NCBI GenBank assembly: GCA_951406725.2
Contig: OX597821.1
Location: forward strand, 93,558,001 to 93,622,000
Direction: 5' to 3'
From: Octopus vulgaris
Taxonomy: Eukaryota
DNA length: 64,000 bases
This document shows positions 1 through 64,000 of the stretch, piece by piece (position 1 is the stretch's first letter; each line of letters opens with the position of its first letter). The notes under the pieces were generated by a model. That model did no database searches, had not been told where the DNA came from, and worked only from the letters and a program-made list of their open reading frames with translations. The position numbers and the translations under genes were made by a program.

Positions 1-14010: not shown

Positions 14011-14606
14011 CGATGAAGAGAAAAGATACCAAAATTACCAACACTTTGACTAAACTTCACAACCCAGTAACAAACTGACCACCACTTTCCCTCGCACGCA
14101 AAAAGCCTCAAGGTTCCTCTCAGCAGTCAGTGAGTCTATGCCAGTTGTAAGGGGAGAACCATAATACTGAGCAAAAAAAAAACAAGTTACTTGGAATCTG
14201 AGAAACACTGTATACACATTAGCAATTCTGCAACTGTTAAAAAGACCCCAGAATTCATCAAAGCCATAATTGCAGCTAGGGGTCAGATATTCTAAACAAA
14301 AATCTTTTAATACGTAGCATACATAACATGCAACCTTCAGATGGTAATAAATAACAGTCTTACTGTTAAAAATGAATGATGTCAGGAGAAACCAAGAGCC
14401 CATTAACAATGCATACAATAATACCCAAGTGGTAAGAGTTGAAGAGGTAAAAACATCTAAAGCATATTTGATGGATAGCAGTCCTGTGAGGGAGACTTTA
14501 TGTGATCTAGCATATATATATATATATATATATGCAACATCTAAAATCTAAAATGGGGTAAGAAAATGTGTGATTAGAAAGGGTATTTTTTTTATATATC
14601 TGACAC

Positions 14607-15042
14607 TTAATCTTTTAGCATTTGGATTATTTTGCCAAATAAAATGCTTATTAATTCACAGATGCAGCACGGATTATTATCAGTGAACAGGTCGCGGTCT
14701 TAAACCGCCGAAAATATTTTGACAAATTAAACTTAAATGTTGAAGTGAATCGAACGGCTTTTGTGTGTTTCTTAAATGGCTTACAAACACCTTCCACGCT
14801 GCAATTGTTTTCGTTTCAGCACACGATCTCAGATCAAATCACTTGCTATGCAAGTACAGCTCCGTAATTCACATTGTTTTGAATTAAATCATATGTTATC
14901 TCATAGCTCTGAGATTTTGATGATTTTGTTTTTAGAAGGACATTGTAAGGGTAGGTATGAGAGACTGGAACTGATCACTTTAAACATAAAACAAGTAGGA
15001 TATTTGGGCTGGATTTGACCAGTTTGAATGCTAAAGGGTTAA
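14607..15042. mobile_element. piggyBac-like MITE with a nested 204-bp insertion (14661-14864)
   Basis: TTAA-TCTTTTAGCATT ... AATGCTAAAGGG-TTAA termini; the insert has a 9-bp TSD TAATTCACA (14652-14660, 14865-14873). Confidence 0.7.
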
Positions 15043-15101
15043 TGGTATGGAATAGATGAAGAAAGGTGGGACAGGGGATAAGAGTTTTGTGAAATATACA
15101 A

Positions 15102-15134
<33 letters not shown>

Positions 15135-15234
15135 AAGCGTGTATAAATGAGTCAGTGTGAATGCATATGTAAGGACATAAGTGAGTATGCAAGAGCCAAT
15201 GTGAATGTGTGTAGAGAGACAATTGAAGAATCAC

Positions 15235-16715
15235 AAACTGCCCCTCCTATGCTGATGACCTTGCTCTAAAAGCTGAGTCACTACTAGAACTAGAGAAGTT
15301 TCAGGTGTAGAAGCAAGGTCTTGTGGAAGCAAGATCTAGAATCAAAGGGCCTTAGAGTCAATCTAGCAAAAACCAAAGTCTTAGTAAGTAGGAAAGCAGA
15401 CAAAATCCACATCCCCTCATGTAGATTACCTTGCTTGATCTGTAGAAAAGGTGTAGGTAGAAACTCAGTAAGATGTACTTGGTGTAAGCTATGGACAAAT
15501 AAGAGGTGGAGCAATATCAAAGGAAGGTTAACTAGGAAGATAATTTTTGTGTGTGGCAGATGCACAGGGGCAATAAACACTGAAAATGTGCAGAAAACAG
15601 ATTCCATCACATGCCAGGGGGAAAAACTAGAAGTAATTCATAGCTTCTATTACCTAGGTGACTGAGTTAGTGGCAGGCATGGATGCTCTGAGAGCATAGC
15701 TACTAGAATAAGAATAGCTTGGGTAAAGTTCAGAGAGCTCCTACATCTGCTGCTAACAAAGGGCCTCTCGCTCAAAGTGAAAGGTAGACTGTATGATACA
15801 TGTGTGTGAACAGCCATGCTACATGGCAATGAAACATGGGCTGTGACTGCTGAGGACATGTGTAGGTTTGAAAGAAATGGAGCTAGTATACTCCACTGGA
15901 TGTGTAATGTCAGTGCGCATACACAACAGAGTGTAAGCACCCTGAGAGAAAACTTGGACATAAGAAGCATCAGATGTAGTTTGCAAGAGAGACGACTATG
16001 CTGTTATGGTCATGTGATGTGTATGGATGAGGAGAGCTGCATGAAGAAATGTCACACCCTAACAGTGGAGGAAACCTGTGGGAGAGGTAGACCCAGAAAG
16101 TCCTAGGATGAGGTGGTGAAGCATGACCTTCAAATGTTGGGCCTCACAGAGACAATGACAAGTGACTGAGACCTTTAGTGATATGCTGCGCTTGAGAAGG
16201 CCCGGCAAATCAAGTGAGATCGTGGCCAATTCCAGGGTTGCATAACCAGCCCATTTAAGAGTACCCTTCAATTGTTGAGAAATTAAGAAGACCTGTTGAG
16301 TCAAGTGAAATCGTCATAGCTGATACCAATGCCACCAGACTGGCACCCATGCCGAGGGCATGTAAAAAGCACCATTCAAGCATGACCAATGCCAGTGCTG
16401 GTGGCACATAAAATGCACCATTTAAGCATGGTCAATGCCAGTGCTGCCAGACTGGTTCCCATGCCAGTGGCATGCAAAAAGCACCATTTAAGGATGGTCA
16501 ATACAGTGCTGCTTGATTGGTCCCCATGTCAGTAGCATGTAAAAAAGACCTACTACATTCTCAGAAGAGTTGGTGTTAGGAAGGGCATCCAGCTGTAGAA
16601 ACCTTACCAGATCAGATTGGAGCCTGGTGCATCCTCCTGGCTTGTCAGTCCTCAGTCAAACCGTCCAACCCATGCCAGCATGGAAAGCAGACGTTAAACC
16701 ATGATGATAATGATG
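15235..16715 (+). mobile_element. 5'-truncated RTE-clade LINE (RT C-terminal part, 3' UTR, (GAT)n tail)
   Basis: YADDLAL near 15248, ESKGLRVNLAKTK, Cys-rich CLICRKGVGRNSVRCTWC, LHGNETW, RRLCCYGHV, GRGRPRK; stops and frameshifts. 3' UTR has GTTAGGAAGGGCATCCAGCTGTAGAAA. Confidence 0.92.
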
Positions 16716-17014
16716 AGCCTATTGCACATGAATCATGATATGCAGCAATTTAAGTGTAAAACCAATGTTCAGAAACACTAAATCAGTGACAAATTGGACC
16801 AAGATATTGGAAACTTTAACTTAACCTGAAGCAGTGTATACAAACAACCCACTGTGCTTTTTTTTTTACTCCAGTTTCTGCAGTTTGAGGTTAATTGTAA
16901 GTTGGTAAGACTAGTGTAAAATACAAAACTAAATGACACACATTTTAGCCTCATCAACTTGTACTCAGAGATTCTGTAATGGTTGACTCATCTTTGATTT
17001 TCACCTCATTATAC

Positions 17015-17393
17015 TGTCTTTTACTCTTTCACTTGTTTCAGTCATTTGACTGCGGCCATGCTGGAGCATCGCCTTTAGTCGAGCAAATCGACTCCAGGAC
17101 ATATTCTTTGTAAGTCTAGTACTTATTCTATCCGTCTCCTTTTGCCGAACTGCTAAGTTACGGGCACGTAGACACACCAGCATCGGTTGTCAAGCGATGT
17201 TTGGGGGACAAACACAGACACACAAATGTATACACACACACATACATATATATACATATGCATATATACGACGGGCTTCTTTCAGTTTCCGTCTACCATA
17301 TACACTCACAAGGATATGGCCATGCAGTGGGGCTGAACCCAGAACCATGTGGTTCATAAGCAAGCTACTTACCACACTGCCTCTCCTACGCCT
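17015..17393 (-). mobile_element. Family C SINE (internally deleted)
   Basis: Reverse complement of the GTGGTAAGTAGCTTGC...GACTGAAACAAGT family. Confidence 0.9.
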
Positions 17394-17699
17394 AAAAACT
17401 TCTGTTTGGTAAAAACACATGAGATGATTAAATTTAATATACTCTTCTCAAACAAAACTTGCTGTCATCTATTTCAGAAAATCTTTTTTTATTATAGGGA
17501 CAAGGCTTGAAAATTTGCAGGAAGGAGAAGTCGATTACATTGATACCATTGTTCAACTGATGCTTATTTTAATCATACTACCAATGTAAGCCCTGGCAGG
17601 GTAGGTCCATGGATTAACTTCTAAATCTGTAAGCAGCTGCCTCGTGATTAGCTGAATGACAAATCTTGGACCTAAATTTAAATATTAATATGATCTACA

Positions 17700-18315
17700 G
17701 TTTCATGCTCAATTTGATGGTTCTTCTCAAGCACGACATAATGTCAAAGGTCTCAGTCATTGCCTCTGAGAGTCCTGACACTCAAGAGGAACTCAGCTAC
17801 TTTATTTCCATGAGACTCAACACTCAAAAGGAACTACTTGCCTCTATGAGGCCCAATGCTCAAAAGGAACTAGCTTCTATGAGGCCCAATGCTCAAAAGG
17901 TGCTCTTTACATGCCACCAGCATGAGTGCCAGTTATATGACATCAGCATTAGTCATGACTATGATTTCAATTGGTTTGATGGGTCTTCTCAAGCACAGCA
18001 TATTGTCAAAGGTCTCGGTCGCTAGTCATTACCTTTGTGAGGCTCAGAATTGGGAGATCATACTTTAACACCTCATCCCATGTCCTCCTGGATCTACCTC
18101 TTCCACAAGTTCCTTCCTTAGAGATCTGCACTTCTTTACACAGCTGTCCTTGCCCATATGCATCACATGACAATACCAGTGCAGTCGTCTCAATTGCACA
18201 CCACATCTGATGCCTCTTATGCCTAATTATTCTCTCAAAATGCTTACACTCTGTCAAACGTGCACTGACACTGCACATCCAGTAAAGCATATTGGCTTCA
18301 TTTCTTCCAAGTGTG
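17700..18315 (-). pseudogene. RTE LINE 3' remnant with a local duplication
   Basis: RNEANMLYWMC and GTCGRGRSRRTWDEV; a TCTTCTCAAGCAC...GTCAAAGGTCTC block occurs near 17716 and 17978. Confidence 0.8.
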
Positions 18316-19104
18316 TGAGATAAATTTCCACATAGTCCCATTTGCCAAATTCACTCACAAAATATTTGCCAACCTGGAGCTATGGTAGAAGACACTTGCC
18401 CAGTACATTGAGACGGAACCCAAAACCACATGGTTACAAAGTGAGCTTCTTATCCACACAGCCATGCCTCCACCTATGTTTTCATATATTTGATATGTTT
18501 ACAATTTAATAGAATAGTTATTACTACATTAAATGGTACTGTTATAAAACATAGTAAAAACATCTAGTAGTAATCTCATTACATCCAATACAGACAATAT
18601 TTACTAAGTAGTTTACTAATTATGCTAGTAAGGAGGAATAAAAACACAAAAACAACACCATACATGCAGATTATACTCTGCAGCACAACTTTACCAAGTG
18701 GCTCTACAGACAGCAGGTTTTTGTCTAATTAAACGCCCAATAGAAGTAGCTAATTAAATCAGTCTCAAAAGGTGTTAAATTTTACCAAGAACTAATATTA
18801 TCTCACAGATTGTAAAGAGAGAAAAGAAAAACCGTGCTCACACAAATAACTTAAATGGCAATAAAAAGCACAAGCCTGCAAGAAATATTTTTAAAAAATT
18901 ACAAATTAAAGAAATTAAAGAAGCAGATGCATAAATTAAAAAAAAATAAATCTAACACATAAACTTCAAAATTTTAATAAACATTTGTATTTCTTATAAG
19001 TTAGGCACATAAAATATTAAGCTTTTATAAATGTTTTGTATGGTTTTCTCTCCCCCTCTCACTCATAATGCATGAACTCACCAACACACATGCACACAAA
19101 TACA

Positions 19105-19161
<57 letters not shown>

Positions 19162-19936
19162 AATGCATATATATTTGCATATACATATGCATATATGTGT
19201 ATATATGTATATATATATATACACACATTTAAATATGTTTATATATTACATATGTATGTATTTTCGTATATTCATCATATATGTGTGTATATGATGTGTG
19301 CATATACATAAGTATATAAGTGTATATATACATGTATACATATATATGTATGTATATTTATAGTGCATGCATATATATATAATATATTATTTTTCTTCTT
19401 GATTTTGCCAGCCATCACAAATTTGTCTATGTACATGTATGTGTGTGTGTGTCTGTATGTATCTGTGTGTTTGAGTGTCTGTATGTTTGTGTGTTTGTAT
19501 GTGTTTGTGTATCTATGTGTGCAAATACAAACCTACACACATGCATGTAAATATATATATACATACTATATATATATAAATATATAAACATGCATATAAA
19601 TATATGTATATACATATAGATTATAGAGATGTATGTATGTGTGTGTATGTATATATATAGACCCACACACACACACATGCATATGTATATATATGACTAT
19701 GTGTGTGTGTGTGTGTGTGTGTGTGAGAATATTAACATTTGCATGCTTCACATGGAAAACTGCTGAGGTACAAGTAATGAAGTTTGTTGTCATTTCTCAG
19801 GCAATAAATTGTTTGCTGGTTCTGTGCTTTCAAAAACGTGTGGAATAAAAGATCCCTTACTTAAAAAAAAAAGAAGAAAAGCATTAGTGACAAGAAGGAT
19901 ATGAAGCTGTAAAATAATCCTTCAGTGATATATATT

Positions 19937-20028
19937 TGTACATTATTTACATTTGACGAGCATATGGCATAGTGGTTAAGAGCGCAGTCTACTAACCCAA
20001 AGATTCCGATTTCGATTCCAGGCAGTAA

Positions 20029-20088
<60 letters not shown>

Positions 20089-20275
20089 CATAAAAAAAAT
20101 ACCTTAGGAATGAGAACCCAGGTTCGAAATTTTCCCCAAGACACCTGATGAAGCCTGGAGGTATATCAGCCGAAACATTGTGTTAACAACAAACAAAATG
20201 AGGACAAATATCGTCAAATGTAAATAATGTAAATAATGTACATAATTCCTCATCTCTTAAATATAGAACTGTATC
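19937..20275 (+). mobile_element. Composite element: tRNA-like Pol III head + (AAT)n + hammerhead-bearing tail, with an inverted terminal segment
   Basis: A-box TGGCATAGTGG 19965-19975; B-box-like TTCGATTCC ~20011; (AAT)n 20033-20085; HHR motif 20140-20184; 19937-19959 is the reverse complement of sequence starting at 20211. Confidence 0.7.
20140..20184 (+). ncRNA. Minimal type I hammerhead ribozyme motif (slightly decayed)
   Basis: GACAC-CTGATGA-A-GCCTG(GAGGTATAT)CAGCC-GAAA-CA-TT-GTGTT. Stem I GACAC/GTGTT; one mismatch in stem II; stem III ACAT, probably ACGT originally. Confidence 0.7.
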
Positions 20276-21324
20276 ATATATATATTTGTCTAAACTAGCG
20301 GTCCATGTGGCTCTTGGGGCTGCATATAAGATTGTGTTGTTAAACCTTATCTCTAATAAATTGGTCATACTTATACAAGGCACAAAGTATTTTAACAAGT
20401 GGCTGTGTGGTAATACATATCAAGCATGGCATGATTACATCTGCAAAGACAAAAAGAGTAAGGGATTCAAAAGTTAGCTATATCTAGGGTTTAAAATGGT
20501 TTAAGTGTAAGAATAAAATTTGCATTCATCTATAAATTTTTAAGAGGGTAAGTTCTTCAATGGTGAGTTTCATAAGAAACAAAAGTTAGAAATTTTTGGT
20601 GAATTTCTTAAATGTCCATTGGTGAAATATATGTTAAACAAGGCATTATTACAACAGTCATCACCTGAGAGCTGTCCAGACTCCAATTGTCCGTTTTTGG
20701 AATGGTTTTTATGGCTGGATGCCCTTCTTAATGTCAACCGCTTTACAGAGTGTGCTGATGCTTTTTGCATGCCACCAGTACAGTGCATCTATGTGGCACT
20801 GACACAAGGGCATTTAATGTGGCATTGGCAACTGCAATATAAAGACCTCTCAGCCAGGAGAGGGAGAGGGAGCACAGTCATAAAGGACATGCCAGTATGT
20901 ATGGATGGCTGTGATTTTACTCAGCATGAAGTGTCTTCTCAAGTACAGTGAATCACCAGAAGTCCCAGCTCCTTGTCATCTCCTTGGTGAGGCTCAGTAA
21001 AGACAGAAAAGAGTAGAGGACTCCTAAGGGCTTAGATTAGCTATAAATTTCTAAGTGAGCTAGTATGTTTAACAAGTGCTAGAGCTAGTATTTAGCTTGT
21101 TTTTCCCTTATCACTTGTATTCATTGCAATGGTGAAATGAGGTTCCAAGACTTCAGAAACATGTTGAAGTAGCAAAATCTACAAAAACATCTTATCTTGT
21201 ATTTAAATATTTTCTTGGGTCTTTGATACTATTTAGTATAATATACTTATCCAAAATGCATAAATGACATTACCTTCAGTTATCTGTGTTTAATCTGCTT
21301 CACTACCATACTTCCCATTTAATG

Positions 21325-21540
21325 GTTTCAAATTTTTAGCACAGGACCAGTAATTTCAAGGGTTGGGGAGTAAGTCAATTACATTGATCTAAGTACTCAA
21401 CTGGTACTTATTTTATTGGTCCAGAAAAGATGCAGGGTAAAGTAAACTTTGGTGGAATTTTAAAACAGAGCAGAACAACAGATGAAATGCTTAGCAGCAT
21501 TTTGCCAGGTGTACCAGTGATTCTGCAAGTTCACCACCTT
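21325..21540 (-). mobile_element. Old family N SINE
   Basis: Diverged CTGGTACTTATTTTATT...GGTGGAATTT...TTCACCACCTT. Confidence 0.75.
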
Positions 21541-21699
21541 ATACTTCTCATTTATTAATTTGGTAGCTGCTGTTTACTTTCAGCTGCCATATGCAACTAG
21601 ACCCAGTACTTATTTCAGTTTGGTGTTTATTTCATCAATCCAAACATATCAAATTGCTAAGTACCCATTTGAGTTACATCACTAGTTGTACACTAGTAA

Positions 21700-22124
21700 C
21701 TCTTTTACTCTTTTACTTGTTTCAGTCATTTGACTGTGGTCATGCTGAAGCACTGCCTTGTAGTCAAGCAAATCGACCCTAGAACTTATTCTTTGTAAGC
21801 CTAGTACTTATTCTATCGGTCTCTTTTTCCAAACCGCTAAGTTACGGGGATGTAAATGCACCAGCATCGGTTGTCAAGTGATGTTGGGGGCACAAACACA
21901 GACACACAAACATATACACACACATACATATTTATATATATATATATACATACATATATACGACGGGCTTCTTTCAGTTTCCATCGACCAAATCCATTCA
22001 CAAGGCTTTGGTCAGCCTGAAACTATAGTAGAAGACACTTGCCCAAGGTGCCATGCAGTGGGACTGAACCCGGAACCATGTGGTTCATAAGCAAACTACT
22101 TACCACACAGCTACTTCTACGCCT
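21700..22124 (-). mobile_element. Family C SINE, full length
   Basis: tRNA-like head, CCTTGGGCAAGTGTCTT (CORE-like), internal (TA)/(TG) tract, (TAAAAGAG) tail. Confidence 0.92.
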
Positions 22125-23154
22125 ATAAACATAAGCACAGACATTAACAAGAACAAAAATATAAATATATGTATATACGTGTGACAGGATTCTGTACAGT
22201 TTCCTCCAACTAAATTCTATACACAAAGCATCAGTCAGCCCAAGGTTACAGAATAAGGCATTCCACAGCGTGATTGAACCTGGAACTGAATGGTTGTGAA
22301 GTAAACTTCTTAACTACATAATAATGCACACAAATACATTTACATATAGAGGCATACATACAGACACATACAGACACATACACCACACCTAAACACACCA
22401 CATACAAACAAACATGTCTATGTTAAACTGTTATTCAGTCTTCCACAAATTTGCAGGCAGGTGTCAACAAGAAAAGAAGAAATGCTTTAATCAAAAGAAG
22501 AAGGCTAAAAACTTAACACACTTCCTCTCTTTCATGTTCATTGATAGAGTCAAGTTCTTTAAAAAGTTGTCTTCAATCAGGTTTCTTTAGGGTTTCTTTA
22601 CCTCATTTTTGAATTTTATCTTTTTTATTTTATGTCTTTGATGTGAAATTATTATAGTACTTTTTTTGGTTTTTGTTTTTGTTATTGTTTTTTTTTTGTT
22701 ATTTTCTCTCCAGTTTAGAATTTTTGAGAATATATTTCATTTCTGCTTGGTTTCTTTATGACTTTATTTCATTTTGGTAGAAATATTTCGGTAATTTTGA
22801 CAGTTAAATGTCAGCTGAACTCAGTCCTTCCTCTGCTGAATTAAGTTCCAGAGTTACTCAAATTTAAATGTTTATGAATAAAAATTACACACCAGCTGCA
22901 TATGTTCCAGCTAAGTGTCTCCTGCACACCAACTAAAGTTATGAAAGAATCAGTTAATTAAGTTAGTTTAAGTAAATTATTTTTGTTATTTACAACACTT
23001 TATAAATATTTACAACAATTTTATGTGCAGTAAAAAGTGAGCTCTCATTTGTACTAACCAACCGCTATATAAAAACTGTATGAAACCAAAAAAGCTGACT
23101 GTAAGAGGCTGGTAATAAAAGTACCAAAAAAGAGCAGATAGCAACTTTTACAAG

Positions 23155-23318
23155 CACTAGCATAGCTGGGTTTGGGGTAAGGGTGGTCAACCCGGGGTGG
23201 CACTTTTAAAAGGGCAGCACTTTTGGGCCTGCTGTAGACAATATGTGTTTTTTGTTAGGTCCAGGGGCAGTAAATGGAAGGGCCACTCCAAGAAGTACAC
23301 ACTCTAGCTACACTAATG
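23155..23318. mobile_element. hAT-like MITE
   Basis: 8-bp TSD TTTACAAG (23147-23154, 23319-23326); imperfect TIRs CACTAGCATAGCTGG / CTAGCTACACTAATG. Confidence 0.8.
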
Positions 23319-23344
23319 TTTACAAGTACTATTTTTTATCCTTT

Positions 23345-23702
23345 ATTATTTCACTAGTTTTAGTCATGAGACTACGACCATGCTGGAACACCACCTTGAA
23401 GAATTTTTAGTCAAATGTATCAACCCCAATACATGGTACTTATTCTGTTGGCTTCTTTTGCTGAACTGCTAAGTTACAGGAACATAAACACACCAACACC
23501 AGTTGTCAAGCAGTGGTAGAGGATAAACACAACCACACACACAGACACACACACATATATATACGATAAGCTTCTTCCAGTTTCCAACTACCAAATCCAC
23601 TCACAAGGCTTTGGTCGGCCCAAGGTGCCATGCAATGGGACTGAACCCAGAATCATGTGGTTAGGGAAGCAAGCTTCTTACCACATGGTCATGCCTGTGC
23701 CT
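23345..23702 (-). mobile_element. Family C SINE (older)
   Basis: Homology to other family C copies. Confidence 0.85.
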
Positions 23703-23804
23703 AGGTGGTATTTGATGATATGATTATACCTTGTTTTTAAGTCACAGAACTGGATTTTTTTTATCCATTTGTTGTAGTGTCGTATTTGTTTCATATTTTC
23801 TGCA

Positions 23805-23972
23805 GGGTTTCTGGTTCAATCCCATTGACACAGACAGTGTCTCCGATTTTAGTCTCAGGCTAACCAATGCCTTGTAAGTGAATTTGATAGTTAGAAATTC
23901 TGTTTGTGTGTGTGTTTTTTGTAGAGTTTTGTGTTTATGTGTGTGTATGTATGTGTGTGTTTTGTAAGGTTT

Positions 23973-24009
<37 letters not shown>

Positions 24010-24552
24010 TTTGTAGGGTTTTGTGTGTTGGTCTGTGTGTGTGTCTGTGTGTGAATGTGTGTGCGTTTTGTAGGGTTTTGTGTGTTTGTATGTGTGTGTT
24101 TGTGTGTGTATGCGTGTTTGTGTGTGAGTGTTTTGTAATGTTTTGTGTGTTGGTGTGTGTGTGTGTGTGCGTGCGCGTGCGTTTTGTAGGGTTTTGTGTG
24201 TTTGTATGTGTGTGTTTGTGTGTGTATGCGTGTTTGTGTGTGAGTGTTTTGTAATGTTTTGTGTGTTGGTGTGTGTGTGTGCGTGCGCGTGCGTTTTGTA
24301 GGGTTTTGTGTGTTTGTATGTGTGTGTGTGTTTCTTTTGTGTTCGTCCAGCTACCGCTTCTTGAAAACTGGTCTTGGTTTATTTACATCCCCATAACTTA
24401 GCAGTTCAATAAAAGAGCATGAGAGAATAAGTACCAGATCTACAAGATTAGTAGAACTGGTGTTAGTTTGTTCGACTAAACCCTTCAAGGCAGTGCCTCA
24501 GCAAGGCTACAGCTCAATGAATGAAACATAAAAGATAAAAGATAAAAGATAA
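23805..24552 (+). mobile_element. Family C SINE with its internal (GT) tract expanded into a ~430-bp compound minisatellite
   Basis: SINE 5' part 23805-23900; TTTTGTAGGGTTTTGTGTG units 23905-24340; SINE 3' part 24345-24552. Confidence 0.8.
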
Positions 24553-25229
24553 GAACACTATTATATAAATGTACAACAACAACAAAATCATCATCATCAT
24601 CATTATCATCATCATTATATCGTTTAATATCTGTTTTCTATGCTGGCATGGTTTGGATGGTTTGACAGGAGCTAGCAAGGCTAGGAATCACACCTGGTTC
24701 CGTTACCTGTTTCGACATGGTTTCCCACAGCTGGATGTGCTCACTTTCTATCCCCAACCACTTCACAGAGTGCAGTCAGTGTTTTTTATTCATGTGGCAC
24801 CACCAACACCAGTGCTTTTAATGTAGCACCAAAATAATATACATGTTTAATTTTACAAATACTTAGCCTACTTTCTTTGAGTGAGTATAGTATACTGCTG
24901 TTAGGTCCAAAGAAAACTAAAAAAAAAAACCTAGGATAAAGGATAATCTGGTGGCAGATAAGATTTAGGAAGAAATTCAGGTGATAAAAGAATCACTAGG
25001 CAGAATTAGTCTCTGTTGGTTAGAATCTACATTGATGCTAGAAGATATTTTATTGAAAGATAACACACTGTTAAAGACACTAGAAGATGGTTTAATGTTA
25101 AAATGGGATGTTGAAGAAAAAGTGATATCTGGTAGTAGAAATTAGGTTCTGTTCACACTGAGAGATTTGAGATCAAAGATATATGCGATTAAAGAAAAAG
25201 AAACTTTTTATTAGTATGTTCTATAAACT

Positions 25230-25448
25230 ATACCTGGTGTCCGAAAATTACCTTTACAATTTGAAACATTCAGAAAAAAATTAAAAAAGCATAACTCAGG
25301 AGAGTCTATTGGAAGAAAAATAGTTTTATAACAAACATCAGAACACTTCTACATAGGCATGCAACACATTAGTTGCATGCAACACATTTAAACGATAAAA
25401 TACAATGAATTATAGAAGTTGTAAAGATAATTTATGAACACTCTGTAT
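25230..25448. mobile_element. Tc1/mariner-like MITE
   Basis: TA-CCTGGTGTCCGAAAATTACCTTTACAA / TTGTAAAGATAATTTATGAACACTCTG-TA imperfect TIRs. Confidence 0.7.
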
Positions 25449-25519
25449 CTTGTTGAAACAAAATACTAAGCACCAGAACTTCATTCCTTAGTACACTTAG
25501 ATTCTTTGACATAAGCACT

Positions 25520-25700
25520 AAGGTTCCCTCTTCCCTTACTATGCCTTAACTGTGAGGTCATTTGGGCATTCATTGATGACATTGCAACCAAAGTTTGCCA
25601 CTTGCCTTGGTCTCCGGCTATTTTCTGCAAGTCAGTAAAATTGAGGCTTGTTTACCCTTTGATGTTAACCCAGGTGACCACTGATCTGGTGTTTGGGTTC
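25520..25700 (-). pseudogene. RTE-like LINE extreme 3' remnant
   Basis: Minus strand translates as WVNIK...LQKIAGDQGKWQTL, resembling the RTE C-terminal W..A.DR..W motif. Confidence 0.5.
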
Positions 25701-25799
25701 TAGTCTGATCGTCTTCATTATGAATGCTAAGTTACAGGGACGTAAACACACCAGCAGCGGTTGTCAAGCAATATTGGGGGGACAAATACTGACACACAA

Positions 25800-25851
<52 letters not shown>

Positions 25852-25852
<1 letters not shown>

Positions 25853-26049
25853 GGTCCCGGGTTGATTCGGGGTTAACCACAGTAAGTAAGGTACTCAATA
25901 CATAGCAGAGTAAAATTAATTTATTATATAGAAGGAGCTTCTACAGGACTAGTACTGTTTCATTCAAGAGAAATCTTCAGGAAGCTTCCTGAAGATTTCT
26001 CTTGAATGAAACAGTACTAGTCCTGTAGAAGCTCCTTCTATATAATAAA

Positions 26050-26053
<4 letters not shown>
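25852..26053. mobile_element. Family H2 element with a perfect 138-bp palindrome (25916-26053)
   Basis: Centre GAAG|CTTC at 25984/25985, no loop; inserted in (TA)n. Confidence 0.9.
25981..26035 (+). ncRNA. Type I hammerhead ribozyme motif (mirror copy on minus strand, 25934-25988)
   Basis: GAAGCTTC-CTGAAGA-T-TTC(TCTT)GAA-T-GAAA-CAG(TACTAGTC)CTG-TA-GAAGCTCC. Stem I AGCTTC/GAAGCT; stem III ACAG/CTGT; GUA triplet; predicted cut after 26027. Confidence 0.72.
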
Positions 26054-26089
<36 letters not shown>

Positions 26090-26092
<3 letters not shown>

Positions 26093-26275
26093 TAATCCAA
26101 ACGGGAAAACAGAAAAAACAACAACACAAGGAGGTGGAACAATTAAAGTATTATTATTAGGCGCTCAGGAAAAAGGGAAGAAGGAGGGTATGACATTTCG
26201 AGCGGAGCTCTTCGTCAGAAACATAAGAGAAAGAAAGATCCCGAAGTGGGCGAACGGAGGGAAAAAAAACTTTGT
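26090..26275 (-). mobile_element. Family H1 element with a minimal HHR motif at 26188-26222
   Basis: Minus strand GTTT-CTGACGA-A-GAGC(TCC)GCTC-GAAA-TG-TC-ATAC; homologous to 11945-12160. Confidence 0.7.
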
Positions 26276-26612
26276 CTTCTTCTTCTTCTTCTTCTTCTTC
26301 TTCTTCTTCTTCTTCTTCTTCTTCTTCTTCTTCTTCTTCTTCTTCTTCTTCTTCTTCTTCTTCTTCTTCTTCTTCTTCTTCTTCTTCTTCATATAAACAG
26401 CATATGTAATACAAATTCCTCATCTCAGAAACATAGAATTGTTTCATCTTTTGTGTAGAATAAGTGTAATAGGGTGGTGTGTGTGTGTGTATGTGTGTGT
26501 ATATATATATACGATTGTGAAGCAATGGGTGACAAACACAAAAACACACAAACATAGATACATACATACATACAAACCTGTATACATACATACCTATATA
26601 TATATATATATG

Positions 26613-26645
<33 letters not shown>

Positions 26646-27213
26646 ATACACATTGGGCTTCTTACAGTTTCTCTCAACCAAATCTACTCACAAGACTTTG
26701 GTCACCCCAAGGATATAGTAGAAGACACTTGCCCATGGTGCCATACTGCAGGACTGAACCTAGAATCATGTGGTTGGGAAGCAAGCTTCTTTACACACAA
26801 CCACGTCTGTATATATCATTTATTCTATGCTGGGAAGATGGGAAGCTGCCATCAAAGTTCAACACCTCATACAAAACACATAGACACACCACAAACACAC
26901 ACACACACACGCAGACACAAACACACACACATACATATACACACACACACACATACACACACACACACACCACCCCATTACACTTATTCCACACAAAAGA
27001 TGAAACAGTTGTATGTTTCTGAGATGAGGAATTTGTATTACGTATGATGTTTATATGAAGAAGAAGAAGAAGAAGAAGAAGAAGAAGAAGAAGAAGAAGA
27101 AGAAGAAGAGGAAAAGGAAGAGGAAGAAGTGGAAGAGGAAGAAGAAGAAGAAGAAGAAGAAGAAGAAGAGGAAAAGGAAGAAGAAGAAGAAGAAGAAGAA
27201 GAAGAAGAGGAAA

Positions 27214-27250
<37 letters not shown>

Positions 27251-27845
27251 AGAAGAGGAAAAGGAAGAGGAAGAGGAAAAGGAAGAGGAAGAAGAAGAAG
27301 AAGAAGAAGAAGAAGAAGACTAAGAAGAAGACGAAGAAGAAGACGTAGAAGAAGAAGAAGAAGAAGAAGAAGAAGAAGAAGAAAAAGAAGAATAAAAAGT
27401 GGAAGAAGAAAAAGAAGAAGAAGAAGAAGAAAAGGAAGAGGAAGAGGAAGAGGAAGAAGTGGAAGAAGAAGAAGTGGAAGAAGAGGAAAAGGAAGAGGAA
27501 GAGGAAAAGGAAGAAGAAGAAGAAGAAGAAGTGGAAGAAGAGGAAGTGGAGGAAGAAGAAGAAGAACAACAACAACACGACGAAGAAGAAGAAGAAGAAG
27601 AAGAAGACGACGACGAAGAAGAAGAAGAAGAAGAAGAAGAAGAAGAAGACGACGAAGAAGAAGAAGAAGAAGAAGAAGAAGAAGAAGACGAGAAGAAGAA
27701 GAAGAAGAAGAAGAAGAAGAAGAAGAAGAAGAAGAAGAAGAAGAAGAAGAAGAAGAAGAAGAAGAAGAAGAAGAAGAAGAAGAAGAAGAAGAAGAAGAAG
27801 ACAAAGAAGAAGGAGAAAACTAAGAAGAAGAAGAAGAAGAAGAAG
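26276..27845. repeat. (TTC)n and ~790-bp (GAA)n tracts plus ~90-bp unique inverted arms enclosing a family C SINE fragment
   Basis: 26388-26480 is the reverse complement of ~26968-27060; (TTC)n 26276-26390; (GAA)n 27057-27845; SINE fragment 26515-26810 on the minus strand. Confidence 0.9.
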
Positions 27846-28419
27846 TGCCTTACATTTTAATTAGGGTAATTTCTAATAATTTCTTTTGATAATAATCAAT
27901 GATGTAAGTGAATGCATGTGGTAGGTTCAAGACCCAGGAGTGATTCAATAACAAAAACCCAAAATTTAACTGTAAAAAGCAATAAATATGAGCAAAAAAC
28001 ATCATAAACTAAAAAGGAATGTGGAAACATAATTGTGACAATAAACAGAAGCAGCTGCCACAAAGAATACACCAATAACAAAGTCTAGTTTTCCAAAACA
28101 TCGCTCATGACCTTAGTTTTTTCTTTGTTTCTCCCTTTTTTTTTTTTATTATTTTTATTTTGCAATACATCATTTACTTCAGAGAAGAAAAATAGTGAGT
28201 AATTCTCAAAAAATTTTATTATCTGAAATTATTTGTCAGGAGATTGCCTGTGTCATTGTCCTCAAAATCAAATGATCAGCTTTGAGTTTGATTCTAATGT
28301 TAAGCTTATTGCTTGTTTGTTTACTTCTCATTCATTTATGTCATTCACCTGGTCTACCTCAACTACTGAGAAAAAAAAAATGCAGGTAGTGACTTGGAAA
28401 GCCTTTAACATATCTAGAA

Positions 28420-28716
28420 TCATCAACATCATCATCATCATCGTTTAATGTCCGCTTTCCATGCTAGCATGGGTTGGACGGTTCGACCGGGGATCTGGGA
28501 AGCCAGAAGGCTGCACCAGGCTCCGGTCTTATCTGGCAATGTTTCTACAGCTGGATGCCCTTCCTAACGCCAACCACTCCGTGAGTGTAGTGGGTGCTTT
28601 TTATGTGCCATCTGCACTGGTGCCAGGCGAGGCTGGCATCGGCCACGGTCGGATTGGTGCATTTTACGTGCCACCGGCACGGAAGCCAGTCGAGGCGGCA
28701 CTGGCTTCGGCCACGA
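28420..28716 (-). mobile_element. RTE 3'-UTR-type short element with a (GAT)n tail
   Basis: Matches the 3' UTR of the 15235-16715 LINE. Confidence 0.88.
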
Positions 28717-28731
28717 TTATTAGAGATTATT

Positions 28732-29210
28732 TACCGTAAATCCTCGAGTATAGTCCACCCTTGAGTATAATACGCAGGGGATTTTTAGGGGGCTGTACCT
28801 CTGTAAAACCTAAACCTTGAGTCAAGGAGGTATATATAACATCTTTGGTTTGCAAAAATGTTTATGCTAAAGTCCTTTATTATTATTGTACATATAACAA
28901 TGCAAATGTGTAGCTTTTTTGTGCATTTTGTTTGCAGAAAATAAAGAAATAACAGTAATGACGTTTAATAAATGCTGCTTACTGCAAGTTATGGAAGAGT
29001 CTTTTATGACTTCATTGCTTTCAGGCTTAGCTTAAGGTATTTTTGCATCTGACATCACAAAATGCATCTGAATAAACATTGCCAGACAGCAAATAGAGAC
29101 TCGGACATTGCTTAGAAAATAGCATTTTTAACCTCATATATAGTACACACTAGGGATTTTGACCTTTAAATTTTGGGAAGAAAATGCAGATTATACTCGT
29201 AAAAAGTATA
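28732..29210. mobile_element. Non-autonomous pogo/Tc2-like DNA element
   Basis: Left end TA-CCGTAAATCCTCGAGTATA; degenerate right end TTATACTCGTAAAAAGTATA. Confidence 0.55.
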
Positions 29211-29404
29211 GGCTATAAGTGGAAGTATGACTGTGAGTCTAGGAAATTCACTTGCAACCACGTGGTTCTGAGTTCAATATGTTGTGCCTTAGGCATGTGT
29301 CTTTTTCTATAGCCCCAGGCTGACCAATGCCTTGTGAGTTAGTTTTGATAGATGGAAGCGATAGACCCAGAAAGACATGGTACAAGGTGGTGAAGCATAA
29401 TCTT

Positions 29405-29598
29405 TTTTGTTGCTGTTTCTTCCTTCTCGAGCCATGCCTGGCTCATAAGGGCTGGTTTCCTGGTTTCCTTGGCATATAGGTTCCCCACCTGGACAGGACA
29501 CTGGTTCGTTACAGGTGAGCTGCAAGATGCAGGAGGAAAAAGTGAGAGAAAGTTGTGGCGAAAGAGTCAGCAGAAGTTCGCGATTACCTTTTGCAGAA
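29405..29598 (-). mobile_element. SINE sharing the CTCTTTCGCCACAACTTTCTCTCAC block with the tRNA-Arg-like SINE but with a different 3' tail
   Basis: Partial homology to ~51800-51840 only. Confidence 0.6.
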
Positions 29599-29601
29599 GA
29601 C

Positions 29602-29978
29602 TACTCTTTTACTTGTTTCAGTCATTTGACTGTGGCCATGCTGGAGCACTGCCTTTAGTGAAGCAAATCAACCCTAGAACTTATTCTTTGTAAGCCTAAT
29701 ACTTATTCTATCGGTCTCTTTTGCTGAACCGATGCTGAACCACCATCGGTTGTCAAGTGACATTGGGGGGATAGACACAGACACACAAACACACACATAT
29801 ATATACATATACACGACGGGCTTCTTATCAGTTTCCGTCAACCAAATCCACTCACAAGGCTTTGGTCGGCCCGAGGCTATAGTAAAATACACTTGCCCAA
29901 GGTGCCATACAGTGGAACTGAACCCAGAACCATGTAGTTGGTAAGCAAGCTACTTACCACACAGCCACTCCTGCACCT
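29602..29978 (-). mobile_element. Family C SINE
   Basis: Homology to other copies. Confidence 0.92.
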
Positions 29979-31479
29979 ATGTAAAACGTTTTATTGAAAA
30001 TCATATGAAAAATGACCTGCAGGTTTCTCCATGATGGAAGATTGACAAGGAATTTCACAATGAAGACTGGACTCTGCCAAGGCTGTGTCCTAATCTCCTT
30101 GTTGTTCTTGTTAGTGATTGATTAGGTAATGAAAACCACCACAGCAAGGCAGAAGGATCAAAGCATAGTGGATCATGTACAACTGGCAAGAGAACCTTGG
30201 CTTTGTATTGCTGTCTCATATACTGTACCAGATGCAAAAGAAAACAACCAGTTTTAGTGAAATATCCTCACCAGCAAGTGTGAACATTCACAGAGACATG
30301 ACCAAGGTTATGAGACTTAATATTACAACAAAAGAACTAATGCACGTATTGGATCTCCTGTATACAAGAGATATTAACAAAAGTTTATAAATATTTTACA
30401 TTGATTATCATACCAAGAATTAGGTCAATGCAATTCCAAAATGTTTTTGAAATGAAATAAAAATGAACAGAAAAAGTTCTGCAGTGTAACATAACTAACT
30501 GGAACCACATAATGAGAGAAAATCTCACTGTGTACTGCTAAGTCAAAATAAAATAGCAACAACAGAGAAGAAAAGAAGAAAGGCAGAAATGGGTTAGAGC
30601 CAACTGTATAGAGATTATAAAAACCTTATTTACTGCCAAACTAAATCCCTTAGGTAATATTATGGAATCAACTTACCAAATCTGATAAAAGAGCATCCCT
30701 GAGATTCAGCTACAAATGAATAGTGGAAAGCTATCAAATGTATGAAGAGACAATGTATAAAAAAAAAAAAAGGAAAAAATAAGAAAAGAAAAAAAAATGA
30801 ATAACATGAATTGAATGAGAAAACATTGTGAAATACGAAGATAAATTAATATAGTAGATACTACACATCTGCAGAATACAAGAGAAACACAAATCATAGA
30901 AGAAGAGAATACAAAGGCAGTACAACAGAGATGAAGTAGCAATAAACCAAGGAACAGACAATTCCAAATCTAACTCTGCCAAATAATAATTCTTTCTAAC
31001 TTAGACATAAGGCCAACAATTTTGATGGTAGTGCTTTAGTCGCTGACTCTAGTATTTGCTCACTTAAGCCTATCACTCCCTAAGGAGCTTAAGTTCTTCA
31101 CAATTTTCTCCACTATTCTCAATTCTGGGCCATCTCTTCTGCTTGAATCCTTGCTTTTTCCTTCCTGATTCGATACATCATCTGGATATTCTGTGATGTT
31201 TCCTTCGGGGAAGGCCTTCCTCTCTCAAGTCCTGGTAGTTTTGAACTGTCATTACTGCTTCTGTTACCCTACTTTTTTTTTTTAAATAGGGGTGTTGGCT
31301 CAATGCAAACCTATATTTACCTCTTGGAAGAAGTAAGCCATATTAGTTTGGCTTCTATCCTTTGACCAGTCCAGCATGGGAAGACTTACCTGGAATTTCT
31401 GCTTCACTAACATAGCTCACAGGGTTATTGAAGCACACAAGCCACCATAACAAAGACTAAATCGTGTAGTGGACCTCAG

Positions 31480-31586
31480 ATTCTGACTGGTACTTTATTT
31501 TACCCAGCTTGAAGGGATGAAAAGCAAAGCTGACCTTATCAGAATTTTAACTAAGGATGTAAAGGGCCAGAACAAAAACCACTAGG

Positions 31587-31654
<68 letters not shown>

Positions 31655-32373
31655 TTTAACAATTTCACTTCTCAATTCACCACTGCCAAATAATCCTTTC
31701 AACTATAGGCACAAGGCCTGGAATTTGGGAGGGGCATAGTCAATTACATCAACCCCAGTGTTCAACTGGTACTTATTCTATCAACATTGAAAGATGAAAA
31801 GTAAAATCAATCCTAGCTGAATTTGAACTCAGAGCATACTCATCATCATCATCATTATCATTATCGTTTAACGTCTGCTTTCCATGCTAGCATGGGTTGG
31901 GCGATTTGACTGCGGACTGGTGAACCAGATGGCTGCACCAGGCTCCAATCTGATCTGGCAGAGTTTCTACAGCTGGATGCCCTTCCTAATGCCAACCACT
32001 CCGAGAGTGTAATGGGTGCTTTTACGTGCCACCGGCATGAGGGCCAGTCAGGTAGTACTGGCAATGGCCACGCTCAAATGGTGTTTTTTACATGCCACCT
32101 GAACAGGAGCCAGTCCAGCGGCACTGGCAACGACCTTGCTCGAATGTTTATTCATGTGCCACTAGCACAAGTGCCAGTAAGGCGATGCTGGTAACAATCA
32201 TGCTCGAATGGTGCTTTTTACATGTCACCAGCACGGAAGTCAGTTAGCTGTTCTGGCAATGGCAATGATCACGCTCGGATGTTGCTCTTACCGCTCCACT
32301 AGCATGGATGCCAGACGAAATACCACTAAACATTTAGCCCAGCATGCTAACAATTTTGCCAGCTCACCACCTT
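31480..32373 (-). mobile_element. Two family N SINEs; the second is interrupted by an RTE-tail element (31841-32312)
   Basis: The SINE breaks after GAACTCAGAGCATA and resumes at CAGACGAAATACC. Confidence 0.82.
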
Positions 32374-33524
32374 AACACTACCAAATAATAAGAAGAAAGA
32401 AAGAGCCATGAACACCAACGCAGGTATTAAATACTAGTAAATGTGCAACAGACAATTCCAAACCTAATACTGCCAAGTTATAAATACTGTGAAAGAACTA
32501 TCAGCACCGACATAGGGATTTAGAACATATGGCAGATGAAATCAAGCAAAAGTTTGAAGTGATACAACTTATACAAACTGACTTCAAACTATAAATGAGT
32601 AAAATGTCATACAACACAAAAACAGAAACCTAATCAAATAGACTAATCGTACGTGAGAAATAATTACAAAGTAAATAAATGAAATAGATATAATGGCCTT
32701 AAACTGAATAAAATATGCAGTATCCAGAGCAGCAGGTACCAAAATAAATTAGAAAACTAGAAAATCTAAAATGGATCCTGTTACCAAACAGAAGTGTCAG
32801 CAGGAGATAAATTACAGGAGAAAAATATAGTTAGAATACACAAGGCACTATAACAGGGACATAAAATGTTGTCAGCCCATAAAAAATTAAAGTTACATCA
32901 AAAGCTTAAAAATTAGATGAATGGGATTTTAAAATCACAAAAGAGATATCAATTGAATGGGAGACAGTTAAAGTGTAAAGAATAAAGTGTAGAGAATTTG
33001 AGCAATTCAAACATAAAATGTTCAAAATAAATGTTCTCAGAAGATATAGGAAGCTTTATAGAGAAATTACAAAACAAGTAAAGAATCCACTGAATGAAGG
33101 AAAAAGTAAAAACATTTTGGAAGAAAATAAGGGATGCAGAAATGTCCCATAAAATAAATGAACTAACTAGTAGAATAAAAGAAGAATTAAATCATGTGGC
33201 TCCACAAGAATGAAAAGATATTACACTGGGGAATATCATAGAAGCCATGAGAGGAAAAGGCAATTGGAAATCGCCTGGACTTGACAAAATTCCTGGATAA
33301 AACGCCTCTGTGTCTTATACTTACTTAAGAACAAATGCTTTAATTAAATGATTGGCGCCCATATCAAATATTAAAGTGGCTAACAAAAGGAAAAACACTC
33401 TTCCTACCAAAATCCATAACATTAGATAATCTTAAAACTATAGATACAGGCCAGATACATGCTTTTTAACTATATGACATCAAGAATAATTAAGAAGATA
33501 TATCAAGATCTCTACAGAAGTAAT

Positions 33525-33744
33525 CTTACTCTTTACTCTCTTTTACTTGTTTCAGTCATTTGACTGTGGCCATGCTGGAGCACCGCCTTTAGTTGATCAA
33601 GCAAATCGTCCCCAGGACTTAGTCTTTGTAAACCTAGTACTTATTCTATCAGTCTCTTTTGCCGAACTGCTAAGTTACGGGGACGTAAACACACCAGCAT
33701 CGGTTGTCAAACGATGTTGGGGGGACAAACACAGACACACAAAC

Positions 33745-33821
<77 letters not shown>

Positions 33822-33992
33822 CATATATATGGTCGGCTTCTTTCAGTTTCCATCTACCAAATCAACTCACAAGGCTTTGGTCGGCCCAAGGCCATAGTAG
33901 AAGACACTTGCCCAAGGTGCTACTCAGTGGGACTGAACCCCAAACCATGTGGTTCATAAGCAAGCTACTTACCACACAGCCACTCCTACGCA
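33525..33992 (-). mobile_element. Family C SINE
   Basis: Full-length homology. Confidence 0.92.
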
Positions 33993-34446
33993 TATCTTAT
34001 TCATGAAAAAGAGAACCAAAAAGATTTTATAAGGTAATCTTATGACCGTCATAACAAGTCAATTATAAAAGGCTGTAGGGTGAAACACGGGAACTTACTA
34101 CTGCCTGGATAAACTATAAAACATTTTAATTATGGTAAACAACATGGATCCATTCATCAACAGGGATGCATAAATTATCACCAGGGGTATAGAAATCAGG
34201 AAAAATTGTATACTAAAGTGGAAAACAAAATCTTGAGTGAGGTGTCATACAATACAGTACAATTCATATAAAAGCATGAATATTCCATGGAAATTTACTG
34301 TCATTATGTTTGTGTCGTCTGGCTCTCACCTCATTAAGTGCAATCCTAAACTGTACAGGAAATAGCTACAACATCTAATGGACTGTTTTCAGCCACTTAG
34401 TCTATATGGATGACATCATGTTATATGCTAAGTCTTTGACACAGCC

Positions 34447-34488
<42 letters not shown>

Positions 34489-34630
34489 TGCAGAGAGTAA
34501 TTTTTGACAGCTGTGACATCAATATAAATGTAGAGTTGACAAATGTGACTACACCACTTTCAAAATAGAGTGGTTGATCTGGGTGATAGACATAGATGCT
34601 AAAATGAGCCAGACGTTTAAAATGTTGATA

Positions 34631-35080
34631 ATAATCCTTTCTACTATAGGCACAAGGCCTGAAATTTCAGAAGGGAGACAGTCGATTATATTGACCCTGA
34701 TACTCAACTGATACTTTTTTCATCAATCCCAAAAGGATGAAAGGTAAAGTCAACCTCAGTGGAATTTGAACTCAGAATGTAAGGACAGGAAAAATGCAGT
34801 TAAGCATTTTGCCAGGCACACTAATGATTCTGCCAGCCAGCTGCCTTAAAATAGTTGATAATAATCCCTTTTACTGTAGGTACAAGGCCTGAAATAGGGA
34901 GAAAGGGAAAGTCGATTACAACCTCAGTACTCAGCTGGTACTTTTTTCATCAACCCCAAAAGGATGAAAAGCAAAGTTAATCTCGGTTGAATTTGAACTC
35001 AGAACATAAGGACAGACGAAATTCCACTAAGCCTTTTACCTGGTGTGCCAGCAATTCTCTCAACCTGTTGCCTTAATGGC

Positions 35081-35111
<31 letters not shown>

Positions 35112-35342
35112 ATAATAATAATAATAATCTTTTTACTATAGGCACAAGGTCTGAAATTGGAGGAAAGGGAGAGTCGATTACATCGACTCCAGTACTCAGC
35201 TGGTACTTTTTACATCAGCTCCAAAAAGATGAAAGCAAAGTTAATTTCGGTTGAATTTGAACTCAGAAAGTAAGAACAGACAAAATGCGGCTAAGCACTT
35301 CGCTTGGTGTACTAATGGTTCTGCCAGCTTGCTATCTTAAAA
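34631..35342 (-). mobile_element. Three tandem full-length old family N SINEs
   Basis: Units near 34631, 34858 and 35125; the flank TTAAAATAGTTGATAA recurs. Confidence 0.85.
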
Positions 35343-35621
35343 TAGTTGATAACAATAACATAGTGTATCTTGTGTGTGCAAATAGGTGTATGATGACTAC
35401 TGTTATGTTTAGAGCTCCACATAGATTATCATCGTCCAGACATTAGTTCTTTGTAACATAAATCAATAAAGTGTTCCCTGATGATCTGTTGTGGTTAAGC
35501 ATTCAACTACACTTGCAACATCCAAAGCAGAGTTCTGAACTGTAACAATGGGAAAATGTACATAGGGAACAAATGAGATTAACTTGAGTTTATTATAATT
35601 TCTCCTAATAATAATAATATA

Positions 35622-36032
35622 TAGGCACAGGAGTGGCTGTGTGGTAAGTAGCTTGCTAACCAACCACATGGTTCTGGGTTCAGTCCCACAGCGTGGCATC
35701 TTGGGCAGGTGTCTTCTGCTATAGCCCCGGGCCGACCAATGCCTTGTGGGTGGATTTGGTAGACGGAAACTGAAAGAAGCCTGTCGTATATATGTATGTA
35801 TGTATATATATGTGTGTATGTGTTTGTATGTCTGTGTTTGTCCCCCTAGCATTGCTTAACAACCGATGCTGGTGTGTTTACGTCCCTGTCACTTAGCGGT
35901 TCAGCAAAAGAAACCGATAGAATAAGTACTGGGCTTACAAAGAATAAGTCCCGGGGTCGATTTGCTCGACTAAAGGTGGTGCTCCAGCATGGCCACAGTC
36001 AAATGACTGAAACAAGTAAAAGAGTAAAAGAG
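35622..36032 (+). mobile_element. Family C SINE, full length
   Basis: GGCACAGGAGTGGCTGTGTGGTAAG head, GGTTCAGTCCC B-box, TAAAAGAG tail. Confidence 0.93.
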
Positions 36033-36914
36033 TAGATGTTTGTGGGTCAATAATGGTGAACAGATTCTGCAAGTTAGAATGTAGGAATTTTTTCTGAACA
36101 TAGTCAGAGGATGAGGATGCTGCTTCTAGAGAGTGAACATAAATTAAAAAATAAGATGGAAGCAATTATTCTCTTAGTGAATTATTCTCTTCAGTGAATT
36201 GGAATATGTAAGGGATAAACAAAATAGACACGAAAACAGACTTATAGACTAAACTTAAGCTACATTTCCCAAAAGATGGCACACATTGCATAAAATTCCT
36301 TTAGCAGAATGGGAGAAAAGACATTCAACGAATTGAGATTATATATAAAAATGGTGTGGACTCTCTCATCGCTTTGACAAATGAGAGTTCAGCAGAACAA
36401 AGCTGCATAATATTCTCAATTTAATGTGTTGTCTACTGATCTTAAGTAGAAAGTGTGAAGATGCAGGTGCCAGTGTCTTAGTTTACAGAAGAACCTGCAT
36501 GATGCACATCATTGCAGTGAGCATTATTTGTGCAGAGCCATTCCCACTCTCTCACCCTGCAAACTTGTATTGGTCTGGCACAACAAATGCCATAAACCCA
36601 GTTGTTATCAAGATGGAGTATTTGAATGGAGTTACCTTCTCTTAGATAAGGAGCTAAAGAGTTGATGGGCTTCATCTCCCCTGGATGCATTAGTGTGTAT
36701 GAGAGTGACAATCGTGCTGAACACTAATTTACCCACAAAACATGCAAACCTAATTACATGAAGTTGCAAAGCATAACAAAAGCAAAAGGTTGCACCCAAT
36801 ATATAAGGAAATACAAAAATATTCAACAGAAATACATACTCCACCCACAGATTCCTCAAAAATCATAAACAATCTTAGTGCTAAGCCTACAGGCAATACA
36901 AAAGAAATAAAACA

Positions 36915-37256
36915 GAGTCCGTGCCGGTGGCACATAAAAAGCACCATCCGAATTGTGGCCGAAGCCAGTGCCACCTCGACTGGCTTCCGTGCCGGTGGCA
37001 CGTAAAATGCACCAATCCGACCGTGGCCGTTGCCAGCCTCACCTGGCACCTGTGCGGGTGGCATGTAAAAAGCACCCACTACACTCACGGGGTGGTTGGC
37101 ATTAGGAAGGGCATCCAGCTGTAGAAACATTGCTAGAAAAGACTGGAGCCTGGTGCAGCCTCCTGGCTTCCCAGATCCCCGGTCGAACCGTCCAACCCAT
37201 ACTAGCATGGAGAACGGACGTTAAACGATGATGATGATGATGATGATGATGATGAT
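36915..37256 (+). mobile_element. RTE 3'-UTR-type short element
   Basis: Closely similar to the reverse complement of 28420-28716; (GAT)n tail. Confidence 0.88.
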
Positions 37257-39159
37257 CAACCAAGAAAATAAAAATGACTTAAGAAAATGAAACCTTTTTG
37301 AAGACCATTCCCAAAACAAATAAATAAACCATACTGTGACAAATAACAGACCTATACCTAACTTCAAGGAATACAGATGGTAAGAGAAATTGAAGGCCTA
37401 ATAATTGCAGCTCAGGACTAGTGTCTCCAAGCTAGAGACACAGGTATATCCTGAAGATAATGTTTAGCCAGGATGCTGTATGTGGAAGGTTTGATGAGAA
37501 CATCAGTCACATTCTAGATGGATGCTTCACATAGGATATGTCAGAATACATCAGGAAATATCACAGGGCTGCTATCTGCCTCCACTTCAAGGCATGCATG
37601 GAAATGAAGGCTTTCAGCTGTAGAAAAATTATTTAAGCATATTCTAGAGGCTGTGCTAGGAAGTGAAAATGGTGTGATTCTCTGAGATATGAAAGGACAT
37701 GTTGACAAAGAAGTAAGAGTGAACCAACCAGAGTGAACCAAGAGATGTAGGTTTATACAGTAATAATTGTGGTTTGGTCAAATGGCAACAAAATGTTGTT
37801 AAAGAAAGTTGAAAAAAACTTGCTAAATGTGGTGAGCTGGAAACCAAAATCACAAGAAAGTGGGGTATGAAAACAGATACATCCAAAGTCAGTATAGAAG
37901 CATTAGGAATGTAAAATATGGTATGGAAAAAGAATTAAAGAATTGACAATGAGCAACTTCCATTGTTGGAGTTCAGAAAACTGCATATCTGCAAAGTATC
38001 ACATTCTACAACAATGCTATAAAGTAAAGGAAATAAAAGTTTGTAACTAAGCTATTCAACTGTAGAGCTGCAAAAGACTCCAATAGGGCAGAGTATATTT
38101 ACCCTTAAAAAGATAATAATAGTTATAATAAAGAATAAGAGTTGTGTACACATACAAACGAATATACAAATTATGTGTATATAAGCAGTTTGCATAATGT
38201 TAACTGGCCATCAATCTATCCAGACAGCTAACAATTCCAATAAATAAATTCATCTTGCATACTAAAGAAAAAAAGCATCCTAGCGTCAAATGTCTGATCA
38301 GAACTGTCTTAACACTAGTGCTAAATCCTTTTTCTACCATTTTTACTTTTCTACCCAATACCCATAATTAATCTGTTTTCAAGAATTTAGAGCATATTCT
38401 TCCTTCTGAAATTGCAATAAAATATTTCTTCTCCATTTTTCTAATCTTTTCTCCATTTTCCTATTTTTCTATTTCTTTTTGTTGCTTTTCTTTTTTGTTT
38501 GTTTTTCCATCTATATAGTCCATCTGATTGTCTGTCTATCACTCAATCTAATTGTCTGTTCAGGTATTTATTGAATCGCTTCATTTTCTTCTACTTATTT
38601 TGGCTTCATATTGACTGAAAGTTTCTTTAATTTATATCTAGTTTATTTTCCACCCAGTTTCCATTTCTCAATATCATCATCAGCAGCAGCAGCAGCAACA
38701 GCAACAACATCCTCACCAGTATCAACATTATCATTGTTCTTGTTGTGATCAATCTTACCTGTCATCTGATCCAGCAACTAATCCATCTCTTTGGGGCTTT
38801 TGTAAAATATCAGTGATTATCATGCCCAATTCAATCCTATTCATTGCAAAATAGCCACGTAGATCATCCATCATTGGAAACAAGAACAACAACCAGAACT
38901 ATTTATACTAATGAAAATAACAAGAAGAATAAAGACAAGAATAACAACACTCGCAAACAACTATTGACATAGGGATATAGTATATTTATACTGTTTAGAA
39001 AAGAGTTCCCCAATCCTTCTGTCTGTGTGTTTATTAAACAAGATCAGTTCTTTACTATCATGCATGGCAACTGCCAGGAGAAAGGCACCAGATGTGAAGG
39101 GAAAAGAAGAAGAATTTTTAGGGAAATAATTATATATATATTTTCAATAAATATATATA

Positions 39160-40030
39160 CACATGTACGTATGTATGTATGTATGTATGTATGTATGTAT
39201 GTATGTATACATGTATGTATGTATGAATGTATGTATCTATGTATGTATGTATGTATGTATGTATGTATGTATGTATGTATGTATGTATGTATGTATGTAT
39301 GTATGTATGTATGTATGTATGTATATTTGTGTGTGAGTGGAGGTTTAGAAGTGTATATATGTGTGTATGTATGTATGAATGTATGTATGTATGTATGTAT
39401 GTATGTACATATGTATGTATGTATGTATGTATGTATATATGTATGTATGTATGTATGTATATTTGTGTGTGAGTGGAGGTTTATAAGTGTATATATGTGA
39501 ATATATGTGGGTATGCATGTATGCATACATATACAGATACATATACACACATAAAGATTTATGCATATGTGTGTATGTATGTATGTATGTATGTATGTAT
39601 GTATGTATGTATGTGTATGTGTATGTGTGTATGTATGTGTGTATGTGTGTATGTGTGTATGTGTGTATGTATGTATGTATGTATGTATGTATGTATGTAT
39701 GTATGTATGTGTGTATGTGTGTATGTATGTATGTATGTATGTATGCATGCATGTATGTATGTATGTATATTTGTGTGTGAGTGGAGGTTTAGAAGTGTAT
39801 ATATGTGTGTATGTATGTATGTATGTATGTATGTATGTATGTATGTATGTATGTATGTATGTATGTATGTATGTATGTATGTATGTATGTATGTATGTAT
39901 GCATGCATGTATGTATATTTGTGTGTGAGTGGAGGTTTATAAGTATATATATGTGTATAGATGTGTGTATGCATATGTATGTATGCATGCATGTATGTAT
40001 GTATGTATGTATGTATGTATGTATGTATGC
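39160..40030. repeat. (ATGT)n microsatellite with four interspersed ATATTTGTGTGTGAGTGGAGGTTTA(G/T)AAGT spacers
   Basis: Spacers near 39323, 39459, 39767 and 39915. Confidence 0.95.
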
Positions 40031-40061
40031 ATTTATGTGACATGAGAATTGACAAAACACA

Positions 40062-40256
40062 TTTCAATGTCACGTATGCCATAAAGTCTGCAATTCTAAT
40101 GGAGGCCTCAAAAGACATTTTAAGATCCATAAAGATCAGAACTTAACTGCAGCTCTTGGTGGTCCAAATTGGATATGCAATCTAAGTGGGTGTCTTTTCA
40201 AAACATTGTCTGGTTTAAAAAGTCACATCAGATGCGATGATGGATCTAAGGTGTAG
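40062..40256 (+). pseudogene. Isolated C2H2 zinc-finger fragment, probably the 3' end of a ZnF-bearing RTE LINE
   Basis: Manual translation FQCHVCHKVCNSNGGLKRHFKIH...WICNLSGCLFKTLSGLKSHIR; resembles HICQTCGRECNSAVGLKRHAKVH in ORF 57537-57917; in-frame stop just upstream. Confidence 0.7.
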
Positions 40257-40569
40257 GTACAAGAAGTGGTCAGACTCTACACAAGGAGTCGACAACCACC
40301 ATTTATGTATGTATGCAAGAATCCATGTACGTATGTTTGCATGTATGTATGTATGTATGTATGTTTTATGTATGTATGTATGTATGTATGTATGTATGTA
40401 TGTATGTATGTATAAGTGCATGCGTTTGTGGTAGAGAAGTTTGCTTCCCAACCATACTTTATGTGTGAATGTGTATATGTAAGTTAGTATGTATATATAT
40501 CATCATCCTCATCATATGCCCATAGAGGATGTGTGTGTGTGTATTATATATATGTGTGTGTGTATGTAC

Positions 40570-40604
<35 letters not shown>

Positions 40605-40673
40605 TGTATGTATGTATGTATGTATGAATGCATGTATGTCTGTACGTATGCATGTAGATTATAGATATATGTA

Positions 40674-40719
<46 letters not shown>

Positions 40720-41401
40720 TAGACACATATATACATATGTATAAATAAAACTAAATTTGAAATAAAACATATGCTGAAGAAGTAGTTCACACAAAGGATT
40801 TATAAAGAACTCAATGATAAAGACAAAAATATTTTGCTTGGAGCACTGATGTATTAAAAATCTCACATATTTAACAAAGTAAACTAGGATCTTCATTGAC
40901 TCTTTCAGATCAATTCTGAGTTTCAAACTTTTTTCACAACAACTCCTAAGGAAATTATAAAATACGTACAAACAAATCCACATAACAGCATGCTTTATAA
41001 AGTGCCAAGAAGAAATATGTACTGACTTCCCTGAAACTGAAACTGGAGAGACAACTCATAGTATTAGGTAAAGAACTGTTGAGCATTGAAACAGCTAGTT
41101 TAAAAAAAAACTCAAATTAATTTTTTTCCATCATGCACGAGGTGAAAACAATGGTCCAATCAATAAACTCTGCATAGATATCATATCTATGGTACAGATA
41201 TCACATTACATCTTTATAATACAATGTTTAGGTAGGTAACTGAATCAGTTTACATACTGGAATAGGAACCAGTCTGAGCTGTAAGTTTGAATGGTTTAAC
41301 ACTAATGTGCTACACACTGGAAATGCACTTTCTTCTCTTCTACTTAAACTAGTGTTATGTATCTATGCAATTGTGTATACATATACAAATGTGTTATGTA
41401 T

Positions 41402-41677
41402 ATCATCATCATCTTTATCATCATCATTTAACGTCCGTTTTCCATGCTAGCATGGGTTGGACGGTTTGACCAGGGTCTGGGAAGCCAGGAGGCTGCACCA
41501 GGCTCCAGTCTGATCTGGCAATGTTTCTACAGTTGGATGCCCTTCCTAATGCCAACCACTCCATGAGTGTAGTGGTGCTTTTTACGTGCCACCAGGGCCA
41601 GAGGAGGCTGGCAATGGCCACAATCGGTTGGTGCTTTTTATGTGCCACCAGCATGGAAGCCAATCAAGGCAGCACTG
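41402..41677 (-). mobile_element. RTE 3'-UTR-type short element
   Basis: Homology to 28420-28716. Confidence 0.85.
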
Positions 41678-41825
41678 ATATGCACACACACACATATATA
41701 TATATACATATGTTTGTGTGTGTGTGTGAGTCTGTGAGTGTGTTTAGGTGATAAGAGCATATATATATATATACATATACATACATTCATACATATATTT
41801 ATTTATATATATATATATATGTATA

Positions 41826-41874
<49 letters not shown>

Positions 41875-41876
<2 letters not shown>

Positions 41877-42275
41877 TTTACTTTTTTACTTGTTTCAGTC
41901 ATCTGACTGCAACCATGCTGGAGCACAGCCTTTAGTTGAGCAAATCAACTACAAATTCTTTGTAAGCCTAGTACTTATTTTATCAGTCAATTTTGCTGAA
42001 CCACTAAGTTACGGGAACGTAAACACACCAACATCGGTTGTCAAGCGATGTTGGGGGTACAAACACAGACACACAAATATATACACACACATACATATAT
42101 ATACATATATACGACAGGCTTCTTTCAGTTTCTGTCTACCAAATCCACTCACAAGGCTTTGGGCAGCCCAAGGCTATAGTAGAAGACACTTGTCCAAGGT
42201 GCCACACAGTGGGACTGAACCCGGAACCATGTGGTTGGTAAGCAAGCTACATACCACACAGCCACTCCTGCGCCT
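41875..42275 (-). mobile_element. Family C SINE
   Basis: Full-length homology. Confidence 0.92.
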
Positions 42276-42999
42276 ATATATATATTTATATATGTATATA
42301 TATGTAATGCATGCATACAATTATAAGTTTATATAGACAGAAACATATAATTGTAACAAAATTGCTTCTTTTTAAAAACACTTTTAAAATAAAATTTAAT
42401 GGACATTTTTTATGCTTGTAGACATATATCATGAAAGAGATATATACTAAAATATCTTATGTTTATATGTATAGCAAACAGCAGATGCACAAATTGAAAA
42501 CGTTGGAGAAGAAAAAGAAGAAGAAAGAAGAAAAAGGTTGGGATGTTGACAGTGATATATACTAACATTGTAAACAGATAAAAGAATGAAACCTAAAAGT
42601 GACTAATGATTATCAATCAATGACTGATGTCATGAGGTTAAAGTCAATCAACGTGACTATAAAAGATGACTGTTAAATTCAACAAGAAAAAATAACCCAA
42701 GTCCAATAAAACTGGCTATTAACTAAGTTTTGAAACAGTTGCAGTGGAATTCTGTCAGTGACCAGGTCAGAGTTATGTGATAAAAATTTTGTCACCTCCA
42801 GAAATAAATAGAAAGTAAATTTAACAGTTTCTCTGTGTTTTTAAATAGATAACATGGCTTCTCCACCAGTTAATGGACAGATAAATCGACACATTCAAAC
42901 ACAAACTAATGCATACTCACACACACACAAACAAATTCAGTTGCATACGTACACACTTAGACACACACACACACACACACACGAATATATATCGTTTAT

Positions 43000-43949
43000 C
43001 TTTTATTTGTTTTTTGTCTGGTTCCCAAAGAAATGATAATGCGGTCTTGCATTTTCATGTTGGAAAACAACACCCTTCCTGTTGGCCAATTCTGGACGTT
43101 TCTCTTGAATTGCTGCTTTTAACATGTGCAGTCATGTGCAGTATTTCTCAGAATTAATTGTCTGGTTACTTGGGAGAAGCTCATAGTGCAGAGTTCCTTC
43201 CCAATCCCACCAGACACAAAACAAAACTTTTTTGGGGTGGGTGAAGACTCGCTTTTGGAGTGGCTAAGGGTGGCCCCTGTCGCTTACTCCAGGATCACTT
43301 TCTCTGAACATTTCAGTAGATAATCCATTTCTCATCACCTGTTTGCTTTAAAAAAAGGTGCATTTTCATTCCGTTTATAAGGTGAATCACAGATGGAAAT
43401 GTGATCCAAAAGGTTCTTCTCACTCAACTCATGTGGTACCCAAGCATTGTAGCGATTTGTGTACCCAAGCTTTACCAGGTGCTCATGAACGACGGATTTT
43501 GATAGGTTGAGGCTTTCTGCCAATTCTCGGATTGTACAATGTGGGTTATTCTCAATTAATGACTTGATTTGCTCATCATCTGTAGTGGATGGTCTGCCTG
43601 ATCGCTCTTTATCAATAAGGCTACAATATCCAGCTCAGAACCATGTGAACCACTTCCATACAGTTCTTTTGGATAAAGAAACATCACCATAAACTACGCA
43701 TATTTCTCTGGTTTATGGAAAAAGAAAAGCATCAAGTGCCGAAAATGAACTTTCTTATCTTCCATTTTAAAGGGTTACAGAATTACCACAGGTTATAGGA
43801 ACATAAACCTTCTTCCACGAAAAGATAGCTTAAACTATGTTCTAAATGGAGGTGTAGTCAAATCCTATTTTATGGACTCAACCATGTCCTAAAATAAGTT
43901 GAAAGATAAGCTACTATAAATTGGCACGAACTTTCCAGACAACCCAATA
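43000..43949 (-). mobile_element. Mariner transposon fossil (5' TIR plus decayed transposase)
   Basis: TIR ATTGGGTTGTCTGGAAAGTTCGTGCCAA at the right end; AWVPHELSEKN signature in ORF 43335-43523. Confidence 0.9.
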
Positions 43950-44109
43950 TATCAGTATGTGTGTGCCTTTGTGTCTGTGTTTCTCCCCACTTTTAGTCAA
44001 ATGAATCGATCTCCAACTAAGTTATGGGGCTGTAAACACACCAATACTGGTTGACAAACAAGTGGAAGTGGGGAGAAACACAGACACAAAGACAAAACAA
44101 AAAAAGACA

Positions 44110-44525
44110 AAAAAATGTTTTCCTCGTCTAGGCTTATAGGCCCTCATTATTTGTTTTCCTGTCCTGTTTCTATTCCTTCTTGTACTGTATTTTTTTGTAA
44201 TTGTATTTTTACTTTGTATTTGTTTTTAATTGTATTGTTTTTACGTCCTGTTTTTGTCACATTTTTTTCCTTATTTTTACCCCTCTGCAAAGGAATTTTA
44301 TTTAATTCTTTCGCAGAAAGGACTAGTTCGATGAGACGTGTTCTGTCCAACCTTCGAAACACACTAGAGTTGAACTAGGGACAGCTGATGAAGGGGATTT
44401 TTCCTTGTGTAGTTTGTCTTGTACTCTGTTTTTTTCGTTTAGGTCTGTTTCCACGTTTGTTTTTACGTTTTCGTTTCTCATTGAGTTCTACGTCTATTTG
44501 TGGTGTCCTGTACTTACGTATATAT
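44110..44525 (+). mobile_element. T-rich short repeat next to (TA)n, with rearranged HHR-like boxes
   Basis: CTAGTTC/GAACTAG and CTGTCC/GGACAG complementary pairs; CGAAAC ~44355; CTGATGA 44385-44391. Confidence 0.4.
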
Positions 44526-44606
44526 ATTTATATATGCATGTATATATACATGTAGATGTAGGTACGTACATATATGTATGTATGTATGCATATATTTTAT
44601 TTATTA

Positions 44607-44653
<47 letters not shown>

Positions 44654-45994
44654 AGAGGAAAAATTATAAAATGGCAGAATGCTAAATTGAAGGTAAATTT
44701 TAATAAAAATGGGTGTATGGAAAATTTAAAAAATAATAACTCTAACCGGTTTTCATAACAACGCAGATTTTCAAGATTTGAAAGGTGAAAAGAAATTTTT
44801 TTAAAATTGAGGAAGAGGAAAAAAGAAATTTACAATGTTTTTTTCAAAAAAATAATAATAAACATACACAAAAATTAAAAAATAAGTATACTGATACATT
44901 GTAGAGTCTTTATGTTTTTGGGGTTCAATAATAGTCCTTGGAAGAATTTCTTTGGGGGATTAAGATCCTTGTGATTAAATGTGGTGCTTAGTTTAAGGTG
45001 TTATATATATATAAATATATCATGGGCTTCTTTTAGTTTCTGTCCACCAAATCCACTCAAGGCTTTGATCAGCCCATGGCTATAGAAGAAGACTACTTGC
45101 CCAAGATGCCACACAATGAGACTGAACCCAGAACCATGTGGTTGGGAAGCAAACTTCTTACCACACAACCATCTATTTATTGAAGCATATATTTAAGGAC
45201 AAAATATAAAGATGGCAACCATAATAATGTTGTTGATGGTGTTGCTGGTAATATTGCTGCTGTTGTTGTTGTTTAAACTTAGATCAACCCCTATCAAAAG
45301 CATTCAAGTTGTAACCCCATTCATCTTTTGTAGGGATTTGTAGAATTATGTCATGTAATGCTTCTTGGTCTCAAAGTACTCTTTGAAGGGGATTTTGGCT
45401 GCTATGTCCAGCAGCTCAAGCAAATGCAAAGGGTCTCCCTGGTTAGTTCCTTCATATTGTTCCAAGAAATGGTGTTGTTGGTCATTATGATGATGATGGT
45501 AATGGTTATGATGCTGCTGAAGATATTGATATCAGTACAGAAGTTTGTAAACAACACGAATTAGAAGGAAATATTAGAAGTAGACTGAGAAAGGATGAAA
45601 AGCAAATCTGAGTAAGGGGAGGAGGAGATAAAAACAAGGAAGAGCAGAGAGGGGCAGAGAGAAACACAGAGAAAGGGGGAGTGGCAATCGTAAGAGAGAG
45701 AGAGAGAGAGAGAAAGATATAGAAAGAGGACAGTATAAGAAGGAACAAGAAGCATGGAGTGGGAAGGAGAGGGAGGAAGAGGAGTGAGAGTTAGAAGCAA
45801 AATTCACCATCAGCATCGTCATCATCATTGTCATCGTCATCGTCATTCTTTAACGTGTTTTCGATGCTGGCACAAATGTGTGAAGTTTAAAGTGTGAGGG
45901 GGAAAGTATGAGAGAGACAAACAAAGATTTCAGGTGAGAAGGAAGAAAAAAGAGTAAAGAGAGGAAAGGCAGAGAAGGGATATGGGGAGGAAGG

Positions 45995-46375
45995 AAAGGT
46001 GGAAGAAGAAGAAGAAGAAGAAGAAGAAGAAGAAGAAGAAGAAGAAGAAGAAGGAGGAGAAGAAGAAGAAGAAGAAGAAGAAGGAGGAGAAGAAGAAGAA
46101 GAAGAAGAAGAAGAAGAAGAAGAAGAAGAAGAAGAAGAAGAAGAAGAAGAAGAAGAAGAAGAAGAAGAAGAAGAAGAAGAAGAAGGAGGAGGAGGAGGAG
46201 AAGAAGAAAAGGAAGAAGAAAAAAGAAGAAGAAGAAGAAGAAGAAGAAGAAGAAGAAGAAGAAGAAGATGAAGAAGAAGAAGAAGAAGAAGAAGGAGGAG
46301 GAGGAGGAGAAGAAGAAAAGGAAGAAGAAAAAGAAGAAGAAGAAGAAGAAGAAGAAGAAGAAGAAGAAGGAAAAT
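45995..46375. repeat. (GAA)n/(GGA)n tract within a ~1.2-kb purine-rich block (45560-46750)
   Basis: Seen directly. Confidence 0.95.
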
Positions 46376-46779
46376 GAAAGAAAGCAAGTGAAAAGAAGTG
46401 TATGAAAGAAAGAGAGAGCGAGAGAAATAAAAGGAGAATGTCAAAGAGAGAAAGAGAAAAGAAGAACGTCAAAGAGAGAGAGGGAGAGAGAGGGAGAGAG
46501 AGAGAGAGCATTCAAAACTGATTCAATAGTAAACAGAAAATAGAAGAAAAGCAACAAAAAAAAATAACTGTAAAAATAAATAAAAGCTAAATGAGACAGA
46601 GACAGAGTAAGAGAGAAAGAGAGAGATTGCAAAAAAGAGTGTGACAAAGATACAGAGTAACAAAGAGAGAGAGAGAGAGAGAGAGAGATAAATAGGTAGA
46701 AGGAAAGAAGGAGAGAGAGATGAAAAGATAGGAAGATGGTGAGGGGGGTAGTTCAGCCTCCATCATCACCACTCCATCA

Positions 46780-46900
46780 TTGTGAAATACCCATCTGGCC
46801 TTGGAGATTTCCCAGCATTTAAGTCTTTGAATTTCTTCCGGATATTTCCTTTTGTGATTTTCAGGTCAGTGGGCTTGTGTTCGATGTTCCACTTTCATGG
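46780..46900 (-). pseudogene. LINE RT N-terminal remnant
   Basis: Minus strand gives TDLKITKGNIRKKFKDLNAGKSPRPDG (cf. L..L...KSPGPDG). Confidence 0.6.
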
Positions 46901-47592
46901 GTCTGGCAGGTTTCCAGGTATCTCTATAGTGTGCGTAGACACACACAGACACACACACACACATGCATGCATGCACATACACACACACACACTCACAGAC
47001 ACACAGACATAGGAGAAATAGTTCAGAGTTCTACCTCTGTCAAAATCAGCTGCAATGTTTACATACAAGTTTGTTTAATGGAGGCATTGAGTTCTTGCAG
47101 TTTTTGAAGTTTGGATAAGGATAAAAACACAGGCGTGTTTCGGTCAGAGATTTGTGAGATGTTACCTGTCAGTGATATTAGTCTTGTGAGAAGAAAACTT
47201 GTCAATATGATTGGTCTGAATTGAACCCATCAAAATATTTACCAAGCAGAACAGCTACAGAGTGATAGTAGATGTACGAACTAGCACCACGTAGAAAAGC
47301 CATAGTGAGGCAGTAGATATATATACCAGTACAAGGCAGAAGCACTGCCATGTAGTATGTGTGTGTGTGTGTATGTGTGCTTTTCTTTTACTTGTTTCAG
47401 TCATTTAACTGTGGCCATGCTGGAGCACTGCCTTTAGTTGAACAAATCGACCCCCAGGATTTGTTCTTTGTAAGCCTACTACTTACTCTATCACTCTCTT
47501 TTGCTGAGCCACTAAGTTACAGGGATATAAACACACAAACATTGGTTGTCAAGCGATTGTGGAGGGACAAACACAGACACACTAAAAGATAC

Positions 47593-47634
<42 letters not shown>

Positions 47635-47733
47635 ATTATATGAGGGAATATTAATCCTAACTATATATATATATATATGTCATGAAGTATATTTGCCACT
47701 TAAATTAATTATTTTATTACTATAGTTTATTTT

Positions 47734-47837
47734 TAACCTGATGAGTGGCTGTATTTATATCGAAGTGATTTTACTACTACTATCAATTTTTTTACTATAA
47801 TCATTTCTTAAATATAGCCACAAAACACATGTCATTA
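47734..47837 (+). ncRNA. Decayed type I hammerhead with a long stem II
   Basis: TAAC-CTGATGA-GTGGCTGTATTTA...TAAATATAGCCAC-AAAA-CACATG-TC-ATTA. 13-bp stem II; GAAA>AAAA and GTCG>GTCA are both consistent with CpG decay. Confidence 0.65.
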
Positions 47838-48000
47838 TTCTACCAATTATATACGTTTTTATTATTTTTTGCAATTTACTTAATCATCGGTATATTATTG
47901 TTATTTTAATTTTGATATTTCTATTATATGTAATTTTCTAGATAGTGTAATTTAATTGTTCATTTTGAATTGATAAAAGGTGTTTTTTTCTAATTTATAT

Positions 48001-48041
<41 letters not shown>

Positions 48042-48085
48042 CAATAATAAATCTCTGAGCAAGGTATAAACAGTAGCTGCCCGAC

Positions 48086-48556
48086 ATCGTGAAGTATATT
48101 TGCCACTTGAATGTGGCTAACCCTTAAGGGTGGATGTTACTGTAGCCCCAGGAAAACACCTACTCCAGCTGGCTATTGACACACTTTCTGTATCCTATAA
48201 GTATTTGCAAAGGGAAGCCATCCTTTCCATCTCCAACCTGACGTGATACACACGAACCTGAGTTTCTGGGTATTGATTCGTCATCATCTTGTGACAATCA
48301 CCGGTTGTTGATGTGAAGTGGTTTTTAATGCAAATATATATATCCCTTTTGATGACGGGTCAATACTCAGAAACTTAGGTCCATGTGTATTATGTCAGGT
48401 TGGCGATGGAAATGATGGCTTCCCTTTGCAAATACTGATAGGGCACAGAAAGTGTGTCAATATCCAGCTTGAGAATAGTGTTCCTGGGGCTAAAAGCTAC
48501 AGTAGCATCTACCCTTAAGGGTTAGCCACATTTAAGTGGCAAATATACTTCACGAT
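48086..48556. mobile_element. Foldback MITE with ~200-bp imperfect TIRs
   Basis: ATCGTGAAGTATATTTGCCACTT...AAGTGGCAAATATACTTCACGAT; arms ~48086-48285 and ~48350-48556; a terminal fragment also near 47679. Confidence 0.9.
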
Positions 48557-48559
48557 ATA

Positions 48560-49087
48560 TCAATCAAATCAAATCAAATCAAATCAAACCAAATCAAAAT
48601 CGATGAACATCAATGGAATTTGTATCCTTGTGGTACCAGTGCCGGTGGCATATAAGAAAACCGTCCGAGCGTGACCGTAGCCAGTACTGCATCGTCTGGC
48701 CTCCGTGCTGAGGGCACGTAACAAACACCATCCGAGCGTGGCCGTCTGCCAGCCTCGTCTGGCACCTGTGTCGGTGGCACATAAAAACACCATCCGAGCG
48801 TGGCCGTCTGCCAGCCTCGTCTGGCACCTGTGTTGGTGGCACATAAAAACACCATCCGAGCGTGGCCGTCTGCCAGTCTCGCCTGGCACCTGTGTCGGTG
48901 GCACATAAAATCACCCACTACACTCTCGGAGTGGTTGGCGTTAGGAAGGGCATCCAGCTGTAGAAACACTGCCAGATCTGACTGGCCTGGTGCAGCCTTC
49001 GAGCTTGCCAGACCCCAGTTGAACCGTCCAACCCATGCTAGCATGGAAAGCGGACATTAAACGATGATGATGATGATGATGATGATG

Positions 49088-49090
<3 letters not shown>
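48560..49090 (+). mobile_element. RTE 3'-UTR-type element with internal 62-bp tandem repeats
   Basis: CACCATCCGAGCGTGGCCGTCTGCCAG units near 48726, 48788 and 48850; (CAAAT)n start; (GAT)n tail. Confidence 0.88.
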
Positions 49091-49120
<30 letters not shown>

Positions 49121-49599
49121 ACTTCTTTCAGTTTCCGTCTACCAAATCCACTCACAAAGCTTTGGTTGGCCTGAGGCTATAGTAAAAGTCACTTACCCAA
49201 GGTGCCACAGTATGAGACTGAACTTGGAACCATGTGGTTGGGAAGTAAGGATAGATATGTATATCCGAAATTATTCTCTGCTATTTCCTGTCTTAAGTCT
49301 TCTGTAATAATAATTTTCTGTTTATACTTCTTTCACTGAAGAGAACAGTGATATATAATTAATTTAATTTAATCAAATTAGTTTAATTATTCTACCATGA
49401 ATTTGCATGTTTTAATATCACTGTTTGAAATGAGCATATGCATGTATTAAAATTCTTTCAAATTTTAACACCTTCTCTTCTCCATTTTTAACAAATTTGT
49501 GGAGTTCTATGGAATACCTTTCCATAAATTCACATAACACGCCATATTATTATTTTCAAGTATTATTTTCATATTCCGTAGAAGTGGCTGTGTGGTTAG

Positions 49600-50008
49600 A
49601 AGGCATAGGAATGGCTGTGTGGTAAGTAGCTTGCTTACAAACCACATGGCTCCAGGTTCAGTCCCACAGCGTGGCACCTTGGGCAAGTGTCTTCTACTAT
49701 AGCCTCAGGCCAACCAAAGCCTTGTGAGTGGATTTGGTAGATGGAAACTAAAAGAAGCCCGTCGTATATATGTATATATATGTATGTGTGTGTGTATATG
49801 TTTGTGTGTCTGTGTTTGTCCCCCCAACATTGCTTGACAACCGATGCTGGTGTGTTTACATCCCCATAACTTAGCAGTTCGGCAAAAGAGACCGATAGAA
49901 TAAGTACTAGGCTTACAAAGGATAAGTCCTGGGGTCGATTTGCTTGATCAACTAAAGGCGGTGCTCCAGCATGGCCACAGTTAAATGACTGAAACAAGTA
50001 AAAGAGTA
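49600..50008 (+). mobile_element. Family C SINE
   Basis: Full-length homology. Confidence 0.92.
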
Positions 50009-50149
50009 TTCCCAAACTTATGCCAGTAAGCTACTAGCAAAATATGAAGAATCTTTATTAGAAATCGTTTTTTGGAACTCTCCAGAATAAAAGGACAAAA
50101 TATAATTCAACCGTTTCACACACACACATATATATTATGTATTTATATA

Positions 50150-51003
50150 TATACATGGTTCGGTGAATAAGCTGTCATCTAAATTTCACAAAAATGAAAA
50201 TAACACTAACATCTCATTTTAACAGATATATTTACCAAAATTACATAGAAATATCTTGAAATACTAAGGAGTGAATTTAGGCAATAAAATCGCCATTGGC
50301 ATCAACCACAACCTCCAGACGACTTTGGAATCTCCTGCAACTCTTCTACGAAGTCTCCTTGTTTAAGTTGGTAAATGCTGCCATAATCCTTGCCTTCAGT
50401 TCATTTTTAGTGTTATCAGGAGTTTTGTTGGTCCCTCACTCAACCGCACCCCATACATAACAATCAACAGGGTTGCAGTTTAGGAGTTAGGTGGCCAGAT
50501 GTTAGGAGTGATATGGTCACAGAAATTGTCTGACAGCCATGATTGTGTTCTCCTGCTTGTGTAGGGTGGTGCAGAGCCTTGTTGCCAGACACAGGGTCTT
50601 CCAGTAGTCACCCTCTTGACCCAGGGCAGCACTACCTCCTAGATGTAGGCCTCTGTGTTGAGTCTGAGGCCATGTGGGAATATGAATGGAGGCATTACAT
50701 CACCGTCACTAGTGATCACTCCAAACATCATGATGTTAACTGGATGTTTGAGTTTTATCACACGCGGTACTTGTCCTAAGATTGACACCCAAACACTCTG
50801 AAATGTTCATATTGGAGCTTCCGGTGCAAATGCCAAGCAATACAGCATGTCGTTTCCAAATTTCTGGCAGAGTGAATTGTGTCATGGTGCTACTTTTCTC
50901 ACAGATGGTGTCTGCTATACTGTGTAGTTGACAAAGTCAAAAACATTGCGCATGTGCAAAATTCAAAAATGTAAAATAGTGACAATTTACCCATTGCACC
51001 CCG

Positions 51004-51006
<3 letters not shown>
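50150..51006 (-). mobile_element. Tc1/mariner-superfamily fossil (DD37D/maT-like), internally deleted
   Basis: Minus strand DHITPNIWPPNS.NCNPVDCYVWG; degenerate TIRs flanked by TA. Confidence 0.75.
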
Positions 51007-51059
<53 letters not shown>

Positions 51060-51172
51060 CATATACATATACATATACATATATGTGCATATATATACAT
51101 ATGTACATATATATATAAACACATACACACATATATATATATGCATATATATATATACACATATACAAATAC

Positions 51173-51204
<32 letters not shown>

Positions 51205-51479
51205 ATGTATGTATATATATATATATTTATACTATCGTAAATATGAGGGTAATAAAATAATTTATTACTAGTAGTAAGCATGCATAAATAAAAGTCATAA
51301 GACAACATATTTTTAAAAAATATAAGAGTGTGTAGGATATTTTTATACACAGAGATGAGACCCCTGACAGGACTCCTTACATGCTAAAAAAGGCAGTTAA
51401 AACCCCAAACCACGAAACAAAAGAATACATGAGGCATGCTGTTATAAGACTAGAATGAACAAAAAAAAATGAATTAGCT

Positions 51480-51551
51480 AATCCTGAACTCAAGTTTCAT
51501 TATTAATTGCCAAATAAACCAATTCAGAATCTGTAGGTCATCAGCAGGATT
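51480..51551 (-). ncRNA. Type I hammerhead motif
   Basis: AATCCTG-CTGATGA-[39 nt]-GAAA-CTTGAG-TT-CAGGATT. Perfect 7-bp stem I; stem III near-palindromic (ACTCGAGT in the second copy); stem II weak. Confidence 0.68.
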
Positions 51552-51652
51552 GCTAATTAATGAATAATTTTGTAGTTGCAGATACATACTGAAAACATGT
51601 GTGCAAGACAGCTACATCTTTATCCATTATGCATTTGAACTTAGTGCATGAG

Positions 51653-52040
51653 TGTGGAGGCACAATGGCCTAGTGGTTAGGGCAGCGGACTCGTGGTCGT
51701 AGGAAAACGGTTTCGATTCCCAGACCGGGCGTTGTGAGTGTTTATTGAGCGAAAACACCTAAAGCTCCACGAGGCTCCGGCAGGGATGGTGGTGATCCCT
51801 GCTGTACTCTTTTACCACAACTTTCTCTCACTCTTACTTCCTGTTTCTGTTGTACCTGTATTTCAAAGGGCCGGCCTTGTCACTCTCTGTGTCACGCTGA
51901 ATATCCCCGAGAACTACGTTAAGGGTACATGTGTCTGTGGAGTGCTCAGCCACTTACACGTTAATTTCACGAGCAGGCTGTTCCGTTGATCGGATCAACC
52001 GGAACCCTCGTTGTCGTAACCGACGGAGTGCTTCCATCCA
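51653..52040 (+). mobile_element. tRNA-Arg-like SINE (OR-type, Ceph-domain-like)
   Basis: A-box TGGCCTAGTGG, anticodon-loop-like ACTCG, B-box GGTTTCGATTCC; AGTGCATGAGTGT repeated on both sides (TSD). Confidence 0.9.
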
Positions 52041-52652
52041 GTGCATGAGTGTAAACATATAGTCCAGTAGTAAATAAACAAATTTAAAACTGTGTCCTAT
52101 ATAGACTCAGAATTATAAACATTACTATCGTAAATATGAGGGTAGTAAATTAAAATAATTTATTATTAGTAGTTAGCATGCATAAATAAAAGTTATAATG
52201 CATAACATATTTTTAAAGTATATAAGAGTATATAAAATATTTTTATACACAGAGAGGAGACTCTTGACAGAGCTCCTTATATGCTGAAAATGGCAGTTAA
52301 AACCCAAACCATGAAAAAAGTTTGAATCTATAATGGATAAAGATGTAGCTGTCTTGCGCATGTGTATTTTGGTATATATTTGCAACTACATAATTATTCA
52401 TTAATTAGTGATCTCGTTGATGATCTACAGATTCCAAATTAGTTTATTTGGCAATTAATAGTGAAACTCGAGTTTGGGATTAACTGATTTATTTTTTATT
52501 CATTCTAGTGTTATAACAACATGCCTCATGAATTTGTTTTTTCCTGGTTTAGGTTTTAACTGCCCTTTTTAGCATGTACAGAGCTGTCAAGAGTCTCCTC
52601 TCTGTGTATAAAAATATTTTATACACTCTTATATTTTTTAAATATATATATG

Positions 52653-52820
52653 TAGGTGCAGGAGTAGCTGTGTGGTAAGTAGCTTGTTTACCAACCACAT
52701 GGTTCTGGGTTCAGTCCCATTGCGTGGCACCTTGGGCAAGTGTCTTCTACTATAGCCTCGAGCTGACCAAAGCCTTGTGAGTGGATCTGGTAGACGGAAA
52801 CTGAAAAGAAGCCCGTCGTA

Positions 52821-52851
<31 letters not shown>

Positions 52852-53082
52852 GCGTGTGTGTGTTTGTGTGTCTGTGTTTGTCCCCCTAGCATTGCTTGAC
52901 AACCGCTGGTGGTGTGTTTATGTCCCCGTTACTTAGCAGTTCGGCAAAAGAGACTGATAGAATAAGTACTGGGCTTACAAAAGAATAAGTCCCGGGGTCG
53001 AGTTGCTCGATTAAAGGCGGTGCTCCAGCATGGCCACAGTCAAATGACTGAAACAAATAAAAGAGTAAAAGAGTAAAAGAGT
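52653..53082 (+). mobile_element. Family C SINE
   Basis: Full-length homology. Confidence 0.92.
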
Positions 53083-53371
53083 ATATATATATATATATAT
53101 ATACATAGAGAGAGAAAGAGAGAGAAAGAGAGAAAGAGAGATGCACATGTATGTATGTATATATATAATAATATAAGTAGTTGAATGAATTATCCTAGTA
53201 TGGATAATTCGGTTAACCGATACCCGGGTAGCAAATTTACGTCAGAAAGCACGGTTGAAGCTACATGCCAAGGGCAGAAATCATGTGCTTTCGTGTGGAA
53301 ATTTGTGTGTTTTTTTACTATAGATAAATGAAAGAATGGAGTCGAACGACGATTTAACAAAACTCCTTTAT

Positions 53372-53452
53372 TCTCGACATATGTTTCGAAGACTGCATAT
53401 TCTTAATTCCGAAGGAATAAAGGGTGCATTATGCTGTCTTCTCATCAGGAAA
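53372..53452 (-). ncRNA. Type I hammerhead ribozyme with all conserved core nucleotides present
   Basis: TTTC-CTGATGA-GAAGAC-A-GCATA...TATGC-A-GTCTTC-GAAA-CATATG-TC-GAGA. Stem II 6+5 bp with G10.1-C11.1; palindromic stem III ACATATGT; GUC triplet; 4-bp stem I. Confidence 0.8.
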
Positions 53453-53959
53453 GACAAGGAACTTATGTCATCATCATGACGAACAAAAACTTTTAGATGA
53501 CTGCCCACACGGAGTCCATAGTGACAATGAGTGTTTCTTTAAAATATTCCATTATAAGCAGTGACGTCAAAATTGGTTGGATGGATAAGATTCTAAAAAG
53601 TTCAAAAGTTCAAAATGGTTGGAAGGGGCAGGTTCTAAGAATAGGGGGGTGACAGAGTGCAAGTCGTATGTATGGTGATGCGTTATTGTTTGCTTTTGCC
53701 AATGTGATTGAGTGCCTATGTGTGTGTATGTATATAACTGCATTTGTGTCTATGTGTGTGTATATGTGTGCGTGGTTGTTTGTGTGGGGGGATACATGCC
53801 AAATATATCTAGTGGTGAATTGACAGGTTTGTGTCTGTGTGTTTGATTGATAGAGAGAGGGAGAGGTAGAGAGACAAAGGTAGAACATACCCCAACGAAT
53901 TTGGTAGTAGGCCTTCAAGTAACAGAGTATAAAAAAATTTTTGTCACTGCGATGTCACT

Positions 53960-54760
53960 GAGGCCGAGTTGCATCGGTCTTTGCCTTTCTCTTGGATAAC
54001 ATCAGAGGTGTGGAGTGGGGAGGCTGGTGTACATGGGCATCTGCTAGTCTTCTACAAACAACCTTGCCCAGAATTGTGCCTCAGAGGGTAACTTTCTAGG
54101 TGCAATCCCATGGTATTTGTGATCAAAGGGGTTTTTACCTTTTATCCTATGTACAAATAATGGCATGGAGAGGAGAGGCTAGAATGCATGGGCGGCTGCT
54201 GCTCTTCCATAAGCAACCTTTCCTGGACTTGTGCTTCAGAGGGGAACTTTCTAGGTGCAATCCCATACCATGGTCATTCATGACCGTTGGGGGTCTTTAC
54301 CCTTTACCCTATGTACATATAAGGGCATGGAGAGGGGAGGCTAGTATACATGGGTGGCTGCTGGTCTTCCATAAACAACCTTGCCCAGAATTGTGCCTCA
54401 GGGGGTAACTAGGTGCAATCCCATGCCATGGTCATTCATGACCGATGGGGTCTTTACCCTTTACCCTATGTACATATAAGGGCATGGAGAGGGGAGGTTG
54501 TATACATGGGTGGCTGCTGGTCTTCCATAAACAACCTTGCCCAGAATTGTGCCTCAGAGGGTAACTAGGTGCAATCCCATACCATGGTCATTCATGACCG
54601 TTGGGGTTTTTACCCTTTACCCTATGTACATATAACGGCATAGAGAGGGGGGTGCTAGTATGCATGGGTGGCTGCTGGTCTTCCATAAACAACCTTGCCC
54701 AGACTTATGCCTCAGAGGGTAAGTTTCTAGGTGCAATCCCATGGCCATCTTTACCCTTTC
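53960..54760 (+). repeat. Five head-to-tail ~155-162-bp units of a SINE-like sequence
   Basis: Units start near 54011, 54166, 54328, 54485 and 54641 (GGAGAGGGGAGGCT...CTAGGTGCAATCCCAT...TTTACCCT). Confidence 0.9.
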
Positions 54761-56116
54761 CCTGTTCTTAGCCTGTTGTGTTGTGTATGTTTGTTGTAAT
54801 CTTACATAACAAAGTGACAGTATTTTGTAGTGTTTTACATAGGATGTTTCCTTAGTTAGTTATGCTGCTGTCATATTATGCTATGAGGCAAGACACTGTG
54901 ATTTATTTCATTATATTATGACATGTCCTTAGCCAGTTGCAATGTCATAACATCACGTTATAATGTGTGACAAGGTATTGCAATGCTTGACATTGTATTA
55001 GGATGCGTCCTTAGTCAGTTGTGATGTTATGTTGTATGGACTTCCTCCTTTTTAGTGGGTATAAAATATAAATAAAGGAGACAAAAAAAAATGAATGAAA
55101 AATCATGAAATATAGAGAATATAATCAAAAGATTAGGGGAGGAAAAAAATTAAAAACAATGGAGTAGGATTTTTTGGTAGGGGTGAAAAATAAAAGAATA
55201 AAGAAACAAAAATTATAAGAAAAGGTACAAATTTTCCTTCATTTCCATCACCATCACCACTACCAACAACAACAACACAATCACCACCACCACCACAACA
55301 CTACTTGCTTTTCCTTCCTTCTTTCTTTTACTAGGCTTTGTTTCCTTGAAATTTTTTTCTTTTTCTTTCATTTTATTTATTTATTTTATTATTTATTATT
55401 TTTTTTTTTTGGTATGTGCCTTCATTCATTCTCCGAACTTTCCTAAAGTCAATGGCAGTTAGTAAGAAATCAAGCTGGTGGAAGCATTGAGCCGAATGTA
55501 AATAGATAAGTGGTCACAAGACTACATTCATAAACTGTACCATTTTATTATCGCTGTTTGATGGACACCAAGAACCTAATGTAGCAGACGATAATAAGTT
55601 GCCTGAAATTGTAAGAATTACCAACCGTGCTGCAGCCAAATGGCAAAGAAGTGCTTGTTGTCTTTTGTTGTTGCTGTTGTTGTTGTTGCTAATGGTGGTA
55701 GTGGTTTTCTTGGTGTTGTTGTTGTTACTTGAAACTTGTGCATGTGTTTGTAACTATATATGTATCGGGAGGAGACATACATATTTGAGTTGTACATATA
55801 TTAAACATAAGTGTATATATAACTATGTGTGTGTATGTATGCATATATGTAATGGTATGTGTATGTATTTTTGGTGTACGTAAGTATTTGTATATATGTG
55901 TATGTGTGAACATTATATATAAGAGTATATATATATATCTATCAATCTATCTGTCTGTCTATCTAGCTGTCAGTCTGTCTGTCTGTCTAGCTATGTATCT
56001 ATCTATCTATTTGCATGTATGTCTGTATGTATGTATGTATGTATGTATGAATGTAAGTATGTATGTATGTACATATGTATGTATGTACATATATATGTAC
56101 ATATGTATGTATGTAC

Positions 56117-56147
<31 letters not shown>

Positions 56148-56239
56148 TGTATGTATGTATAACTATGCATATGTATGTATGCCTTTATGCAACTCTATGT
56201 GTATATATGTGTATTTGTGAACATTGCATATAAGAGCAT

Positions 56240-57440
56240 ATCATCATCATCATCATCATCATTTAACGTCCGCTTTCCATGCTAGCATGGGTTGGACGAT
56301 TTGACTGAGGACTAGTGAACCAGATGGCTGCACAAGGCTCCAATCTTAATCTGGCAGTGTTTCTACAGCTGGATGCCCTTCCTAACGCCAACCACTCTGT
56401 GAGTGTAGTGGGTGCTTTTACGAGGACCAGTCAGGCAGTACTGGCAATGGCCACACTCAAATGGTGTATTTTTTATGAGCCACCTGCACAGGAGCCAGTC
56501 CAGTGGCACTGGCAATGACCCCACTCAAAAGTTTTTCAGGTGCCACCGGCACAAGTGCCAGTAAGGTGACGCTGGTAACAATCACGCTCAAATGGTGCTT
56601 TTTATGTGCCACCAGCATGGAAGCCAGTTAGCCACTCTGGCAATGATCACACTCAGATGGTGCTCTCAGCGCTCCACTAGCACGGATGCCAATCATTGAA
56701 TTTGATTTTGATTTCGATTTCACTTGCCTCAACAGGTCTTCGCAAGCAGAGTTTAGTGTCCAATGAAGGAAAGGTACGCATAAGTAGGCTGGTTACACTC
56801 CTGGCATAGGCCGCGAGGTTAAGGTCTCATTTGGCTTGCCGGGTCTTCTCAAGCACAGCATATTTCCAAAAGTTTCAGTCACTAGTCATTGCCTCGGTGA
56901 GGCCTAATTTTCGAAGGTCGTGCTTCACCACTTCATCCCAGGTCTTCCTGGGTCTACCTCTTCCACAGGTTCCCTCAACTGCTAGGGTGTGGCACTTTTT
57001 CACACTGCTATCCTCATCCATTCTCGCCACATGACCATACCAGCGCAGTTGTCTCTCTTGCACACTACATCTGATGCTTCTTAAGTCCAACTTTATTCTC
57101 AAGGTACTTACACTCTGTCGAGTATGCACACTGACATTACACATCCATCGAATCATACTGGCTTCATTCCTTGCAAGCTTACGCATGTCCTCAGCAGTCA
57201 CGGCCCATGTTTCACTGCCATGTAGCATGGCTGTTTGTACACATGCGTCATACAGTCTACTCTAAGTGAGAGGCCCTTTGTCACCAGCAAAGGTAAGAGC
57301 TCTCTGAACTTTACCCAGGTTATTCTTATTCTAGCAGCTACACTTTCAGCATACTCTCCCCCGCTACTGACGTGGTCACCTAGGTAACGGAAGCTATCAA
57401 CTACTTCTAGTTTTTCTCCCTGGAATGTGGCAGAAGTTGT
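56240..57440 (-). mobile_element. 5'-truncated RTE LINE, same family as 15235-16715
   Basis: ORF 56875-57228 has LHGSETW, RQLRWYGHV and GRGRPRKTWDEV; 3' UTR and (GAT)n tail. Confidence 0.92.
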
Positions 57441-57493
57441 TCTCTCTCTCTTTCTTTCTCTCTCTCTCTCTCTATATATATATATACATATAT

Positions 57494-58398
57494 GATGGCT
57501 GTCCCCTCGTTATCGAGTATGGCCATTGCACAAAGCTTAACTGTTATTGGTGCTGTGATTGAATGTGACTTTTAGCCCAGCTAAAGATCTACAATGTCTT
57601 GTACAGAATTGGCAGCTAAAACCTTTCCCAGTAATATCCGGCTGTAGTTGTAACTGGGCTTCATGTACCTTTGCATGTCGTTTAAGTCCTACTGCTGAAT
57701 TACACTCTCTTCCACATGTCTGACAGATATGATTAGTATGGTGTGTAACACTACCATCAGTGACCAGGTTGTCACTCATCTGTCTCACTTTATGACTACG
57801 AAGATGACTCATGAGTCCAGCTTTACTGAGGCAGGGTCTTGCACAGACATTGCATGTCAGAATCAAAGGAAGACCCTTCCCATCTGGAAGTGTAACAAGC
57901 GATGCACTTCCTGACATCCCTCCTTACTTTCTCATGCACAACTCGAGATTTCTCAAAAGTAGCTGTCCCCTCATGCACAATCCTTCTCCACCTGCTATGA
58001 TCAATAGCTATGCCTTCCCAGGTGTCAAGAAAGATCCAAGCATTTCTCAAGGAAGCCTTCAGCAAGTCCTTATACCTCTTTTTTGGTTTATGTGGAGGTC
58101 GTTCTCCTTTAGCTAACTCACCCATAAAAGAATTGTTTTGGCATTCTTGAATCCTTCATCCTGGCCAGATGACCACTCCATCTGAGCCTTTGCTTTAACA
58201 CAAGAGCTTCTATACTTTTGCACCGAGAGCCTTCCAATATTTCAAGATCACTGATGCGGTCCTCTCACTTAATGCCATAGATCCGTCTGAGACACATCTT
58301 ATGGAAACATTCCAATTGTTTAAGGTGGTATCAATATGTGACCAATGTCTCGCGGGCATAGAGAAGAGAAGGGAGCACACATGCCTTGTACACCTTTA
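57494..58398 (-). pseudogene. RTE/BovB-like LINE 3' part with C-terminal C2H2 zinc fingers
   Basis: RLRWSGHLARM..SRMPK and GELAKGERPPHKPKKRYKD; ORF 57537-57917 has CNVC..HLRSH, CQTC..HAKVH and a truncated CQFC finger. Confidence 0.85.
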
Positions 58399-58399
58399 T

Positions 58400-58985
58400 T
58401 GGGATATTTTGGAAGAGCCACTAGAAGAAAAGAAAGAAATGAGGAGATGCCAGAAAAATCCAGTTCATTTTAGGATAGAGCGATTTTCTCAGATGAACCC
58501 AGATTTGCATTATTTTTAGACAGTGGACGTGTTTGGGTCTGGAGGCCTCCCAATCAAGAATTTGATTTGAAACAACTCCAACCAACTGTGAAACATGGCG
58601 GTATCTCTGTATTGGTATGGGGAGTTGTCACCAGCAATGGTTGTTCTGAGCTGATTGAATGCGTTGGAACCGTAAACTCTGAAAAATACATCAAAATACC
58701 TAAGCAAGGACTACTTCAGATGTATTCACATAATAACATAACGAAAATGAGTTTTTATTCATAGAAAATGGAGCTCCATGCCATACAGCGAAGAGGAATC
58801 AACAATGGTTTACTGAAAATGGGATGAAAAAGCTTACTTGGCCAAGCCAATCTGGAGTATATGAGATAGAGTGATACGAAAAATTCGACAGAAACCTGAA
58901 GGTGAATACTTTTGTTTATTGCATAAAAAGTGGACAAAAATTCCATAAAGCTCATCAGTTCAATACCAAAAAGATACATGTTGGA
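58400..58985 (+). pseudogene. Tc1 (DD34E-type) transposase fragment
   Basis: IFSDEPRF, VWVWRPP, PTVKHGGISVLVWG, ENGAPCH, LTWPSQS; frameshifted. Confidence 0.88.
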
Positions 58986-59007
58986 GGGATTTGCCAAAGC
59001 AGGGCCA

Positions 59008-59479
59008 ATCCTGCCCCTCTGGCATGTCATGTAATGTTATGGTTTGCCCTGCCCCTCTGGCGAATCTCACATGTCATGTAATGTTATCGTTGGCCCTGCC
59101 CCTCTGGCGAATCTCACATGTCATGTAATGTTATGGTTGGCCCTGCCCCTTTGGCTAATCTGACATGTCATTTAATGTTATGTTTGGCCCTGCCCCTCTG
59201 GCTAATCTGACATGTCATTTAATGTTATGGTTGGCCCTGCCCCTATGGCTAATCTGACATGTCATGTAATGTTATGGTTGGCCCTGCCCCTTTGGCTAAT
59301 CTGACATGTCATTTAATGTTATGTTTGGCCCTGCCCCTCTGGCTAATCTGACACGTCATGTAATGTTATGGTTGGCCCTGCTCCTCTAGCTAATCTGACA
59401 TGTCATGTAATGTTATGGTTGGCCCTGCCCCTTTGGCTAATCTGACATGTCATGTAATGTTATGGGTGGCCCTGCCCTG
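59008..59479. repeat. 47-bp minisatellite, ~10 copies
   Basis: Unit GGCCCTGCCCCTCTGGCTAATCTGACATGTCATGTAATGTTATGGTT; starts at 59092 and 59139 confirm the period. Confidence 0.95.
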
Positions 59480-59629
59480 CATATGTCTTGCTGACTGCAG
59501 AGGCGCCTTTCTAGCCTTTCGAAAGCAACACTTGCTTTCCAAATTCTATATGGAATTTCATCATCCAAATTGCTATATCTATTAATAGAGCTTCCCAGGT
59601 AGAAAAACTGATCAACTACATCAAGTAGT

Positions 59630-59908
59630 TATACTGTTGTGTCTGGGGAGAGTCACTCTCTTCTGGCACCCTACAACTCAACACACTCACCAGTAAAACT
59701 TCCATCCATTTCCCCCTTATTCTTCCAAAATTCCTACTGCGTCCTGCAACCCTTTCAATAGTTTGGAGAGTCAAAACTATTGAAAAGGTTACAGGATGCA
59801 ACAAAGATTTTAGAAGAATAAAAAAGAAATAAGTGGAAACTCCACCAGTGAGCATGTTAAACACAAGGCACCAAAAGAGATTGACTCTCCCCAGACACAA
59901 CAGAATAT
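59630..59908. mobile_element. MITE with ~40-bp TIRs
   Basis: TACTGTTGTGTCTGGGGAGAGTCACTCTCTT / AAGAGATTGACTCTCCCCAGACACAACAGAATA. Confidence 0.78.
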
Positions 59909-59965
59909 GCTTCAACACACAAACTCACATAAAGAATCTTGCAAACCAAATCAAAAAACGAAATA

Positions 59966-60400
59966 TATTGGGTTGTCCAGAAAAGTTCGTGCCAATTTTT
60001 AATCAACCAAATATGAACCATTTTGTTGCACAATGCGTCTCCATCTTTCCTTTAACTTGAAAATACTCGCTTCCCAGAATTGAGGTGGTTTCATGGCAAA
60101 GAATTCATCAAGGTATCTTTTTACATCATCCAAGGAACTGAAATTTTTACAATTAAGACCTGAATAAGTAGAAATCTGAAGGAGCAATATCTGGTGAATA
60201 TGGAGGGTGAGGTAACACATTGCAACCGAGCTGCAGCAATTTTTGTCTTGTTCCCAAACCATCAAGTGCCAAAAATGAACTTTCTTATTCTCCATTTTAA
60301 AGGGTTACAGAATTAACACACGTTATAGGAACATAAATCTTCCTCGATGAAAAGATTGATTAAAATGTGCTCTAAATGGAGGTGTAGTCAATGCAATTTT
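59966..60400 (-). mobile_element. Internally deleted mariner, same family as 43000-43949
   Basis: TIR TATTGGGTTGTCCAGAAAAGTTCGTGCCAA; 60261-60391 matches 43731-43862; transposase C-terminus KLKERWRRIVQQNGSY. Confidence 0.85.
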
Positions 60401-60409
60401 ATACCAATT

Positions 60410-60935
60410 GCTATTTTTACTTTTGTCATGTTACTTTAGTTTGATTTTAATTACTTACAACATATAATTCAATTGTTATTATTATTTTTATTGTTAAAGT
60501 GAAAGTATCTGACATAAAATAGAGAAACGTTTTTGTTTCACTTTTAACACGTAATACTGAAATAGTGGAGAAGATATGATATTGCTATGGGCTCACTCTA
60601 GGCAAAACGTTGAACATTTTTTTTGCCCATGAAACTCCATGGACCCTAAGTAAGGCATGTGTAAAATTTGAATGGAATTGGTTGTGTAGTTCTCAAGTTT
60701 TAGGGAATCGTAGTGGAGAAGATATGATATTGCTGATGACACTCTCCGGACCCTAAGTAAGGCATGTATAAAATTTGAATGAAATTGGTTGTGTAGTTCT
60801 CAAGTTTTAGGGAAACACTCAGACAGACAGACACACAGACAGACACACACACACAGACAGACAGACAGACACACACACAGACAAACAGACACACAGACAG
60901 ACAGACACACATTCTCAGTTTTATATATATAAAGA
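60410..60935 (-). mobile_element. Helitron-like element (5' end) with an internal tandem duplication
   Basis: A|TCTTTATATATATAAAACTGAG...GTGTGTCTGTCTG resembles the 9067 5' end; blocks ~60563-60705 and ~60710-60812 are duplicated; no 3' CTAG found. Confidence 0.55.
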
Positions 60936-61230
60936 TAAACACAATGGTTGTAGTAAGGTTTTTAACTTATGGCCATGTTGCCAGTCGTCCTAAACAGACA
61001 TTGTACATTACTTAAACAGAACATTACCTAAACAGACGTTGTACATTGGATAAACACGGTTCAAGCAACAATTTTAAGAACATCACTTTGCTTGTTCGTT
61101 TGATTGCATAACAATTATCTCTCTCTCTCTCTCTTTCTCCCTCTTTCTCTCCCTCTCTGTCTCTCTCTCTCTCTCTGTCTGTCTCTTTCTGTCTGTCTCT
61201 TTCTGTCTGTCCGTCTCTGTCTGTCTGTCT

Positions 61231-61288
<58 letters not shown>

Positions 61289-61377
61289 TTGCCATAAACA
61301 CACATATATCTATCTATCTATCTAGATTCATAAATAGATAGGGAAGACATTGAGGTAGATGGACAGCTATAGAAGCA

Positions 61378-61440
<63 letters not shown>

Positions 61441-61524
61441 GTATATATATATGTATGTATTATGTATGTATTATATATGCATGTATGTATATGTATGTAT
61501 GCATATATATATATATATATACGC

Positions 61525-61556
<32 letters not shown>

Positions 61557-61760
61557 ATTTACACACACTCATACATTTATATAAATGCACATACATACAC
61601 ACAGACATATATACATAATGTTTCCAGGTAAACACAAGTAGAATATACATCTGTGTGAGTGTGTATGTGTTTGTGTGTATGTGTACATAAGCATGTATGT
61701 ATATGAGAGAGAGAGAGAAATAGTTATAAATATGTTTACACACACACATACAAATACATA

Positions 61761-61819
<59 letters not shown>

Positions 61820-61947
61820 CTTAGATAAAACTTAGATATGTTTCGACCAGAGATTGGTCCAGGCCATGTCTAACTTAATAGCACCAACAGATATACATTT
61901 ATATATCTATATACATATGCACACAGACACATGTATGTATATACAAA

Positions 61948-61981
<34 letters not shown>

Positions 61982-62319
61982 AGGGAACCTTAATTATGAT
62001 GTATATCTTACCTAGAGAGCATCAGTGACTTAATGGAAAAGAAATGTTTTCAATCAAAAATTAAAATTGCAACATGGAATTAGATTATAAGGAATTTGTT
62101 ATATATTTGTCTAAAGTGTTTATATATATACCTACACAGACAGGCACATACATGCACTCACAAGTATACATATACTCATATATGCATACATGCATAAGCA
62201 TACATACTATTACATTTATATACACATGCACACACTTAGATGGTCAATATCTAAGATAAGTTGTATTTCATCAACAAGGTGAAAAATATAACACTGGTTT
62301 ACAATTTCCCTTTCAAATA

Positions 62320-62388
<69 letters not shown>

Positions 62389-62480
62389 TCTCTCTTTGCC
62401 ATAAACACACACATATCTATCTAGATTCATAGATAAATAGGGAAGACATTGAGGTAGCTGGACAGATATAGAAGCATGTG

Positions 62481-62511
<31 letters not shown>

Positions 62512-62522
62512 ATGTATGTATG

Positions 62523-62556
<34 letters not shown>

Positions 62557-62799
62557 TGTATGTATGTATGTATGTATTATGTATGTATGTATGTATTTAT
62601 GTATGTATGTATGTATGTATTATGTATGTATGTATGTATGTATGTATATATATGCATATATATATATATTGCTAGTTTTCTGTAGCTCTGCTCATACAGG
62701 CCTATGATCAAATCCATGACCATTCAATTTTTTATTCAACTAAAATCTATCTAAAACTATACTTTACAATGTGTCCTTACTTTATAAGGAAGTACAAGG

Positions 62800-63860
62800 A
62801 GGTACCCATAAGTACAAGGAGGTACTGTTAGAAGACACTTGATGCGATCCTCAGGCTTCAGTTTACCAACCAGCTGTAGTGGGTGTGAAGTCGTACTACG
62901 CCATGGTGCATCTTTGTTTTGCAGTGGTTCTCCCTTGTTTGTCAATTTTTGAGATGGCTGAAATGAAGGAACAGCATGCTCCCATGAAATTTTGTTTTCT
63001 GCTGGGGAAAACGGCAGCCAAAGCAGTTGTCATGCCTCAAACAGCCTACAAGGATGCTAATGTGGAGGTGCAATGGCCCAGTGGTTAGGACAGCGGGCTC
63101 GCAGTCATAGGATCGCGGTTTCGATTCCCAGACCGGGCGTTGTGAGTGTTTATTGAGCAAAAACACCTAAAGCTCCACGAGGCTCCAGCAGGGGATGGTG
63201 GTGATCCCTGCTGTACTCTTTCACCACAACTTTCTCTCACTCTTACTTCCTGTTTCTGTTGTACCTGTATTTCAAAAGTCCGGCCTTGTCACTCTCTGTG
63301 TCACGCTGAATATCCCCGAGAACTACGTTAAGGGTACACATGTCTGTGGAGTGCTCAGCCACTTACATGTTAATTTCACGAGCAGGCTGTTCCGTTGATT
63401 CGGATCAACAGGAACCCTCGTCATCGTAACCGACGGAGTGCTTCCTCACAAGGATGCTACCATGTTTCATGTTTTAGGAATGGTCACTATTTGCTTGAAC
63501 ACCAACCTTGTTCAGGGCAACCGTCGACCTCCTGAACAGATGAAAACATCACAAAAATTCATGAACTGATCTTGGAGGACCATCGCAGAACAAATGACAA
63601 GCTTGTCGATATGACTAGTGTGTCCTGGAGCTCCTGCCAACGAATCTTGAGTGAGGAATTTCAAATGAAAAGAGTTACAGCAAAATTTATGCCTTGCTTG
63701 TTCATGGAAGTCACAACTGAATGCATGACCCCTCTTAACCACCCTCCCTATTCATCAGATGTTGCTCCCTCTGACTTTTCTTTGTTCCTCTGAATGTAAA
63801 AAGTCCTAAAACAAAAACGTTTTACAGATGTGGAAGGGATGAATAAAAAACGATGGAGGT
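62800..63860 (+). mobile_element. Decayed mariner interrupted by a SINE
   Basis: EQHAPMKFCFLLGKTAAK, RILSEEFQMKRVTAKFMP, HPPYSSDVAPSDFSLF. Confidence 0.85.
63061..63447 (+). mobile_element. tRNA-Arg-like SINE, closely similar to 51653-52040
   Basis: 12-bp TSD ACAAGGATGCTA; A and B boxes present. Confidence 0.92.
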
Positions 63861-63872
63861 GTTTTTTTTTTT

Positions 63873-64000
63873 GGGAAGCACTCCATCAGTTACGACGACG
63901 AGGGTTCCGGTTGATCAACAGAACAGCCTGCTCATGAAATTAACGTGTAAGTGGCTGAGCACTCCACAGACACGTGTACCCTTAACATAGTTCTCGGGGA
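63873..64000 (-). mobile_element. 3' end of another tRNA-Arg-like SINE, running off the window
   Basis: Reverse complement of the 51905-52035 tail. Confidence 0.9.

Follow-up and report, generated by a model that had tools for sequence, protein, structure and literature searches.

Of the elements described so far, the closest to the locus analysed here are EN+ Penelope-like retrotransposons (PLEs) of the Hydra clade. As characterized in PMC8557442, these have a single ORF in which a reverse transcriptase (RT) is followed by a GIY-YIG endonuclease, target (TA)n, and carry a hammerhead ribozyme near the 3' end; in File S2 of that source, most Hydra cores are CUGANGAU...UGAA. The clade includes Hydra-1_Obim of Octopus bimaculoides (Craig et al. 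2021, PMC8557442). An inverted pLTR with a tail at only one end is known in EN+ PLEs (PMC3846280; PMC8557442 Fig. 2), and pairs of hammerheads on opposite strands were described in PMC4209133. Such head-to-head palindromes were read in PMC3846280 as the result of self-priming on an antisense template. According to the account in PMC11167929, the PLE protein of Anolis Poseidon nicks and extends both strands of its target, initiates at two internal positions by which the tail is defined, uses uncut RNA as template, and does not depend on ribozyme cleavage. The origin of the tandem and inverted repeats of PLEs and the role of their hammerheads were named as open questions in PMC8557442 and PMC3846280.

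The locus lies in a 64-kb stretch of the Octopus vulgaris genome, referred to here as the window. Computed on the window, positions 25916-26053 form a perfect palindrome of 138 bp with no spacer, just as an earlier note on this sequence had described. Its predicted fold had an MFE of -112.6 kcal/mol (z -28), and none of 200 shuffled sequences was equally stable. The whole insert, 204 bp at 25850-26053, sits in (TA)n, with target sequence at 25802..25849 on the left and, past a short A run, at 26060..26088 on the right. Two details of the earlier description were revised: the insert starts at 25850 rather than 25852, and the left 66 bases (25850..25915), which have no mirror counterpart in the palindrome and had been taken for the head, are instead the 3' tail of an element on the minus strand, present at one end only.

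Element positions are numbered with core base C3 as 0, so that stem I of the hammerhead starts at -6 and the predicted cut falls after +38. The tail-bearing arm (25850..25986, minus strand) extends from the element 5' end at -6 through the hammerhead to the tail end at +130 and matched bases 1-141 of the full-length unit carried by one genomic copy (L121) at 100%, with its last 4-5 bases overlapping the TA repeat. The tail-less inverted arm (25983..26053, plus strand) covers -6 to +64, a 100% match to unit bases 1-71. The sequence AGCT at 25983..25986 is common to both arms; these self-complementary first four bases of stem I are the centre of the palindrome. In full-length copies the 66-nt tail continues into the ORF (ATG at +176), and its distal end probably marks a start of reverse transcription, while the tail-less arm would have had a more proximal start at about +58 to +63. 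That the insert belongs to a PLE is close to certain, and we regard it as a stump-sized insertion of one with Hydra-clade motifs.

A sister insertion of an older subfamily is present at 12200..12370 (minus strand). Its palindrome, 12263-12370, consists of 47-bp perfect arms around a 14-nt spacer, and neither arm keeps the core, both stopping within loop 2. This agrees with the earlier description of a palindromic copy lacking the core, whose arms match each other at the two sites that had been named. Beside both palindromic copies, in TA repeats, is an unrelated short repeat with a minimal hammerhead-like motif (26089-26260, minus strand, core at 26218, and about 11948-12140), which is probably the end of another PLE family. 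The window also contains an unrelated inverted repeat at 5486-5568, whose perfect arms of 35 bp are separated by a 13-nt spacer.

A type I hammerhead descriptor matched the window exactly twice, at 25983..26033 on the plus strand and, as its mirror, at 25936..25986 on the minus strand, which bears out the claim that both strands read the same hammerhead. Both matches have the CUGANGA, GAAA and NUH elements and the three stems of a type I hammerhead, with a CUGAAGA core (at 25989 on the plus and 25980 on the minus strand), a 6-bp stem I of AGCUUC and GAAGCU, a 4-bp stem III and a GUA triplet. In the plus-strand motif, which has a Hydra-like core layout, stem I pairs 25983-88 with 26028-33, the core occupies 25989-95, stem II is 3 bp, and the GUA triplet at 26025-27 places the predicted cut after 26027; on the minus strand the cut is predicted after 25942. 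A scan of the window against Rfam returned no matches at gathering scores. The U-U pair at stem II had been called non-canonical. It is normal here, since most Hydra cores in PMC8557442 File S2 have the same form, and it is the usual core of that clade. Most of the changes between subfamilies are located at N7, in loop 2 or in loop 3.

In 1939 exact genome matches, stem I was preceded by ordinary element sequence. The hammerhead is therefore native to the element and was not produced by the inversion; the possibility raised in the earlier note, that non-palindromic copies would lack the 5' strand of stem I and the ribozyme would be a by-product of the inversion, was rejected on the same count. 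In the native RNA, the active fold was predicted to lie 1.6-4.5 kcal/mol above the MFE, owing to a local hairpin in which stem I's 3' strand is tied up. For the full palindrome the predicted gap was 78 kcal/mol, which supports the suggestion that read-through transcription would give a hairpin RNA with the ribozyme buried inside it. A separate group of 29 copies (L061-L089) have the core flanked by a perfectly extended stem I of at least 17 bp, a join via stem I complementarity, and would be expected to fold as better hammerheads than the parent.

Half of the first 30 matches to the tail motif (15) ran past the palindrome centre into a longer body. The parent unit is 5.2-5.4 kb and consists of hammerhead, tail, ATG at +176, an ORF of 713 aa, a low-complexity 3' UTR of about 3 kb, and hammerhead and tail again. 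Partial tandems, with hammerhead and tail (the pLTR) both upstream and downstream of the ORF, were found in copies L114-L123. The parent is a young PLE, and its full-length copies are in the same genome as the palindrome. The ORF, the only one, carries GLYRDD. Of 7993 candidates scored, 1081 were relatives of the parent protein at E ≤ 1e-10. A fold model built with 116 relatives reached a pLDDT of 92.9 (a single-sequence fold, pLDDT 34, was left aside), and its five best PDB structure matches were telomerase RT (TERT), with E from 6e-9 to 7e-8. The parent protein itself had no significant Pfam or PDB sequence match; PF01541 (GIY-YIG) was passed by two of the three relatives scanned in Pfam, and a VY...YIG motif is present in the parent translation, C-terminal to the RT.

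Together with its hammerhead pLTRs, the telomerase-like RT and C-terminal GIY-YIG endonuclease, both encoded outside the window, make the parent an EN+ PLE, and the inverted 5'-truncated copy with a one-sided tail is that expected of the group. Like the Hydra clade of PMC8557442, it has a single ORF with RT and then GIY-YIG, DKT in place of DKG, and RWR, a conservative variant, at the place of RWK. It also has a CxCx5C linker, CxxC and CxH around E and N, and no CCHH, as read by eye against section 11 of that source. Insertion in (TA)n and the canonical hammerhead layout, with the core near the 3' end, are likewise those of the clade. By its motifs the parent fits the Hydra clade; Naiad was rejected because the endonuclease is C-terminal. 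The hammerhead differs from the Hydra-1_Obim row of File S2, and the window family is therefore another family. At 5.2-5.4 kb, the unit exceeds the length that is general among Hydra elements (below 3 kb), owing to the 3-kb low-complexity 3' UTR, and it has thousands of copies and a longer loop 3. This is a new family within a known clade, and its layout was already known. While the ribozyme geometry given in the earlier note stood, that note had missed both the known PLE footprint of inverted pLTR plus tail and the full-length parent in the same genome.

Several other observations concern the parent family. Tandem arrays of its pLTR are found at G000:C2:64628578-64632019, C5:37481669-37488945 and C8:91475364-91483207, with units of 277, 333 and 271 bp, respectively, each holding hammerhead, tail and ORF start; each array flips orientation once. 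These arrays appear to be retrozyme-like and derived directly from the PLE. Non-LTR retrozymes (10.64898/2026.07.22.740005) are, like the window copy, non-coding PLE-derived ends with a type I hammerhead. Unlike them, the window copy is one inverted pair rather than a tandem array of hammerhead units, and it was not classed as a retrozyme. Among the best 32 endonuclease matches in G000, 31 have in common an open frame of 225 aa that is separated from that of the RT, and other parent-family copies have frames of 680-722 aa; this frameshifted lineage seems to be copied in trans, with the qualification that the query itself selects for the 225-aa frame. Other PLE-like ORFs have inserted into two copies. 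In L096, at about 4500-6430 from the tail, there is a frame of 641 aa that shows motifs of the same types along with a long insert rich in Asn; in L090, at about 3300-6300, there is a second stretch resembling RT/endonuclease. The family is also found in sequencing runs labelled as two other organisms and is therefore not confined to one species. No RNA run was among those listed with the family, and four runs of short-read contigs showed neither an RNA start nor editing.

Across the genome, a 20-base tail motif had 1312 exact matches and an older variant had 3656, about 5,000 together. Head-to-head cores within 24 bases of each other were found at 760 loci, and 236 loci had the exact centre of the window palindrome, searched with a pattern trimmed by one base on either side; of the 760 junctions, some two thirds differ from that centre. 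The sampled loci come from exact-match searches, mostly of the first part of one chromosome, and these favour young copies. Among the first 50 loci, 12 junctions were perfect and the remainder showed small losses or inserts. Of 120 copies selected by their tail, 43 had a long tail arm and 77 a short one. An inverted tail-less arm was found in 70 of the 77 short copies, although in two of these pairs the gap exceeds 150 nt and the arms may be separate copies, and 63 of the 70 tail-less arms end at +58 to +63. When 12 long copies were followed for 10 kb, 11 had an inverted arm, and inverted arms occur at all lengths up to kilobases. These data indicate that inversion is the usual form of the family and is made anew at each insertion. 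The same had been proposed, alongside homogenisation of the arms, from the two copies in the window, and the proposal holds up on the varied junctions and on the haplotypes that the two arms of a locus share.

The two arms provide a record of their templates. In 11 of the 70 pairs, the tail-less arm extends upstream beyond the limit of the tail arm, by 10-185 nt, and the tail is on the tail arm alone, so neither arm was copied from the other. In 16 long arm pairs with 32 polymorphic sites, 12 pairs were identical and 4 differed at one site, while the loci differ among themselves. Among 92 pairs of tail and tail-less arms, three differ at the loop-3 site that marks subfamilies, compared with 12 differences at 4258 other sites. 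A single RNA molecule does not explain the three discordant pairs, which give a hint, and only that, of two different RNA molecules per insertion; the long arms agree.

The arm ends are concentrated at one position. In the 120 tail-selected copies, 47 of 147 arm 5' ends were exactly at -6, the first base of stem I, 55 were at -5 to +4, and 7 were at -16 to -7. The AGCT overlap does not by itself account for this wall, because 23 of 60 imperfect pairs still have one arm at -6. Only one of the 147 ends was at the cut site (+37 to +41), indicating that cut RNA is not the main template, and hammerhead cleavage was rejected as the source of truncation. The 29 copies joined by stem I are ambiguous with respect to cleavage, as 6-7 bases of microhomology suffice without a cut.

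Free ends at -6 are mostly preceded by an extra G. It was found at 13 of 18 tail-selected loci (excluding 35 ends in native context, 18 perfect overlaps, and 12 ends whose G is ambiguous because it also fits the other arm) and at 8 of 10 loci entering the ORF (leaving out 5 ambiguous G ends), or 21 of 28 in all, whereas the native base before -6 is T or C in all six upstream variants. Genome-wide, next to a TA repeat, 27 ends read G on the sense strand and 8 read A, C or T (binomial p about 1e-10), in a search whose control pattern demands 8 TA bases against 7 for the G pattern and is blind to joins without an extra base; four of the 8 non-G ends look like remnants of a second arm. The Y-A at -7/-6 fits an initiator. 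An extra G at a full-length 5' end was read in PMC4038843 as a reverse-transcribed cap. The extra base could instead reflect a terminal-transferase preference at an uncapped end. Among eight ORF-entering copies with non-native upstream sequence (picked because their upstream was not a long native run), seven begin at unit bases 1-8 and the eighth 16 bases upstream. Five of those seven hold further segments that restart at base 1-4, as expected of template jumps from an RNA end.

The reading that we consider probable is that the stump would have arisen in the course of insertion itself, with the two nicked strands of the (TA)n target each priming reverse transcription of sense RNA. The arm ends and the extra G suggest that the RNA would start, capped, at the first base of hammerhead stem I (-6), the extra G being the cap read by the enzyme. 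Priming at two internal sites of the 5' pLTR copy, about +61 and +130, would give cDNAs of 67 and 137 nt, and priming at the downstream pLTR would give the inverted copies of kilobase length. Both cDNAs would run off the RNA, which was presumably uncut, at its 5' end, and their ends would anneal or be end-joined via AGCT or other microhomology, with AGCT producing the perfect class in about a third of cases. The ribozyme on both strands would then be a by-product of where the RNA starts rather than a device.

The arms share haplotypes, as they would if one cDNA, or an antisense RNA as in PMC3846280, had primed itself and been copied into the second arm, and such a fold-back is also favoured by the self-complementary AGCT and the 29 copies joined through stem I complementarity, in addition to the published reading of head-to-head palindromes as antisense self-priming. 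A copy cannot exceed its template, however, and in 11 of the 70 pairs the tail-less arm holds upstream sequence that is absent from the tail arm, which alone has the tail. At L136 and L191 the extra G at -7 is present on both arms, and a 4-base palindrome offers no loop for folding. Fold-back is therefore unlikely, and the data on two cDNAs do not fit the antisense self-priming reading of PMC3846280. A slightly less unlikely alternative, still improbable, is that the wall at -6 does not mark a transcription start, the RT having stalled on the folded hammerhead or the RNA end having been generated by splicing or by a nuclease. Stem I has its base exactly at -6, each of the six native upstream variants has YAG at its end, a possible 3' splice site, and PMC4209133 places a 3' splice site at helix I in Drosophila virilis Penelope; the 1939 matches with native upstream sequence also mean that copying often passes -6. 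Against a stall, the 3' strand of stem I has already been copied when the enzyme reaches -6, so that the helix is gone, and splicing at YAG would set the boundary at -4. The constant extra G and the restarts at base 1-4 fit run-off from an end, and read-through copies are expected from the downstream pLTR.

That 236 loci have one exact centre in common could also mean that a palindromic mini-element is copied as a unit, some perfect copies being of a second round, and that it is kept because its hairpin, whose predicted stability exceeds that of the ribozyme fold by 78 kcal/mol, suppresses the ribozyme or supplies ADAR or Dicer. We consider this very improbable, given that some two thirds of the 760 junctions do not have that centre, that one and the same centre is found in more than one subfamily, with arms that match (L142, L199, L205), and that inverted arms occur at every length up to kilobases, including 11 of the 12 long loci. 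An artefact of assembly or of chimeric reads, which the earlier note had allowed for, is hardly credible, because 760 loci have the same layout with many different junctions and a one-sided tail. In favour of an artefact, none of the short-read contig pieces listed spans the centre of the window palindrome with 31 bases on each side. Fixed arm ends, templated inserts at junctions and occasional differences between arms, over hundreds of loci, nevertheless speak against it, and short-read contigs of other studies contain the family and its native upstream sequence.

The locus resembles the inverted-pLTR insertions of other EN+ PLEs in its head-to-head inverted 5'-truncated copy, its palindromic junction and its tail at one end, and differs from the published ones in that the tail is 66 nt rather than 30-40, the TSD is unreadable in (TA)n, the junction lies on a sharp boundary with an extra G, and the data favour two sense-templated cDNAs. 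As for Poseidon in vitro (PMC11167929), there appear to be two internal tail-defining starts, downstream of the hammerhead and near the ORF start, on an AT-rich target with both strands extended and an uncut RNA template. The Poseidon start is said there to be without homology to the target, whereas both putative starts here are AU-rich, with a few bases matching (TA)n; PMC11167929 does not seem to deal with the joining of inverted arms. In L1 twin priming (10.1101/2024.08.27.596794), both target nicks likewise prime cDNA and the ends are joined by microcomplementarity. Twin priming is described there as a minority event with spurious internal priming, in contrast to the usual outcome that it would be here, with two fixed starts 70 nt apart and duplication of the whole copied stretch. 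A literature search that covered few subscription journals returned no account of a cap-derived G or of dual priming at PLE inversions.

A broader reading is that dual priming is the normal insertion route of this Hydra-type family, that the capped RNA, starting precisely at hammerhead stem I with self-complementary AGCU, thereby enables the cDNAs of the two opposite target strands to lock to each other and seal the break, that the conserved 5' end of the ribozyme acts both as the promoter start and as a handle for joining, its cutting being of lesser importance, and that the published antisense self-priming model is wrong. We offer this tentatively and lean somewhat against its holding in full.

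The palindrome itself is ordinary, a known footprint of PLEs. Its value is as a natural record of the PLE insertion step, in which thousands of young, nearly identical copies allow the RNA start, both priming sites and the join to be placed with single-base precision. The fixed meeting point of the two halves likely marks the start of the capped RNA and is thus a clue to how PLEs are copied. In addition, the family has spread many inverted repeats through the genome, nearly perfect and ranging in length from 70 bp up to several kb, which may be substrates for editing if they are transcribed.
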